A DNA stretch of 64,000 bases from an uncultured Chloroflexia bacterium (lineage in GTDB: Bacteria; Chloroflexota; Limnocylindria; Limnocylindrales; CSP1-4). The notes beneath the pieces were generated by a model, which saw nothing but the letters and a program-made list of their open reading frames with translations, did not search any database and had not been told where the DNA came from. Below, piece by piece: positions 1-64,000 of this stretch (within the stretch, counting starts at the first letter, position 1; each line of letters begins with the position of its first letter). Where the stretch lies: NCBI GenBank assembly GCA_963829155.1, contig CAWHIA010000012.1, positions 70,831 to 134,830 of the forward strand, read 5' to 3'. Position numbers and translations under genes: made by a program.

Positions 1-1228
1 GTCGGTCGGAGAGATGCTCGCGCAGGGCGGCGTGCGTCTCGCGCGTCCAGGCGACGTTCGCCTCCGTCTCGGCCGGTTCGAGCCAGACCGACGTGAGGAC
101 CAGGTTCCAGCCGGGCTCACGGTGGGGAACCGCGCTCTCCGTCGGCCGGATCCTCGTCACGGCGCCGTGGAAGTGCTCGAACAGGATCCCCGACATCGGT
201 GACGGGATGGACCCGAATCGCTCGATGGCCGCGTCGATCAGGGCATCCGTCAGGCCGTCGGTGAAGCTCGACAACCAGTAGTTGAGGGACCCTGCCGGGA
301 AGCCGTCGTCGAGGATCCGGTTCATGTCCGGATACGGCATCTCGCCGATCTGGACCACGAGCGGCGATCCCCAGCCGATGAGCGGCGCAAGGTCGCGCTC
401 GGCCTGCGCGGCGTCGCCCGAGTGGCAGACGATCATCGCGGCCAGCCTGGTCCCCGAGCCGTCGGGCGCGAACACGAGTCCGGCGAACACCTCCAGCTCG
501 TCCGGCGCGTCGGCGACGGCGTCCCGGTAGAAGCGCAGCAGGTCCTTCGCGGCGTCGATCGGGTGGGCGATCAGCCCGCCCGTGACCATCCGGAGCGGGT
601 GGAGCCGGAACGTCAGCGCCGTGGCGATCCCGAAGTTCCCGCCACCGCCGCGCAGCGCCCAGAAGAGGTCGGGGTCGGACGACTCGGTCACCTCGGTGAT
701 CGCGCCGTCCGCGGTCACCAGCTCGACCGACACGAGATTGTCGGCAGCAAGCCCGTACCTGGCCATCAGCCAGCCCAGCCCGCCACCGAGCGTAAGGCCC
801 GCGACCCCAGTCGTCGAGATCGCCCCGCCCGTGACGGCCAGCCCGTGCTCCGCGGTCGCATCGTTGAGCTCGCCCCACAGGACGCCGCCCTCGACCCGCA
901 CCGTCCGGGCGTCAGGGTCGACCTGAATCGCCTTCATCTCGGCAAGGTCGATCATCACCGCGCCATCGGCGACCGCCCGGCCTGCGACGTTGTGGCCACC
1001 GCCCCGGACGCTGACGTCGAGCCCTTCCGCACGGGCGAAGCGCAGGGTCGCCGCAGCGTCGGCCGCGGATCGGCAGCGCACGATGACGGCCGGACGGCGG
1101 TCGATGAGCCCGTTGTGGACCTGTCGTGCCCCGTCGTACCCGTCGTCGTCCGGCTGAAGGATCCGACCGCTGACGCTGGATCGGAGCTCGTCGAGCGCGG
1201 CGGCTGAGTAGGTGGACGTCTTGTCCAT
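1..1228 (-). CDS. FAD-binding oxidoreductase (PCMH/VAO-type FAD domain with BBE-like C-terminal part); the 3' end runs off the left edge of the window
   Basis: Absent from the ORF track because it has no stop inside the window. My translation from the ATG at 1228 (reverse strand) reads MDKTSTYSAAALDELRSSVSGRILQPDDDGYDGARQVHNGLIDRRPAVIVRCRSAADAAATLRFARAEGLDVSVRGGGHNVAG...LFWALRGGGGNFGIATALTFRLHP. The frame stays open to position 1 and GC3 is very high. Confidence 0.85.
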   Translation of the reverse strand, partial: MDKTSTYSAAALDELRSSVSGRILQPDDDGYDGARQVHNGLIDRRPAVIVRCRSAADAAATLRFARAEGLDVSVRGGGHNVAGRAVADGAVMIDLAEMKAIQVDPDARTVRVEGGVLWGELNDATAEHGLAVTGGAISTTGVAGLTLGGGLGWLMARYGLAADNLVSVELVTADGAITEVTESSDPDLFWALRGGGGNFGIATALTFRLHPLRMVTGGLIAHPIDAAKDLLRFYRDAVADAPDELEVFAGLVFAPDGSGTRLAAMIVCHSGDAAQAERDLAPLIGWGSPLVVQIGEMPYPDMNRILDDGFPAGSLNYWLSSFTDGLTDALIDAAIERFGSIPSPMSGILFEHFHGAVTRIRPTESAVPHREPGWNLVLTSVWLEPAETEANVAWTRETHAALREHLSDR

Positions 1229-1479
1229 GATCTGCCCTCCTGTCATCGGTACGTCCTGAATCGTGGCCGGTCCCGCGTTCCCGTCAAGCCCGGACGGCGA
1301 GCCCGGCGGGCCGCTCGGTGGTCGCCAGCGTCTCGACCCGCTTCGGGAACGCCAAGCAAGGCTTCGATCGCCCGGCCCCCGAGCGAGAGACGAGTGACGA
1401 GCCGCTGTTCGAACGCCTCGAACGGCCAGGAGTCGGACGCCTCCTGAATCAATCAGGCTCCCGGCCGTATCTCTATGGC

Positions 1480-1878
1480 ATGGTGGGCATGATGGGGACC
1501 CAGGTCGGGGAGCTCGTTCGAGCGGCCGCGACGGGGGACGAGGCGGCGTTCACGGAGCTCGTGGCGCGCCATCATCGTGACCTGCTGCGGGTCGCCTACG
1601 TCATCTGCCGAGACGCCGCACTGGCGGAGGACTCGGCCCAGGCGGCGTGGGCGATCGCATGGCGTCGAATGGGCGACGTCAAGGACCCGACCCAGATCCG
1701 CGGTTGGCTCGTCGCCGTCGCCGCGAACGAGGCGCGCCGAACCATGCGGTCCCGCCGGCTTCCCGAGTCGGGAAGGCGCCTGGATCGATACCGGCCCCAT
1801 GGGCACGCCTCGCTACGGCCATACCGCCGTGCGGCTCCTCGATGGCAGGGTACTCGTGGTGGGTGGCGCCGGCGGTGA
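1480..1878 (+). pseudogene. ECF-type sigma-70 family module with region 2 only and no region 4; plausible coding ends near 1755, where the Kelch frame (+1) takes over
   Basis: The sequence ELVARHHRDLLRVAYVICRDAALAEDSAQAAWAIAWRRMGDVKDPTQIRGWLVAVAANEARRTMRSRR is a typical sigma-70 region 2 (2.1-2.4). The tail after about 1755 is Arg-rich nonsense. No region-4 HTH appears in any frame before the Kelch repeats. The first ATG is at 1480. Confidence 0.6.
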
Positions 1879-3205
1879 GTCCGATCCGTCGACCGCCGAG
1901 TTGTACGACCCGGAGAGCGGCACCTGGTCCGCATCCGGGAGCATGCTCCGGTTCCTCGACGGCTTCGGGGCCACGCTGCTGCGCGACGGCAAGGTGCTCG
2001 TCGGGGATGTCGAGGACCATTCGTTGGACGACCGGGCCGACTGGATCACCGGGGCAGAGGTGTACGACCCGGCGAGCGGGACGTGGACCCTCACCGGGAA
2101 GATGGTCGTCCACGACCCGGGCTCCGCCGCGTTGCTGCGCGACGGCACAGTGCTCGTGTCTGGTGAAGACGGCTCCCAGCTGTACGACCCAGCGACCGGG
2201 AACTGGACCGCCACGGGGGCGATGGTCACGCCGCGGTATGGCGGCGGCGCACCCATCCTGCTGCCCGATGGCAGGGTGCTCGTGGCAGGCGGCCTCGGGC
2301 TCCTCGACAATGCACTGGACTCGGCCGAGCTCTACGATCCGGCCACCGGGACCTGGACCTCGACCGCGAGCATGCATGTCCCAAAGGGCGAGGCCAGGCT
2401 CACCCTCCTGCCGAATGGCAAGGTGCTCGTGACGGGTGGGAGCCCCCCCGTCGTGCCACCGATGCCCCCCGAGCTGTACGACCCAACGACTGGGGCCTGG
2501 ACCGTCACCGGGGACTATGTCAGGGCGGACGCCCGATACCTTTCGCCCACGCTCCTGTCGGATGGCACCGTGCTGGTGGTGTCCAGCCACCCCGAGTCGT
2601 TCGGCGCCGAGGTGTACGACCCGGGCACCGGGGCCTGGACCGCCACGGGGACCATGCTCCGGCCGCACAACGACGTCCCGGCGACGCTGCTGCTCGACGG
2701 GACCGTCCTCATCGCGGGTGGCGCCGAATGTCGAGAAGGCGCGACGAGGTGCCCATCGGGGGCAACGGGCTCGGCGGAGCTGTACATCCCTGCCGGCGTG
2801 TCGCCACCAAACACGTTGGCACCCATCCCGAGCCCCACCCTGATACCGACGCCGAGCCCGAGCCCGAGCCCGGTGCCGCCCCGGGCAGGTCCCGTCCCGC
2901 CTGGCGAATGGCCCTGGAACGTCCGGGTCGTCAACAGGAGTTCCAGCCCGGCGACATTGTTCGTGGCCGACGAGACGCAGCAGGGCCTCCTTGGGCGGCT
3001 GGTGGGACGCGCGACCCCGAATGTCGTGGCACCCGGCGCCACCGTCAGGGTGACCTTCCTCCTTCCGGCGAAGGGGACGGACGGGTGGTCCATCTACGTG
3101 AACCCGGGTCCGGACAACGGAGGGCTGGTCGGGTCGAACGACGTGCCCCTGAAAGGCGAGATCGTCATCACCGAGGACGGGCAGGTCGGCTGGTTGAGCC
3201 CGTAG
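1799..3205 (+). CDS. Kelch-repeat beta-propeller protein (6-7 blades) with a Pro-rich linker and a C-terminal beta-rich domain
   Basis: A repeated unit (A/S)ELYDPxxGxWxxTGxM...LLxDGxVLVxGG occurs at least 6 times. The linker is PIPSPTLIPTPSPSPSPVPP. The ORF is open from 1577. Kelch-like coding already starts near 1752 (PSREGAWIDTGPMGTPRYGH), upstream of the first ATG at 1799. There is no signal peptide. Confidence 0.8.
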   Translation: MGTPRYGHTAVRLLDGRVLVVGGAGGESDPSTAELYDPESGTWSASGSMLRFLDGFGATLLRDGKVLVGDVEDHSLDDRADWITGAEVYDPASGTWTLTGKMVVHDPGSAALLRDGTVLVSGEDGSQLYDPATGNWTATGAMVTPRYGGGAPILLPDGRVLVAGGLGLLDNALDSAELYDPATGTWTSTASMHVPKGEARLTLLPNGKVLVTGGSPPVVPPMPPELYDPTTGAWTVTGDYVRADARYLSPTLLSDGTVLVVSSHPESFGAEVYDPGTGAWTATGTMLRPHNDVPATLLLDGTVLIAGGAECREGATRCPSGATGSAELYIPAGVSPPNTLAPIPSPTLIPTPSPSPSPVPPRAGPVPPGEWPWNVRVVNRSSSPATLFVADETQQGLLGRLVGRATPNVVAPGATVRVTFLLPAKGTDGWSIYVNPGPDNGGLVGSNDVPLKGEIVITEDGQVGWLSP

Positions 3206-3269
3206 GCGCCTCGGGCTACGCGAACGATTGCTAGGCTGGAGGCGTGCGACCTCCCCTTAGAACGCGCCC

Positions 3270-4134
3270 GTGAACGCGCGCAGCGACCGCGCAGGTCTGG
3301 GCAATCCGCCCAACGGCAATGCGCCACGCCCGGACGGCGCCACCCGGATCCTGATGATCGGCGACATCATCGGGAAGCCCGGGCGGGTCGCCATCGAGCA
3401 GGCGCTGCCGGGGATCCGCGACGAGCGGGGGATCGACTTCGTCACCGCCAACGGCGAGAACGTCGCGGGCGGGATGGGGCTCACGCCGTCGACCGCCGAG
3501 GCCCTGTTCGAGGCGGGCGTCGACGTGATCACGTCGGGCAACCACATCTGGGACAAGCGCGAGATCTATCCCGTTCCTCGAGGCCAGCGAACGGGTGCTG
3601 CGGCCGCTCAACTACGGCACCCACGAGGTGCCGGGGCGCGGCTGGGGCGTGTACCACGCGCTGGATGGCAACGAGCTGGCCGTGATCAACCTCCAGGGCC
3701 GCACCTACATGCAGCAGATCGAGAACCCGTTCACCGACACCGACCGCCTGCTGGACGAGGCGTCCGAGCCGTTGCCGCCGATCCGTCTGGTCGACTTCCA
3801 CTGCGAGATCACGTCCGAGAAGAACGCGCTGGGCCTGTACCTCGACGGGCGGGTGTCGGTGGTCGTCGGCACGCACACGCACGTCGTCACGGGCGACGAG
3901 CGGATCCTGCCCAAGGGCACGGCGTACCTGACCGACCTCGGCATGACAGGACCGCTGTGGAGCGTCATCGGCTTCGACCCCAAGACCGTCCTGCCGCGGT
4001 TCATCAACGCCCTCCCGACGCGGTTCGAGGTGGGGGAGGGGCCGGTCGTGCTGAACGCGTGCCAGGTCGACGTCGATCCCGCCACCGGCCGGGCGCTCCA
4101 GATCGAGCGACTGCAGCGGCTCGTCGAGGTCTGA
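3270..4134 (+). pseudogene. YmdB-like metallophosphoesterase (TIGR00282 family), interrupted by a +1 frameshift near 3572
   Basis: The N-terminal part (frame of 3270) reads RILMIGDIIGKPGRVAIEQ...FVTANGENVAGGMGLT...VITSGNHIWDKREIYP. The C-terminal part (ORF 3595..4134) reads LRPLNYG...VDFHCEITSEKNALGLYLDGRVSVVVGTHTHVVTGDERILPKGTAYLTDLGMTG. The join IYP|FLEASERVLRPLNY needs removal of 1 nt. Confidence 0.85.
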
Positions 4135-4138
4135 CGGC

Positions 4139-5044
4139 GTGACCGAGCGCCACGCGCCCACGGAGGGCGAGTGGACCCCCGACCCTGCCGGCGGAACGGC
4201 GACCGCCGATGCTCACGCCCACACGACACGCTCGGACGGGGTCCTCGAGCCCGACGAGCTCGTGCGCCAGGCGTTCGACGCCGGCGTGCGGCTGTTCGCG
4301 ATCACCGACCACGACAACCTGGCGGGCTACCGCGAGGTGGCGACGTCAGGCGTCCCCGCTGGCCTCGACCTCATCCCGGGCGTCGAGATCAACGCCGTCA
4401 CGCGCGGGCTCGGCCTCGAGATCCCGGGCGGCGAGCTGCACATCCTCGGCCTGGGCGTGGACCCTTCCGACGAGGCGTTCGAAGCGGCCCTGGCCGGCCA
4501 GCGGGCTGCGCGTCGCGCCCGCTTCGACGCCACCCTGCAGCGCCTCCGCGACGCCGGCATCGGCGTCGATCGCCAGGTCGAGGCGCTCGATCTCACGCGC
4601 GACGACGCGCTCGGTCGTCCGACGGTGGCCCGAGCCCTGATCGCTGCGGGGTATGCCGAGAGCGTCCAGGACGCGTTCGAGCGGATCCTCGGCTACGGCA
4701 TGCCCGGGTACGTCCCGCGCCAGGGCCTCGGGCCGGTCGACGCGATCCGCGCGATCCGGGCGGCCGGCGGGCTCGCCTCGCTGGCGCACTTCCCGGAGGC
4801 GACCACGCACGCGTCGCTCATGCGCGACCTCGTCGCGGAGGGGCTAAACGGGCTCGAGACCCACCACTCGTCGTTCAAGGCGCCGGTTCGCGAGGCGGTG
4901 GGCGCGGTCGCGCGGTCGCTGGGGCTGGTGGAGACCGGCGGGACCGACTACCACGGGGACTACGGGCCGTACGCGGAGAGCTACGCCTGGCTGGTGATGC
5001 CCGAGGAGCTGGTCGCGGGCCTCCGGGTGGCGCTCGGCCGCTGA
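4139..5044 (+). CDS. PHP-domain phosphoesterase (TrpH/YciV-like)
   Basis: Motifs include ADAHAHTTRSDGVLEPDELV...FAITDHDNLAGY, GVEINA, ELHILGLG and TGGTDYHG. The ORF is intact at 301 aa. The GTG start lies 5 nt after the upstream stop. Confidence 0.85.
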   Translation: MTERHAPTEGEWTPDPAGGTATADAHAHTTRSDGVLEPDELVRQAFDAGVRLFAITDHDNLAGYREVATSGVPAGLDLIPGVEINAVTRGLGLEIPGGELHILGLGVDPSDEAFEAALAGQRAARRARFDATLQRLRDAGIGVDRQVEALDLTRDDALGRPTVARALIAAGYAESVQDAFERILGYGMPGYVPRQGLGPVDAIRAIRAAGGLASLAHFPEATTHASLMRDLVAEGLNGLETHHSSFKAPVREAVGAVARSLGLVETGGTDYHGDYGPYAESYAWLVMPEELVAGLRVALGR

Positions 5045-5126
5045 GCTCGCGAGAGCTCGCGGACGTCCGCTCGCCCCACACCGCCGTCGACGGCCTGCAC
5101 GACCCCTGCACTACCATGGCGCCCGA

Positions 5127-6768
5127 ATGACGACCCGAGCCCTGCCCGTCCTCGACCTCGCGCCGCCGGTCGCCGGCCCCGCCGGCCCGCGCACGCCGCT
5201 CGACCCGGCTGACGAGCGCCTCGACCAGTTCCGGCCCGAGGTGCGCTCGCTGCCTTCGTTCTTCGTCTGGACGCTGGGCTGCCAGATGAACAAGAGCGAC
5301 TCCGAGGAGATGGCCGGGCGGCTGCTGGCCGCCGGCTGTCCCGAGGCGCCCGCGATGGACGCGGCCGACCTCGTCGTCATCAACACCTGCGCGATCCGGG
5401 AAGCGGCCGAGGCGAAGGTCATCGGCCGCCAGGGCGCCCTCAACCGGATGAAGGCCGCGAACCCCGGCCTGCGGGTGGTGATGACAGGCTGCTCCGTGCG
5501 GGAGTCGAACCGCTCGGGGCTGGCTCGCCGCTACCCGGCGGTGGACCTGTTCCTGCGGCCCGACGAGGAGCCCGAGCTCGTCGATCGCCTCGGCCTGGCG
5601 TCGGCGCAGGCGCCGGTCGGCGCGACGGCGGCCACGACCGTCGTCCACGGCGCACCCGTCTCGGACGCGACCCACCTCGTCCGCGCGCGGGCCGACGCCA
5701 TCGCGGGCGGCGCCGTCTCGCGTCACTCGCCGATCAGCGCCTGGCTGCCGATCATCTACGGCTGCGACAAGACGTGCACGTACTGCATCGTCCCGTTCAG
5801 CCGCGGCCCCGAGCGGAGCCGGCCGTTCGACGAGATCGTGGACGAGGCACGGGCGCTCGCGGCCGCCGGGTACCGCGAGGTCACGCTGCTGGGCCAGAAC
5901 GTCAACAGCTACGGCCACGACCTCGATCCGGAGTCGCGATTCGGCCACATCCACACGGCCCGGACCGTCGGCCGCCGCCAGGACCGCGAAGGCCGGCCGG
6001 ACCTCGCCGAGCTGATCCGTGCGATCGACGGCCTGCGCACCGCCGACGGCGCGCCCGCGATCCCGCGGCTGCGGTTCGTGACCTCGCATCCGTGGGACCT
6101 GTCGGACCGGCTGATCGCGGCGATGGCCGACTGCCCGTCGATGTGCGAGGCGCTCCACCTGCCGGTGCAGTCGGGCAGCGACACGCATGCTGAAGCGGAT
6201 GGGCCGCCAGTACACGATCGAGCACTACCTCGAGCGCCTGGGCCGGATCCGCGAGGCAGTGCCGGGCCTTGCGCTCTCGACCGACGTCATCGTCGGCTTC
6301 TGCGGCGAGACGGAGGCGGAGTACGAGGCCACGCTCCGGCTGCTCGACACGGTCCGTTACGACCAGGTCTTCGCGGCGGCCTACAGCGAGCGGCCCGGGA
6401 CGCCCGCGACACGCCTCGCCGACGACGTGCCCGCCGCGGAGAAGCGACGCCGGCTCGTCGAGCTGCTGGCACTCCAGGAGGGCATCGGGCTCGAGCGGAA
6501 CCGGGCGTGGGTGGGCCGGACGACCGAGGCGCTGGTCGACGCCGTGGTCCCGCCGCGGAGCCACGAGCACGACGACGAGGAGGCGGCCGGGACCTCGGAT
6601 TCGCGCGACGCGTTCGCGCACCTCCCCGACGGCGTCGCGCACCTGACCGGCCGCTCGCGTGAGAACAAGCTCGTCCACGTCGCGGGATCGCCGGCCCTGG
6701 TCGGACGGCTGGTCGGCGTCCGCGTTGAGCACGCCGGGCCGTACGCGCTGCGCGGGGTGCTCGCCTGA
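5127..6768 (+). pseudogene. miaB: tRNA-i6A37 methylthiotransferase MiaB, interrupted by a +1 frameshift near 6186
   Basis: It has the MTTase N-domain, the radical-SAM motif YGCDKTCTYCIVPF (CxxxCxxC) and HLPVQSGSD. The continuation MLKRMGRQYTIEHYLERL...VGFCGETEAEYE...TRLADDVP lies in ORF 6187..6768. It sits directly upstream of miaA. Confidence 0.9.
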
Positions 6769-6782
6769 CGCTCGCGCCGCTG

Positions 6783-7706
6783 GTGGTGATCGGCGGGCCG
6801 ACGGCGACCGGCAAGACCGGCCTCGCGGTCGAGCTCGCGGAATGGCTGATCGCCGCCGGTCGTCCGGCTGAGGTGATCTCCGCCGACTCGCGACAGGTCT
6901 ACCGCGGCCTGGACATTGGCACCGCGAAGGCCACGCCCGAGGACCGGCGCCGGGTCGTCCATCACGGCCTCGACCTCGTGGATCCCGACCAGGCGTTCAG
7001 CGTGGCCGACTTCCGCGCGCACGCGCTGGGCGTGCTGGGCGCACTCGGCGAGCGAGGCGGGATCGGGATCCTGGCCGGCGGCACCGGGTTCTGGCTGCGG
7101 GCCGTGACCGCGGGCCTCGACACCGAGGCGCTGCCGTCGGACGCGGCGGTCCGTGCGGCGATCGAGGCGGACCTCGGACGCGACGGCCTCGAGTCCCTCG
7201 CGGCGCGGTTGGCCACGATGGCGCCGACGCTCGCGGCGCGGACGGACCCGCGCAATCCTCGTCGTGTCGTCCGGGCCCTGGAGATCGCCACGCTCCAGGG
7301 CGACGATCCGCTCCCGTCGCCGCGCGGGTACCCGGCGCCGCTGGTCGGCATCGGCCTCGACGTCGTGGATCGGGCCGAGCACGCCCGGCGGATCGGCGTC
7401 CGCGCCCGGCGGCAGTTCGACGCCGGCCTCGTGGACGAGGCGCAGGTCCTGCGCGACCGGTACGACCCGGCGCTGCCGGCATTCTCGGCCATCGGCTACC
7501 GGGAGGCGTGGTCCGTGCTCGACGGGGAGCGGACGCGGGACGAGGCGATCGACGACGACGCTCGGCGCAACGTCGCGTTCGCCAAGCGGCAGCGGACCTG
7601 GTTCCGCACCGACCGCGGGATCGCCTGGCTTGATGCCACTCACGACATCGCTCGGGCTGCCCGGGCAGCCATCGAAGGGCGACCGGGTATCCTCTCAGCG
7701 CCATGA
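6783..7706 (+). CDS. miaA: tRNA dimethylallyltransferase MiaA
   Basis: It has the P-loop VIGGPTATGKTGLAVELA, plus ISADSRQVYRGLDIGTAK and IGYRE. The ORF is intact at 307 aa with a GTG start. Confidence 0.9.
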   Translation: MVIGGPTATGKTGLAVELAEWLIAAGRPAEVISADSRQVYRGLDIGTAKATPEDRRRVVHHGLDLVDPDQAFSVADFRAHALGVLGALGERGGIGILAGGTGFWLRAVTAGLDTEALPSDAAVRAAIEADLGRDGLESLAARLATMAPTLAARTDPRNPRRVVRALEIATLQGDDPLPSPRGYPAPLVGIGLDVVDRAEHARRIGVRARRQFDAGLVDEAQVLRDRYDPALPAFSAIGYREAWSVLDGERTRDEAIDDDARRNVAFAKRQRTWFRTDRGIAWLDATHDIARAARAAIEGRPGILSAP

Positions 7707-9019
7707 GCCGCGGAGATCCCATCGACCTCGCCCCGCCCGTCGAGAAGGCGTTCCTCGTCGCCGTCGACACCGGCGCCGACGAGGGCTGGACCGCCGACGA
7801 CAGCCTGACCGAGCTCGCCGCCCTGGCGACCACGGCGGGCGCCGACGTCGTGGGCGCGGAGTGGCAGAACCGCCGCCACGTCGACCCCAACTGGTACGTG
7901 GGCAAGGGCAAGGCCGAGGAGCTGGCGCAGGCCCGGTCTGAGACCGGGTTCGACATCCTGGTCGCCGACGACGAGCTCAGCCCGGCCCAGCAGAAGAGCC
8001 TCGAGAGCCTGCTCAACGTCAAGGTGATCGACCGCAGCCGGCTGATCCTCGACATCTTCGCCCTGCACGCCCAGACCCACGAGGGGCGTCTCCAGGTCGA
8101 GTTGGCGCAGCTCGAGTACCAGCTGCCTCGCCTCACGCGCCTGTGGACGCACCTCTCGCGCACGCAGGGCGGCATCGGGTCCCGAGGGCCCGGCGAGTCG
8201 CAGCTGGAGACGGACCGCCGGATCATCCGCGAGCGGATCAAGAAGATGAAGGCGCGCGTCGAGGACGTCCGCCGCCAGCGCGAGACCGCCGCGCGCGGCC
8301 GGGATCGCCGCCTGTATCCGACCGTCGCCATCGTCGGCTACACGAACGCCGGGAAGTCGACGCTGCTCAACGCGCTCGTCGGCAGCGAGGTCGCCAAGGC
8401 CGAGGACAAGCTGTTCGCGACGCTCGACCCGACCTCGCGCCAGGTCAAGCTGGGCGACGGGCAGACGGCGATCGTGACCGACACCGTGGGCTTCATCCAC
8501 AAGCTGCCGCACCAGCTCGTCGACGCGTTTCGCGCGACGCTCGAGGAGGTGACCCGGGCCGACGTGCTCGTGGAGGTGATCGACGCCGCGGACGGCCACA
8601 ACGCCGAGCACCGGGCGACGGTCCAGATCGTCCTCGACGAGCTCGGGGCGGGCGACAAGCCGCGGCTGGCCGCGTTCAACAAGGCCGACCTCCTGTACCC
8701 GGGCGCAGACGGGTCGAAGCCGGCCCCGGCGGTGAGCGGGCAGGTCCTCGTCTCGGCGGCGACCGGGTTCGGCCTCGACACGCTGCGGGCCGAGATTGCC
8801 GCGCTCCTGGCGTCCCTGTGGGAGGACATCGACGTCGCGGTGCCGTACGCGGCGGGCGAGCTGCTGGCCCGGGTCCGCGAGCGCGGCACGGTGGACGTCG
8901 AGTACCGCGATCGGGACGTCCGGGTGACCGGGCGGATGGCACCCGGGCTGGCCGGGGAGCTGCGCTCTGCGTCGGAGCGCTGGGAGGCGTCGCTGGCCGC
9001 CGAGGGCGTGGGCTCCTGA
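7703..9019 (+). CDS. hflX: GTPase HflX
   Basis: The HflX N-domain shows ELAALATTAGADVVG, GKGKAEEL, LSPAQQKSLE and IDRSRLILDIFALHAQTHEGRLQVELAQLEY. G1 is GYTNAGKST, G3 is DTVGF and G4 is NKAD. The start overlaps the miaA stop by 4 nt. Confidence 0.92.
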   Translation: MSRGDPIDLAPPVEKAFLVAVDTGADEGWTADDSLTELAALATTAGADVVGAEWQNRRHVDPNWYVGKGKAEELAQARSETGFDILVADDELSPAQQKSLESLLNVKVIDRSRLILDIFALHAQTHEGRLQVELAQLEYQLPRLTRLWTHLSRTQGGIGSRGPGESQLETDRRIIRERIKKMKARVEDVRRQRETAARGRDRRLYPTVAIVGYTNAGKSTLLNALVGSEVAKAEDKLFATLDPTSRQVKLGDGQTAIVTDTVGFIHKLPHQLVDAFRATLEEVTRADVLVEVIDAADGHNAEHRATVQIVLDELGAGDKPRLAAFNKADLLYPGADGSKPAPAVSGQVLVSAATGFGLDTLRAEIAALLASLWEDIDVAVPYAAGELLARVRERGTVDVEYRDRDVRVTGRMAPGLAGELRSASERWEASLAAEGVGS

Positions 9020-9135
9020 GCGACCGGACGGGCGCCGGGTTCGTCCGGCGGGCCGGCGCGGGCCGGACGGCGACCGGCGACCGGGTCTGGTGGTCCGTCG
9101 CCGAAGGGCGGCGCGGCCGGCGGTGGCGCGAGGCG

Positions 9136-9609
9136 ATGGTCGGCGAGGGCGGGCTGCGGCATTCGCTGTTGTTCGAGACGGCCGTGGACGGCGCGTTCAG
9201 CCACCTCGAGCTGTCGACGCCGGCCGGGCTCCTGACGCTGCACCCCGAGGGCGACGGCACGCTCCATGGCAACGCCATCGAGGCGGGCGGGATCCGGCAC
9301 GTCGTCGGGCTGCCCTGGGACGCGCGCGGCGTGGTCGACATCGAGGGGTCGGCGATCGCGGGTGGCGCGTGTGCCCTGTCCCTCGCCGGGGAGATCGTGC
9401 CGGGCGCATCGGCTCGGCGGACCCTGCTGCGCGTCACCGTCGGGCTGCTGATCACGACGGGGCCGGCATTGGTCGAGCGGATCGACGACGAGACGTGGCG
9501 GATCGCCGGCGGCCAGCCGTTCCGGACGGACGCGACGGGGTTGCCGCTGCTGGCCGATGCCGAGGCGTGGCCGCTCGAACAATCGGAACCTGCGACCGAT
9601 TCGAGGTAA
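9136..9609 (+). CDS. hypothetical protein
   Basis: GC3 is high from the ATG at 9136 (MVGEGGLRHSLLFETAVDGAFSHLELSTPAGLLTLHPEGDG...). The frame is also open and coding-like upstream to about 9030, but without an ATG or GTG, so the start is uncertain. I recognise no family. Confidence 0.5.
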   Translation: MVGEGGLRHSLLFETAVDGAFSHLELSTPAGLLTLHPEGDGTLHGNAIEAGGIRHVVGLPWDARGVVDIEGSAIAGGACALSLAGEIVPGASARRTLLRVTVGLLITTGPALVERIDDETWRIAGGQPFRTDATGLPLLADAEAWPLEQSEPATDSR

Positions 9610-9619
9610 ACCTCGGCAT

Positions 9620-9644
9620 CAGGGGCGCGTTCGTGGACGCCCTG
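9620..9644 (+). terminator. candidate stem-loop after the hflX-hypothetical unit
   Basis: CAGGGGCG-N10-CGCCCTG forms a 7-bp stem with one bulge, about 11 nt after the stop at 9607-9609. A small CGAGG-TAAA-CCTCG hairpin spans the stop itself. There is no U-tract. Confidence 0.3.
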
Positions 9645-9902
9645 TGGACAAGATCGATGCGCGCGGCTCCGAACTCGGAAACTCGTGGATAACGCCGTTG
9701 TGGCTCCCGCGGCCTGTCCCGTATGGTTCGTCTTGCCCGAAGGGGCAGCTGAACTGAAGACGGAGCCGACGGTGCTTGCATCGACGGAGACCGGGTCAGG
9801 ACGGAAGTTCCTTCGGGCGTTTTGCTGTCCGCGGGACGGTCGTCGCCAGCGACCGGTGCAGCGCGCCGGTGGGTCGACTCGTCTACCGGCTAGGCTGGTC
9901 CG

Positions 9903-10904
9903 GTGACCGCCGATCTCGATCCGCCGCGACGCCCAATCGTCCCGCACGACGGTCTCACGGCCGCCGCGATCCGCGCGGCCATCCCCCAGATCGCCACCGA
10001 GTTCGTCGCAACCCGACAGCTCGTGCATCCCGGGCTGTCCTCGATCGCCGGCCACCCGGTGGTCGTGAAGGTCGAGACCGAGAACCCGGTCGGGTCGTTC
10101 AAGGGCCGCGGGACGTGGCTCGCGGTCAGGCGCCTGGCGGCCGATGGCCTCGTCGGGCGGGATCGGCCGGTCGTCGTGGCGTCCAGCGGCAACTTCGGCC
10201 AGGGCGTGGCCTACGCGGCCCGGGCGGCGGGCGTGGGCGCGGTCGTGTTCTGCGACGCCGCGGTCAATCCCGTGAAGGCGGACCGCATCCGGGCGCTCGA
10301 CGCCGACCTGCGGCTGGTCGGCCGCGACTTCGACGAGGCCCGGGCGGCGTCCGAGGCGTTCGCGGCAGAAGGCGGCCTGACGCTGCTGGTCGACGGTGAC
10401 GACGTCTCGGTCGCCACGGGCGCCGCGACGATCGCGCTCGAGGTCACCGATGCGACCGACCGGGGAGAGTTGCCGCAGATCGCCAACGCGTACGTCCCCG
10501 TCGGCAACGGCGCGCTGATCGTCGGCATCGGGGCCTGGCTGCGGCAGCGGGGAGGGGAGGGGGTGCGCGTGGCGGGCGTCCAGTCCGAGGCGGCGCCCTC
10601 GATGGAGCGCTCGTGGCGCGAGGGTCGGATCGTCGAGACCTCAGACGCGGCCACCTACGCCGAGGGCATCGCGACGCGCGTGCCCGTGCCGATGGCGCTC
10701 ACGCTCATGGACGGCCGCGTCGACGAGATGCTGCTGGTGGGGGAGGCGGACCTGCACGCGGCCCAGGCCGTCCTGACGAGCGAGCTCGGGCTCACGGCGG
10801 AGGGCTCCGCGGCGGCGTCGTGGGCGGGCCTGCTGGCCGATCGGGATCGGCGGTCGGGTGCCTCGCTCGTCATCGTGACCGGCGCCAACGTCGCAGAGCG
10901 GTAG
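9903..10904 (+). CDS. PLP-dependent enzyme of the Thr/Ser dehydratase (PALP, fold type II) family
   Basis: Motifs include VKVETENPVGSFKGRGTW (PLP lysine), VVASSGNFGQGVAYAA and VPVGNGALIVGI. The ORF is intact at 333 aa. Confidence 0.8.
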   Translation: MTADLDPPRRPIVPHDGLTAAAIRAAIPQIATEFVATRQLVHPGLSSIAGHPVVVKVETENPVGSFKGRGTWLAVRRLAADGLVGRDRPVVVASSGNFGQGVAYAARAAGVGAVVFCDAAVNPVKADRIRALDADLRLVGRDFDEARAASEAFAAEGGLTLLVDGDDVSVATGAATIALEVTDATDRGELPQIANAYVPVGNGALIVGIGAWLRQRGGEGVRVAGVQSEAAPSMERSWREGRIVETSDAATYAEGIATRVPVPMALTLMDGRVDEMLLVGEADLHAAQAVLTSELGLTAEGSAAASWAGLLADRDRRSGASLVIVTGANVAER

Positions 10905-10956
10905 ACGCGGGGAGCCAGCTCGCCGGACGCCAGCTCGCCGCGATGTCCTGGACAAG

Positions 10957-10992
10957 CAGAGGCGCCGTCCCGACCTGGTGACGGCGCCTCTG
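10957..10992. terminator. bidirectional stem-loop between convergent genes
   Basis: A perfect 13-bp inverted repeat, CAGAGGCGCCGTC-N10-GACGGCGCCTCTG, lies between the 3' ends of 9903..10904 (+) and 11042..11449 (-). It has no clear U-tract, which is common in high-GC genomes. Confidence 0.6.
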
Positions 10993-11041
10993 GATGTTCG
11001 GCTGGCGCGCGATCTCACGCGATCGGTGGCGCCCTCGCGCG

Positions 11042-11449
11042 TTATTTCGAGACGCGAACGCCGTGCGGACCATGCCCCAGGCCGGGCATCTGGCTGGCGG
11101 GTTCCTGGTTCGACGGGTAGGGGATACCGGTGTAGCGGATGCCGCCACCGTTCGTGCCGTTGACGACGAGGCCACGGCGCACCGCCTGGTAGGGGACGCC
11201 GGTGAAGCGGATCCGGCTGTTGCCGGGGGCGGCGTAGGGGATGCCGGTGTAGCGGATCGCGCCACCGTTGGTGCCCTTGACGATGAGCTCGCGGGCTTGG
11301 CCGGTCACCGTGGTGGTCGGGCCGCCGGCCGGCCGGACGACGGCGACCGTGACGAGGAGCGCCACGGCCAGGGTCAGGGCGCCCAGTGCGACGCCGACGC
11401 GGCGCAGGTCGGGCGCGCCACTTGCGGTGCGGGGTGCAGCTGCGGTCAT
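11042..11449 (-). CDS. small membrane-anchored or secreted repeat protein carrying 3 x [IR]R[YF]TG[IV]PY
   Basis: The ATG at 11449 is preceded by AAGGAGGA with a 5-nt spacer. The N-terminal anchor is RRVGVALGALTLAVALLVTVAVV. It is followed by GTNGGAIRYTGIPYAAPGNSRIRFTGVPYQAVRRGLVVNGTNGGGIRYTGIPY. The underlying DNA repeats (about 11128-11170 and 11244-11286) are roughly 85% identical. Confidence 0.7.
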   Translation of the reverse strand: MTAAAPRTASGAPDLRRVGVALGALTLAVALLVTVAVVRPAGGPTTTVTGQARELIVKGTNGGAIRYTGIPYAAPGNSRIRFTGVPYQAVRRGLVVNGTNGGGIRYTGIPYPSNQEPASQMPGLGHGPHGVRVSK

Positions 11450-11724
11450 CTCTGGTCCTCCTTGACGGCGCTCCGGCACCCGCCCATCGGGGCCATCTCG
11501 AGCGTCGTCTGAGGCCGTCATCGTCGTGTTGCGCGCGCTTCGATCCATCGGGCAGCTGGCTGACGCGTAGGTGATCGGGTACCTGAAAGCGGTGGCGGGC
11601 ACGGGGACCGTTGATCCTGCCAGCGCCGAACCCTTCGCCGCCCGGCCACCTGCGATACCTTCGAAGCGGCCGCACCGTCGACGGCGCCCGGCCTGGTCGT
11701 GGGCAGTGGAGGATCCGACCGCTC

Positions 11725-12345
11725 GTGGATGCGACGCGCTTTGACACCGGGCTGACGTACGAGGCCTTCAAGGGCTCGATGACCCAGAACCGCGAACGGC
11801 TGGAGGCGGCGGAGGCGGCCGTCGCGATCGATCCCCGCGACCTCGAGTTCTTCCGGTCGCTGCTGCCGCTCTCGTGTGTGGCGCTCGTCGAGGACTGGTG
11901 CGGGGACGTCGTCGCCAACCTGCCGGTCGTCGCGGTCCTTGCGCGCGAGGTCGGTCCGGGCCTGGGGCTCCGGTGTTTCATCAAGGCCGACGTGCCCGAT
12001 CTCGCGACGCGTTACCTCAACCACGGCCGGTTCGAGTCCCTGCCGGTGTTCGCCTTCTTCGACGGCGACTGGAACGAGGTCGGCGTGTTCATCGAGCGGC
12101 CCGTGGCGGTCACCGAGCGCCGCGAGGAGGATCGTCGGGCCGTCTACGCGGGCGACCCCGCGTTCGGCCCGCCCGATGCGCCGGCGAGCGAGCTGCCCGA
12201 CGACGTCCGCACCCGCCTGATGACCGAGATCCAGGCCAGGCGGACCGCGAGCACGCCGTGGGCGAACCGCCAGGTCGTGGTGGCCATCCGCGACGCCATC
12301 GCCCGCGCGCCCCAGGTCGGCGAGCGCGTGCCGCACACGCGATGA
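11725..12345 (+). CDS. thioredoxin-like family protein
   Basis: The sequence reads VDATRFDTGLTYEAFKGSM..NRERLEAAEAAVAIDPRDLEFF..LSCVALVEDWCGDVVANLPVVAVLA...YLNHGRFESLPVFAFFD. The ORF is open from 11611. I prefer the GTG at 11725, which has GGAGGA about 13 nt upstream. Confidence 0.75.
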   Translation: MDATRFDTGLTYEAFKGSMTQNRERLEAAEAAVAIDPRDLEFFRSLLPLSCVALVEDWCGDVVANLPVVAVLAREVGPGLGLRCFIKADVPDLATRYLNHGRFESLPVFAFFDGDWNEVGVFIERPVAVTERREEDRRAVYAGDPAFGPPDAPASELPDDVRTRLMTEIQARRTASTPWANRQVVVAIRDAIARAPQVGERVPHTR

Positions 12346-12599
12346 GCGCCCGGGTCCGGATCGTCTATTGCGCCGAGTGTGGCTACGAGCCACAGACGCT
12401 CGCGCTCGCCGACGCGCTGATGCGGCGGTTCGGCCACGACCTGGCGTCGATCGAGCTCGTGCCCTGGCTGGACGGCACGTTTGAGGTCTCCGTGGACGGC
12501 CGGCTCGTGCACTCGATGGCCCGCGACGGCGGGTTCCCGGAGCACGCGACCATCGTCGACGCCGTCTCGGCCAGCCTCGCGGCGCAACCCACGGCCTAA
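12342..12599 (+). CDS. Rdx (SelW/SelT/SelH-like) family redox protein
   Basis: The sequence is MSARVRIVYCAECGYEPQTLALADALMRRFGHDLASIELVPWLDGTFEVSVDGRLVHS, with a CxxC motif (CAEC). The ATG overlaps the upstream stop (ATGA). Confidence 0.75.
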   Translation: MSARVRIVYCAECGYEPQTLALADALMRRFGHDLASIELVPWLDGTFEVSVDGRLVHSMARDGGFPEHATIVDAVSASLAAQPTA

Positions 12600-12900
12600 C
12601 GGCACGCCTCAGACCATCTCGGTGGGTGTCCTGGCACTTCCGATAAGGTGAGTTATGTCCGGCGTTACTGGCAATGCCTACTCGGCCCGGTGTGAAGTGT
12701 CGTAGACGCCCGGACAGATCCTCAGATTCGCCGGACAAAGATCTGGGACGGCCGTTCGCAATCTTCTGGGACGTCACAGCCCGGAACCGAGAGCGCCCAT
12801 TGACCAAGATGGGCCTGGGCACAGCAATGCGGTGACACAACCCCTCTTTTGAGACGAAGCGACACCGCGCCCCAGACCGTACGCTCCCAGATCGTCTCGG

Positions 12901-14223
12901 TCAACGGTCGTTCAAGTCATCTTCCGGGTCACGCGCCCGACCTGGCGGAGCGGGAGCTTGGGATGCGGGCCGAACGCGATCCCCGATCGCGTGCAGTTGC
13001 GTCAAGACGTCGGGATCAAATCGAGCCTTGCGCCAGTTCTTGGCTCCCGTCGCAATGCTGGTAATCGCGCTTACATCAAGCACTGCGCCAGTCAGGTATG
13101 CGTTGTTCAGGTCAGCGCCCTCGAAGTGAGCACCCGTCAGGTCCGCTCCATTGAAGTGGGCCTCTTGCAGGTGTGCCTGGTAGAACTGCGCCCCTGTCAA
13201 CACGGCCCCTTCAAGGCGAGCCGAGACGCAATTCGCGCCGTGAAACTGCGCATTCGGTGCTATCGCGCTGTTCAGCCTCGCCTCGCGCAAGTCCGTGCGA
13301 CTGAGCCGCGCATCGGACAAGTCGACCTTGAAGCCGCGAACACGGAACAGCGTGGCTTCCGTGAGGTTTGCGTGGTGGAGCGACGCAAATGCCAAGTCCG
13401 CCTCGCTGAGGTCCAGGGCCGAGAGGTCGATACCATCCAGATGCACCCGCGAAAGGTCGAGCGGTTCCGCCGCGGCTCCAACGACCGGCTTAGCTAGCTT
13501 GACCCTGACTGACTTCTCAATAGCATCAACGAACAATCGGCCGACGGCATCCGAGTACTGGATCCCCGATTTCGCGGTTGCAATCGCCAACAACAGGACG
13601 CGGTCGTGAAACTGCTCATATTCGGGAGTCAGCAGAAACGTGAGCGATACGAGGGCGCTTGCCTGCAGCGCGGCACTGTCCGACCCTAGTTGCTCGACAA
13701 CCTTACTTAGGCTCTCCGAGAAGCGGCGGATGTCTTCCCGCTTTGCCTCGCGCGCTTCTTGCCGCCGTTGCTCCGCCCGCTCGTTCAGCTGATGCCAGGC
13801 GGTGGCGATCAGGCCAAGCCCCGCCACGATGAGTGGCACGAAGGGAAGGAGTCCGGTCCATTGGTTTCCGGTCGATGCATTCTGGAGTTGTAGCGCGCGG
13901 ATCTCCTGGCGAAGCTTCTCCGCTTCGAGCGCGCCCTGATCCAGTTGGGAAAGATTGGGGCCTTGGATTGGGAGCGGAGCAGTGAGCGTGATCAACACGA
14001 GGACAGCAACTACCGAAGCCCCGATGACCGCTCCGGCTCTCAGCCATGGGCGCCAGGCGATCAGCAGCCGCTTCGTGGACGGAATGACGTCCTTGACGCT
14101 CACGACGTCGGCCCCCGCTGCTCGGCTGACGATACGAGATCGCATCGCAGCTCTTCTACCCGTAGGCATCCCGAACGACCGAGATTGACGCGGTATCGAC
14201 CCGAGCTTACGATCGCGCCTCAA
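12901..14223 (-). CDS. membrane protein (2 TM plus coiled coil) with a C-terminal pentapeptide-repeat domain
   Basis: The repeat region reads DLSRVHLDGIDLSALDLSEADLAFASLHHANLTEATLFRVRGFKVDLSDARLSRTDLREARL...GAVLTGAQFYQAHLQEAHFNGADLTGAHFEGADLNNAYLTGAVL. The TM helices are GAVIGASVVAVLVLITL and LLPFVPLIVAGLGLIATAW. Codon usage is AT-richer than in the neighbours. Confidence 0.85.
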   Translation of the reverse strand: MRRDRKLGSIPRQSRSFGMPTGRRAAMRSRIVSRAAGADVVSVKDVIPSTKRLLIAWRPWLRAGAVIGASVVAVLVLITLTAPLPIQGPNLSQLDQGALEAEKLRQEIRALQLQNASTGNQWTGLLPFVPLIVAGLGLIATAWHQLNERAEQRRQEAREAKREDIRRFSESLSKVVEQLGSDSAALQASALVSLTFLLTPEYEQFHDRVLLLAIATAKSGIQYSDAVGRLFVDAIEKSVRVKLAKPVVGAAAEPLDLSRVHLDGIDLSALDLSEADLAFASLHHANLTEATLFRVRGFKVDLSDARLSRTDLREARLNSAIAPNAQFHGANCVSARLEGAVLTGAQFYQAHLQEAHFNGADLTGAHFEGADLNNAYLTGAVLDVSAITSIATGAKNWRKARFDPDVLTQLHAIGDRVRPASQAPAPPGRARDPEDDLNDR

Positions 14224-14864
14224 CCGAGTGTGACGCTTCGTTCATCTCCGGATGGGGGTTGTGTCGCCAGTGGTTGTTAGGCCCCGCGGGTGACTCATTC
14301 GGGTAACCGGACGAGGCGCTCACGCGGGGCCGCCTGCTGTGCGGCGACTGCGCTCGGCCGAGCTCGAGAGATGCAGTCGCCCCCAAAACGGTGGCACACG
14401 ACCCGGCAAGCCACGCCGCGGCACTCCACTTCGGGGGCTGACGGGAACTTTAGAACCCCGAAACTCGATGTCAAGACTCTGGCGGCGGACCAGACCACGG
14501 CTGAAGAGGCCCCCGGCAGCGCGACCTATCGCATGTCTCGCGGGCGGAGGCGCGTTCCCACTGGCTGAGTTGTCCGAACAGCGCTGCGCCTTGGGTGCAC
14601 GTCCGCAGCAATGAGTCCAATATCCGCACGACCGGTCGGGTCGCCGATCCCCTTGGCTGGCAAGGTGATCTCGAATGGCTGAGAGCCACGAGGTCTTCTC
14701 GCCCGATCACCCGCACGTGCTCCGTCGCCGCGACCCAGTCTTGACGTCATCCGAGGTCCGGGCCCCGATCTGACTCAGAACGAGGCTGTCAAGGACCGGG
14801 ATCAGCCGCGGTCGCTTGATGTGCAGAACCTTGGTGACGACTGCGATCCCGCTACCCTCGAACC

Positions 14865-15426
14865 GTGACCAGGTACGTGGTGCTCCTGCGCGGGATCAAT
14901 GTCGGCGGCAAGAACCCGGTGCCGATGGCGCGCCTGCGCGAGGTGCTCGGCGAGCTGGGCTACGAGGATGTCGTCACGTACATCGCGAGCGGCAACGTCA
15001 TCCTGAGCTCCGAGCACAAGCCCGATCGGATCAAGCGGGAGATCGAGGCAGCCCTGCCGAAGGCGTTCAAGCTCCACACGGAGCTCATCGCCGTCCTGGT
15101 CCTGACGCGCGGCCCAGCTCCGGGCCGTCGTCGCTGACCGGCCGAAGGGCTTCGGCGATCAGCCGAGCAAGTACCACAGCGACGCGATCTTCCTGATGGA
15201 CATCGACGCGACCGCCGCGATGGAGGCGTTCGACCCACGCGAGGGCGTCGACGCCGTCTGGCCGGGCAAGGGCGTCATCTACTCGCAGCGGCTGAGCGCC
15301 CAGCGCACGAAGAGCCGCCTGAGCAAGATCGCGGTCAGCCCGCACTACAAGTCGATGACGATCCGCAGCTGGGCGACGACGACGAAGCTCGCGGAGCTGG
15401 TGGAGGCGCCCGAGGCCGGGGCCTGA
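14865..15426 (+). pseudogene. DUF1697 family protein, interrupted by a +1 frameshift near 15110
   Basis: The N-terminal part reads MTRYVVLLRGINVGGKNPVPMARLREVLGELGYEDVVTYIASGNVIL. The C-terminal part (ORF 15196..15426 and upstream of it in that frame) reads AQLRAVVADRPKGFGDQPSKYHSDAIFLMDI...YKSMTIRSWATTTKL. Confidence 0.8.
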
Positions 15427-15463
15427 TCGTTCACCGGGCGCGTTCCGTCAGGCCGCCAGCCCG

Positions 15464-15922
15464 TCAGCGCTTCTTCCCGCCGGCGAACGGGATCTTGGCA
15501 GCCTGCTCCATCCAGGACGCGAGCTGGCGCTCATCGATGTCGTCGACGGATTCGAGCTCGACACCGCGTGTGGCCTTGCCCATGCCGATCGGCGTCACCG
15601 GCGGTTCCGGCTCGAGCTCGGTGCCACGGATGAACATGACCTTCACGTGGCCGACGAAGGCACCGGACGCGAAGCACCAGCCGCCGTCCACGCCGTAGTA
15701 GGCCATCCCCCACTTCACCGCGCGCCGGAGGTCGGGCAACGTCCTGGCTGCCAGGGCATCGATCTGCTCGGCGATGCCGCGCTGCGGCTGCGGCAGGCTG
15801 GCGATGTAGGCGAACACGGGCGCGTCGCCGTCGGCCGTCTTCGCGGCGCTCGCCTTGCCCGTCATGGCGGTGCGCAGCTCGAGGGTCGTTCCTTGACGCT
15901 CTTGCGCTTCGGGGTCCGTCAT
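15464..15922 (-). CDS. DUF1801 (YdhG-like) domain protein
   Basis: The sequence reads VFAYIASLPQPQRGIAEQIDALAARTLPDLRRAVKWGMAYYGVDGGWCFASGAFVGHVKVMF. The ORF is intact at 152 aa. Confidence 0.75.
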   Translation of the reverse strand: MTDPEAQERQGTTLELRTAMTGKASAAKTADGDAPVFAYIASLPQPQRGIAEQIDALAARTLPDLRRAVKWGMAYYGVDGGWCFASGAFVGHVKVMFIRGTELEPEPPVTPIGMGKATRGVELESVDDIDERQLASWMEQAAKIPFAGGKKR

Positions 15923-15971
15923 GGGAGCTCCCTCCCCTACCCGCTCGCGCCCGCGCTGAAACAGGCCGGCG

Positions 15972-18046
15972 TCAGGTCGCCTTCCTGGTCCCCGTCCCCA
16001 CGATGGTGACGCCGTTGACCGCCGGGTAGTTCGAGTAGTAGCGCTTCCGCCAGTGGAGCTTGCCGTGGTCGTAGATCGACACGGTGACCCACACCCTGGC
16101 GCCGTCCGCCGGCGGGTTGTTGTAGTAGCTGTAGCCCACCGGCTTGTTCGGATCGTGCACGATCGTGTTGTGCGCCGCCGGGCCGTGGATGATGACCCGG
16201 TTGCTGATCTTGTAGGACCGGTGGTTCGGCACGCTCCAGATCTTGAACGTGAGCCATCGCTTGCTGCCCGCGTTCGTGACGGTCCGGGTGATCAGGATCG
16301 GGTAGTCGGTGTCGTTCTTGAAGCTCATGGTCTGCTTGGTATTGCCGACGATCCACACGGTGGCATCGAGGCCCGGCGGATACCGATCGATGAACTCGTT
16401 GTGGTTCTGTCGGGCGACCCGGCACCATGCCTGCCCGGAACGCCGCGTTGAACAGCGTCGTGGACGTGGTGCAGATGCCGCCGCCGAACGCGCCGGTGAC
16501 GGTGATCTTCCCGCCCTCGATGGCGTTGCCCGGCCCGGTGCCGGGTGCATCGTGCAGGTCGCCGACGACCTTCCAGAAGTCGAACTTGGTGCCTGCCGGC
16601 ACGACCGTGCCGTTGATCACCGTGGCCGGCCCCTCGATGTTTCCGCCAAAGTGGTTGTTGACGATGACCCAGTAGTAGACGCTGTACGAGCTGATGACCT
16701 TCATGTTCGGGGCGAACTTCTTGGCGTCCGCCGTGGTCAGCTTCGGGTCGATGGCCTTGACGACGGCCTCGACGGGCTGGGCCGCTGCGCCGGCCTGACG
16801 GGCGCCGATCGCGCTGAGGATCGCGGCCTTGGTCTCGGGGATCTTGAGCGTGCGGCCCTCGCGGCTGGTGCCGGTGGCGACGACGTGCCCGCCGACCATC
16901 TTGAGGCTCGCGTCCCGAACGGTCTGCTTGACCTTCGGGGCGAGCGCCCTGAGCATCGGGTCGAGGCCCGCCTGGTCAAGGACCGGGGTGATGCTCCCGT
17001 CGGCCGCGGTCGAGAACGAGATCAGCGGCGCGAGACTGGCGCCGGTGATCGTCCAGTGGTCGTTGCCCCGGCTGACGACCACGTCGGCCGCCATTCGTTC
17101 CGCGGCCGCCTTCGCCGCCTCGGCGGTGGCGGTGGCGATCGTGGGCGTCAAGGACTCGACCGGCACGGCCATCGCGATCGTCGCCGGCGTGCCGAGCGCC
17201 GCGAGCTGCTGGTCGAGCGCGGTCAGCAGGGCCGCCTTGTCGACGGCGCGACCTTCCTTCGCGGGGGTGAAGCTGAACGCCCCGTCCTCTCCGGCCGACA
17301 CGTAGGCGTCCACGGGGATCTGGTCGATCGTCGTGGCGAGGGCGTCGACGGCGGCGGTGAGCTTGTCACGGTCGTACGCGACGGCGGGGTCGAGGGTCAG
17401 GCCGTGGATCGCGGCCTGGGGTCCGGTGATGAGGTCCGCAAGGGGCTCGCCCTGGCGGCCGGCCGCGAAGGCTGCGTCGACCAGCGCCGAGGCGTTGGGG
17501 CCGCGGCCGACATCGGCGTAGCTGAGGGTCGTCTTCTGCCCGTCCGGGCCGGTGAGCGTGATCTGCCCGTTGCCGAGCGAACCATAGGCGCTCGCGAGCT
17601 CCGCCTGCGCCTGCTCGCGGGTGAGCCCGCCGAGCTCCGTGCTGCCGACGCGGATGCCGGGCAGGACCCGCCCCTCGTACTGCTGGCTCCATGCGTACAG
17701 GGCGCCGGCGCCGATGCCGACGGCGAGCAGGACGCCCAGGACGAACGCGATGCCGAAGCGAAGGGCGAGCGACCGTCGGCGCCGCGGCCGTGCCGGGGGC
17801 TTGCCGTCGGTCACGGCTGCCGCGAGCGGCAGGGACCGGCGCGGCATCGACGCCGGGCTCGGAGGTCGGCGCCGTGTCCGCCGGGGCCAGGTCGCTCGGC
17901 TCGCCCGGCGCAGGCGCATTGCGGGTCGCCGCATCAGTCCGGGCGACGAGCGCCGCGAGCTCAGGATCGCCGGCGGGCGTGTCGCCGTCGGGCGTGGGGA
18001 CGTTGGCAGCCCCGTCGGCTGCGGAGTTGGGCAGGTCGGTCATCAA
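15972..18046 (-). pseudogene. VanW family protein (N-terminal Pro/Ala-rich region, TM, G5/PG-binding-like region, VanW domain), with two +1 frameshifts near 17822 and 16428
   Basis: There are three pieces. The first is MMTDLPNSAADG...PVPAA (ORF ending 18046). The second is AAVTDGKPPARPRRRRSLALRFGIAFVLG...GGGICTTSTTLFNAAFRAGMVP (ORF ending 17934). The third is VARQNHNEFIDRYPPGLDATVWIVG... (ORF 15972..16550). Confidence 0.8.
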
Positions 18047-18536
18047 ATGCTCATGCGCGGTCGGCCGGAGCCAGGCCTCGTCCCTGGCAGCGGCGCCATC
18101 TTACGTGGGCACGCAAATCTGTCACGCGACATTCGCCTCGTTGTACGTCAAGGACGGGGTCGCTGGATGCTGCGAGCGCCGTCGTCGCCAACGGTCGTAC
18201 GGGACGCTCGATCGGCTGCGCTCGTGACGAGAGGCACGCCGGTGGGCGCAATGTACGCGACGAGTCGGGACGTGATCGAGCTCCGGAGCGCAATGACCCA
18301 CCCGCTTGCCTCGGGACGGCTCTTGGAGATTGGCCGACGCCATCCAGACACACTGGACCTCGATCCGGGACCGAAACCGGTCGTTGAGCGGCGGGCGGAT
18401 CTGGCAGACGATGTCGCCGGAGGCCGGTCGAAGAGCTGCTCAGCCACCACGATGCAACGGCCGGGCGCGTCAGCAGTCAGCCGGTAACGGAGGTCGTCAT
18501 GACGCACATCACCAGGACCCCGGCGTTCGGTCCTCG

Positions 18537-19160
18537 ATGAACGCCCCCGCCTCGATCACCATCACGCCAGTCCAGGTTGCCGACCTGCTCGCCGAGGGCG
18601 AGCGGATGCCGGTCTACGTGCACGTCATCGACCATCCCGATGCGCGCGTGCTGGTCGACACCGGCATGACGCAGCTGCACCCGGCCGTGGCCGACATGGA
18701 TCCGCGCCTCAGCCCGTTGAGCGAGCAGGACTTCGACCTCGCCGGCATCGACATCGTCGTCAACACGCACCTGCACTTCGACCACTGCGGCGGCAACCAC
18801 CTCTTCGCCGGCAAGCCGATCTACGTCCAGCGCGCGGAGCTCGACGACGCGCGCAGCCAGGACGACTACACCATTCGAGACTGGGTCGACGCGCCCGGCG
18901 TGCGGTACGTGCCGGTCGACGGCGAGCTCGAGCTGCTGCCCGGGGTCCGACTCGTCCCGGCGCCGGGCCACACGCGCGGCTCGCAGGTGATCGTCGTCGA
19001 GACGGGCGCGCGTCCGGTCGTCGTCGTCGGCGATACGGCGGTGTGGTCCGGCGAGCTCGACGAGCCGAGCACCGAAGGCCAGCGGCTGGTGCGCGCGCTC
19101 GATCCCGAGTTGGCCTGGCTGTCGCACCAGCACGAGCCGTGGCGACCGCCCAGCGCCTGA
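18537..19160 (+). CDS. MBL-fold metallo-hydrolase (lactonase-like)
   Basis: Motifs include HVIDHPDARVLVDTGM, NTHLHFDHCGGN (HxHxDH) and PAPGHTRGS. The start is the ATG at 18537. Confidence 0.8.
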   Translation: MNAPASITITPVQVADLLAEGERMPVYVHVIDHPDARVLVDTGMTQLHPAVADMDPRLSPLSEQDFDLAGIDIVVNTHLHFDHCGGNHLFAGKPIYVQRAELDDARSQDDYTIRDWVDAPGVRYVPVDGELELLPGVRLVPAPGHTRGSQVIVVETGARPVVVVGDTAVWSGELDEPSTEGQRLVRALDPELAWLSHQHEPWRPPSA

Positions 19161-19222
19161 GGCAACCGGGTCCGTCGCCGTATCTCGGCGACCGACGCGT
19201 GCGATCATCGCGGCGCCCGACG

Positions 19223-20591
19223 ATGACGACGTACCCGCTGGTCCCGAAGACGACCGCCCATCTGCGGCCGGGGCAGTTCTGGTCAATCCCGATGGCCGAT
19301 GGCCGCTTCGGGTGCGGCCGCGTGCTCCGAGTCGACCACGATCGACCGACTGGCGGTCGGACGCGCTTCATCGCCGCGATCCTGGACTGGGTTGGCGACT
19401 CCCCTCCCTCATCGGAGTCGATCGCCGGGAGCCCGGTGCTCAGCGTCGGCAACGCGCATGTCCGGATCATCGCGTTCGGCGGCGGCGCCATCGTGGGCGA
19501 GCGGCCGCTCGCCGCGGACGGGATCGAGCCGCCGGCAACGGTCGACAGCTACTGGGGCGATGGCTTCGGGGTCATGCGAGTGGAGCGACGCTTCATCGCC
19601 GGCGATCCCCAGCCCACGTCCGACTTCCGCGAGGTGTCGTCGCCACTGACCGCGGAGATGCTGCGTCCGGCGCCGACCGGCCGGGGCGTCGTCCAGTTCC
19701 GCACCCGGCTGACCGATGACGACTTCCGGCACCTCGGCGAGTGGTTCCGCGCGTACCCGGAGATGACGCTGCGCGCCTACGGCTCCTACGACCACTCGAT
19801 CACCGACCTCGAGTTCCTGCGGTTCTTCCCCACGCTGCGGCGGTTCGGCGCGGACGCGCTGTGGGACTCGCTGACATCGCTCGACGGCCTGCGCCATCTG
19901 CCCCCGGAGCTCGAAGAGCTGGGAATCGGGGCCACGAAGGCACGGCTCGACCTCGCCGGCCTGTCGCGCTTCCCGGAGCTGCGGTGGCTCTTCCTCGAGG
20001 GTCAGACGAAGCACCTGGAGGCGATCTCGGGTCTGCGCCAGCTGTACGACCTCACGTTGCGCTCGATCACGATGCCCGACCTGTCGCTGCTCTTGCCGTT
20101 GACAGGCCTCCGCTCGCTGGACATCAAGCTCGGAGGCACGCGCGATCTCGGTCTGCTCCCGCGGGTGGGCGAGCTCTGGTACCTCGAGCTCTGGATGATC
20201 CGCGGGCTGACCGACGTCTCGGCTGTCGGCGACATCCGCTCGCTCCGTGCGCTGTTCCTCCAGGCGCTGCGGCAGGTCACGGCGCTTCCGGACCTGAGCC
20301 GGGCGTCGTCGTTGCGACGCGTTCGCCTCGAGGGGATGAAGGGCCTGCGCGACCTGGGACCGCTGGCGACCGCGCCCGCGCTCGAGGCCATCGAGCTGAT
20401 CGACATGCGCCATCTCCAGCCGAACGGACCTCGCCCCGCTGGCCGGCCTCCCGCACCTCAAGGCCGTCACCCCCGGTCTCGGAAGCCGCCGCAGGAACGA
20501 GGCGGCCACGGCCATGCTCGGCCTTCCGCTGGTACGCGAGCCCTTCGACTGGGCCGCCGATGCCGCCCTCCCTCACCCCGCCGGCGACTGA
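19223..20591 (+). pseudogene. leucine-rich-repeat protein with an immunity-protein-like N-terminal module, with a +1 frameshift near 20423
   Basis: The N-terminus reads LRPGQFWSIPMADGRFGCGRVLRV. The LRRs include LRRFGADALWDSLTSLDGLRHLPPELEELGIG, LSRFPELRWLFLEG and LRSLDIKLGG. The C-terminus continues as TDLAPLAGLPHLKAVTPGLGSRRRNEAATAMLGLPLVREPFDW in the +1 frame, to the stop at 20589-20591. Confidence 0.7.
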
Positions 20592-20603
20592 TCTCGCCCG
20601 ACG

Positions 20604-21227
20604 CTAGAGCGCCTTCGGCAGCTCGATGTCCAGCTCGAGGACGTTCGCGACGCCGGGCAGGACGAGCGAGCGGAAGGCGTGGTCGACCAGTTCGGCGGGC
20701 AGGTGCTCGTTCTCCTCGCGCATCCACCAGTCCATGAATCCGATGAACGTCCCGACCAGGAAGCGCACGACGGTCTCGAGCCTGAACGCGTCCAGCTTCC
20801 TCCCGGCCTGGAGGCGGGACAGCTCGGCCCGGGCGAGATCCTCGAGTCGCCGGGTCGTCTCGCGGCGGGCGAGCGCACCGCTCTGGCTGCTCGCGACCGC
20901 CTTGAACAGTCGCTTCCCCGAGCCGAAATGCCGGAACAGCTCCAGCGTCCAGCCGAACGCCGGGTCATCGGGCTTCCAGCGACTCGCGTCCGGCGCCGGC
21001 ATCTCCAGGTCGGCGAGGATCGCCATCAGCAGGTCGTCCTTGTCGAGGAAGTGCGCGTAGAAGGTCGACCGCCCGACGTCGGCCCGATCGATGACGTCCT
21101 GGACGGTCACGGACTCGTAGCCCTGCTCGAGGATCAGGTCGGTCAGCGCCTCTTTCAGCGCCCGCCGCGACCTGGCGACCCGTCGGTCCGGCCTCGCTCC
21201 CCCACCGTCGTCGCGCCCGATCGCCAT
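20604..21227 (-). CDS. TetR/AcrR family transcriptional regulator
   Basis: The HTH region reads RSRRALKEALTDLILEQGYESVTVQDVIDRADVGRSTFYAHFLDKDDLL. The ORF is intact at 207 aa and is divergent from 21372..21938. Confidence 0.88.
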   Translation of the reverse strand: MAIGRDDGGGARPDRRVARSRRALKEALTDLILEQGYESVTVQDVIDRADVGRSTFYAHFLDKDDLLMAILADLEMPAPDASRWKPDDPAFGWTLELFRHFGSGKRLFKAVASSQSGALARRETTRRLEDLARAELSRLQAGRKLDAFRLETVVRFLVGTFIGFMDWWMREENEHLPAELVDHAFRSLVLPGVANVLELDIELPKAL

Positions 21228-21318
21228 CGCACCTCACCACGTTCCCGGACAGTTGCCCGCGGAGCGTCCCGCATCGAACAACCCGGGCCGGCTTGTCGGT
21301 TGACCTGCTCGACGTAAC

Positions 21319-21343
21319 CGGACATGGTGTCCGACAACGGACA
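21319..21343. promoter_or_regulatory. candidate TetR operator
   Basis: CGGACA-tgg-TGTCCG is a perfect 6-bp inverted repeat (21319-21333). A third half-site CGGACA lies at 21338-21343. The element sits in the divergent intergenic region between the TetR gene and the DHFR-like gene. Confidence 0.45.
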
Positions 21344-21371
21344 GGCTAGCAGGAAACGGAGGCGTGCGAAG

Positions 21372-21938
21372 GTGGGCAGGATCATCGTCAGCGACAACCT
21401 CTCCATCGACGGCGTCATGCAGGACCCGGCGGGCGACGAGGGCTTCGACCGCGGCGGCTGGGTCGGTGCGATCAAGGACCGCCCGGAGCTCGGACAGCTC
21501 GCGCTCGACGACGCTCTGGGTAGCGACGCGATGCTGATGGGCCGGCGCACCTACGCGTGGTTCGCCGGTCGATGGCCGTCTCGCACCGGCGCGCTCGCGG
21601 ATCGGCTGAATGGCATGCCCAAGTACGTCGTCTCGTCGACCCTGCGCGACCTCGCATGGAACAACTCGACGCTGCTCACGGGCGACCTCTGCGACGGGGC
21701 CGCCAGCCTCAGGCATCGGGTCAGCCGCGACATCCTCGTCACGGCCAGCTCCCGGATCGCGCTCACCTTGCTGGAGCACGACCTCGTCGACGAGCTGCGG
21801 CTGAAGGTCTTCCCCGTGGTGCTGGGCGCCGGCCAGCGCCTCTTTGGCGAGACGAGCGCACTCAAGGCGATGCGGCTCGTCGACGCCCGGACGATCGACG
21901 GAGACACCGCCTACCTCACCTACGTGCGAAGGGACTGA
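21372..21938 (+). CDS. dihydrofolate-reductase-like (RibD C-terminal domain) family protein
   Basis: The sequence reads VGRIIVSDNLSIDGVMQDP...LMGRRTYAWFAGRWP...MPKYVVSSTL...VDELRLKVFPVVLGAGQRLF. The ORF is open from 21324. I prefer the GTG at 21372 (GGAGG 9 nt upstream), because the palindrome covers 21324. Confidence 0.8.
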   Translation: MGRIIVSDNLSIDGVMQDPAGDEGFDRGGWVGAIKDRPELGQLALDDALGSDAMLMGRRTYAWFAGRWPSRTGALADRLNGMPKYVVSSTLRDLAWNNSTLLTGDLCDGAASLRHRVSRDILVTASSRIALTLLEHDLVDELRLKVFPVVLGAGQRLFGETSALKAMRLVDARTIDGDTAYLTYVRRD

Positions 21939-21942
21939 CGAC

Positions 21943-22692
21943 ATGACCACGACGACGGCACATCGAATCGGGACACGCGACGAGTGGCTCGCGGCGCGCG
22001 AGTCGCTGCTCGCCCGCGAGAAGGAGCACACGCGGCAGGGCGATGCGCTGGCGCGCGAGCGGCGCGCCCTCCCCTGGGTCCGGGTCGAGCAGGACTACCG
22101 CTTCGACACCGAGGACGGCGAGCGAACGCTGGCCGAGCTGTTCGACGGCCGCTCGCAGCTCCTCGTCTACCACTTCATGTTCGGGCCGACCTACGACGCC
22201 GGCGACGCGGTGAACTCATCGATCGCCGACACGATCGACGGGCTCCTCCCCCACCTCCATGCCCGCGACCTGACGTTCGTGCTCGCATCCGCGGCCCCGC
22301 TCGAGAAGCTGGCGGCGTACCGGCGCCGCATGGGCTGGAGCCTCCCGTGGGTGTCGACCGCCCGCACGGCCTTCAACGCCGACCTCGGCTTCTCGCATTC
22401 CGAGGCGGACGGTCGCGACGTCGTCGAGGACATGATCGGGAGCGCGGGGATCCCGCCGATCGTCGAGCACAACGCTCGCCTCGCCGGGACGGACGCCGCA
22501 GGCTACATGACCGAGAGCCCGGGCTTCAGTTCCTTCGTCCTCGAGGACGGCGTGGCGTACCACACGTATTCGACCACGTGGCGCGGCCTGGAGTTCCTCA
22601 TGGGCTACTACCCGATCCTGGACCACGCGCCGAAGGGACGCGACGAGGGCGCGGCCTGGCAGCTCTGGCTCCGCCGCCACGACGAGTACTGA
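21943..22692 (+). CDS. DUF899 (thioredoxin-like) family protein
   Basis: The sequence reads EWLAARESLLAREKEHTRQGDALARERRALPWVRVEQDYRFDTEDGERTLAELFDGRSQLLVYHFMFGP...WSLPWVS...YHTYSTTWRGLE. Confidence 0.8.
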   Translation: MTTTTAHRIGTRDEWLAARESLLAREKEHTRQGDALARERRALPWVRVEQDYRFDTEDGERTLAELFDGRSQLLVYHFMFGPTYDAGDAVNSSIADTIDGLLPHLHARDLTFVLASAAPLEKLAAYRRRMGWSLPWVSTARTAFNADLGFSHSEADGRDVVEDMIGSAGIPPIVEHNARLAGTDAAGYMTESPGFSSFVLEDGVAYHTYSTTWRGLEFLMGYYPILDHAPKGRDEGAAWQLWLRRHDEY

Positions 22693-22723
22693 TCTCGTCG
22701 GGCACCTGCTGGAACACCAAGCG

Positions 22724-23713
22724 GTGCATCATCCGCTCCATGGCACGACGTCAGGTGCTTGCGTCGCGATCGCGACCCTCGTCGCCGGGGCATGCTCGGG
22801 TTCCGCGCCCTCGTCCATGGCGCCCGCCTCGGCCTCCATGCCTTCCCTCACGTCGCCATCGATGGCTCCGTCCGCAGGCGCGATCACACCCGCGGCACTT
22901 GTCGTCGGTGGCGATCGCCCGGTCACCGTGCACGTGCCGGCGTCGTACGACGCCAGCCGACCCGCGCCGCTGCTGCTCGTCCTTCACGGCTTCACGGGAT
23001 CGGGCGACGAGATGGTCGACTATTTCAAGCTGGCGGGTGCGGCGGAGAAGGCCGGGTTCGTCTATGCCACCCCGGACGGCACGAAGGACAGCAACGGAGA
23101 CCGGTTCTGGAACGCAACGGACGCCTGCTGCAACTTCCATGGCTCGAGCGTCGACGACGTGGCGTACCTGTCCAGCGTGATTGCCGATATCCAGGGTGAG
23201 CTCGCCATCGACCCGAAGCGGATCGCGGTCATCGGCCACTCGAACGGCGGGTTCATGTCGTACCGGATGGCCTGCGAACGATCCGACCTGGTGGCTGCCA
23301 TCGTGAGCCTGGCCGGCGCCACCTACGCGGATCCAGCCGACTGCACGCCGCATGAGCCGGTGTCCGTCGCCCAGGTCCACGGTACGGTCGACGAGGTGAT
23401 CCACTTCAATGGCGGCGTCCCGCTCACCGACGGCACTGGGCCATACCCGGGCGCCGAAGCGACGGCCGCGACATGGGCGAACTACGACGGGTGTGGCGCC
23501 GAGGCGTCGACGCTCAGCGCGAAGATCGATGTCGACGCGGATCTGGCGAACGGCGCGGACCCGGCGGAAACATCCGTTCAGGAGTGGTCAGGATGCGAAG
23601 CGGGCGCGACGGTCCAGCTCTGGACGATCCCGAACGGCAGCCACGCACCCGAGCTCACGCCGGCATTCGCGGACGCGGTCGTCCGCTTCCTGGTCGAGCA
23701 TCCCAAGCCGTAG
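22724..23713 (+). CDS. PHB-depolymerase/LpqC-family esterase, probable lipoprotein
   Basis: Motifs include the lipobox-like LVAGAC|SG, LLLVLHGFTGSG, the catalytic GxSxG in VIGHSNGGFMSY, and HGTVDEVI. The N-terminus is uncertain (see the finding on the alternative MARRQVL start at 22740). Confidence 0.8.
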   Translation: MHHPLHGTTSGACVAIATLVAGACSGSAPSSMAPASASMPSLTSPSMAPSAGAITPAALVVGGDRPVTVHVPASYDASRPAPLLLVLHGFTGSGDEMVDYFKLAGAAEKAGFVYATPDGTKDSNGDRFWNATDACCNFHGSSVDDVAYLSSVIADIQGELAIDPKRIAVIGHSNGGFMSYRMACERSDLVAAIVSLAGATYADPADCTPHEPVSVAQVHGTVDEVIHFNGGVPLTDGTGPYPGAEATAATWANYDGCGAEASTLSAKIDVDADLANGADPAETSVQEWSGCEAGATVQLWTIPNGSHAPELTPAFADAVVRFLVEHPKP

Positions 23714-23749
23714 GCAGCGCGCAGAGCTCGAAGCAGCGGCAAGTAGCCT

Positions 23750-25390
23750 ATGACCATGGCGACCACCGTCGCGAGAACGGACGCGGCTCGCTTGTGGCCC
23801 GTCGGTCTCGTGCTCTTGCTGCCGCTCGTGGGGCTGGCCGTGCTCCTGGTCCAGCCCGAGCTCGACATGGCATGGGAGCACCACCCGAGCCACTTCTGGA
23901 TCGTGCTCATCGCCGCGGCGGTCAACGTCGTGCTCGCGTACGTGACGAACATCGCGGCCGGCCGCTACCGCGACGCGCGGCTCACGCTGATCTCGCTCGC
24001 GTTCCTCTCGACCGCCGGGTTCCTGGGCCTGCACGCGCTGGTGACACCCGGGGTCCTGCTGGACAGCCCGAACGTCGGGTTCGCGATCGCGACGCCGGTG
24101 GGGCTGATCATCGCGTCGGTGTTCGCGGCCGCGTCTGCTACGCCGCTCGCAGGTCCGCGGGCCATGGACGTCCTGCGCGTACGGACCCTCCTGCTCGGCG
24201 GCCTCGTCTTGCTCATGGTCGGCTGGGCCGTGTTCTCGATCGCGCGTCTCCCGCCGCTCGACGGCCCTCCCCCACCCCGCGAGGGCGGCGGCATCCTCGA
24301 CATCCTGTCGATCGCCGCGATCGGGCTGTTCGCGTTCGCCGCCGTGCAGCTGGTCCGGTTCTTCCGGTACCGCGGCGAGACGATCCTGCTGGCGACGGCC
24401 GCCGCCATCGTGCTGCTCGCGGAGGCGCTGATCGCGATCCTCGTCAGCCAGAACTGGCACTACAGCTGGTGGGAGTGGCACCTCCTGCTGCTGGCGGCGT
24501 TCCTGACCATCGCGCTCGCCGCGCGCAACGAGTACCAGCGGCGCGGCTCGCTGACCGGCGCGTTCGGCGGCCTGTACCTCGAGGCGACGCTCGCGCGCGT
24601 CGATCGCTGGTACGCCTCCGCGGTGGCGTCGGTCGCGGCGGCGCAGGCCGCCGGTGCCGGAACCGACGACGTCCTCGCCGAGCTGCGACGCGAGGGCGCC
24701 ACCGACCAGGAGCTGACGCTGCTCTCACAGACGGCGCGCGAGGTCAGCCGGCTCGACGCCAGCTTCCGTCCCTACTTGCCGTCCGTCGTCACCGAACGCG
24801 TCCGTCGCCGCGCCACGTCCTCCCCTGTCGCGACGATCGGCGATGAGCGTGTGGTCACCGCGATGTTCGCTGACCTCGCCGGCTACACGACCTTCAGCGA
24901 GCGCCACGAGCCGCGCGAGGTCGTGGAGATGCTGAACGCCAACTGGGCGGCGGTCGTGCCGATCGTCGATCGGGCTGGCGGCACGATCGAGCACTTCGCC
25001 GGGGACGGCGTCCTCACCGTGTTCAACGCCGCGGGCAACCAGCCCGACCACGCCCAGCGGGCCGCGCGCGCCGCGACCGAGATCCTCGCGGCCACCCGGG
25101 ACATCGCCACGAGCCACCCAGGCTGGCCGATCTTCCGGATCGGCATCAACACGGGACCCGTCGTCGTGGGTGTCATCGGGACGGCGGCCCGGCGGAGCTT
25201 CGCCGCGATCGGCGACCCCGTGAACACCGGCGCCCGCTTGCAGGCGGCGGCGGAGCCGGGGCAGGTGGTCGTCGGCCGTTCGACCTGGGAGGCGCTCGAT
25301 GACGCGTCGGCCGGCGTGCCACTCGGGGCGATCCGCGTGAAGGGCAAGCGCGACCCGGTCGAGGCGTGGCGCCTCACCCTGCCGGATTGA
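23750..25390 (+). CDS. integral-membrane class III adenylate/guanylate cyclase (about 8 TM, helical linker, CHD)
   Basis: The cyclase domain reads VTAMFADLAGYTTFSE...FAGDGVLTVFNA...FRIGINTGPVVVGVIG...AIGDPVNTGARLQAAAEPGQVVV...RVKGKRDPVEAW. The ORF is intact at 546 aa. Confidence 0.88.
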   Translation: MTMATTVARTDAARLWPVGLVLLLPLVGLAVLLVQPELDMAWEHHPSHFWIVLIAAAVNVVLAYVTNIAAGRYRDARLTLISLAFLSTAGFLGLHALVTPGVLLDSPNVGFAIATPVGLIIASVFAAASATPLAGPRAMDVLRVRTLLLGGLVLLMVGWAVFSIARLPPLDGPPPPREGGGILDILSIAAIGLFAFAAVQLVRFFRYRGETILLATAAAIVLLAEALIAILVSQNWHYSWWEWHLLLLAAFLTIALAARNEYQRRGSLTGAFGGLYLEATLARVDRWYASAVASVAAAQAAGAGTDDVLAELRREGATDQELTLLSQTAREVSRLDASFRPYLPSVVTERVRRRATSSPVATIGDERVVTAMFADLAGYTTFSERHEPREVVEMLNANWAAVVPIVDRAGGTIEHFAGDGVLTVFNAAGNQPDHAQRAARAATEILAATRDIATSHPGWPIFRIGINTGPVVVGVIGTAARRSFAAIGDPVNTGARLQAAAEPGQVVVGRSTWEALDDASAGVPLGAIRVKGKRDPVEAWRLTLPD

Positions 25391-25431
25391 CCCTCACGAC
25401 ACTCTGGCCAGCCTCGCCTCGTTTGGTGGCC

Positions 25432-25989
25432 TCAGCTTGCGCCGAAGTCCCAGCGAGTCGGTTTCGGCAGGTCGTCGGGACCGAATTGCTCCATCCCGGT
25501 CATGCCGGGAAGACCGAAGACCCTCGACGGGACGATCCGGTAGAAGGTGTAGGGCGGTGGGCCGGCGGTCGGGGCGTTCGGACCCTCGACCCCGTCCCCC
25601 GTGACCTCGAGTGGCCAGCCCTTCTCCCTGAAGATCCCGGCGACACGTCCAACGGCTTCCGGGTCTGCGATCGGCTCGGCGCGTCCCTCGATGACGATGT
25701 CGAGCGACGGGAGCGTCGTGCTGCCGGTCGCGATGACGCATCGATCGTCCGCGGCGATGTTCCGAGCCTTCTGGGTGCCCTCGCCCGCCAGGATGTGCAT
25801 GGCGTCATCGATCCAGAAGGCGATCACCGGCATCAGGTGCGGGCGACCATCGGGCCGCGTCGTCGCGAGCCAACAGGTCCGCGACTGCTCAGGGTTCGCC
25901 AGGCGCGCTCGCGCCAACTCCCAGGACGACGTCCCCGACGCCCCTCCCAGTAGTGACTCGGTGCGGACCGGTGCTCGGTCCTGCGTCAT
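25432..25989 (-). CDS. pyridoxamine 5'-phosphate oxidase family protein
   Basis: The ATG at 25989 is preceded by GAAGGAGG. The sequence reads TCWLATTRPDGRPHLMPVIAFWIDDAMHILAGEGTQKARNIAADDRCVIA. Confidence 0.75.
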   Translation of the reverse strand: MTQDRAPVRTESLLGGASGTSSWELARARLANPEQSRTCWLATTRPDGRPHLMPVIAFWIDDAMHILAGEGTQKARNIAADDRCVIATGSTTLPSLDIVIEGRAEPIADPEAVGRVAGIFREKGWPLEVTGDGVEGPNAPTAGPPPYTFYRIVPSRVFGLPGMTGMEQFGPDDLPKPTRWDFGAS

Positions 25990-26033
25990 CGGTGCCTCCT
26001 TCGAGGGCTGGAGCGGCTGGAGTGTCCCCGGGC

Positions 26034-26639
26034 TCACTCCCCGGCGTTGCCGAACGTGGCCCGCCCGACCGCTCGATAGGTCTGGAGCATCACACCGGAT
26101 GCCGTCGAGCGCGATTCGACCAGCTCCAGCGCGTGGGTCTGGCCTTGTTCCGGGAACAGCCGCCTGCCGTCGCCCACCACGACCGGGTAGACCCGCAGGT
26201 TCAGCTCGTCGACGAGGTCGCGCTCGAGCAGCCACCGGAGCAGGTCGCCGCTGCCGTGGACCTGGAGATCGCGGCCGGGCTTGGCCTTGAGCTCGCGCAC
26301 CGCAGCCTCGAGGTCGCCCTCGATGACCTGGGTGTTCCAGCCCGGATCCTTGAGCGTGGTCGAGGGGACGTACTTGGGCAGGACGTTGAGGCCATGGGAC
26401 ACCGCGTCGCCGCCGTCGTGGTGCGGCCAGTAGCCCTCGAAGATCTGCCACGTCTTGCGACCGAGCAGGAACGCGTCCGCGCGCTCGAACCAGGAGACGA
26501 GGAAGCGCCAGCCCTCGTCATCGCCGTACGGGGCGGTCCACCCCCCGCGATCGAACCCGCCGCCCCGGTCCTCCTCGGGGCCACCGGGACCCTGGTACAC
26601 GCCGTCCAGGGTGAGCATCATCGAGGCGGTCAGCTGCAT
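26034..26639 (-). CDS. dihydrofolate-reductase-like (RibD C-terminal domain) family protein
   Basis: The sequence reads MQLTASMMLTLDGVYQGPGG...LLGRKTWQIFEGYWP...LPKYVPSTTL...VDELNLRVYPVVVGDGRRLF. The ORF is intact at 201 aa. Confidence 0.82.
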   Translation of the reverse strand: MQLTASMMLTLDGVYQGPGGPEEDRGGGFDRGGWTAPYGDDEGWRFLVSWFERADAFLLGRKTWQIFEGYWPHHDGGDAVSHGLNVLPKYVPSTTLKDPGWNTQVIEGDLEAAVRELKAKPGRDLQVHGSGDLLRWLLERDLVDELNLRVYPVVVGDGRRLFPEQGQTHALELVESRSTASGVMLQTYRAVGRATFGNAGE

Positions 26640-26843
26640 GTCATCTCCTGTGGTTTGGAGCGCCCTCGAGGGCGGCCCTCACCCCTGCTACGAACGAGCC
26701 TGCCGCGATCCGACAGGCGCGCCGTCAATTCGCCGCTGTCTGCTGCCCCACCGCGGTGCCGACCGCCTGCCGGCGACCGAGCACCCGGCAGCACGCCCGC
26801 CAGCCCGCTTCGCTCTTTGGTTTCGGCCGCTCTTCGCCCACCA

Positions 26844-27932
26844 TCAACGCACCACCCGGTTGACGAGGTCCAGTAGGCGGATCGGGCTGTTCGTCGAGCC
26901 GACTGCGCCCGCTGCGCGTGCCTGGACGTCCAGCTCGGGCGCTGCGGAGCCGACGTAGAAGATCAGCGGGATCTCGATCTGGTTCTTCTTCATCTCGTTC
27001 AAGAGCGTGTAGCCGGCGCGCCTGTCGGGCGGGCGCGCCATGTCTGAGATCACGAGGCTGTAGCGATCCGGGTTGGACTTGAGCTCATCAATCCCCTCGT
27101 CGGTCGATCTCTTGGTGGTCACCGAGAAGCCGAGCCCATTGAGCGCGGCGATCTCGCCCTGGTTGTGCTCCGGCTGATCATCGACCCACAGCACGTTCCG
27201 GACCGTCTCACTCGCGGCGGCCGCAGGCCCCGCGCTCGGCACGTCCCGGGCCGTCGGAAGCGTGCTGCCCTGCTCGATGGCTCGTTGCGCCGCATCTTTG
27301 GCGTTGGCCTTCCGTGCGGCGTCGATTGCGATGGCGCGCAGCTCCGCGGCTCGTTCCATCTTCCTCTGGGCCGCCTCGTCCGACTCGACGTAAAGCGACA
27401 TGAGATACAGCCTCGTCCAGAGGTAGCCGAGGAAGAACCCGCCGATCCCGAAGAACACCAGTTCCAGCGGCGCGAGCACCGTGCTCCCGGGAAACCCGCC
27501 AAGTGGCGGCCCCATCAGCTCCCCGAAGGCACCGAGCGCCCCGGGGAGGTTCGCCAGCTGGGTGAGCCCGACGCCAACGATGATCTTCGTCAGCCAGTCC
27601 GAAATCTGCTCGAGGCTCGTGTTCCCGGCGTAGTGAACCTGCGCCGCCCGCGCGGCTCGCTCATCGGCGTCGGGATCGGCCGCATCGCCGGTGGTCGCGG
27701 GTGGCCTCGCGGGCTCCTGCAGGGATCGAGGGATGCCGAACACAAATCCGAACAAGCCGCCGGTTGCGAATCCGGCCACCGCGATCATGATGCCCACGCT
27801 CGCGACGGCTGCCAGTGTCACGGGCGAGGTCGTCTGGAGCGAGAACAACAGGACCGCCGCGAGGCCCGCCGCCTGCGCCGCCAGCACGATGCGGCTCATC
27901 CGCCGGTATGACGCGAAGGCTTGGTCGTCCAT
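26844..27932 (-). CDS. multi-TM protein with a C-terminal receiver (REC)-like domain
   Basis: I prefer the second ATG (27932), which has AGGGAGGGAG 4 nt upstream. There are 4-5 TM helices and a Lys/Ala-rich helix (QRKMERAAELRAIAIDAARKANAKDAAQRAIEQ). The REC-like domain reads VLWVDDQPEHN...YSLVISDMARPPDRRAGYTLLNEMKK...IPLIFYVGS. Codon usage is AT-richer. Confidence 0.7.
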   Translation of the reverse strand: MDDQAFASYRRMSRIVLAAQAAGLAAVLLFSLQTTSPVTLAAVASVGIMIAVAGFATGGLFGFVFGIPRSLQEPARPPATTGDAADPDADERAARAAQVHYAGNTSLEQISDWLTKIIVGVGLTQLANLPGALGAFGELMGPPLGGFPGSTVLAPLELVFFGIGGFFLGYLWTRLYLMSLYVESDEAAQRKMERAAELRAIAIDAARKANAKDAAQRAIEQGSTLPTARDVPSAGPAAAASETVRNVLWVDDQPEHNQGEIAALNGLGFSVTTKRSTDEGIDELKSNPDRYSLVISDMARPPDRRAGYTLLNEMKKNQIEIPLIFYVGSAAPELDVQARAAGAVGSTNSPIRLLDLVNRVVR

Positions 27933-28046
27933 GGTCTCCCTCCCTGCCATGTCACTGACCGCGGCGCCGGTTGAGGCTCAACAATGAACGAGCCGTCAAC
28001 CCGGCGCCCAACCGCACGGGCGGTGGCTGGCCGATCTTCCGGACAG

Positions 28047-28715
28047 CTAGGGCGTGTCGTCTCTCGCGGGCGCCGTCGTGCCGCCGTCCGGCCAGACGGC
28101 GATGCAGACGCGGTTGCCGGCCCGGTCCGACAGTGTCCAGTGCTCAGGCGACTCGGCCACGATGCGGCCGCCGGCGTCCAGGGCTGCGGCGAGCCGCTCC
28201 GGCGCCTGCTCCCTGGCGACCGACACGTCCACGTGCATCGCGTGCCGCAGCGGCTTGGCCGCATCGAGCTCCTGCATCCACACCGTCGAGCCATGCCCCA
28301 GCGGGTCGACGCCGTTGTCGGGCGCCATGGCCGCATAGCCAAGCACGGCACGCCAGAACGCGAGGTCGACCTCGTCGGGCTTCGCGGCGATGGCCAGCTG
28401 GACCTCCTGAACGTTCTCTGGCTCGGGCGACGCGTGCGCCGACCGCGCGACCGCCGAGATCGCCCGGGCGAGATCGGCGTGATGCGCCTCGAGCTGCCAC
28501 ATGTCGCGCGTGATCCGCACGGTCAGCCGAGGGCCGGCGATCGTGAGCACCGCGCCCACGTCGGCGACCTCCGGCACCTCCGCGATCGCTTGCGCCAGGC
28601 GGGCGGCGTCGGCCATCGAGCCGACGCGAAAGGCCGCCGTCGCCCCGCCGTGGAGGACGACCCAGTCGTCGACGCCGTCCGCGGCGAGGAACGCCCGCCA
28701 GCCTGTCTCGCTCAC
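28047..28715 (-). CDS. pterin-4a-carbinolamine-dehydratase-like plus glyoxalase/VOC-like two-domain protein
   Basis: The GTG at 28715 overlaps the upstream stop (GTGA). The sequence reads WVVLHGGATAAFRVGSMADAARLAQAIAEV...LTVRITRDMWQLEAHHADLARAIS, then LAIAAKPDEVDLAFWRAVLGY...MHVDVSV...RVCIAVW. Confidence 0.65.
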   Translation of the reverse strand: MSETGWRAFLAADGVDDWVVLHGGATAAFRVGSMADAARLAQAIAEVPEVADVGAVLTIAGPRLTVRITRDMWQLEAHHADLARAISAVARSAHASPEPENVQEVQLAIAAKPDEVDLAFWRAVLGYAAMAPDNGVDPLGHGSTVWMQELDAAKPLRHAMHVDVSVAREQAPERLAAALDAGGRIVAESPEHWTLSDRAGNRVCIAVWPDGGTTAPARDDTP

Positions 28716-29191
28716 GTCGCTACTGGCGGTCGAGGCTCGAACACCACGACGGCCGTCTCGCGGGATCGGCGAGCCGCGTAACCGTCGAGATCCGCGTTCC
28801 GCTGCTCGATCTCCGACCAAAGCCGGGCGCGCTCGTCGCCGGTCGCGACGCGCGCTCGGACCTGGCGTGGGCCGTCGGGCAGATCGAGGGTCGCGTCCGG
28901 GTTCGCCTGCAGGTTGAGCCACCACGCGGGTTCCGGCTCGCCCCAGCCGTTCATCGCGAGCGTGAACAGGTTCGGCCCGTCCTCGAAGTAGCCGAGCATC
29001 GCGACGCGCTCGGCGCCCGTCTTGCGGCCGGTCGTGTGGAGCCGGAGCGTCCCGTAGCTCTTGGCCGTTGGCTTCCCGAGGCCGAGCCGGCCGCCAGTGA
29101 TCGAGTACAGGGCGCGATGCACGATCCAGGCGCCACGGATGAACCACCGCGGGGGAAGGAAGGGCGATCGCTTTGTCGGCGTGCCGGTCAT
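28712..29191 (-). CDS. deazaflavin (F420H2)-dependent nitroreductase family protein (DUF385)
   Basis: The sequence reads MTGTPTKRSPFLPPRWFIRGAWIVHRALYSITGGRLG...LRLHTTGRKTGAERVAMLGYFEDGPNLFTLAMNGWGEPEPAWWLNLQANP. Confidence 0.82.
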   Translation of the reverse strand: MTGTPTKRSPFLPPRWFIRGAWIVHRALYSITGGRLGLGKPTAKSYGTLRLHTTGRKTGAERVAMLGYFEDGPNLFTLAMNGWGEPEPAWWLNLQANPDATLDLPDGPRQVRARVATGDERARLWSEIEQRNADLDGYAARRSRETAVVVFEPRPPVAT

Positions 29192-29196
29192 GCTCG

Positions 29197-29559
29197 TCAG
29201 CCCTCGACGCCCTGGGTCTCGCCCTCCGCCTCGTCCTCGCCTGCGGCGGCGGCCCGCGCGGTCTGGCTCAGGTGGCTGGCCTCGACGATCGTGGGCTCGC
29301 CGTCGCGTTCCTTCCAGCGGGTCTGGATCTCGACCTCGTCGGTCTCGCCGATGAGCCGGATGACGACGTTGTACCCGGATCCGCCACGCTCGACCGACAC
29401 GACCGTCACCTCGTTCGAGGGAAGCGGCAGGAGCGCCAGCACCTCGCCGAGGTTCTGGCGGAGCTCCTTGCTCATGTGCGCGGTCGCGCGCTCGATGTCG
29501 CCGGCCTCGAGCGCGTCGCAGAAGGCCGTGGCGCGTTCGCGAACGGTCTCGTCGTCCAT
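29197..29559 (-). CDS. hypothetical protein (120 aa)
   Basis: The ATG at 29559 is preceded by AGGAGGA. The sequence reads MDDETVRERATAFCDALEAGDIERATAHMSKELRQNLGEVLALLPLPSNEVTVVSVERGGSGYNVVIRL, with an acidic tail. Confidence 0.6.
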   Translation of the reverse strand: MDDETVRERATAFCDALEAGDIERATAHMSKELRQNLGEVLALLPLPSNEVTVVSVERGGSGYNVVIRLIGETDEVEIQTRWKERDGEPTIVEASHLSQTARAAAAGEDEAEGETQGVEG

Positions 29560-29570
29560 CGTGTGTCCTC

Positions 29571-30088
29571 CTATCCCCGCGCCGTCGAGCCAGGCGCGGA
29601 CGCTCGGCAGGTGCTCCTCGTGGAGGTGACCGGTGAAGTCTGCCTCGACCAGTCGGCCCGCCAACCCATGGCAGGGCGTTCGGATCGGTGAGCGTGTCGT
29701 CCGGCAGCGCCTCGATCGCCGCGATGAGCCGGTCGTATGAGGCGTCGTAGTCCCCCACCAGCTGCTCGGGCGAGCGGCCGGCGTGCTGCTCGTGGATCCA
29801 GGCGTTGATCGTCACCGGGTCGGCGAGATCGGGCCCGGAGAACCTGTCGTCGTCGACGATCTCGGACGGCCACGGCGCCGCGGGCTCGGGCTCGCCTCGG
29901 CCAGCGGCCTCGAGTCGGGCGATCGTGTGATTGCGCCAGCCGACGAGGTGACCGGCCATGTCCGCGAAGCTCCACTCCCCCATCGGGCCCGGCTCGGCGT
30001 AGCGGCCGGGGCCGACCTCGGCGGCGAGATCACGCCAGAACCGCTGATCGGCGCGAAGCGAGGAGATCTGGTCGGCCTTCGTTCGCAT
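29571..30088 (-). pseudogene. DinB/mycothiol-dependent-isomerase-N (TIGR03083-like) family protein, with two +1 frameshifts near 29672 and 29576
   Basis: The N-terminal part reads MRTKADQISSLRADQRFWRDLAAEV...WSFADMAGHLVGWRNHTIARL...YDRLIAAIEALPDDTLTDPNALPWVG. It continues as GRLVEADFTGHLHEEHLPSVRAWLDGAG in ORF 29197..29664. Removing one G from the GGGG run (29574-29577) restores a TAG stop (29571-29573) 11 nt before the next ATG. Confidence 0.7.
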
Positions 30089-30130
30089 CGGACCCTCGTG
30101 GGCTACCTGATGCCCGGACGGGCGAGTCGC

Positions 30131-30487
30131 CTACTCGGCGGACTGGTAAACCCCGAGGATGTTGCCCGACGGGTCAGCGAAGGTGAACCGCCGTCCACCG
30201 GGATACTCGTGCAGCTCGACCTGGATGCGACCGCCGGCCTCGAGCACGCTCGCCAGCGTGGATTCGACATCGTCCGTGCGCACCAATGCGAGCACGCCCT
30301 CGCCGCGGGTCGAGGGGACGCGCGGGTTCAGGCCGCCGAACTCCTGGCCGGGTTTGCTGGGATCCTTGATTCCCGCGTAGTCGGGCCCGTAGTCGTTGAA
30401 CGTCCAGCCCAGCGCCTTCGCGTAGAAGTCCTTCGCCTGCTCCAGGTCGTCGACGGGCAGCTCGACGTAGTCGATCACGTTTGCCAT
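30131..30487 (-). CDS. VOC/glyoxalase family protein
   Basis: The sequence reads MANVIDYVELPVDDLEQAKDFYAKALGWTFNDYGPDYAG...GGRRFTFADPSGNILGVYQ. The ORF is intact at 118 aa. Confidence 0.85.
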   Translation of the reverse strand: MANVIDYVELPVDDLEQAKDFYAKALGWTFNDYGPDYAGIKDPSKPGQEFGGLNPRVPSTRGEGVLALVRTDDVESTLASVLEAGGRIQVELHEYPGGRRFTFADPSGNILGVYQSAE

Positions 30488-30537
30488 GAGCCCAGACTAC
30501 GCATCGCGGCGACACCGATGCAAGAGATGATGGGGAC

Positions 30538-31739
30538 ATGGCTTCGGAGATGCGCTACCTGACACAGGCGGAGCTCGCGCGTGAGGCGGACGTCGAGCCC
30601 GCGGAGATCGACGACCTGGTCGCCGTCGGCGTGCTCGTGCGGGATGCCGAGGGCCGATTCGTCGCGGTTGACGTGTCGCGCGTCAGGCTGGCGCACGCGC
30701 TGCGCGAGGGCGGCATCACGCCCGACGACATGCTGTGGGCGATCGAGACCCAGCGGCTCCCGATCGACCGCGTGGCGGAGTATGTTTGCGCCGCCGAGCC
30801 GGTCCGACCACACGTTCGGCGAGCTCGTGGCCGTGCTCGGCGATCGGGGGGCGAACCTGGCGGCCGTGTACGCGGCGCTCGGGCTCGCCGTGCCGCCGCT
30901 CGAGGCGGCCATTCCCGCCGACGAGGAGCGGCTGATCCTGCGCTTCCTCGAGGTCTGGGCGATGGTGGACGACACACCCGAGGTGGCCCAGCGCGCGGCC
31001 CACATCGTGGGCGACGGCATGCGGCGGATCACGGCCGGGACCCTGGACCTGTTCGACGACCACGGCGGCTCGCCGCCTGACCGGCTGCGTCGTGGCCTCG
31101 AGCCCGGACGCGGCGATGCAGCCGTCGTTCATGATGCCGTCGCTCCAGCGAGACATGCTGGAGTGGCTGAACACCCGGCACACCGAGCACGAGGTGTTCG
31201 AGCGGATCGTCAGCTTCATGGAGCGGGCGGTCGAGCGCGCGGGTCGCGCCGAACCGCACCCCGTCGATCCGCCGGCGATCGCGTTCGTCGACCTCGCCGG
31301 GTACACCGCGCTGACGGCGACCGACGGCGACGAGCGGGCCGCCGAGTTCGCGACGAGGCTCCACGTCGTCGCGAGCCGCGTGGTCGCGATCCACCTCGGG
31401 CGGGTCGTGAAACAGCTCGGCGACGGCGTCCTGCTCCGATTCCGGTCGGGAGGCGGCGCGGTCGGCGGCGTCCGCGAGCTCGTCGCGGCGCTGGCTGAGG
31501 CCGGGCTGCCGGCGGCGCACGCGGGCATCGCGGTCGGGCGATTCGTCGTGCGCGACGGCGACGTGTACGGCAACGTCGTCAACCTGGCGGCTCGGATCGC
31601 CGCACACGCGCGGCCCGGCGAGGCGCTGCTCCCGATCGACGACGCGCGGGCGCTCCTCTCCCCCACCGACTGGGAGGACGCGGGCACCGCCGAGCTCAAG
31701 GGTCTTCCCGAGCCCATCGGGCTGGCGAGGCTGCGGTAG
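30538..31739 (+). pseudogene. class III adenylate/guanylate cyclase with an N-terminal MerR-like HTH and helical domain, with two +1 frameshifts near 30783 and 31090
   Basis: There are three pieces in frames 1, 2 and 3. The first reads MRYLTQAELAREADVEPAEIDDLVAVGVL. The second reads FAPPSRSDHTFGELVAVLGDRGANLAAVYAALGL...RAAHIVGDGMRRI. The third reads IAFVDLAGYTALT...KQLGDGVLLRF...YGNVVNLAARIA. Confidence 0.75.
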
Positions 31740-31749
31740 CGGGGTTTCC

Positions 31750-32880
31750 GTGCCGGGCCGGCCGTGCGACGATGGAAGCGTGGATACCATCTCGAACGGG
31801 GCGAATGTGACATCCGCGGACCGTCGAATCCGGATCGCCCTCCTCGCCGCACCGGAGACGTCGGCGTCCGTCCTGTACGGGCTGTACGACGTGCTGCTGT
31901 CGGTCGGTGCGGTCTACCCTGACATGACCGTCGGGACGCCCGGTGAGGCGCTCCTCGACGTGTTCATTGTGGCCGCGACGGCGGCGCCGTTCCGATGCTT
32001 CGGGAACGTGCTCGTGGAGCCAGCACTCGCGGTGACGGATGCCGAGGACGTCGACGTGGTGGTCATCTGCGACATGTACGCGCCGATCACGGAGGCGCCG
32101 AAGGGCCGCTACCTGGCCGAGACGGCCTGGCTGCGGCGGGTCCACGCTCGCGGCGCCATGATCGCGACGGTCTGCACGGGGTCGGTGCTCCTCGCGGAAT
32201 CCGGCCTGCTCGACGGTCGATCGAGCGCGTGCCACTGGGCGTACGGGCGGCTGTTCAAGGAGGCCTACCCGCGGGTCCGCTTCCGACCCGACAAGGTCCT
32301 GGAGCTCGCGCACGAGGCCGACGGGATCATCACCGGCGGCGGCGTGACGGCATGGCACGACCTCGCCCTGTACCTGATCGCGCGGTACTGCGGCCCGGCC
32401 CAGGCCGCCGACACCGCGAAGGTCTACCTCCTCGACCGCCACCCCGACGGGCAGCTGCCGTATTCCGCCATGACCCGGGTCGTCCGGGGCGACGATGCCG
32501 CCATCGCTCGAGCCCTTGACTGGATCGACGACCACTACGCGGTGGCCAACCCGGTGTCCGCGATGGCGACCGAGGCCGGGCTCCTGCCGCGGACCTTCGG
32601 CCGCCGCTTCGCCGCCGCGACCGGCCGCCGGCCCATCGAGCACGTCCACGCCCTGCGCGTCGAGGCCGCGCGTCGCCTCCTCGAGGCGGGCAGCGCGGCC
32701 GTCGACGACGTGGGTTTCACGGTTGGCTACGAGGATCCGACGTTCTTCCGCCGCCTGTTCCGGCGCGCCACGGGCATGTCGCCCGCGGCGTACCGGCGGA
32801 AGTACGCGGCGATCGTCCCCGTCTCGCCGGCGGCACTGACCGAGGCGGTCGTCGCCGTGCGGCCGATCGCCACCGGCTAG
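31750..32880 (+). CDS. GlxA-family transcriptional regulator (DJ-1/PfpI-like domain plus AraC HTH)
   Basis: The sequence reads IRIALLAAPETSASVLYGLYDVL...IATVCTGSVLLAESGLLDGRSSACHW...VGYEDPTFFRRLFRRATGMSPAAYRR. The start is uncertain (GTG at 31750 or later). Confidence 0.82.
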   Translation: MPGRPCDDGSVDTISNGANVTSADRRIRIALLAAPETSASVLYGLYDVLLSVGAVYPDMTVGTPGEALLDVFIVAATAAPFRCFGNVLVEPALAVTDAEDVDVVVICDMYAPITEAPKGRYLAETAWLRRVHARGAMIATVCTGSVLLAESGLLDGRSSACHWAYGRLFKEAYPRVRFRPDKVLELAHEADGIITGGGVTAWHDLALYLIARYCGPAQAADTAKVYLLDRHPDGQLPYSAMTRVVRGDDAAIARALDWIDDHYAVANPVSAMATEAGLLPRTFGRRFAAATGRRPIEHVHALRVEAARRLLEAGSAAVDDVGFTVGYEDPTFFRRLFRRATGMSPAAYRRKYAAIVPVSPAALTEAVVAVRPIATG

Positions 32881-33473
32881 CAGGGCGGGGTGACGGCGGC
32901 CGCGGCCGCGCTTCGCGACGCCGGCCCGGCCAGGCGAGCCGAGATCGACGCCGACTTGTGGCTCGGGGCCGATGCAGCCTTTCGGCCGAGCTGGATGTTG
33001 CCCCAGTAGGGGTAGTAGACGGGGTTGGCGTCGACCACGTCGGTGAAGCTCAGCTCCCCGCGCGCGCCGGCGAAGACCCCGTCGCCGTCGATGATCGGGT
33101 GGTGGCAGCGGCCGTGGAGCTCGGTCGCGCCGTCGAAGCGCGCCGTGTAGGTGTAGGTCGTCTTGAACGTGCCGAACACGCCGCCGAGGTACCCCTCGAA
33201 ATGCTCCGTGCCGTGCGCGAGCATCGTTCCCTGCACCGGCATCGGCTTGACCTCGAACGTGTCGATGATCCAGCAGCCGGTGAGCGAGCCGTCCATGAGG
33301 TAGCCGTCGACGCCCTCGATCTGGCACGAGCCGAACTCGTGCTGGATGCCCCGGACGACGGTGGCGCCGCTCCCCGCCGCCAACGCGGTGCCCGGGACGA
33401 CGGCGGCAAGCAGGCCGACCGCCAGGATCGCGACCACGCGTCGCGTCCGCCGTGCCCTCATCGTGAACGACAT
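32877..33473 (-). CDS. secreted hypothetical protein (signal peptide with RR motif)
   Basis: The signal peptide is MSFTMRARRTRRVVAILAVGLLAAVVPGTALA|AG. The mature part is Cys-containing and beta-rich (GSCQIEGVDGYLMDGSLTGCWIIDTFEV...). Confidence 0.65.
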   Translation of the reverse strand: MSFTMRARRTRRVVAILAVGLLAAVVPGTALAAGSGATVVRGIQHEFGSCQIEGVDGYLMDGSLTGCWIIDTFEVKPMPVQGTMLAHGTEHFEGYLGGVFGTFKTTYTYTARFDGATELHGRCHHPIIDGDGVFAGARGELSFTDVVDANPVYYPYWGNIQLGRKAASAPSHKSASISARLAGPASRSAAAAAVTPPC

Positions 33474-33608
33474 GTCCGCAGCCTCCTGCGTGGCTTCGGC
33501 TGGTCACGGCCCCCGCCGCCGTTGCCATTTCGAGCAGGGTGTCGTGGGCCGCCGCCGATCGCCAGAGCGAGACATGCCCGATTCGGGGCGATTTGGACAT
33601 CGCGCCCC

Positions 33609-33851
33609 CTAGCGGCTCTGGAGAAAGGCCAGGACGGCGAGAACCCGGCGGTGATCCTCCTCGGCGGGCTCGAGCCCGAGCTTTCCGAACAACGAGCCGA
33701 TGTAGGCCTCGACCGTCTTCTCGGACAGGAACAGGCGCGCGGCGATCGCGCGGTTCGACCGGCCGGCCGCCATCTCGAGATCAACGTCGCGACTGGCTAC
33801 ACGCTCGTCCAGACAGGCGTGCGGAATGTGTCCGTCGTTCTTCGATGGCAT
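33609..33851 (-). CDS. stand-alone LuxR/GerE-type HTH protein (80 aa)
   Basis: The sequence reads LEMAAGRSNRAIAARLFLSEKTVEAYIGSLFGKLGLEPAEEDHRRVLAVLAFL. The start is the ATG at 33851. No receiver or ligand domain lies upstream in frame. Confidence 0.7.
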   Translation of the reverse strand: MPSKNDGHIPHACLDERVASRDVDLEMAAGRSNRAIAARLFLSEKTVEAYIGSLFGKLGLEPAEEDHRRVLAVLAFLQSR

Positions 33852-33963
33852 CGACTGGTGCGGGCTGCTCAGCCCCAGCTTAGGCAAGGCTCCCTGGCGC
33901 CGCTGCAACCCGACCGGGCTGCCGCGGCGCTGCTTACCGCGCCGCGCCGGCTCTTCGCGACGG

Positions 33964-34956
33964 CTAGCGCTTCCGGGTCGCCGCGAGCGAGCCGAGCGCC
34001 GCCTGGTCGAGCGCGTCGGGCGGGACGCTCGCGACACGTGCCGGCGTGCGAGCCCACAAGGTCGCGGTTCGCTTCCCCTGCTCGAGCGCCGCTCGTTCCC
34101 CGACGACCGCGCCGGGGCCGATCTCCGCGACCGCCGTGTCGTCGACCTCCACGACGAAGATCCCATCGAGGATCAGGAAGACCTCCGTGCCCGGCTCGCC
34201 CTGGCGGACCAGGGTCTTGCCCTCAGGCACGGTGCGGATCTCCGGCTTGGCGCCGCCGTGCATGATCGCGCCCGACAGCGAGCGCTCGAGCGCCGACTCC
34301 ACCGCCGCCGTGACGGCCGGGGAATCCTGCGTTCCCCATGGTGTCCGGTCGCCGAAGGAGTGGTTGAACCAGGTCGCGAAGTCGATCGTCGCGGACTTCT
34401 CCACGAGCGTTCCGTCGTGGTCGTAGATCCAGTGGCGCGGGAACGGGCTGGCGCCCACCACCTCGTGGCTGGAGGTGCCGTCGGCGTTGATGGTCAGGGC
34501 CAGCGTCGTCCACGCGATCGACGGCCAGAACTGCACGAACGGCTTGTGCGGGATCGGCCGGGGCGTGGGCAGGCCCATGCGGCCGCCGACCGTCTGCACG
34601 AATCGCGCCGAGGTCGGCCCGATTTCGGGTTCGTGCTGGATGTCGGGCAGGTGCACCGCGGGGAACCGCATCGCGGCGGCGCCGACGCGCACTGTCGTGG
34701 CGCCGATGTGGCCCTGCCCGAGGTGGCCGGCGCCGACGATCCGGCCGTCCTCGACCTCGATGTACGCCCGCAGCTCGTTGGCTTCGCGGAACCGGTCGCT
34801 CGTTCGAAGCGCCTCGAGGTCTTCGAGTCGGTCCGGCGGCGGCTCGTCGTAGTGGGTGACGCCAAATCCGAAGGGAAGCTTCGACGGGCCGGTGATCGAC
34901 TCGGATGGAATCCACGAGATCGCGGTGACGGACGACTCGAAGCGCTCGGTGGCCAC
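33964..34956 (-). CDS. protein with an unknown ~230-aa N-terminal domain and a C-terminal cyclic-nucleotide-binding domain
   Basis: The CNB motifs read LVRQGEPGTEVFLILDGIFVVEV...IGPGAVVGERAAL...RTATLWARTPARV. The ORF is open to 35004. I prefer the GTG at 34956, which has GAGG 8 nt upstream. Confidence 0.78.
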   Translation of the reverse strand: MATERFESSVTAISWIPSESITGPSKLPFGFGVTHYDEPPPDRLEDLEALRTSDRFREANELRAYIEVEDGRIVGAGHLGQGHIGATTVRVGAAAMRFPAVHLPDIQHEPEIGPTSARFVQTVGGRMGLPTPRPIPHKPFVQFWPSIAWTTLALTINADGTSSHEVVGASPFPRHWIYDHDGTLVEKSATIDFATWFNHSFGDRTPWGTQDSPAVTAAVESALERSLSGAIMHGGAKPEIRTVPEGKTLVRQGEPGTEVFLILDGIFVVEVDDTAVAEIGPGAVVGERAALEQGKRTATLWARTPARVASVPPDALDQAALGSLAATRKR

Positions 34957-35131
34957 GGAGGTACCTCGTGCGTGACGGTCCTGGTGCCCCCGCAAGGCCA
35001 CCATTCTCGCCGGTCAACCGCCGCGGCGTGCGGTCGGTGAGCGAGCCCGAGCGCGGTGGTCGCCATAGCCAAAGAGGCGGTCGTGGGGCCTGACGGTTGC
35101 CCCGGCCGGGACCGTCGGCCATCCTGTCGGC

Positions 35132-35950
35132 GTGTCCCTCTATATGGATCGCCACGAGTTCACCGGGCTGACGGCCGAGGAGGCCGCGGCGGCGCATCTC
35201 CGGGACCTCGAGGTCCAGGGCCAGTTCGGCGTCAGGTTCCTGACCTACTGGTTCGACGAGGAGCGCCAGACGGCCTTCTGCCTGGCGAACGCGCCCGACA
35301 AGGAAGCGGTCGAAGGGGTGCATCGTGCCTCGCACGGCTTCATGGCCTACCAGATCATCGAGGTCGACCTTGCGATGGTCGAGCGGTTCATGGGCGGCAT
35401 CGTCCAGCACCCGGCCGGGGAGCCGTATGTCGACACGGCCTTCCGGACGATCCTGTTCACCGACATCGTGGGCTCGACGAGCCTGACCCAGGAGCTCGGC
35501 GATGCCCGCGCGATGGCGGTGCTGCGGACGCATGACGCGATCGTCCGCGAGGCGGTGGCCAGCAATGGTGGGTCGGAGGTGAAGCACACCGGCGACGGCA
35601 TCATGGTCGCCTTCCGTTCGGTCCTTGGCGCGATTCGGTGTGCGGTCACGATCCAGGAAGGGCTCGCCGACGCCAACGACAGCTCGGAGGCGCAGCTCCG
35701 GGTCCGGATCGGCCTTGCCGCAGGCGAGCCGGTGACCGAGCGCGACGACCTGTTCGGCGCGGCCGTACAGCTGGCGGCCCGCTTGTGCAGTCGCGCCGAG
35801 CCGGAGACGATCCTCGTCTCAAGCGCGGTCCGCGACCTGGCGATAGGGAAGGGCTTCCAGTTCCGGAAGCGCGGACCTCTCCGTCTCAAAGGCTTCGATG
35901 AGCCGGTCACGGCGTACGAGATCGACTGGCGAAGACCCGCTTCGGCCTGA
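35132..35950 (+). CDS. DUF4242 (SCO4226-like) domain fused to a class III adenylate/guanylate cyclase
   Basis: The N-terminus reads MSLYMDRHEF..LTAEEAAAAHLRDLEVQGQFGVRFLTYWFDEERQTAFCL. The cyclase domain reads RTILFTDIVGSTSLT...KHTGDGIMVAF...VRIGLAAGEPV...LFGAAVQLAARL. Confidence 0.85.
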   Translation: MSLYMDRHEFTGLTAEEAAAAHLRDLEVQGQFGVRFLTYWFDEERQTAFCLANAPDKEAVEGVHRASHGFMAYQIIEVDLAMVERFMGGIVQHPAGEPYVDTAFRTILFTDIVGSTSLTQELGDARAMAVLRTHDAIVREAVASNGGSEVKHTGDGIMVAFRSVLGAIRCAVTIQEGLADANDSSEAQLRVRIGLAAGEPVTERDDLFGAAVQLAARLCSRAEPETILVSSAVRDLAIGKGFQFRKRGPLRLKGFDEPVTAYEIDWRRPASA

Positions 35951-35965
35951 TCCGATCGCCTCGCC

Positions 35966-36312
35966 TTAGTCCCCCACGCGGCTCCAGAACTCGATCGGCA
36001 CGCCGGCCTCGCGGAGGTCGTTTCCCGGGTCCTTCCCGCCGTGCGCGTCGGACCAGTCCTTGAGGAGCTGGAGCGCGTCGTCGCCCTTACCTCCTCCGAG
36101 GGCGGCAACCATCGCGTCGACGGCATCGGGCTTGATCGACCAGGCCCACTCGTACTCGGTGATTGCCCTTGCCAAAGGCGCGCTCGACGCCCGGGTCCGA
36201 GGTCCTGGCCCTCGATCACGATGCCGCCATCGTCCCGCCACTCGGCCCCGAGGTAACGCACGCCGTCCGCGTCGTTCTGGTCGCGCAGGACGATCGACTT
36301 CAGCCTGTCCAC
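35966..36312 (-). pseudogene. hypothetical small protein, apparently with two +1 frameshifts near 36190 and 36165
   Basis: The reconstruction is VDRLKSIVLRDQNDADGVRYLGAEWRDDGGIVIEGQDLGPG | VERAFGKG | ITEYEWAWSIKPDAVDAMVAALGGGKGDDALQLLKDWSDAHGGKDPGNDLREAGVPIEFWSRVGD. It uses all three frames. The family is not recognised. Confidence 0.45.
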
Positions 36313-36518
36313 ACCTATCCCACTTCGCCATTTCCCGGCCCCGATCTCGCCGCGCCGGCACATTCGGGGGCAGGGTACGACTCCGCGTCCACCGCTTCCG
36401 GCATCGACGATCGTCCATACCGGAACGCAGACGCCTGTCGGGCGACTCCGGATCAATACGCACGCACATTGATGGTGGCCGCTCCAAATCCGTCACGCCC
36501 ACCTTGGAGACCATCGTC

Positions 36519-37272
36519 ATGCGACGCATCGCCCTCCTCGCGCCCGCCGTGCTCGTGCTCGTCGCCGCCTGCGCGACCGCGCAGCCCGGTGCGCCGAGCC
36601 CGTCCGCCGTTCCCTCCGATCCCCTCCCCGATGGCCACGCCGCAGCCGACGGCCTCGCCATCGAGCCCGGAGACGCCGCCGTCCTCCCCCGCGGTGACCC
36701 CTTCTCCAGTCGTCACGCCGGCCCCGACCGACAGCCCGGCGCCCGCGATGACCAAGGGCGAGAAGAAGCTCGTCGCCATGCTGCGCCCGGACGCCGCTGT
36801 CAACTGCGTCCCTCGACGGTCCGACCTCCCCAAGGGCGCCCGGTTCGGCATCGAGTGCAGCCCGCACGGCTCGCTCGCCGCGCGCGTCGGCGTCTACCGG
36901 TTCGCGTCGTCGAACGAGGCCGCCTTCGCGTACATGACCCGCATGGCCTCGGCCGGCGTCGACGTCCGCTCGGGCGACTGCAACCGCGACAAGCCCGGCG
37001 AGGAGCCGTGGGTCCCCGGCGACGGCGAGGCCAACTACGACGATCCCGGCGTGTTCAACTGGGAGAACGAGGCCCTCATGCCGGAGCGGATCGGCTGCTT
37101 CCTGAACGACGACGGCATCGCGAACGTCCGCGTCGCCTGCGGATACGACTACATCGGCGTCCTTGGCACGGGTCGCGACCTGTCGGACCTTACCGACTGG
37201 ACCTGGAAGTACCCGAAGGGCACCGAGCACCCGATCCCCGAGCCGCCCGGCATCTGCGTCAACGGCAACTAG
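36519..37272 (+). pseudogene. lipoprotein of unknown function, with a +1 frameshift near 36625 inside the Pro-rich linker
   Basis: The signal and lipobox are MRRIALLAPAVLVLVAAC|ATAQ. A PS/PT-rich linker follows. The conserved-looking Cys-containing domain reads KKLVAMLRPDAAVNCVPRRSDLPKGARFGIECSP...CNRDKPGEEPWVPGDGE...GCFLNDDGIANVRVAC...PPGICVNGN. Confidence 0.65.
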
Positions 37273-37279
37273 CTGCTCG

Positions 37280-37732
37280 TCAACCCGAGGAGCGCGACCA
37301 GACGTACCGCACGTCGGGCTCGCGTTCCTCGTTTCCGCTCCCGTCCGTGAGCTCGACGGCCTCGAACCCGTTGCGCTCGTAGAAGCGGCGAGCGCGGTCG
37401 TTCACCTGGAACGTCCAGAGCTCGAGGCGGCCGTCGGCTCGAGCCTTGGCGAGGTCGACGAACCGACGGCCGATCCCCTCCCCTGCCCGCTCCGGCTCGA
37501 TGTACAGGTGCTCGATCCAGCCCGGCGTGAGCGACATCATCCCGATGACACGAGCGTTATCGACCGCGATCCAACACTCCGTGGTCGGCACGACGTCGCC
37601 GGCGATCCAGGCCCGGACCTCGTCGTCGGTGTGGACGGTTGGGAATGTCGGATACGTCGCATGGAAGGCCGCCAGGAAGACCTCGGCGACCGTGGCGGCG
37701 TCGTCAACGGTGGCGCGGCGGACATCGAGCAT
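37280..37732 (-). CDS. GNAT family N-acetyltransferase
   Basis: The sequence reads RRATVDDAATVAEVFLAAFHATY...IEHLYIEPERAGEGIGRRFVDLAKA...VNDRARRFYERNGFE. The ORF is intact at 150 aa. Confidence 0.85.
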   Translation of the reverse strand: MLDVRRATVDDAATVAEVFLAAFHATYPTFPTVHTDDEVRAWIAGDVVPTTECWIAVDNARVIGMMSLTPGWIEHLYIEPERAGEGIGRRFVDLAKARADGRLELWTFQVNDRARRFYERNGFEAVELTDGSGNEEREPDVRYVWSRSSG

Positions 37733-37831
37733 CGAACTGGCGACCCCTTCGCTAGCTCGGGAGTGTGTCGTGCAAGCGTAGCGACGAGCAACGGCTCAGT
37801 CGGACCGGTCGCGGCCGGTTACCCTCGGCCG

Positions 37832-39080
37832 ATGGACGCGTTTGCTCGGTTCGCCCAGCCATGGATCGATCGCGCCGCGCGGATCGGGGCCGATCCGCGG
37901 GACGACGACGAGGCGCGGTTGCGCAAGGCGCTGCTCGTGCTCGTCTGCGTCCTGATCCTCCCGATCTCACTCGCCTGGGGCGCGATCTACCTCGCGCTCG
38001 GGGCCATGGCGGGCCTCGTCGCCTGGTTGTACCTCGCGATCTCGGTCGTGGCGATCGCGATGTTCTCGCGCAATCGCGACACGGAGCGGTTCCTCCGGAT
38101 CGAGCTGCTCGACATCCTGCTCGCCCCGACGATCTCGATGGCGTTCGTCGGCGGCTTCACCGGCTCGGGCGCGGTGGGGCTGTGGGGCATCCTGGCTCCG
38201 CTCGGGGCCCTGGTGTTCAACGGCGCGCGTTCCGGCGTGCGCTGGTTCGTCGCGTTCCTGGCGATGTTCCTGGTGTCCGGGATCGTAGGTCAGGTGACCG
38301 GCAGCGGGCCGACCTTTCCGGCCTGGTTCGCGCCGACGATGATCGCGCTCAACGTCACCTTCGCGGGCACGGTCGTGTTCGGGCTCCTCGCCCAGTTCGT
38401 GCGCCAGCGCGAGGAGGCGCTCGCGGCGCTGAGGGTCGAGCAGGACCGGGCCGAGAGCCTGCTCCTGAACATCCTGCCCCGCTCGATCGCCGACAAGCTC
38501 AAGGCCGACGCCGGCACGATCGCTGACCAGTTCGCGTCGGCGTCGATCCTGTTCGCCGACGTGGTCGACTTCACGCCACTCTCGAACCGCCTGCAGCCGG
38601 CCGAGGTCGTCGGCATCCTCGACCACCTGTTCACGCACTTCGACGTCCTCGCCGATCGATACGCGGTCGAGAAGATCAAGACGATCGGCGACTGCTACAT
38701 GGTCGCCGCGGGCGTGCCGTCGCCTCGCGCGGACCATGCGCAGGTCATGGCGCGCATGGCCATCGACATGCGCGACGCGATGCACGCGCAGGACGCCGTC
38801 GGCCACCTGGGTCTCGAGATCCGGATCGGGATCAACTCGGGGCCGGTCGTCGCCGGCGTCATCGGACGCAAGCGCTTCCTGTACGACCTGTGGGGCGACG
38901 CGGTGAACACGGCGAGCCGGATGGAATCCCACGGCACGCCGGGACACATCCAGGTCACGCGGGCGACCTACGAGCTGCTCCGGGACGAGTTCGAGCTGGA
39001 GCGGCGGGGCACGATCCCGATCAAGGGCAAGGGCGACGTCGAGACCTGGTACCTGGTCGGCGGTCGCGAGTCCCGGTTGA
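37832..39080 (+). pseudogene. 6-TM class III adenylate cyclase; in the raw sequence its stop is missing and it reads through into the next gene
   Basis: The sequence reads MDAFARF..., six TM helices, RVEQDRAESLLLNILP, ILFADVVDFTPLS, KTIGDCYMVAAG, IGINSGPVVAGVIG, WGDAVNTASRMES and KGKGDVETWYLVGG. Removing one C from the CCC run at 39072-39074 gives ...GGRESG and a TGA at 39078-39080. Confidence 0.8.
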
Positions 39081-39085
39081 ACGTC

Positions 39086-40251
39086 GTGAGTGGGCCTGCT
39101 CGGCTGACGTGGGACGGGGTGGTCGCGCGCCGGCTCGAACGCCAGGCCCTGGCCGAGCCGACGACGGACCTCGACCCGGCGGGCGTCGCGAGCCTGCTGT
39201 GCGGCGTGCACGCGCAGGTCCTCGTGGCCGCCGAGCTCGCCATCGGCCGGCGCATCGCCGGCGCGACCCGGAGCGACGTCCAGCGGGCGCTGTGGGAGGA
39301 ACGGTCGCTCGTCAAGACGTTCGGACCGCGCGGCACCGTCCACCTGTTGGCGACCTCCGACCTGCCGATGTGGACCGGCGCGTTCTCGGCGTTGCCGGTT
39401 GCCGTGCCGCACCACCCCGATCCCGTTCGGTTCAGCGCCGACGAGGCCGACGCAGTGATCGCGGCGATGGGCGACGGCCTTGCGGGACGCCGAGCTCACG
39501 GTCGACGAGCTGACGGACGCCATCCGGGAACGCACCGGGGAATGGGCGGTCGAGCGGACGATGGACGCGTTCCAGGACAAGTGGCCCCGGTGGCGGCAGC
39601 TGACGAGCACGGCGGCCCAGCGCGGCGTGCTGTGCTTCGGGCGGAACAAGGGCCGGAACGTGACCTACACCAACCCGCACCGCTGGCTGGCGGGCTTCCG
39701 GCCTGCCGAACCATCCGACGCTCTCCAACAGCTGGTCCACCGCTACCTCCATGCGTTCGGACCGGCCTCGCCCGAGCACTTCGCGCGGTGGCTCGGCATC
39801 CCGCCACGCGCCGCCCGGCTGGCGTTCGAGACGCTGGGCGACGCGCTCGAGGCGGTCGACGTGGACGGCGAGCGCGCCTGGGTGGCGGCGGGCGACACGG
39901 CGGTCCCATCGAGGCCCGCCGAAGGTGTCCGCCTGCTCCCCTACTTCGACGCCTACGTGGTGGCCGGTCAGCCTCGGGCACGCCTGTTTCCGGGCCCGGC
40001 GGCGAGACGCGCGCTGACCCCGTCGGGCCAGGCGGGAAACTACCCGGTCCTGCTGGTCGACGGCGTGGTCGGCGGGGTCTGGCACCAGCGGCGATCGGGC
40101 AGGCGGGTGCGTCATCACGGTCGAGCCGCTCGTCGACCTCACGGCGGCCCAACGCCGCGGGCTCGAGGCGGAGGCGGCGCTCGTCGCCACGGTCCTCGAA
40201 GGCGAGCCGGAGCTGACGATCGGAACGGTGACGGTCGGCGCGCACGCCTGA
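39086..40251 (+). pseudogene. winged-helix DNA-binding protein of the YcaQ/AlkZ-like (DUF1006) family, with two +1 frameshifts near 39481 and 40110
   Basis: The first piece reads VSGPARLTWDGVVARRLERQAL...LLCGVHAQV...LWEERSLVKTFGPRGTVHLL. The second reads RDAELTVDELTDAI...YLHAFGPASPEHFARWLG...LLPYFDAYVV...YPVLLVDGVVGGVWHQRR. The third reads ITVEPLVDLTAAQRRGLEAEAALVATVLEG...VGAHA and ends at the stop 40249-40251. Confidence 0.75.
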
Positions 40252-40284
40252 GACGCGCCGTCTGCGGGCCGCCGGATCAACCGA

Positions 40285-43200
40285 TCAGGCGATCGAGGGC
40301 TCGACGCCTGCTCGGGCGAGGTTCGCGTCGATCTCGACGACTACGGCGGCCAGGCCGAGAGCCGACGCGAGCTGTCGGCCGGCTTGGAGGTGCTCGACGG
40401 CGGCGGCGACCTCACCGTGGTCGACCAAGCAGCGACCGAGCCAGCCTCGGACCAGGCCCGCGGGCGTGTCCCACCCGTACTCGGCGAAGGTGCGCCACGC
40501 ACGCTCGTAGCGGTCACGAGCGATCTCCAGGTCTCCGTCCGACTCGGCCAGCCGACCGGACACGGCATCGTCGGTAGCACGCTCGAGCGTGATGGCATCC
40601 GGGCTGGCGTTGTGGTGCGTCGCCGCGTCGGCGCGGTAGGCTGCCGCCGCCCGCTCGGCCAGGGCACGGTCACCGGCGACGAGGCAGCGATCGACGAACA
40701 TCCACGGCACTTCGACCTCGAAGCCCGCATCGAGGAAGGCCGTCAGCAACGATCGAGTCGCCGCGTGGTCGCCTTTGGCGAATGCCGCCTCGGCCAGCGT
40801 CCACTCCATGCCTGCCCCGGGCCCCAGTCCTGTCCCGAGCCCCAGGGCGTCCCAGTCGGCGGTGAGCTTGTCGAGTGGGCCGACCGGCTCGCCGCGGGCG
40901 GCTCGGATCTCTACGAGCACCGTCCCGGCCTGGCACTCCGTGAAGACGTCACCGGTCTCGCGCGCCTTGGCGATGAGCGTTTCGAGATCGTCGATGACCC
41001 CTGCCGAGCGACCGAGGTAGTTGAACGAGGTAAATGCCCGGCTGTTGTACGTGCTGAGGTTCGTGATCCCATGGGTCCGGTCGAAGTCGATGGCGTCGTT
41101 GATGACGTCGAGCCACGCGGTCGCTCGTCCGCGGAAATGCACGGCGAAGTTGTACCGACACCTGGAAGACAGTCGAAGGTTGCCGGTGGCGTCGGCGATC
41201 TCGATCGCGCGGACGTAGTTCGCGTCCCCACCAATGGCCAGGAGGGCCCGTGGTGGCGGCAGGATCCCCAGCGCCTCGGACAGGTCGACGATCTGCCGGC
41301 CGAGCGCCTCCGCCGCGCGCGGTCTGCCGGCCCGCACGAACATCATCGCCTGCTCCGCCATGACCTCGAGCAGCGTGGGTCCGGGCTGGTCCGCGAGGGC
41401 GCCTCGTGCTTCGTCGAGGATGGTGGTTGCCCGCAGCGCATCACCGGTTTCCAGGAGGGCACTGGAGAGTGGCACGGCGAGCGACGCCGCGGCAGGCGCG
41501 CCACCCTTGCTCAGCAGGAGCGATCGTGCGTCCTCGAGAGACTGACGCGCCTCCGGGTAGTGGCCGCCATCCAGGAGGGCGAGCCCGTGCGTCGTCAGGA
41601 CTTCGACGCGGCGGGGATCGTCGGGACCGACCAGGTCGAGCGCCCGGTGAGCATGCATCGCCGCCTGCGACGGGGACGTTCCCATCGCGTGGTCCGCGGC
41701 GCCGATCAGCGCATCGACGAGCGGATCGCGAATCGCGTCGAGTTCATCGGGCCGGCCCCGAGGGCCGTCGCGAGGTCCAGGGCTCGAAGGTAGTGCTCGG
41801 CGACGATCTCGGCGGTCCTGCCGTTGACCCCGCCGGATCGTGCCGCGATCCAGGCGGCCGCCGCGCGGTGCTTCGCCACCCGAGCGGCTCGCGGGAGCGC
41901 GCCATACGCGACGTCGCGAACGAGCGCGTGCCAGAACGCGTACTCGGCCTCGCCTTCCATCGACGTCGGGAAGGCGGGTCGGGCCAGCTCCCGGCGCGAC
42001 AGGTCGGTGAGCGCCGGATCGAGGGTCGCCGGATCCCGCGCCCCGAGCGTGGCGACCGCGCCCGACCAGAAGGTCCGGCCGATGACCGAGGCATCGAGGA
42101 GGACCGGCTTGAGCTCCGGCGGGAGGGCATCGATCCGGGCCGTCAGGAGCGCATGGACGTTCGCCGGGATCGCGGACTCGTCGAGCTCGGCCGGGCTGCG
42201 CTACCCGGTCGCTCCCGGAGCATGGCTGCGAGCTGCTCGGCGTAGAGCGGCGAACCGGCCGCCCGCTCGAGGACGCTCTCGAGGAGCTGCCGGCGTCGCT
42301 CCGGGCAGGGCCGCGGTCACGAGCTCGCCGCACCGAGCGATCGGACAGCGAGGCCGAGGGACAGCACGGTCGAACGACGCGCCCGCGCGAGCCAGGACGG
42401 GTGTCGATCCTCGATCTCCGGCCGCGCCGTGACAACGAGCATCAGCGGAAGCCCGGTGCTGTTCCCGGCCAGGTGCACGAGGAAGCGAACGAACGCCTCG
42501 TCCGCCCAGTGCAGGTCCTCGACGATCAGGACCAGTGGCCCGGCGTGCGCGATCCCTTCGAGGAAGCGACGCCAGGCGGCGAAGGTCTCGTCCTCCTGCG
42601 GCGAGCTGGCCGCGACCGAGAGCCCCACGAGCGGGCCGAGCCGGTCCTTCATCCACGCACGGAGGTTCACGTCCGGCTCGGTAAGGACGGCATCCAACTT
42701 GGCGGACAGGGTCGGCTGGTCATCCGTCTCGAGGATCCCGGCGTGGGCGGCGACGATCTCGGCGAGCGCCCAGAACCCGATGCCGTCCCCGTACGGCAGG
42801 CAGCGTCCCGAGCGCCACGTCACGAGGTCCGGGAGGCCGTCGACGTGCCGGCTGAGCTCGCGGACGAGCCGGCTCTTGCCGATCCCGGGGTCCGCCACGA
42901 TCGTGACGACCTCGACCGATGGCGTCGTCCGGGACCGCTCGAAGAGCCGGATGAGGGTCTCGAGCTCCAGCTCGCGGCCGACGAACGGGGTCGTCTCGGC
43001 GATCAGCTCGCCGGTCGCATGGGCGATCGGAGCGAGCGGCTGCCACGCGTGCATCGGTTCCGCGCGGCCCTTGAGGGCGAGGTCACCGAGGTCGTCCCAC
43101 TGGAAGATGCGCGCGGTCGCCTGCTGCGTGGGCTCGGCGACGGCGACGCCGTCGATCGGCGCGACCGACTGCAGGCGAGCGGCGATGTTCAGGGTGTCGC

Positions 43201-43653
43201 CGGTCGCGAAGCCCTCGCCGGAGTCGGGTCGAGGTCGGTCCGGACGAGCGTCTCGCCCGTGCAGATCCCGATCCGCACGTGGAGGTCGAGGTCGGACGCG
43301 CGGACCTCGTCGATGAGCCGCAGCGCCGCTCGGATCGCTCGCTCCGGGTCGTCCTCGTGCGCGGACGGGATGCCGAACACCCCGACGACGGCGTCGCCGA
43401 TGAACTTCTCGACGATTCCCCCGAACGCCTGGATGCGCCGCCGCGCGATCCCGTGGTAGGCGCGGAGCAGCCGGTCGACGTCCTCGGGATCGAGCCGGTC
43501 CGCGAGCTCGGTCGAGCCGACAAGGTCGCAGAAGAGCGCCGTGATGACCTTGCGCTCGCCCATCGGCTGGAGCGCCGCAAGCGACGATCCGCAGCGCATG
43601 CAGAAGCGCGCGTCGTCGGGGTTCGTCGCGCCGCAGGTCGCACAGGCCGCCAT
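40285..43653 (-). pseudogene. zinc-ribbon, class III cyclase, AAA/STAND ATPase and TPR giant regulator, with at least 7 frame disruptions
   Basis: The zinc ribbon is MAACATCGATNPDDARFCMRCG. The cyclase domain reads ITALFCDLVGST..FIGDAVVGVFG...GDTLNIAARLQ. The P-loop is IVADPGIGKSRL and Walker B is LVLIVEDLHWAD. Further conserved stretches are GSPLYAEQLAAML and AFWHALVRDVAYG, followed by a long TPR-like C-terminus. Frame changes occur near 43225 (-1), 42355, 42334 and 42296 (+1 each), 42190 (-1) and 41750. Confidence 0.8.
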
Positions 43654-43766
43654 TCGCGCAGCGTACGTCGGGTTCGGCGTGCCCACCTGGCCACTTCCGC
43701 GTGTTCTAGGCCGTCAAGGAAGGCGGCGGATCGCGATGGGGCGCCGCTCGGCCCTCAGGGCCGGTG

Positions 43767-45104
43767 TCAGAACTCCGCCGCGTACAGGCGCCAACGGCCG
43801 GGCACGCCTTTCAGGGCACGGCTGCCGCGCTCCGTAAACATCACCCCTGAACCGATGACGAGGTCGCGAACGGTGCTGCTCACCAGCACCTCGTCGGGCC
43901 CGGCGAGCGCGGAAATGCGTGCCGCAACGTGGACAGCCAGCCCGACGATGTCGTCCTCGGTCAGCTCGATTTCCCCGGCGTGCAGGCCGGCACGAACGTG
44001 AAGGTCGAGACTGGGTGCGCCCGGTCGAGATGTCGCGGGAGGCCTCGAGCGCACGACCAGGCCCATCGAAGGTGGCGAGGACCCCGTCGCCGGTCGTCTT
44101 CACCAAGGCGACCGCCCGCTCGCTCGACGCAGGCACGGACGAGCGCGTCATGGCGATCGAGGACCTCGCGCCACGCCCGGTCGCCGACCTCGGCCGCGCG
44201 CTTCGTCGAGCCGACGATGTCCGTGAACAGCACCGTTGCGAGGCGACGATCCGTCGAGCGAACGGGATGTGGCCCCGGCGACGAACGACTCGACCTGCTG
44301 CGACGACGGCCGCCTGGTCGCCCGCCCACATCAGTTGTCGATCCCGGGCAGCTCGACGAACCGGGCACCATCGACCTGCTCGGCGATATACCGGCCGAAG
44401 CGTGGCCCGATCGCGATGGCGTCGGCGTGCGCGATGACGAGGGTCGGGACGTGGATCGCCGACAACACGTGCCGGACGTCCAGGGTCGAGCAGGTTCCCG
44501 ACCATTGCCAGAGCGACACCGGGGCTCGCCGCGAATCGCTCGTAGCGCGCCCAGGAGTCTCGCACGCCGGGTACAGCCGCGCATGCTCGGCGCGAAGCCA
44601 TCGAGCATCACGCCCCGACCCCAGCCCGCCTCCGTCTGCTCGAGCCGCCGGTTGATCTCGGCCGGCGACAGACCGATCGGATAATCGTCGGTCCTCGCGG
44701 AGACGTGCCCAGCCGTCGACGACGATCAAGGCGCGGAGCCGGTCTGGATGCGTCGCGGCGAAGACAAGCCCCATCATCGCGCCGCCGAGGGTCGTGATGA
44801 GCGCCGCTCGATCGCTTCCGGCGGCGTCCATGACCGCGCGAACGTCGTCGATCCACGCCTCGATCGACGGCAGCGACTGGATCGACACCGGATCGGACAT
44901 GCCAACGCCACGCTTGTCGAACGTGATGAGCCGCCCGATCGTCGCCAGGCGTCGCCGGAGCTCCGCGACGGGCGGCACGTCCCACTGGGCTTCCTGGTGG
45001 CTCGTCCACTGGTCCGCCAGGACGAGATCGATCGGCTCCTCGCCGACGATCTGATAGGCGAGGTGCAGGCCATCAACCCGGGCGTACCTCGTCTCGGGTA
45101 CCAC
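43767..45104 (-). pseudogene. alpha/beta-hydrolase plus class III cyclase fusion (LipJ/Rv1900c-like architecture), with at least 8 frame disruptions
   Basis: The hydrolase part reads VVPETRYARVDGLHLAYQIVGEEPIDLVL...ITFDKRGVGMSD...VPTLVIAHADAI...FVELPGIDN. The cyclase part reads RRLATVLFTDIVGSTKRAAEVGDRAWREVLDRHD | [16 protein letters not shown] | [14 protein letters not shown]...[11 protein letters not shown]...[11 protein letters not shown]. The pieces are scattered over all three frames. Confidence 0.75.
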
Positions 45105-45194
45105 CCGCGCAGCATACAGACGTGCGCGGCCGCCTCTGGCTCGGGTCCCGGCCCGGCGGCGCGTCGTCGCGCGACGGGCTACGGTTGGCGAAGC

Positions 45195-46172
45195 ATGAGG
45201 GCCGTCGTCCAGGATCGCTACGGGCCACCGGAGGTGCTCCGGATCGCGGAGGTCGATCGGCCCGTGCCCAAGGACGACGAGGTCCTCATCAGGGTGCGCG
45301 CGGCCACCGTGTCGCAGACCGATGCCCACGCCCGCGCCGCCTCGCCGGTCTTCTGGCGTCTCGCGTTGGGGCTGCGAAAGCCGCGTTGGCGGTCGCTCGG
45401 CGTCGACCTGGCCGGCGAGGTCGAAGCCGTCGGCAGCGCCGTGACCGAGTTCAAGGTCGGCGACGCGGTCTTCGGCGGCCCGTCTACCTACTTCGGCACC
45501 CACGCCGAGTACGTCTGCGTCCGCGAGCGCGGGCCGATCGCGCTCAAGCCGCCCGGCCTCACCTTCGAGGAGGCCGCGGCCGTGACCGACGGCGCGATGC
45601 AGGCGCTCTCGACGCTGCGGCTGGCGAACGCGAGACCCGGTAGCCGGATCGTCATCTACGGCGCGTCGGGCTCGCTCGGCACCGCCGCCGTGCAGCTCGC
45701 CAAGCACTTCGGCGCCCATGTCACCGGCGTCTGCAGCACCAGGCACGTCGAGCTCGTGCGATCGCTCGGCGCCGACGACGTCGTCGACTACCTGCAGGAC
45801 GACTTCACCAGGCGCGGCCAGACGTACGACGCGATCATCGATGCCGTCGGCAAGTACTCGTTCCGGCGGGGTCGACGGGCGCTCAGGCCCGGCGGGATCT
45901 ACGTCGCGACGGATGGCGGACGCTTCCTCGTCGAGACGCTCGCCTTCGTCGTGGCGACTCGCTGGGTGGGCACGAGGCGAGTCCGTGCCGCGATCGGTCG
46001 GCGAAGCAAGGCGGACATCCTGTTCATGAAGGAGCTCATCGAGGCAGGCGAGTTCCGGGCGGTCGTGGATCGGCGCTACCCGATGGAGCAGGTCGCCGAG
46101 GCGCACCGGTATGTGGAGACCTGGCGGAAGGCCGGCAACGTCGTCCTCACGATGACCGACGGCGACGGCTAG
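45195..46172 (+). CDS. NAD(P)-dependent medium-chain dehydrogenase/reductase (quinone-oxidoreductase-like)
   Basis: The sequence reads MRAVVQDRYGPPEVLRIAEVDRPVPKDDEVLIRVRAATV...VGDAVFG...IVIYGASGSLGTAAVQLAKHFGAHVTGVCS. The ORF is intact at 325 aa despite heavily disrupted neighbours. Confidence 0.85.
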   Translation: MRAVVQDRYGPPEVLRIAEVDRPVPKDDEVLIRVRAATVSQTDAHARAASPVFWRLALGLRKPRWRSLGVDLAGEVEAVGSAVTEFKVGDAVFGGPSTYFGTHAEYVCVRERGPIALKPPGLTFEEAAAVTDGAMQALSTLRLANARPGSRIVIYGASGSLGTAAVQLAKHFGAHVTGVCSTRHVELVRSLGADDVVDYLQDDFTRRGQTYDAIIDAVGKYSFRRGRRALRPGGIYVATDGGRFLVETLAFVVATRWVGTRRVRAAIGRRSKADILFMKELIEAGEFRAVVDRRYPMEQVAEAHRYVETWRKAGNVVLTMTDGDG

Positions 46173-46182
46173 GCCACCCGCC

Positions 46183-48201
46183 CTATCCCCGTTTCGCGAG
46201 CGACGCCAGCCAGGCGTCGCGTTCGAGCGGGCTCGGACCCGAGCGGGGGCGCGTCGGCGGGTGCTCGCCGATCGGCTGATAGCCGTCGGGGCGGGACTCG
46301 AGGATCCCCTCCCCCATCGACAGGCCGGGCAGCTGGTGCTGCAGCGAGCGAACGCGAGCGACCGCGCAGCACGGCGCTCGCCTTCGTCACGCCCCCGGCC
46401 GAGAACTGGCCGGTGACCCGGCCGCCGAGCCGCCCGAGCGCCGCCAGCACGCCCGGCGCCGTCGACGCCGGCATCTCGAGCGCGAGGTCCGAGAGCGGTT
46501 CGCACACCCACGTCCCGGCGCGATCGAGCGCGGTCGCCAGGACCAGCTGCGTCAGGCGTCGGAAGTCGGCCGCCGACGTCCCGGGTGCGGAATAGCCGCT
46601 GTCGATCATCGTGACCCGGCAGTCGGTCACCTGCCAGCCCGCCAGGCCCTCGGTCAGCGCCTCGTGGACGTACAGCTCCATCTGGGCCAGGAACGCCTCG
46701 ACCGACTTGAACAGGTAGAGCGGCACGTAGCGCGCCTCGACCTCGCTGCGGAACTCGATCCCCGATCCGAACGGCGCGGGCTCGATCCGCAGGCCGAGCG
46801 TGGCCAGGAACGGGTTCGTGCTCAGCGGCGAGCTCCGGCCGGTGATGTTGGTGTGCGTCTTCGCGTGGATGACCTCCTCGGCCTCGCCCACCCCGGCCGG
46901 GCGCTCGATGCACACCGTGGTCGTCTCGCGGAAGTCGGCGGCGATGCCGTAGTCGCGCTCGAGCGTCGCCTGGATGACCTCCTTCTGGACCTCGCCGTAG
47001 AGCGAGACGGCGATCTCGTGGCGCGTGTCGTCCTGGCGGACGTCGATGAGCGGGTCCTGCTCGGCGAGCTGGCCCAGCGCCGCCCGGAGCGAGCCCTGTT
47101 CCTCGGGCTTTCGCGCGAACACGACCGCCTCGAGGGCCGGCCGCGGGAAGCGCGCGGTCGCCTCGTCGCCGGGCGGCGGGTCGCCGATCGCGTCGCCGAC
47201 CCGGACGGCACCGAGGCCGCTGATCGTGGCCATCTCGCCCGCGGTGAGGACGTCGCGGCGCGGCGCACCGGCCGGGGCGAACACCTTGATCGAGGACGCC
47301 TTCGCCTCGTCGCCCCCGCCGACGCGCACGCGCTGCCGCGGCCGGAGCGTGCCCGCGAACAGGCGCGCATAGGCGACGCGCTCGCCCGAGGCGGTGCGCT
47401 CGATCTTGAACACCCGGCCGGACACCGGCGCGTCCGCGTCGCGCTGCACGCCCGACAGGAGCTCGTCGACGCCGGCCATCAGCTCGTCGACGCCGATCCC
47501 GAGCGCGGCCGAGCCGAAGAAGACCGGATGGACGACGGCCTTGCGCGTCTGCACGGCGAGCTGCTCGCGAAGCCGCGGGTAGCGTCAGCGACGCCTCGTC
47601 CTTCACGAAGGCCCGCAGGATCGCCTCGTCGCGCTCGGCGAGGATCTCCGCGAGCGCGGCGCGGTGATCCGCGTCGTCCTCGTCCGAACGACACGACGGA
47701 CGCCGCCCGCCGGCCGGCCTCCCGGAGCCGCTCCATCGGGACCATCGCCGGGCGCGAGGCGGCGCACCAGCTCGCTCGATGACGCGAGTGTCGATCGGCG
47801 CCGGCGCGATCGATCTTGTTGACGAAGATCAGCGTCGGGACGCGGAGCCGCTGGAGCGCCCGGAACAGCAGCGGCGTCTGCGGCTGGACGCCCTCGACGG
47901 CGGAGACGACGAGGACCGCGCCGTCGAGCACGCCGAGGACGCGTTCGACCTCGGCGATGAAGTCGGGGTGGCCCGGCGTGTCGACCAGGTTGACCGCGAG
48001 GTCGCCGACGAGGAACGAGGCGACGGCGGACCGGATCGTGATGCCGCGTTCGCGCTCGAGCTCGAGCGAGTCGGTCTGGGTGGTGCCGGCGTCGACGCTG
48101 CCGACGTGATCGATGGCGCCTGCGGTGTAGAGGAGCCGTTCGCTGAGGGTGGTCTTACCGGCGTCGACGTGGGCGAGGATTCCGAGATTGAGCGTGCGCA
48201 T
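46183..48201 (-). pseudogene. TetM/TetO/OtrA-like ribosomal-protection-type translational GTPase (EF-G paralogue), with about 6 +1 frameshifts
   Basis: G1 is GILAHVDAGKTT, G2 is ERERGITI, G3 is DTPGHPDF and G4 is FVNKIDRAG. Later stretches are VHPVFFGSAALGIGVDELM and the domain II-V sequence. The C-terminus LQHQLPGLSMGEGILESRPDGYQPIGEHPPTRPRSGPSPLERDAWL ends at the TAG 46183-46185. Frame changes occur near 47793, 47775, 47740, 47690, 47572 and 46370. Confidence 0.8.
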
Positions 48202-48455
48202 GGAGCCTCATGCCTTCCAAGGAGGTACCGACCTTCTGGCTGGACATGGGTGCTCCCATCTCGCTCCTCTCGTTCAATCCCGCGCTGCTGCGGCTGCGCT
48301 TCCTCAGGTTCGCATGCCCGGTCAAGTGGGTCGGCCGATGCAACCGGCGCTGGCCTGGCTCGAGATCGAACCGTTTTCGCGGCGCGTACGCCAAAGGTGT
48401 GAGCGACGCCGCCACCCAGGGACGATCGCGACGCCGCACGGAGAGGGACCGTCAC

Positions 48456-48998
48456 ATGCGATATCGCGCTCTGGCAACGATCCTGTTCGTCATCGTCGGT
48501 CTCGCGCTCATCGGCACGGGCTCGATGGCGGCGGCCAGCCGCGCCGACGAGCTCGCCCCCATCCGGGCGGCGACCGCGGCCTTCCACGATGTCGACGCCG
48601 CCAAGGCTGCCGGCTACCAGCTGGGCTACGTCAACGGCGCCGGCCGATTGATCATCAACGGGTGCATCTCGAACGTCGCGAACCCGGCGGCGGGGGCGAT
48701 GGGCTACCACTACTTCAACAAGGCGCTGATCGACGACATGGTGGTCGACGAGCTGCATCCGGAGGGCCTGGTCTACGGACCGGGTCCGGACGGCACGCTC
48801 CAGCTCGGCGCCGTCGAGTACGTCGTCCCCGGCCCGAACTCCAACCCGGCGGGTCCCGCGCGCGTTCCGTCGGTCCTCGGCGAGCCGATGCACATCCTCG
48901 TGCCGGCCGTCGGCTTCTACATCCGCCACGTGTGGCTGTGGCGCCACAACCCGTCCGGGATGTTCTCCGACTGGAGCCCCGAGGTCTCCTGCCCCTAG
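48456..48998 (+). CDS. secreted hypothetical protein
   Basis: The ATG at 48456 is preceded by GGAGAGGGA. The signal-like N-terminus is MRYRALATILFVIVGLALIGTGSMAAA. The mature part reads AATAAFHDVDAAKAAGYQLGY...GAMGYHYFN...HPEGLVY...LGAVEYVV. Confidence 0.65.
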   Translation: MRYRALATILFVIVGLALIGTGSMAAASRADELAPIRAATAAFHDVDAAKAAGYQLGYVNGAGRLIINGCISNVANPAAGAMGYHYFNKALIDDMVVDELHPEGLVYGPGPDGTLQLGAVEYVVPGPNSNPAGPARVPSVLGEPMHILVPAVGFYIRHVWLWRHNPSGMFSDWSPEVSCP

Positions 48999-49129
48999 CC
49001 GCTGAGCGCCGACGACCGGCCCGGGCACGCGTCGGTTGCCCGGGTCGGCGAGGTGTTCTGCGGGCGTCGCGCATCGCCGCCAGTTGCCGGTGGCGGCGAC
49101 TAGGATGGTCTCCGGACGAGGAGACATCG

Positions 49130-49540
49130 ATGCGCGAACCCGGCCAACCGGTCCTCGACGAGGTCGTCCAGGCGGCCTTGCACGTCGACGGCATCCAATC
49201 GGCGGCGCTGTTCGTGGTCGCCCCGCCGTCGACGTCGCTCGAGCTGGCGGCCGCTGCCGGCATCGCCGGACCCCCGCTCGACGGCCTCGTCGCCGCGGTG
49301 CGCGACCCGGCACACCCGGTCGCCCGCGCGCTGTCCGACGATGGCCCGACGTTCGACGTCCTCCCCATGGCGCCGGGTGGCCCTCGGCTCCGGAGCCACC
49401 TCCCGCTCCAGGTCGATCGCGATGGCCGGCCCGAGGCCGTCGGCGTGCTCGCCCTCGCGCACGATGCGCCCCTGGACGAGGGTCGCCGCGCCGAGCTGAT
49501 CGCGCTCGCCGGGACCGCCGCGGCGGCCGTTCGCCGCTGA
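49130..49540 (+). CDS. small GAF-like domain protein (hypothetical)
   Basis: The ATG at 49130 is preceded by GAGGAG. The sequence reads LDEVVQAALHVDGIQSAALFVV...LELAAAAGI...HPVARAL...LPLQVDRDGRPEAVGVLALAHD. The GAF call is by pattern only. Confidence 0.5.
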   Translation: MREPGQPVLDEVVQAALHVDGIQSAALFVVAPPSTSLELAAAAGIAGPPLDGLVAAVRDPAHPVARALSDDGPTFDVLPMAPGGPRLRSHLPLQVDRDGRPEAVGVLALAHDAPLDEGRRAELIALAGTAAAAVRR

Positions 49541-49725
49541 CCGCGAACCGGCGCCACTCCAGGTAGCTGCCCCTTTCAGGTAGCCCGCCAACGGGGCGTC
49601 GGGCAGATGCCAGATGGCCGCCATGTCGCGCGCGGCGAGGATCGGAACATCGAAGACGTCGGTCCGTGTGGCTCCGACCGAACGGAGCCAGGTCGGCGTC
49701 AATGGCAACCAAGTGGGGGAATCAC

Positions 49726-50802
49726 ATGAACACGACTGCAGACGGTGGGCTGGCCGAACGAATCCTGAACCGGCCCCTGCCGGCGTGGCGCGACGCGCGC
49801 GTTGTCCGCCTTCGGTGGACCGCGAGCCTCCGGAACCGGACGATCCTGTCGAGGCAATCCGTCTACGGGCTGAATGGCTATCGAACGTATCGCGCCTACC
49901 AGCTCCGCTCCGACTACTCCGAGATCGAGATGGACCTGCGCAGCGTCTATGAGCACTTTGCCGACCAGGCGTGGTTCGACACGGACAGCGCCGCCGAGGT
50001 CGTCGCGATCCTGGACAGCGCATTGCACGAGCTCGAACAAGCCGACCCCAACGTGCATGTCGTCGATGACGATCTCGGACGGGCCCGCCGCCTCATGGTG
50101 TGGGTGAGCCCGCCAGAGTGGGTCGACCGTCGCACCAAGGAGATCGCCGATCAGTTGCACCAGTCGCGGGTGCCGGACGCGCAGCGGTTCACGACGGACA
50201 CGCCGAGCCCGGAGGCCCGGCGGTTCTGGCTCGACGAGGCCATCGGGCTCGTCGATCGCCTCGAGACGGCCGAGTCGATCAACAGGGGCCTGCAGGTCAG
50301 GCGCCTCGAACGGCTCCGCAATGTGGGCGTGCTCGCGGTGTTCCTGTTGATCGGCTTTGCTCCGATCCTCGTCAGCGGCTCGAGCCAGGCGCTCTGGGGC
50401 CGTACGGACCCTGGTGAGGCGATGCAGGCGAGTGCCTGGCTGACGACGCTCGGGATCGGGCTCCTCGGAGCGATCGGGGCGCTCCTCAGCGGGCTCCTCC
50501 AGGTTCGAAGCTCGCCGGTGACCTTCGCGGACTATGAGGTTCGCGGGATCGAGGTTGCGCTCCGGGTCCTCGTCGGCGCTGCCGTTGCTGTCACGGTGTA
50601 CTACCTGCTCTCGTGGCGGGCGGTCCCGATCGACGTGACATCGGCAGGCACCTTCCTCCTGGTCGCCTTCATGTCCGGGTTCTCCGAGCGCTTCTTCCTC
50701 AAGCTGCTGGGCCTCGACGCCGCTGCCCAAGCGGAGAGCGACCACGTCGAGGCCGGAGGCACGACCCGAGCACCGATGCCGATGGTTCCGACGTCGGCCT
50801 AG
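49726..50802 (+). CDS. hypothetical protein with a ~200-aa soluble N-domain and 4 C-terminal TM helices
   Basis: The start is the ATG at 49726 (MNTTADGG...). The TM helices are VGVLAVFLLIGFAPILV, AWLTTLGIGLLGAIGALLSGLL, LRVLVGAAVAVTVYYLL and AGTFLLVAFMSGF. Codon usage is AT-richer. I recognise no family. Confidence 0.65.
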   Translation: MNTTADGGLAERILNRPLPAWRDARVVRLRWTASLRNRTILSRQSVYGLNGYRTYRAYQLRSDYSEIEMDLRSVYEHFADQAWFDTDSAAEVVAILDSALHELEQADPNVHVVDDDLGRARRLMVWVSPPEWVDRRTKEIADQLHQSRVPDAQRFTTDTPSPEARRFWLDEAIGLVDRLETAESINRGLQVRRLERLRNVGVLAVFLLIGFAPILVSGSSQALWGRTDPGEAMQASAWLTTLGIGLLGAIGALLSGLLQVRSSPVTFADYEVRGIEVALRVLVGAAVAVTVYYLLSWRAVPIDVTSAGTFLLVAFMSGFSERFFLKLLGLDAAAQAESDHVEAGGTTRAPMPMVPTSA

Positions 50803-50868
50803 GGCGTTCGCCGAGGCGCCTGGTCGTGGAACCAGACGCCTCGGGCAGCCGAAGCGGGACGAAGCGGG

Positions 50869-50904
50869 TTGACAGCTCCGTCATACAACCGTATGGTTGT
50901 ATCA
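50869..50904 (+). promoter_or_regulatory. promoter plus palindromic operator of a leaderless ArsR-family operon
   Basis: The -35 element TTGACA (50869-74) is followed by a 17-nt spacer and the -10 element TATGGT (50892-97), then 7 nt to the ATG at 50905. The inverted repeat ATACAACC-gtat-GGTTGTAT (50883-50902) overlaps the -10 element. There is no Shine-Dalgarno sequence. Confidence 0.6.
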
Positions 50905-51240
50905 ATGACCGCCACGTTCGAGCCCGACCAGATCTTCGCCGCCCTGGCAGACGCCACCCGGCGCGACATCGTCCTGCGCGCGCTCAGCGGGACCGAGGGT
51001 GTGGCCGAGCTCGCCGGGCACTACCCCATGAGCTTCGCGGCGGTGCAGAAGCACGTCGCGGTCCTCGAGCGCGCGGGTCTGGTCACCAAGGAGCGCACCG
51101 GCCGGCGCAAGGTCGTGCGCACCAACATGGACGGGCTGCGCCTCGCGCGCGGCCTGCTCGACGAGTACGAGGCGCTGTGGCGCGGCCGCATCGACCGCAT
51201 GACCGACCTCATCATGCGCAGCAAGGAGATCGACGCATGA
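50905..51240 (+). CDS. ArsR/SmtB family transcriptional regulator
   Basis: The sequence reads IFAALADATRRDIVLRAL...VAELAGHYPMSFAAVQKHVAVLERAGLVTKERTGRR. The ORF track starts it at the TTG at 50869, which I read as the -35 hexamer instead. Confidence 0.82.
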   Translation: MTATFEPDQIFAALADATRRDIVLRALSGTEGVAELAGHYPMSFAAVQKHVAVLERAGLVTKERTGRRKVVRTNMDGLRLARGLLDEYEALWRGRIDRMTDLIMRSKEIDA

Positions 51241-51752
51241 CTGTCACCTCCGTCCGGAAGGACCCCGAGGCCCTGACCATGACCCTGACCGCCGAGTTCG
51301 AGGCGTCGCCCGCCCGCGTGTGGGAGCTGTGGGCGGATCCGCGCCAGCTCGAGCGCTGGTGGGGGCCGCCGACCTGGCCGGCGACGTTCACTACCCACGA
51401 CCTCGCGATCGGCAGCCGCGTCGAGTACCACATGACCGGGCCGACCGGCGACGAGGCCCACGGCTACTGGGACATCGTCGAGGCGAATCCGCCGCATCGG
51501 CTCGTCTTCCTCGACGGGTTCGCCGACAACGACGGGACGCCGAACGACGAGTTCCCGCGCAACGAAGGGCGGGTGACGATCGAGCCCATCGACGCCGGCC
51601 ACACGCGGATGCGGATCGAGAGCCACTTCCCGAGTCCAGAGGCCATGCAGCAGGTCCTGGCGATGGGCATGGAGGAGGGTCTCACGCAGGCCGTCGGCCA
51701 GATCGACGCCATCCTCGCCGAGGACACCGTGACGACAGGAGACAAGCGATGA
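51237..51752 (+). CDS. SRPBCC (AHSA1/Aha1-like) family protein
   Basis: The sequence reads MTLTAEFEASPARVWELWADPRQLERWWGPPTWPATFTTHDLAIGSRVEYHMTGPTGDEAHGYWDIVEANPPHRLVF. The ATG overlaps the ArsR stop (ATGA). Confidence 0.82.
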   Translation: MTVTSVRKDPEALTMTLTAEFEASPARVWELWADPRQLERWWGPPTWPATFTTHDLAIGSRVEYHMTGPTGDEAHGYWDIVEANPPHRLVFLDGFADNDGTPNDEFPRNEGRVTIEPIDAGHTRMRIESHFPSPEAMQQVLAMGMEEGLTQAVGQIDAILAEDTVTTGDKR

Positions 51753-52630
51753 CCACGATGACCGAGCAGACGACCAGCACGCTCGAGGCGCCCGGGGCCG
51801 TCCTGACCTACGACGTCCGCGGTGCGGACTCGGACGCCATCACGCCCGTGCTGCTCCTGATCGGCTCGCCGATGGGCGCCGGCGGGTTCGGCACGCTCGC
51901 CGGGCACTTCCCGGACCGCACGATCGTGACCTACGACCCCCGCGGCGTGGAGCGCAGCGTCAAGGCCGATCCGACCAGCGAGTCGACGCCCCAGCAGCAT
52001 GCCGACGACCTGCACCGGATCATCGGCGAGCTCGGCTCGGACCCGGTCGACATCTTCGCGAGCAGCGGCGGCGCGGTGAACGCGCTCGCCCTCGTGGCGG
52101 CGCACCCGGAGGACGTGCGGACGCTCGTCGCCCACGAGCCGCCGCTCGCCTCCATCGTCCCCGATCGCGAGGGCGCGCTGGCGGCGTGCGAGGCCGTCCG
52201 CGACGCCTACCAGCAGCATGGGTTCGGCGTCGGCATGGCGCGGTTCATCCTCGTCGTCGGCCACCAGGGACCGATGACCCTCGAGTTCGCCCACCAGCCC
52301 GATCCCGATCCGGCGATGTTCGGCCTGCCGGCCGAGGACGACGGCAACCGGACCGACGCCCTGCTGCACCAGAACATCATCACGTGCACGCACTACGAGC
52401 CCGACTTCGAGGCGCTGCGCGCGGCGTCGACCCGGATCGTCATCGGCGCGGGCGCCGAGTCCGCCGGCCAGCTGGCGCACCGCGGCGCCCTCGCGGCGGC
52501 GGAGCGGCTGGGCCTCGAGCCCGTCCTGTTCCCGAGCGACCACGGCGGCTTCCTGGGCGGCGAGTACGGCCAGAAGGGCGACCCGGACGGCTTCGCGGCC
52601 AAGCTGCGCGAGGTCCTCGCCGACGCCTGA
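51749..52630 (+). CDS. alpha/beta hydrolase
   Basis: The sequence reads PVLLLIGSPMGAGGF...VTYDPRGVERS...IFASSGGAVNALALVAAHPEDV...FPSDHGGF. The ATG overlaps the upstream stop (ATGA). Confidence 0.75.
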   Translation: MTTMTEQTTSTLEAPGAVLTYDVRGADSDAITPVLLLIGSPMGAGGFGTLAGHFPDRTIVTYDPRGVERSVKADPTSESTPQQHADDLHRIIGELGSDPVDIFASSGGAVNALALVAAHPEDVRTLVAHEPPLASIVPDREGALAACEAVRDAYQQHGFGVGMARFILVVGHQGPMTLEFAHQPDPDPAMFGLPAEDDGNRTDALLHQNIITCTHYEPDFEALRAASTRIVIGAGAESAGQLAHRGALAAAERLGLEPVLFPSDHGGFLGGEYGQKGDPDGFAAKLREVLADA

Positions 52631-52633
52631 TCC

Positions 52634-53461
52634 TCAGTCGTTTGGCGCCGTCGTCTCCATGGCGGCGCCAAACTCGGCCCACGCGATCACGCCGCCGAGG
52701 TACGTCGACGTGCCCGGCCCCTGCAGCTCGGCCGCCGCGGACGCGATCGCGCCGTAGGCGGCCCTGGCGAGGCTGCCGCCGGTCGACACGCGGCGCACCC
52801 CCAGCGCGGCGAGCTCGGGGATCGGCGGGCCGCTCGGCGACGCGATCACGTTGACCGGGACCTCCACGGCCTGGACCAGCCGGCGGATCTGCTGCGGGTC
52901 CGTGAGTCCCGGCGCGAACACCACCTCCGCCCCGGCATCGCGATAGGCCCGGAGCCGGGCGATCGTCTCGTCCAGGTCGTCGATGCCATGCAGGTGGTTC
53001 TCCGCCCGGGCGGTCAGCACGACGCCGCGGTCACGGGCGGCCCGCGCGGCAGCCGCGACGCGCGGGACGGCGATCTCGAGCGGATCGATCGCGCCGGTGG
53101 CGGGATCGAAGTCCTCGATCGAGCAGCCCGATGCGCCGACGTCCGCGAGCAGCCCGACGGTCTCGGCGACGCCCGTCGGGTCGTCCGCGAAACACCGCTC
53201 CGAGTCGACGTTCAACGGCACGTCGACGGCCGCCGCCAGCGCCGCGACGTGCTCGAGCAGCTCGTCGCGCCGCACGCCGTAGTCCCGGCGGCCCAGCGTG
53301 GCGGCGAACCCGGAGCTCGTCGTCGCCAGCGCCGGGAAGCCCATCGATGCCAGCAGGCGGGCCGATCCGACGTCCATCGGGTTCGGCATCACGAACAGCC
53401 CCTCGCGGTGCAGCGCGCGGAACCGGTCACGCCGCTGGGCCAGGGTCGTGGTCGTCGGCAT
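52634..53461 (-). CDS. isocitrate lyase/PEP mutase superfamily protein (2-methylisocitrate-lyase-like)
   Basis: The sequence reads FRALHREGLFVMPNPMDVGSARLLASMGFPALATTSSGFAA...PLNVDSERCFADDP...GCSIEDF...AGAEVVFAPGL. The ORF is intact at 275 aa. Confidence 0.82.
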   Translation of the reverse strand: MPTTTTLAQRRDRFRALHREGLFVMPNPMDVGSARLLASMGFPALATTSSGFAATLGRRDYGVRRDELLEHVAALAAAVDVPLNVDSERCFADDPTGVAETVGLLADVGASGCSIEDFDPATGAIDPLEIAVPRVAAAARAARDRGVVLTARAENHLHGIDDLDETIARLRAYRDAGAEVVFAPGLTDPQQIRRLVQAVEVPVNVIASPSGPPIPELAALGVRRVSTGGSLARAAYGAIASAAAELQGPGTSTYLGGVIAWAEFGAAMETTAPND

Positions 53462-53512
53462 GCGGCGTCTCCTTCACCTGAGACGCTACCGCGTGCCACG
53501 GAGGCCCGCGAG

Positions 53513-54305
53513 CTACGCCGCGGCGGCGGCGGACCCGGCGGGCCGGTCGATGCGGAGGGCGCTCATCCCAAGGGCCACCCAGCCCAGCGGGAACGCCGCG
53601 ACCGACACGATCACGAGAAGCTCGGCGATCGGTGTCGGGAGCAGGCCACCCGTCACGCCCGTGAGCGCGGGCACGACGAGCAGGGCCCCGATCACCCAGG
53701 AGCGCAGCAGCGCGGCGCGAGAGGCTTCGCGTGAGCCAGGTGGCGAGCGCGAACAGCGACGAGCCCAGGACCAGCGCCAGCAGGCCGATGGACGCGATGG
53801 CCCACGCGGACAGTCCCGCGACGATCGCGGCGTCGCTGTCCCCGCCCACCACGATGGCCACCCAGCCGAGCAGGCCGACAACGGCCCCGCCGCACGGGAT
53901 CGCGAACGCCGCCCACGTGAGCGCGGGATGGCGGCGCGACTGGAATGCGCTGAGCCCGATCAGGGCGATCAGGGTCGCGAACGTCGCGACAAGCACGCCC
54001 ATGCCGATGGCGAAGGCGAGGTCGTCACGCCCGTCGTTGATCACGTTTCCGGCCAGCACGAACAGCCAGCCCAGACCCCCGACGACGGCGGCGATGCCGC
54101 CAATGCGAAGCGACATGGCAAACCCCTTCCGGTGTTCGGACGCGGCGCCGAGGCCGCGCAAGTGCAGGTGCGCGTCGAGCGCGCCCAGGACGAGATCCGC
54201 CGCATCGAACGGCCCGACGGGTCGATCGTCGAGGATCGCGGCGAGCTCGTCGCCGTAGCGCTCGCGCCAGCGCGATGGATAGAGGCGGATGAGCGGGTGC
54301 GTCAC
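53513..54305 (-). pseudogene. PadR-associated multi-TM protein, with a +1 frameshift near 53740
   Basis: The sequence begins VTHPLIRLYPSRWRERYGDELAAIL and continues through the TM helices (IGGIAAVVGGLGWLFVLAG...). The last helices (GALLVVPALTGVTGGLLPTPIAELLVIVSVAAFPLGWVALGM) lie in ORF 53513..53881. Confidence 0.65.
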
Positions 54306-54318
54306 GATCGGTGTCCCG

Positions 54319-54667
54319 TCAGCCGGCCGACCGGCCGAGCCGCTGGAGGCCGAGCTCCGCGAATGCGGCGAGCTCGTGAAGCTGCACCTGGAGCACGGTC
54401 GCACCCACGCCCGTGAGCCGATACGGACGGCGCCGGTCGACCGGCGGCGAGGGCCTCGATCAGGCCGCGCTCCTCGAGTCGGGCGAGCGCAGCGTAGAGC
54501 GTCCCCGGCCCGAGCGGCTTGCCGGTCGCCGTCTCGACGTCGAGCATGATCGCGTAGCCGTGTTTCGGCCCGTCGCTCAGGCTGACGAGGATGAGGAGGG
54601 CCGGCTCGGCGAACCGGCCGAACTCGGGAATTCGAGGCTCCATCGGGACTCCACTACTACGTGCCAC
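54319..54667 (-). pseudogene. PadR family transcriptional regulator, with a +1 frameshift near 54455 (the raw ORF runs to 54302)
   Basis: The sequence reads PALLILVSLSDGPKHGYAIMLDVETATGKPLGPGTLYAALARLEERGLIEAL. The expected PPVDRRRPYRLTGVGATVLQVQLHELAAF follows in the +1 frame and ends at the TGA 54319-54321. Confidence 0.78.
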
Positions 54668-54728
54668 GATATATCGCTGCGCGTACTATAGACGGAGACC
54701 CGCGCGTTGTCAACGGGTCAGCGCAGAG

Positions 54729-55865
54729 TTACCGCTCGGACGCCTCGAACAGCTCCCACTGGCCCGGCACGCCGCGGAGGCCGACCGTCCCGAGCGAGGT
54801 GAACTCGAGGTCGGTGCCGGTCGCCAGCTCGCGGACGGTGCGCGTGACCACGACCTGCCGCGCGCCGGCCTCGGACAGCGCGCGCGACGCGATGTGGAGG
54901 CCGATGCCGCCGATGTCGTTGCCGCGGAGCTCGACCTCGCCGGTGTGGATCGCCGCCCGGATGTCGAGGCCCTGACGGCCGAGCGCGCTCCGGAGCGCGA
55001 AGGCGCAGCGCAGGGCGCGGGTCGGGGCGTCGAACGTGGCGAGGCAGCCGTCGCCGGTCGACTTCACCAGCTTGCCGTGCCACCGCTCGACCTCGGTGCG
55101 GGTGATCTCGTCGTGGCGGTCGAGCAGCTGGCGCCACGCCTTGTCGCCCAGCGCGGCCGCGCGCCCGGTGGAGTCGACGATGTCGGTGAACAGGACCGTC
55201 GCGAGGACCCGATCCGTGTCCATCGCCGCGTGCAGCGACTCGACCTGCTCGCGGGTCCACGAGTACGCCTCGACGTACTTGCCCTCGGGCGCCTCCGTCT
55301 CCGGCTCGTAGACGAGGAGCACGGCACCGGACGGGAACGTGCGCGCGCTGGTGAGGCGGAGGTAGCGCAGGTCCGATTCGTCGCGGAACAGGCGCTTGCC
55401 GCTGCCGAGCACGACCGGGAACACGATGATCCGGTACTCGTCGACGAGCTCGGCGCTCATGAGGGCTGAGACCAGGTCCGCGCTCCCGTAGACGAGGAGC
55501 TCGCCGTCGATCCGGGCCTTCAGCGCCGCGGCCTCCTCGGCCGGATCGCCGCGCAGGATCGTCGTGTTGTCCCAGTCGGCGTGACCGAGCGACTTCGACA
55601 CGACGAACTTGGGCAGCTCGTTCACCCGCTGGCCGAACGACGCCTCGTCCTTGAGTGATGGCCAGAACGCCGCCCAGATCTGGTACGTGGTGCGGCCGAA
55701 CAGGAGCGCGTCGGCGTCCCGCAGCTGGTCCCGGTTGAACACCTGCATGTCGTCGTCGCTGAGGCGCAGCGCCCAGGCGTTGCGGCCGCTCCGGTGCTCG
55801 TCGAACCCGGGCGCCTCCATGACGCCGTCGACGGTCATGAACTCGGTGACGACCAGGCGGCCCAT
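54729..55865 (-). CDS. RibD_C (DHFR-like) domain fused to a class III adenylate/guanylate cyclase
   Basis: The N-terminus reads MGRLVVTEFMTVDGVMEAPG...LFGRTTYQIWAAFWP...LPKFVVSKSL...VDEYRIIVFPVVLGSGKRLF. The C-terminus reads ATVLFTDIVDSTGRAAALGDKAW...KSTGDGCLATFD...IRAAIHTGEVEL...GIGLHIASRA...LRGVPGQWELF. The ORF is intact at 378 aa. Confidence 0.85.
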   Translation of the reverse strand: MGRLVVTEFMTVDGVMEAPGFDEHRSGRNAWALRLSDDDMQVFNRDQLRDADALLFGRTTYQIWAAFWPSLKDEASFGQRVNELPKFVVSKSLGHADWDNTTILRGDPAEEAAALKARIDGELLVYGSADLVSALMSAELVDEYRIIVFPVVLGSGKRLFRDESDLRYLRLTSARTFPSGAVLLVYEPETEAPEGKYVEAYSWTREQVESLHAAMDTDRVLATVLFTDIVDSTGRAAALGDKAWRQLLDRHDEITRTEVERWHGKLVKSTGDGCLATFDAPTRALRCAFALRSALGRQGLDIRAAIHTGEVELRGNDIGGIGLHIASRALSEAGARQVVVTRTVRELATGTDLEFTSLGTVGLRGVPGQWELFEASER

Positions 55866-55886
55866 GCGTCGGACCCTACAGGATCG

Positions 55887-56861
55887 CTAGGCCTTCGGGC
55901 GCTCGCGGATGACCTTGTGCGGGTCCTTCTCGAGCTCGATGCCCTTGTACGCGGCCTGGCGGACGAGGCCGTCGCCCGTCCAGCCGGCGAACTCGGCGCG
56001 GACGACGAGCTGTGGTTTGAGCCATCGGGCGTCGCGGGCGGCCGCGCGCGGGACCGGCGGCGAGAACGGTGACGCCTCGGCCGCCAGCGGGCCGAGCGCG
56101 GCGAGCAGCTCGGCTCGACGATCGGCGGTGTACCCGGCCCCGACCTTGCCGGCGTAGCGGAGCTCGCCGTCCTCGTACACGCCGACGAGCAGCGCGCCGA
56201 GGTCGACCGCGGTGCCGGTGCCCGTCGCCCAGCCGCCGACCACGAGCTCCTGCTCCGGGCGGATCTTGACCTTCTGCCAGCGATCGGTGCGCTTGCCCGG
56301 CACGTACACGGATCTCCGGTCCTTGGCCATGATTCCCTCGAGGCCCCGCGTCCGCGCCGCTTCGAAGAACGCGATCCCGTCGGCCTCGATGTGCTCGCTC
56401 AGCCGCACTCGCGGGTCCGTGCGCAGGACCGACGCCAGGAGCCGACGTCGCTCCTCGAGCGGCTCGTCGAGCAGCGATCGGCCGTCGAGGTGGAGCAGGT
56501 CGAAGACCTCGTACACGAACGGGTTCGGTTCGGCGGCCACTCCCCTCCCCTTGATCCGCGCCTGGAGCAGCGCGAAGTCGGGCTCGCCCTTGTCGTCGAG
56601 CGCGATGACCTCGCCGTCGACGACCGCCTGTCTCGCGGCGAGCCAGGTCGGCGGGTCGAGGAACGGCCCGAAGTAGCGCGAGGCGTCCTGCTCCCCGCGG
56701 GTCCACAGCCGCACGCTGTCGCCGTCGACGACCGTCTCGACCCGGAACCCGTCCCACTTGACCTCGAACAGCCAGCCGGGATCGTCGAACGGCGCGGCGA
56801 CGAGGGTCGCGAGCATCGGCGCGATGAAGCCCGGCTTGGTGGGTTGGTCGTCCTTGGCCAT
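55887..56861 (-). CDS. ATP-dependent DNA ligase (LigD ligase-domain / LigC-like, stand-alone)
   Basis: Motif I is FEVKWDGFR (KxDG). Other motifs are EGIMAK, VYVPGKRTDRWQKVK, and the OB-fold part LVVGGW...YAGKVGAGY. The start is the ATG at 56861. There is no Ku gene in the window. Confidence 0.85.
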   Translation of the reverse strand: MAKDDQPTKPGFIAPMLATLVAAPFDDPGWLFEVKWDGFRVETVVDGDSVRLWTRGEQDASRYFGPFLDPPTWLAARQAVVDGEVIALDDKGEPDFALLQARIKGRGVAAEPNPFVYEVFDLLHLDGRSLLDEPLEERRRLLASVLRTDPRVRLSEHIEADGIAFFEAARTRGLEGIMAKDRRSVYVPGKRTDRWQKVKIRPEQELVVGGWATGTGTAVDLGALLVGVYEDGELRYAGKVGAGYTADRRAELLAALGPLAAEASPFSPPVPRAAARDARWLKPQLVVRAEFAGWTGDGLVRQAAYKGIELEKDPHKVIRERPKA

Positions 56862-56939
56862 GTCGTCATTCTGCCGCGTCACTCGCCCATCCCGGCGCCA
56901 TTCGCGGTAGTGTCGACGAAACACCACGGGGAACGACAG

Positions 56940-58004
56940 ATGGGCTCGCGGCGCCATCGCACCAAGTCGACCATCGCCTATCCCGCATCGACCGTCGCGG
57001 CCGCACTCCGCCCGGTCGCCGGGTTGCGGGTCGGGCTTGGCCGTCCTCGCGCTGGGGGCCGGAGCGGTGGCCTCGGTGACGGTGGCGTGGCCGGCGGCAT
57101 TGGTGCTCGCGGTTCTAGCGGTCGCGGTCGACGTCCCCACGGGCCCGCCATTCGCCCTCCACCGCGCTGCGGCCCTCGTGGCGACCCACCGGCAGGCGCC
57201 CAGGCGCGGGTGGCGACAATACCTGCCGCTCGAGCGAGCCGGGCCCGAGATCATCCTCAATCGCCCGTTGAACGGGTTGCTCCTGGCCATGCTGCTCGTG
57301 ACGGCGGCCATCCTCATCGTGGACGTGGAGGTCGCCGTCGCCCTTGCGGCGGTGCTGTGCGCCACGTACGCATGCCTGGGACGCCCGGAGCGAGCATTCG
57401 TACCCACGAGGGTGCTGGCGGCCTACGCGCAGCTCGCCGCTCCACTGCCGGATCGTGCCGTGGCGACGCCCGTGCAGCGCACCGAAGGGCGGCACATCGA
57501 CCGGATGCTCGACCGAGCGACACCCAACCCCTCACCGGACCGCAGATCCTCACGTGGATCGACGACATCGTGCGCGGGATGGGTTCGAAGGTGCCGCCCG
57601 AGTCGGCAGCAACGCTGAAGCGGATCCGGGCCGCCGCGCGCGCAGCGCTACCCACGGACGACCGGCCGCTCGACTTCACCGATCACGAGACCTGGCTGGT
57701 CCGCCAGGCCGCCTGCGACTACCTGCCGTCCGCGATCTCGCGATACCTCGCCGTGAACCCGGCGATGCGCGGTCTGACCGGGGCCGATCGCAGGAGCCCG
57801 GACGAGGTGCTGCTGGAGAGCCTGCGCGCGATCGAGGGCTATCTTCACGAGGCGGTGGTGCGAGCCAACGAACGCGATGTGATGGCGCTGCGCGACTACG
57901 AGCGATTCCTCAAGGACCGCCTCGCGCGTCCGAGCGCCCTCAAGATCAGCGACGAACAGCATCAGACCGAGCGTGAGGCATTACGCGCTCGTGAGCGCGT
58001 CTAG
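56940..58004 (+). pseudogene. hypothetical membrane protein with a helical C-terminal domain, with at least 2 frame changes near 57035 and 57530
   Basis: There are three pieces. The first is MGSRRHRTKSTIAYPASTVAAALRPVAGLRVGL. The second is AVLALGAGAVASVTVAWPAALVLAVLAV...LLLAMLLVTAAILIV. The third is LTGPQILTWIDDIVRGMGSKVPPESAATLKRIRAAA...YLPSAISRYLAV...LRDYERFLKDRL. Confidence 0.5.
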
Positions 58005-58016
58005 CCGCCCTTCGGT

Positions 58017-58710
58017 GTGAGCGACGCGCTGCGGGTCATCCTCGAGGTCGGCAAGAAACGCCGGGTCGTCGCGGGCGCGATGGACTGGCCGGGACTCGAT
58101 CGCTGGGGCACGTCGGAGGACGACGCGATCGAGAAGCTGCTGGCCTACACGCCGCGGTACGCCGGCGTGGCCGAGCGGGCCGGCCTGGCGAAGGCGTTCG
58201 CGAAGGCGGGCAACGTCGAGGTGGTCGAGCGCGTGCCCGGGTCGAGCTCGACCGACTTCTGGGGCATCGCGCACGTGCCGTCGCAGGTCGAGATCGACAT
58301 CCTGCCCGCGGCGGACCTGGAACGACGGCTCGATCTCCTCCGCGCGTGCTGGACCACCTTCGACGAGGTCTCGGCCGGCATCGATCGGCCCGCTCGTGCC
58401 CGGACCGCGGAGCGCCGGGCGGACGCGCGAGCAGATCATCCGCCACGTCTACATCAGCGAGCCCGAGCAGTTCTCGCGCAAGGTCGAGATCCGGACGCCA
58501 CCGGACGCCGTCATGACCCCGGACGGCCGCAAGGACCACCGGCTGGCGTACCTCGCGGCGATCCGGGCGTACAACGCCGACGGGCGGCCGGCCCGCACCT
58601 GGCCGATCCAGTTCCTCGTCCGGCGAACCGCCCACCACGTGATGGACCACGCGTGGGAGCTCGAGGACCGCGACCCCGCGCGACAGGGTCGGAAGACGGG
58701 GCCGAGCTAG
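58017..58710 (+). pseudogene. DinB-superfamily-like hypothetical protein, with a +1 frameshift near 58390
   Basis: The N-terminal part reads MSDALRVILEVGKKRRVVAGAMDWPGLDRWGTSEDDAIEKLLAYTPRYAGVA...CWTTFDEVSAG. The C-terminal part reads GPRSAGRTREQIIRHVYISEPEQFSRKV...WPIQFLVRRTAHHVMDHAWELEDR (ORF 58396..58710). Confidence 0.55.
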
Positions 58711-59350
58711 GCGAGCTCGAGGACGCGGCCCTGGATGCGCCCGGCGTCCGGGTACTCCTCGTCGTGGGCGATGCCGGCCTCGGACAGGCCGAGCGCGATC
58801 GCAGCAGCGTCGGTCATGAACAGGTAGGGATGGATCCCGGTCCGCTCTCGGACGCTGTTCTTGAGCAGCCGATGCGCCACCGTCACGGACGGGCCGAGCA
58901 GGTCGCTCCCCGACCCGACCGCCTGGCGGACCACGTGACCCCGGTGGAGAACGGCCTTGAGGTCGAGGTGCGCGACGGTCGGACAGGCGGTGCAGACGTG
59001 GTCCGCGGAGGGGATCGCCCGATGGCGGCTGTCGACGAACGATCGGTACATGCGATCCGAGGTCCGTGCAGGACGCGATCGCCCTGCCCGTCGAGACGCG
59101 CCGCGGGAGCCGCCGCGAACACGGCGTCGCCCTCGAGCTTGACCACCGCGAAGTCCGGCTGGATCCCCTCGATCACGGCGTTCAAGAGGGCGGCCAGCAT
59201 CCCGTACGCGGCCGGAATGCCGTCGCTGAAGTCGACCCCGTGCTCGTGCTCGACGCCGGTCATGAAGGCCGTGTAGCCCGAGATGTCCGCGAGCAGCAGG
59301 TACCGCTCCCCCGCGGGCGGCTCCACCTGCGCCGCCGTCGCCGGCGACAT
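58707..59350 (-). pseudogene. DUF2652 family protein (nucleotidyl-cyclase-like fold), with a -1 frame change near 59065
   Basis: The N-terminal part reads MSPATAAQVEPPAGERYLLLADISGYTAFMTGVEHEHG...VVKLEGDAVFAAAP. The C-terminal part reads MYRSFVDSRHRAIPSADHVCTACPTVAHLDLKAVLHRGHVVRQAVGSGSDLLGPSVTVAHRLLKNSV. Confidence 0.75.
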
Positions 59351-59434
59351 CGATCCCTGCGCACTCTCCACAGGCGCATCGTACGTGGAGTCCGAGGGTC
59401 GACGCAGTGCTGTCGTTTCGGTACGCTGCGCGCG

Positions 59435-60111
59435 ATGAGCTTCGACTACGAACAGAAGCCCTCGAGCTCCCGGTTCGTCGACGTCTTCTGGCGCACATAC
59501 GACACCAGCGACGGGACGTACCTCGCGGCGGCGGACGCGTGCTGGGACATGATCTTCATCCGCGGCGCCGATGGGGTCCGGGCGCTCCTGAGCGGTCCGT
59601 CGTCGACGATCACGCCGGTCCCCTACAAGGCCGGCAACCGGAACGTCGGCATCCGGTTCGTCCGTGGATCCTTCCTGACCCACGTGCCGGCGTCGGTCAT
59701 GGTCGACACCACGATCACGCTGCCGATGACGCCCGACGGATCGTTCGTGCTCGCCGGGCACGAGTGGCCGTGCCGACCTACGAGACGGTCGAGTCCTTCG
59801 TAGCGGAGCTGGAGCGGCGCGAGCTCCTCAGCGACGACCCGCTGGTGGTGGCCGTGCTGGCGGGCGACGCACCCGACGCGTCGACGCGATCGGTCCAGCG
59901 GCACGTCGCCCAGGCCACGGGCCTCACGGAGACCCGCATCCGCAAGATCGTGCGCGCCCGCACGGCGGTCGTGATGCTGCAACGGGGCGACTCGATCCTC
60001 GACGTCACGCACGACCTCGGCTATGCCGACCAGGCGCACCTCACGCGAGACCTCAAGTACCTCACGGGGTACACGCCGGGCCAGACGCAGGATCGCAACG
60101 AGCCGATCTAG
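59435..60111 (+). pseudogene. AraC family transcriptional regulator, with a -1 frame change near 59775
   Basis: The N-terminal part reads MSFDYEQKPSSSRFVDVFWRTYDTSDGTYLAAADACWDMIF...GIRFVRGSFL. The C-terminal part reads PTYETVESFVAELERRELL...STRSVQRHVAQATGLT...GYADQAHLTRDLKYLTGYTP (ORF 59407..60111). Confidence 0.78.
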
Positions 60112-60168
60112 CCGCCGCCTCGCGGCGTGTCGTTTGGGTTCAAGACTTGGCGCCCCCGATGCGCTTAG

Positions 60169-61344
60169 ATGGACCTGGCGGACATCGCACCCGAGGACCG
60201 ATCCGTGGAGATCACACCCTTCAGCATCGCCGTGCCCGAGCCCGAGCTCGACGACCTCCTCGCCCGCATCGGGAGGACGCGCTGGCCGGTCGATGTCGCG
60301 ACCGACTGGAGCCGGGGCATGCCGACCTCAGACGCTCGCCGGATCGCCGACTACTGGGCCGGCGACTTCGACTGGCGCGCCCAGGAGGCCAGGCTCAACA
60401 CCCTTCCGCAGTTCACGACCGTCGTCGACGGCCAGACGATCCACTTCGTGCACGTCCGATCGGCGGTCCCGGGCGCCACGCCCCTCCTGCTGCTCCACGG
60501 CTACCCGAGCTCGTTCGTCGAGGCGTCGCGGATGATCGGCCCGCTCGTGGACCCGGAGGCGCACGGCGGTCGCGCCGAGGACGCGTTCCACGTCGTCGTG
60601 CCGTCGCTGCCGGGCTTCGGCTTCTCGACACCGGTGGCCGCACCCGGCTGGGCCATCACTGAGTCCGCGTCGGCGTTCGACCGGATCATGACCGGCCTCG
60701 GCTACGAGCGGTACGGCGTGAGCGGCGGCGACATCGGGGCCGGGGTCGCCGAGCAGCTGTGCATCCAGGCCGGCGACCGCGTCATCGGCTCGCTCGTCGT
60801 CACCGATCCGGGCGCGATCGCGACGGAGTACACGCCGCCGACCGACCACCTGAGCGATGCGGAGAAGGAGCGCCTCGCCGCCCTGAAGGCCGCCCGGGCC
60901 GAGGACTTCGGCTACCTCGGGATCCAGACGACCCGCCCGCAGTCGATCGCCTACGGCCTGACCGACTCGCCGGTCGCCCAGATGACCTGGATCGTCGAGA
61001 AGTTCCAGGAATGGACGGACCCGGCGAAGGACCGGCTGGAGGACGCCGTCGACCTCGACCAGCTGCTCACGCTCGTCAGCGTCTACTGGTTCGGCCGGGG
61101 CGGAGCGGGCGCCGCCAACTTCCTGTACGAAGCGGCCCACGCGGCGGCGGCCTGGGGCCAGACCCACGACCGGCCGCAGGGATTCGTGGCGTTCGGCGAC
61201 GAGCCGCTGATCCGCCGGATCCTCGACCCGCAGAACGCGCTCCCCTACTGGAACCAGCACGCGCAGGGCGGCCACTTCCCGGCGATGGAGGTCCCGGACC
61301 TGCTCGTCGGCGACCTGCGCGCGTTCTTCGCGGGACTCCGCTAA
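60169..61344 (+). CDS. epoxide hydrolase (microsomal-EH-like N-domain plus alpha/beta hydrolase)
   Basis: The sequence reads ITPFSIAVPEPELDDLLARIGRTRWP...QFTTVVDGQTIHFVHVRS...LLLLHGYPSSF (HGxP)...VSGGDIGAG (Asp nucleophile)...GGHFPAME. The ORF is intact at 391 aa. Confidence 0.88.
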   Translation: MDLADIAPEDRSVEITPFSIAVPEPELDDLLARIGRTRWPVDVATDWSRGMPTSDARRIADYWAGDFDWRAQEARLNTLPQFTTVVDGQTIHFVHVRSAVPGATPLLLLHGYPSSFVEASRMIGPLVDPEAHGGRAEDAFHVVVPSLPGFGFSTPVAAPGWAITESASAFDRIMTGLGYERYGVSGGDIGAGVAEQLCIQAGDRVIGSLVVTDPGAIATEYTPPTDHLSDAEKERLAALKAARAEDFGYLGIQTTRPQSIAYGLTDSPVAQMTWIVEKFQEWTDPAKDRLEDAVDLDQLLTLVSVYWFGRGGAGAANFLYEAAHAAAAWGQTHDRPQGFVAFGDEPLIRRILDPQNALPYWNQHAQGGHFPAMEVPDLLVGDLRAFFAGLR

Positions 61345-61354
61345 CGATCGGCGT

Positions 61355-61380
61355 CGAGCCCGGACGGCCGTACCGGCTCG
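61355..61380. terminator. candidate stem-loop between convergent genes
   Basis: CGAGCCCGG-N9-CCGGCTCG forms an 8-bp stem with one bulged C, between the 3' ends of 60169..61344 (+) and 61448..63010 (-). Confidence 0.3.
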
Positions 61381-61447
61381 ATCGATCGCTCGATGTTTGG
61401 CGACGTCGGCGCCAAGTTCGTCTGCGGGTACAGCCGAGCTCGCCGCC

Positions 61448-63010
61448 CTAGCCTTGGCCCGCGGAGCCCGGCGCGGCGTGCGGACGCGCGCTTCCGACGA
61501 CCGCCTCGGCGAGCAGGAACCCCAAGACTTGGGTTGTGGTGAGGATCAAGAGTGTCAGGGGCGTTCCTGCCACATTGGCCAACGCGTTGAACGCACCTCC
61601 CTCGTTGAGCGCGGCGGCGATCGCGCTCACCACGATGCCGACGGTCGCAGCCTCGGCCCAACGATTCGCCGCCACCGCAGTCAATAGTGGGACATTCCTG
61701 ACCAGGAACCGCAGCCGCAGAAGCTCGATCAGTGTCGCCACGATCGTCGAACCGACAACGATGCCAACGATCGCGCCGAGGATCTGACTTGAAGTCGCTG
61801 GTGGGTTGGCGTCGAAACTCGTCAAGGCAAATACGACCCCAATCACGATCCCTATGAGGGATCCGAGCAGGGCGCGCGCGACTCCTCGCGCCATGTCCAA
61901 CGCGAACGGAGGCAGGCCAGTCCGACGGGGGATCTCGGACGCACTGATTGGACTGTCGTTGGACGAAACCTGCCCTTCGAGAGACGGGTGCGCCGACTCA
62001 TTCCTCGCAGTTGCAAGGATCGCCGCAGGTACCGCTGCGGCCGGGGGCGCGCTTCCCAGGGCCTGCGTGGCGCGCTGCGCGACGCGACGGCTGTCGTCGG
62101 TGGTCAGCGCCTGAATGGCCGCCGTTGCCGCCTGCGCCGTCCGCTTGTCCGATGACGACCGGATCCGCTCGAGGTCGATGATCGCGTCGAGGCGGTCGAT
62201 CGGCTCACCGCTCTTCAGGAGCAGCTGCACGCGCTCCGGGAGGAGCTTGACGCTGGGGACGCGCGTGGTCCGCGCGATGACCCAGTCACCGGTCTGATTG
62301 ACGGCCGATTTCGTCGGCGTCTGCGAGGGGGAGGTCTCGCGCACCCGGCGCTCGAGGTAGTCGAAGAGCTCGTTGATAGAGACGTTGCCATCCTCGTCCT
62401 GGTCGGCCTCGCCTGTCCGCAGCCCGTCGACCAGCGCCTGCGTAAAGGGCGACGGACCCGGCGGCTCGCCGACCTGTTGCCCGCCCTCGAACGAGTACTG
62501 CATCGCGTCGGAGGCGGTGATGACGACCATGCCGCGACCGGTGAACTGGTCCTTGACACCCGCGGTCTCCCCTGCGGCGCGTCGGGTCATCCCGGAGCTG
62601 AACGCCCCGGCGAAGCAGCAGTCGAGGAACAGGGCGATCCGCTCGGACCGGCAGCGGTCCATCACGCGGTTCACCCAACTCGCATCGATCCCCGTCGACA
62701 TGAGCCGATCGAGCTTCGTGTCCGACGCGGCGAGGAACAGCTGCCCATCATCGTCCTTGAGGCCGTGGCACGAGACACTCACGAGGAGGAGGTCGTCGCG
62801 CGATCGGTCGGTGAAGAACGCCTCGAGCGTCTCGCGGATCAACGCGGACCGCGCGTTGAGCAGCGTCTTGACCTCGAACCCGCCAATGTCCTGAGATCCG
62901 AGTACGCCCTTGAGCGCCGCCGCGTCCTTGGCCGGCCCTTGGAGGGTCGCGAGACGCTGGTCGGCATACGTGCTCGTCGCGATGATCAGCGCGCTGCGAC
63001 CGGCTCCCAT
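61448..63010 (-). CDS. caspase-family (peptidase C14) protein with an EF-hand loop, HEAT-like repeats and 4 C-terminal TM helices
   Basis: The sequence begins SALIIATSTYAD...LQGPAKDAAAL. The catalytic His is in LLVSVSCHG (aa 82) and the catalytic Cys in ALFLDCCFAG (aa 131/132). The EF-hand loop is DQDEDGNVSINELFDY (aa 203-218). HEAT-like repeats follow (DRLDAIIDLERI...RRVAQRATQALG). The TM helices include LLGSLIGIVIGVVFAL and ILGAIVGIVVGSTIVATLI. The ORF is intact at 520 aa and AT-richer. Confidence 0.85.
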   Translation of the reverse strand: MGAGRSALIIATSTYADQRLATLQGPAKDAAALKGVLGSQDIGGFEVKTLLNARSALIRETLEAFFTDRSRDDLLLVSVSCHGLKDDDGQLFLAASDTKLDRLMSTGIDASWVNRVMDRCRSERIALFLDCCFAGAFSSGMTRRAAGETAGVKDQFTGRGMVVITASDAMQYSFEGGQQVGEPPGPSPFTQALVDGLRTGEADQDEDGNVSINELFDYLERRVRETSPSQTPTKSAVNQTGDWVIARTTRVPSVKLLPERVQLLLKSGEPIDRLDAIIDLERIRSSSDKRTAQAATAAIQALTTDDSRRVAQRATQALGSAPPAAAVPAAILATARNESAHPSLEGQVSSNDSPISASEIPRRTGLPPFALDMARGVARALLGSLIGIVIGVVFALTSFDANPPATSSQILGAIVGIVVGSTIVATLIELLRLRFLVRNVPLLTAVAANRWAEAATVGIVVSAIAAALNEGGAFNALANVAGTPLTLLILTTTQVLGFLLAEAVVGSARPHAAPGSAGQG

Positions 63011-63023
63011 CGCATAGGGCCGA

Positions 63024-63422
63024 TCAGGACACAGGTTGCGGGTGACGGGCCATCCACGCGCCGATGACCTTGTGCTGGTCGGCTTCCGTCATGCCCGTCA
63101 ACTCGAGGGTGTCGTCGCCAATCGTCAGCTTTGCCGTCCGCTGCGGCGACCGCGCGGCCCACGCCTGCACCACGGCGATGACCTGTCCGAGGATCGGGCC
63201 GGCCTTGCCGAGCTCGACGATCAGCTGGCCCAGGATCGCGATGTCGACACCGCGCGCGTCCGCGGGCGCGGGCCCTGCCGACGGTCGGTCGACTCGGTCG
63301 ACATCCAGGCGAAGGAGCTCGCGCCGGAGCGCGGCAGTCAGCTCGTCGAGCTCCGCGGCTGATGCACCCTCGCCCGCGTCGAGGCTGATGTCGAGTGTGC
63401 TGCTCTTCGCGTCCACGTCCAC
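63024..63422 (-). CDS. small protein resembling the 'effector-associated constant component EACC1' family
   Basis: The sequence reads ELDELTAALRRELLRLDVDRVDRPSAGPAPADARGVDIAILGQLIVELGKAGPILGQVIAVVQAWAARSPQRTAKLTIGDDTLELTGMTEADQHKVI. It has a GTG start and ends 13 nt upstream of the caspase gene. The family call is from memory of the sequence pattern, not from a search. Confidence 0.55.
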   Translation of the reverse strand: MDVDAKSSTLDISLDAGEGASAAELDELTAALRRELLRLDVDRVDRPSAGPAPADARGVDIAILGQLIVELGKAGPILGQVIAVVQAWAARSPQRTAKLTIGDDTLELTGMTEADQHKVIGAWMARHPQPVS

Positions 63423-63474
63423 CCCATCCCGCAGGGAACGATCCTACGCTCCAGTACAAGAGGGTCTCCCTGGG

Positions 63475-64000
63475 TCAGCGCGACGGGACCTCGATGTCCG
63501 CGGTCGGCTGCAGGTCGAACCGGATCGGGTCCTGGTAGAGGTAGCTCGCCATGAGGTGGGTCTCGGCCTCGGTGTAGTCGCCGGTGAACACGAAGTTGCC
63601 GTTCCTCGTCTGGCCGTCGATCGGCAGCGTCGCCAGGACGGTCCCGTCGAGGACGAGCGCCACGTACTCGCCCTGGTGGGTCGAGGCGAACGCCAGGAAC
63701 GCGTCCGTCGCCTCGTTGGACAGGTGGATCGCGAGCCCACGACGCCCGGTCAGCAGGATCGACGTGGGCCGTCGTCAGGCCCGCGCGCGACGGCGGCGCG
63801 ATCGGCGGCAGCGACGGGTCGATCTGGGTCCCGGCGGCGGGCAGCGCGGTGCCGCCTGGGCTGGCGGCCGTTCCGTACGTGCTCGGCGGCAGGGGCACGA
63901 CCGTCAACGCGCCGTGCGCGAGGATGAGCCGGCGATCCGCGTCCGGGTCCGTCGAGCCGCAGATCGTGACGCCGACACGGTCTGGTTCGAGGGTGTCGAC
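63475..64000 (-). pseudogene. protein with a SecD-P1-head-like C-terminal domain; the 5' end is beyond the right edge, and there is a +1 frameshift near 63750
   Basis: The frame open from 64000 reads VDTLEPDRVGVTICGSTDPDADRRLILAHGALTVVPLPPSTYG...AGLTTAH. It continues in the +1 frame as SILLTGRRGLAIHLSNEATDAFLAFASTHQGEYVALVLDGTVLATLPIDGQTRNGNFVFTGDYTEAETHLMASYL. Confidence 0.55.

Follow-up and report, generated by a model that had tools for sequence, protein, structure and literature searches.

A pair of genes on the minus strand of the 64,000-nt stretch of DNA analyzed here (the window) belongs to the known EACC1-caspase system, so that finding the pair is not itself a discovery. The system was defined as "System 4" by Kaur et al. 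2020 (PMC7159879), and it is probable that the pair forms a cell-death module of this type, composed of a protease and a pro-toxin. Three features are apparently new: an EF-hand-type loop, detected in 111/120 homologs of the protease and absent from KrAvs12 of Ktedonobacter racemifer, the only characterized enzyme of the family; acidic candidates for the S1 pocket, which point to cleavage of EACC1 at R57↓G58; and a mosaic tail of four transmembrane (4TM) helices. The loop is mentioned neither in Kaur et al. 2020, the main text of which has no mention of an EF-hand or of calcium, nor in Evans et al. 2025 (bioRxiv 10.1101/2025.11.14.688446). With this pair, the range of the system also takes in uncultured Chloroflexota from soil and freshwater. 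The features are collected in Table 1.

Table 1. Positions of the genes and of their observed or predicted features in the window
Feature	Position	Strand	Basis
EACC1-family gene, 132 aa, putative pro-toxin	63024..63422	(-)	ORF list and homology
N-terminal acidic beta-alpha unit, residues 1-56	63255..63422	(-)	AlphaFold2 strand 8-15, helix 22-37
R57-G58-V59-D60 linker motif	63243..63254	(-)	Conservation and alignment to KrEACC1
EACC1 C-terminal fragment, residues 61-132, ~7.6 kDa	63027..63242	(-)	AlphaFold2
Intergenic spacer, 13 nt, TCGGCCCTATGCG	63011..63023	(-)	Between EACC1 and caspase genes
EACC1-associated caspase-like protease gene, 520 aa, with HEAT-like region and 4TM tail	61448..63010	(-)	ORF list, NF047832, AlphaFold2
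Caspase (Peptidase_C14) domain, residues 5-250	62261..62998	(-)	Pfam PF00656, E=4.3e-19
Catalytic His82 (SCHG)	62765..62767	(-)	Invariant; aligned to MALT1
D130-C131-C132 (DCCF)	62615..62623	(-)	Invariant in 94/94 sequences
EF-hand-type 12-residue loop D203-E214, DQDEDGNVSINE	62369..62404	(-)	PROSITE PS00018
HEAT/ARM-like helical repeats, residues 255-320, in conserved core	62051..62248	(-)	AlphaFold2 helices
Disordered Pro/Ala/Ser-rich tether, residues 321-364	61919..62050	(-)	pLDDT <50 at 326-363
Four-helix transmembrane module, residues 365-510	61481..61918	(-)	AlphaFold2 and hydropathy

The gene pair and its EACC1 protein

The two ORFs lie as the preliminary description of this DNA had placed them, with the EACC1 gene upstream of the caspase gene, and are probably co-transcribed. 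In relatives, the called EACC1 and caspase genes are likewise 13 nt apart or overlap, and at ten genome loci the caspase match starts 14 to 39 nt past the EACC1 match. A second GTG (63416), two codons into the EACC1 ORF, fits the N termini of the closest homologs. As homologs number in the hundreds and dN/dS is as low as 0.04 in the caspase core, these are real genes and not chance ORFs. The ten related loci were retrieved with EACC1 alone as the query, and a full caspase domain lies directly downstream in nine of the ten genomes, the tenth (L011) retaining a 44-aa remnant. The earlier view of the pair as a module for conflict or cell death is supported, and the two genes are conserved together. 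In L001, L002, and L004 the genes are arranged in the same way, with unrelated flanks. The preliminary description had looked to Actinomycetota for conservation of the pair, but all ten loci come from Chloroflexota MAGs. The window host and Ktedonobacter both belong to this phylum.

The 132-aa protein had been described as EACC1-like, and this assignment holds despite the lack of a direct match in the Pfam, NCBIfam, and PADLOC profile libraries. The evidence for membership is profile-profile and transitive throughout: homologs P0019 and P0020 (E~1e-6 to the 132-aa protein) pass the threshold of Pfam EACC1 (PF19953), an annotation also carried by P0224, P0232, and P0235, and the window clade aligns with PF19953-annotated proteins in hhalign at 99.5% probability (E=2.6e-23, 112 columns). 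The proposed layout of acidic helix, Pro/Ala linker, hydrophobic core, and beta-like tail fits the AlphaFold2 secondary structure. Residues 1-60 carry a net charge of -7. The C-terminal half comprises a hydrophobic core of strand 64-71 and helix 76-91, followed by a hairpin at 96-109 (KLTIGDDTLELTG) and a helix at 113-125; it includes an invariant W88, which aligns with W73 of KrEACC1, and a single hydrophobic stretch (Kyte-Doolittle mean 1.66, residues 67-85). Structural matches to the model of the pro-form are generic ferredoxin-like only.

Between the two halves, the Pro/Ala linker (residues 46-63) is modeled with low confidence, with pLDDT <50 at residues 57-62. All 29 clade members have R or K at position 57, G58, and D or E at position 60, and in a MAFFT alignment the putative cleavage site of KrEACC1, R46-T-Q-D49, falls onto R57-G-V-D60. 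The motif is thus a predicted protease cleavage site, at either R57↓G58 or D60↓I61, with R57 rather than D60 probably serving as P1.

Architecture of the caspase-like protease

That the 520-aa protein begins with a caspase fold, as first proposed, is agreed upon by PF00656, Foldseek, and NCBIfam NF047832 ("caspase, EACC1-associated type"), the last of which it passes over residues 6-225 with 161.4 bits (cutoff 140). KrAvs12 scores 83 bits, below this cutoff. Since the window protein is placed in the core of NF047832 and KrAvs12 is an outlier, the features of the former probably describe most of the family. In a Foldseek search with the AlphaFold2 model (mean pLDDT 84.7), the paracaspase MALT1 is the best structural match (E=2e-10), with an identity of only 14-18%; caspases 6, 7, 1, 11, and 3 also match. 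The His/Cys dyad is intact, with the SCHG and DCCF motifs at canonical caspase positions. All of the 94 sequences compared share H82 and G83, and H82 aligns with the His of "YYAGHG" in MALT1 and corresponds, by motif comparison, to H101 of KrAvs12 in "YYVGHG". Of the two adjacent cysteines, C131 had also been offered as catalytic; however, KrAvs12 has the same LDCCF motif, and the Cys mutated there, C152, is the second one and corresponds to C132, which is most likely the nucleophile.

Candidates for substrate selection can be read from the same alignments. D29 aligns with the MALT1 S1-pocket residue D365, D130 occupies the D-x-C position of D462, and E175 aligns with E500 by manual alignment only. 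All three residues are invariant and may form an acidic S1 pocket, which suggests Arg/Lys specificity at P1 and points to a cut at R57↓G58. Against this stand the placement of the Kr cleavage after Asp49 in the preprint of Evans et al. 2025 and the conservation of both the R/K and the D/E positions in the linker. The catalytic Cys is followed by a conserved loop of low model confidence, in which R144 and K153 are invariant in 19 full-length homologs (alignment A2). The caspase core as a whole is under purifying selection (dN/dS 0.04-0.10).

The preliminary description had noted a canonical 12-residue EF-hand loop after the caspase fold, and DQDEDGNVSINEL does fit PS00018 at exactly that position, with a helix on either side. 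The 111 homologs mentioned above match the pattern at the same position, loop positions 1, 3, 5, 8, and 12 are invariant in residue class, and Gly6 is present in 86/94 sequences; Kribbella proteins P0125 and P0131 carry the same type of loop. In the AlphaFold2 model (pLDDT 96-97 here), helix 188-199 precedes the loop and helix 212-226 follows it, and residues 209-211 (loop positions 7-9) form a short strand. Pfam EF-hand_8 stays below threshold (11.5 bits against a 28-bit cutoff), the best EF-hand matches of a PDB sub-profile search (Asr1131, calcineurin B, and troponin C) are not significant (E>=0.095), and the window protein has this one loop only, with no second, pairing EF-hand. It is therefore better named an EF-hand-like loop of the DxDxDG type, lying within the caspase fold, and judged by its sequence it is a putative Ca2+ site. 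D203, D207, and E214 offer a mutable handle on what activates these proteases, notably in the sensor-less, membrane-anchored versions.

The HEAT-like repeats of the preliminary description are tentative: four antiparallel helices are predicted by AlphaFold2 (259-266, 270-284, 289-302, and 308-319), but the profile matches are sub-threshold, with Pfam HEAT_2 reaching 16.4 of the 27.7 bits required (E=0.011). Designed ARM-repeat proteins in the PDB match the region at E=0.003, homolog P0130 carries a precomputed PF13646 annotation, and D305, D306, and V310 are invariant. The tether that follows is only 7-24% identical among close homologs. Four TM helices, at 368-398, 407-434, 441-468, and 470-508, are predicted as had been described, two of them just moderately hydrophobic, and a topology with both the N and the C terminus inside agrees with hydropathy and the positive-inside rule. 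Residues E429, R450, G497, F498, E502, and G506 of this tail are invariant.

Alignments with homologs span only about 61% of the query, from residue 1 to ~320; past this point the homologs vary, and TPR, WD40, Kelch, PD40, FGE, or lectin domains occur there, as do TM modules. One or more TM segments are present in 106/120. Among 1.84 billion proteins, only 4 representatives of the 4TM module itself were found. Among close homologs, at a core identity of 96-97% (96.9%), identity in the tail falls to 48%. Between the window and L001, dS is 1.15 in the tail and 0.51 in the core, and dN is 0.46 and 0.02, respectively, or about 20 times faster nonsynonymous change in the tail. Values of dN/dS for the tail are 0.19-0.44. 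The tail looks like a mosaic exchanged between lineages and could be a fast-evolving sensor or anchor; its rate of nonsynonymous change and this apparent exchange make it the likely specificity determinant.

Proposed mechanism and comparison with known systems

When these features are placed next to experimental work, a mechanism can be proposed. EACC1 would be made as a soluble, autoinhibited protein in which the acidic N-terminal beta-alpha unit packs on the C-terminal half. Its partner would be a membrane-tethered, caspase-fold cysteine protease with catalytic residues H82 and C132, in which a flexible tether links the four-helix membrane module to the catalytic domain and HEAT-like repeats in the cytoplasm. 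A trigger would switch the protease on, and we infer that the 4TM tail and/or the EF-hand-type loop may supply its input. The active protease would then cut EACC1 at the exposed, conserved R57-G-V-D60 linker, and the freed fragment 61-132 could oligomerize to form membrane pores, with cell death, most likely as abortive infection, as the outcome.

This scheme is modeled on KrEACC1 (WP_007905045.1) and KrAvs12 (WP_040441935.1) of K. racemifer. According to Evans et al. 2025, the caspase cleaves EACC1, the C-terminal fragment is pore forming once cleaved and permeabilizes membranes, and the C152A substitution in KrAvs12 abolishes both cleavage and toxicity; these results are from a preprint, in which Asp49 is named as a putative cleavage residue on the strength of an AlphaFold3 model. 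With the experiments of Evans et al. 2025 and the definition of the system by Kaur et al. 2020, the label "uncharacterised" given earlier to the module is outdated, and the view of EACC1 as a passive "constant partner" gives way to that of a pro-toxin substrate. By analogy with the Kr pair, the N-terminal unit would be autoinhibitory in the window protein too, EACC1 would be cleaved here, and its C-terminal fragment would be toxic and pore forming after release. The predicted window fragments parallel in size the 5.7- and 7.1-kDa Kr fragments. Gene order is the same, with EACC1 upstream of a caspase-first protein; the two caspases have LDCCF and the xxGHG His motif in common; and the two EACC1 proteins are alike in the N-terminal unit, the [RK]-x-x-[DE] linker, the hydrophobic segment, the invariant Trp, and the beta hairpin. 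KrEACC1 itself matches PF19953. However, a profile comparison of the window small protein with KrEACC1 gives a nonsignificant probability of 0.7% at about 18% identity, so that the mechanism is carried over between distant proteins. The proteases also differ: phage tail connectors trigger KrAvs12 through an Avs-type STAND NTPase sensor, but no NTPase is present in the window protein, which has HEAT-like repeats and the 4TM tail instead; in place of the EF-hand-type loop DQDEDGNVSINE, KrAvs12 has NGDVHSRNNLSLYTL.

All the defining features of System 4 are present in the window, namely, a 5' EACC1, a 3' N-terminal caspase, a variable C terminus, and TM helices, the last found in at least 33% of caspase components (Kaur et al. 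2020). Actinobacterial members such as P0125 and P0131 from Kribbella have NF047832 scores like that of the window protein. Differences lie in the taxonomic range, mainly actinobacteria with sporadic proteobacteria in Kaur et al. 2020 but Chloroflexota here (Chloroflexia or Limnocylindrales MAGs), and in an EACC1 subfamily that stays below the Pfam EACC1 threshold. Bacterial gasdermin-protease and Pepco (Trypco)-protease modules follow the same logic, in that an adjacent protease frees a small pro-toxin from an inhibitory segment and the membrane is permeabilized, although the effector folds are unrelated to EACC1. Pepco is a preassembled barrel activated by C-terminal trimming, whereas EACC1 oligomerizes only once cleaved (Evans et al. 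2025).

MALT1 and the metacaspases, unlike the window caspase, have no EACC1 partner and no TM tail. Metacaspases are activated by Ca2+ through a site made of Asp residues of the p20 region and not through an EF-hand loop between the last two helices. It may be speculated, tentatively and with odds rather against it, that the EF-hand-type loop makes the core of the EACC1-caspase family Ca2+ gated, so that the membrane-tethered version would respond to injury of the envelope or to an ion influx caused by phage, read together with a rapidly diversifying and recombining 4TM receptor. If true, Ca2+-activated metacaspase damage signaling would have a counterpart in bacteria, coupled to a gasdermin-like pore. 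A corollary would be a cut after Arg (R57↓G58), as in paracaspases, and not after Asp, as proposed for Ktedonobacter.

Alternative readings and genomic context

Two other assignments of roles to the proteins were weighed. The functional model of Kaur et al. 2020 has the caspase activated by EACC1, a sensor that passes once through the membrane, and autoprocessing then releases the C-terminal domain of the caspase as the effector. The hydrophobic stretch of EACC1 would suit a sensor of this kind, as would its Gly-rich patch, which Kaur et al. describe, and the conserved loop around R144 and K153 could be the autoprocessing site; yet AlphaFold2 folds the stretch as strand and helix of a compact alpha+beta domain and not as a TM helix, the C-terminal region of the window protease is a 4TM module without an enzymatic domain to release, and the later experimental result differs from the model in that KrEACC1 is the cleaved substrate and the toxic, liposome-permeabilizing component. 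We regard this reading as improbable. Still less probable is a 4TM tail acting as a holin-like, membrane-damaging effector, with EACC1 as a regulator or chaperone of the protease only. Invariant charged or polar residues within predicted TM helices (E429, R450, and E502) and the duplication of the module in homologs P0032 and P0036 would fit such a role. EACC1, however, is the constant partner and experimentally the toxin, and because many homologs swap the tail for one TM segment plus beta-propeller, Kelch, lectin, or FGE-type domains, or for no TM segment at all, while EACC1 is kept, the tail is better seen as a variable sensor than as a constant effector.

The protease and pro-toxin module could also serve a purpose other than antiviral defense, such as chromosomal stress or damage cell death or membrane quality control, triggered by envelope injury or ion influx and not by a phage protein. 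The neighbors in the window (epoxide hydrolase, AraC-type regulator, DUF2652, and SecDF-like gene) include no defense genes and give no defense-island context, the downstream flank is collinear with that of a relative, a conserved chromosomal context indicating vertical inheritance, and no relatives were found on viral contigs. A membrane-embedded sensor without a STAND NTPase and a loop suited to ion sensing agree with such a role; moreover, Evans et al. raise stress-response roles for EACC1-DnaK fusions, and Kaur et al. tie the system to a multicellular habit. We nevertheless consider this reading unlikely, given that the characterized homolog responds to phage tail-connector proteins, that the related pair L004 sits directly among TIR and ThsB-TIR defense genes, and that fast, mosaic evolution, as in the tail, typifies recognition surfaces in an arms race more than it does a housekeeping sensor. 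Least credible of all is a nonfunctional relic or an assembly artifact in an error-rich contig. The frame disruption noted earlier in the window is confirmed by Pfam for three neighboring genes (the AraC-type regulator, DUF2652, and the SecDF-like gene, with the epoxide hydrolase intact), the closest relatives come from long-read MAGs with frameshifted copies of the caspase gene (P0027 and P0054), and L011 retains only a remnant of it; but both window ORFs are full length with homologs aligning end to end, the catalytic and motif residues are all intact, and the dN/dS values of core and tail given above argue against decay.

The disruptions in the neighboring genes are probably long-read assembly errors. 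Little weight can be given to the earlier argument that intactness among disrupted genes is meaningful, in view of the frameshifted copies in long-read relatives; by a rough estimate, about 45% of 2-kb stretches would be intact by chance at the disruption rate stated in the preliminary description. The reported excess of A/T-ending codons relative to the flanks is seen against the neighboring hydrolase (GC3 0.83-0.86 versus 0.95) but is only modest window-wide, where the dip in codon composition of the pair lies at the 27th to 38th percentile of coding-like frames. With so modest a shift and a collinear downstream flank, recent horizontal acquisition of the pair is not indicated. The GC3 dip is centered on the 4TM tail (GC3 0.76).

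Identity of the EACC1-caspase pair

Both minus-strand open reading frames of the pair, separated by the 13 nt reported in the preliminary description, are in place (see the table), as are all the motifs quoted from them, including the loop DQDEDGNVSINE. As sequence searches returned about 150 homologs of the small protein and several hundred of the large one, and as purifying selection acts strongly on the caspase core (residues 1-320; dN/dS of 0.04-0.10 in comparisons with two relatives), both can be taken as real genes. The pair is correctly identified and well supported, and it belongs to a known, recently characterised kind. What remains of particular interest in it is an EF-hand-type loop, a likely arginine specificity, and a mosaic membrane tail, all of which are testable.

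Coordinates and layout of the gene pair, its protein segments, and the disrupted neighbouring genes
Feature	Location	Strand	Description
EACC1 gene	63024-63422	minus	132 aa, GTG start
Caspase gene	61448-63010	minus	520 aa, ATG start
EACC1 part 1			N-terminal strand and acidic helix (AlphaFold2)
EACC1 part 2	EACC1 residues 46-63		Pro/Ala linker, low confidence (AlphaFold2)
EACC1 part 3			C-terminal strand-helix-hairpin-helix unit (AlphaFold2)
Loop directly after the catalytic Cys	62531-62593 (caspase residues 140-160)		low confidence
EF-hand-type loop	62369-62404		DQDEDGNVSINE
Disordered tether	caspase residues 326-363
Frame-disrupted neighbours	58707-60111 and 63475-63907		AraC-type, DUF2652, SecDF-P1-head-like

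In the systems of this kind described by Kaur et al. (PMC7159879), the 5' gene encodes EACC1 and the 3' gene a caspase, the C-terminal domain of which comes in up to 50 alternatives; no fewer than 33% of these caspases have TM helices. The Ktedonobacter racemifer pair, KrEACC1 with its caspase-bearing partner KrAvs12, has since been characterised (Evans et al. 2025, bioRxiv 10.1101/2025.11.14.688446): the KrAvs12 caspase domain cuts EACC1 into fragments of 5.7 and 7.1 kDa, with a putative site after Asp49, and a C152A substitution abolishes both cleavage and toxicity. In the same study, only the C-terminal fragment of KrEACC1 is toxic and only cleaved EACC1 permeabilises liposomes. Given this work, the earlier view of the architecture as uncharacterised is outdated for the module, whereas there is no published study of the particular sensor found in the window.

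The evidence that the small protein belongs to EACC1 (Pfam PF19953) is indirect but strong. Scanned directly against Pfam, NCBIfam, and PADLOC it gave no match, and an NCBIfam scan of KrEACC1 and the homolog P0019 returned nothing, so that the existence of an NCBIfam EACC1 model is unconfirmed. Two homologs, P0019 and P0020, which a search of 5.8 billion sequences found at E~1e-6, exceed the PF19953 gathering threshold, and a profile search yielded three further PF19953 proteins. A profile of the window clade that included no PF19953-annotated member was aligned by hhalign with PF19953 proteins at 99.5% probability (E=2.6e-23, 112 columns). The proposed EACC1 identity is thus borne out at the level of the family but not by a direct profile match, and the small protein represents a divergent subfamily of EACC1. 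An hhalign comparison of the window clade with KrEACC1 as a single sequence fell short of significance (probability 0.7%); the link between the two is drawn through Pfam EACC1 and a MAFFT alignment. The AlphaFold2 model (pLDDT 71) has three parts, a predicted layout that agrees with the autoinhibited monomer described for KrEACC1, and Foldseek matched this model to generic ferredoxin-like folds only, none at E <= 0.001.

The EACC1 start is ambiguous (63414-63422), the closest homologs starting two codons downstream at a second GTG, 63416. Only 52 nt separate the EACC1 start from the stop of the upstream gene; a promoter scan found no consensus promoter for EACC1, and promoter and terminator scans together gave no useful result. 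A paralog search within the window likewise found nothing.

Catalytic residues and proposed cleavage of EACC1

The large protein is matched by Pfam Peptidase_C14 (E=4.3e-19) and, over residues 6-225, exceeds the curated cutoff of 140 bits for NCBIfam NF047832 ("caspase, EACC1-associated type") with a score of 161.4 bits. When its AlphaFold2 model (built from 94 homologs, mean pLDDT 84.7) was compared with the PDB by Foldseek, the best match was the MALT1 paracaspase (E=2e-10), followed by caspases 6, 7, 1, 11, and 3. A single-sequence phmmer search of the caspase against the PDB found no match and a family profile was required, which places H82-G83 on the catalytic His of the MALT1 motif YYAGHG. 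H82, G83, D130, C131, and C132 are each kept without exception (94/94 sequences).

A catalytic dyad of His82 and Cys131/132 had been proposed. H82 corresponds to KrAvs12 H101, and in the KrAvs12 sequence (preprint supplement) the LDCCF motif recurs unchanged, its second Cys being the catalytic C152 that was mutated; because of this correspondence, C132 is the predicted nucleophile of the window caspase. The dyad accordingly stands for H82 and C132, which align with catalytic residues, but not for C131, which is rejected as the nucleophile. The low-confidence loop that follows lies where caspases have their intersubunit linker, and it could serve as a site of autoprocessing or regulation; R144, A150, G151, V152, and K153 are invariant among the 19 full-length homologs.

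By homology with the Ktedonobacter pair, the protease would cut EACC1 within its linker, where, in the MAFFT alignment (which also pairs KrEACC1 W73 with W88), R46-T-Q-D49 of KrEACC1 falls on R57-G-V-D60 of the window protein. This motif sits in the lowest-confidence part of the EACC1 model and is closely kept among 29 clade members, with R/K at position 57 (29/29), an invariant G58, and D/E at position 60 (29/29). Such a cut would separate residues 61-132, an uncharged fragment of 7.6 kDa, from the acidic N-terminal unit, whose net charge is -7; once freed, the fragment would form membrane pores.

Two bonds within the motif come into question. D60↓I61 is the one that would correspond to the preprint's Asp49. 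In the window caspase family, on the other hand, the three acidic positions D29, D130, and E175 are conserved, and we take them to be counterparts of the MALT1 S1-pocket residues D365, D462, and E500. The matches were made by family-profile alignment for D29, by the D-x-C motif for D130, and by manual alignment for E175; with a profile restricted to residues 100-250, the MALT1 alignment still did not reach across the Cys and E175 region. An acidic S1 pocket and the occurrence of either R or K at position 57 together favour cleavage at R57↓G58, and an arginine specificity of the window caspase is likely on these grounds. As KrAvs12 appears to have no equivalent of E175, the two enzymes may differ in specificity.

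EF-hand-type loop and membrane tail

The preliminary description also presented a "textbook" EF-hand. PROSITE PS00018 recurs at the same position in 111/120 caspase homologs, and in the model (pLDDT 96-97) the loop is flanked by a helix on either side and has the short strand typical of EF-hands at its positions 7-9. Curated EF-hand profiles are below threshold on the caspase, and there is no second loop to pair with this one. The residue class is invariant across 94 sequences at loop positions 1 (D), 3 (D/N), 5 (D), 8 (V/I), and 12 (E/D), and Gly6 occurs in 86/94. The 100-250 profile returned only EF-hand proteins; its top PDB matches, genuine EF-hand proteins aligned on the loop, were Asr1131 (LDRDQDGKISINELF), calcineurin B, and troponin C, none of them significant given how short the segment is. 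The loop is absent from KrAvs12. Calcium is mentioned neither in the main text of Kaur et al. nor in Evans et al. 2025, and our literature search on EF-hands in such caspases found as the only related mention an "EF-hand motif" count among archaeal orthocaspase accessory domains. The conserved loop is apparently unreported, and Ca2+ gating of this caspase family is a reasonable hypothesis.

HEAT-like repeats and four TM helices had also been claimed. Residues 259-319 form four helices with a weak HEAT/ARM-repeat resemblance (ARM-repeat designs, E=0.003), but HEAT_2 is sub-threshold (E=0.011). Beyond the tether, four long hydrophobic helices are predicted, with loop charges that agree with an N-in, C-in topology.

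This four-helix (4TM) tail, residues 365-510, matches no Pfam family. An exhaustive single-sequence search recovered 4 representatives among 1.84 billion proteins, apparently all of the same caspase family, two of which (P0025 and P0066) were already in the caspase homolog set. Two homologs, P0032 (694 aa) and P0036 (693 aa), carry the module twice in tandem, GFxxAEAxxG motif included, so that it acts as a separate domain capable of being duplicated.

Among close homologs the core is 79-97% identical and the tail 36-67% (window 61481-61918 compared with the related loci L001 and L007 and with P0021-P0028), and the identity rankings conflict: P0022 has 96.9% in the core and 47.9% in the tail, P0021 85.3% and 67.1%. 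Against L001, dS is 0.51 in the core and 1.15 in the tail, the latter limited by near-saturation at dS around 1 and by imperfect alignment of divergent TM segments; this doubled synonymous divergence suggests that sensor-tail alleles have been exchanged or diversified. With dN/dS of 0.40 (core, 0.04) and with E429, R450, G497, F498, E502, and G506 invariant in the full-length alignment, the tail is still constrained. A GC3 dip is confined to it (0.76), and its mosaicism is apparently unreported.

Inheritance and genomic neighbourhood

With the EACC1 profile as sole query and one genome per species, a survey returned ten loci, all in Chloroflexota MAGs ("uncultured Chloroflexia" MFD bins, Ca. 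Limnocylindrales). The gene-neighbourhood check bears out the pairing, a full caspase domain lying 14-39 nt downstream of EACC1 in 9/10 loci; in the tenth (L011) the caspase is left as a 44-aa remnant. Actinomycetota, the lineage previously assumed, is probably wrong for the window; actinobacterial members of the caspase family do exist, e.g., in Kribbella. L001, L002, and L004 have the same pair with unrelated flanks. Downstream of the pair, across the AraC-type regulator and the epoxide hydrolase, the window is collinear with L001 (83% nucleotide identity); the module is therefore part of the chromosome and has been passed on vertically in this lineage. A viral-contig scan found no relatives.

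The more frequent A/T-ending codons noted earlier are real relative to the adjacent hydrolase (GC3: EACC1 0.86, caspase 0.83, hydrolase 0.95), and the 1975-nt pair region is at the 6.6th percentile for GC, but its GC3 is unremarkable, ranking at the 27th-38th percentile when set against the window's coding-like frames. This ranking and the collinear flank lead us to reject a recent horizontal transfer. The intactness of the pair among disrupted genes had likewise been considered meaningful. The neighbours are indeed disrupted: the AraC-type gene is split across frames, with DUF6597 in one and HTH_18 in another, the DUF2652 gene is partial, and upstream of EACC1 the SecDF-P1-head-like gene is broken or partial. 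Long-read MAG projects are the source of the closest relatives, and P0027 and P0054 are copies of the same caspase with frameshifted tails, for which reason the disruptions, resembling long-read indel errors, are probably assembly indels and not pseudogenes. With this as the simplest explanation, intactness has little weight and its reading as meaningful is rejected. P0024, a 360-aa call, is identical to window caspase residues 161-520.

Elsewhere in the window, 12100-14500 has the lowest GC (about 0.63 versus a mean of 0.707), below that of the pair region, and an Rfam scan of the whole window found no RNA family. In L004 (866-7099), a more distant pair with a PF19953-positive EACC1 lies beside TIR_2, LD_cluster3, and ThsB-TIR genes, a defence-island context; its caspase also has an EF-type loop, with a different multi-TM tail that gives a weak Rhomboid-like match (E=0.021). 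L011 (3971-5360, in a related Chloroflexia MAG) is an orphan pro-toxin locus, in which EACC1 is intact (139 aa) and the caspase remnant adjoins an unrelated opposite-strand gene.
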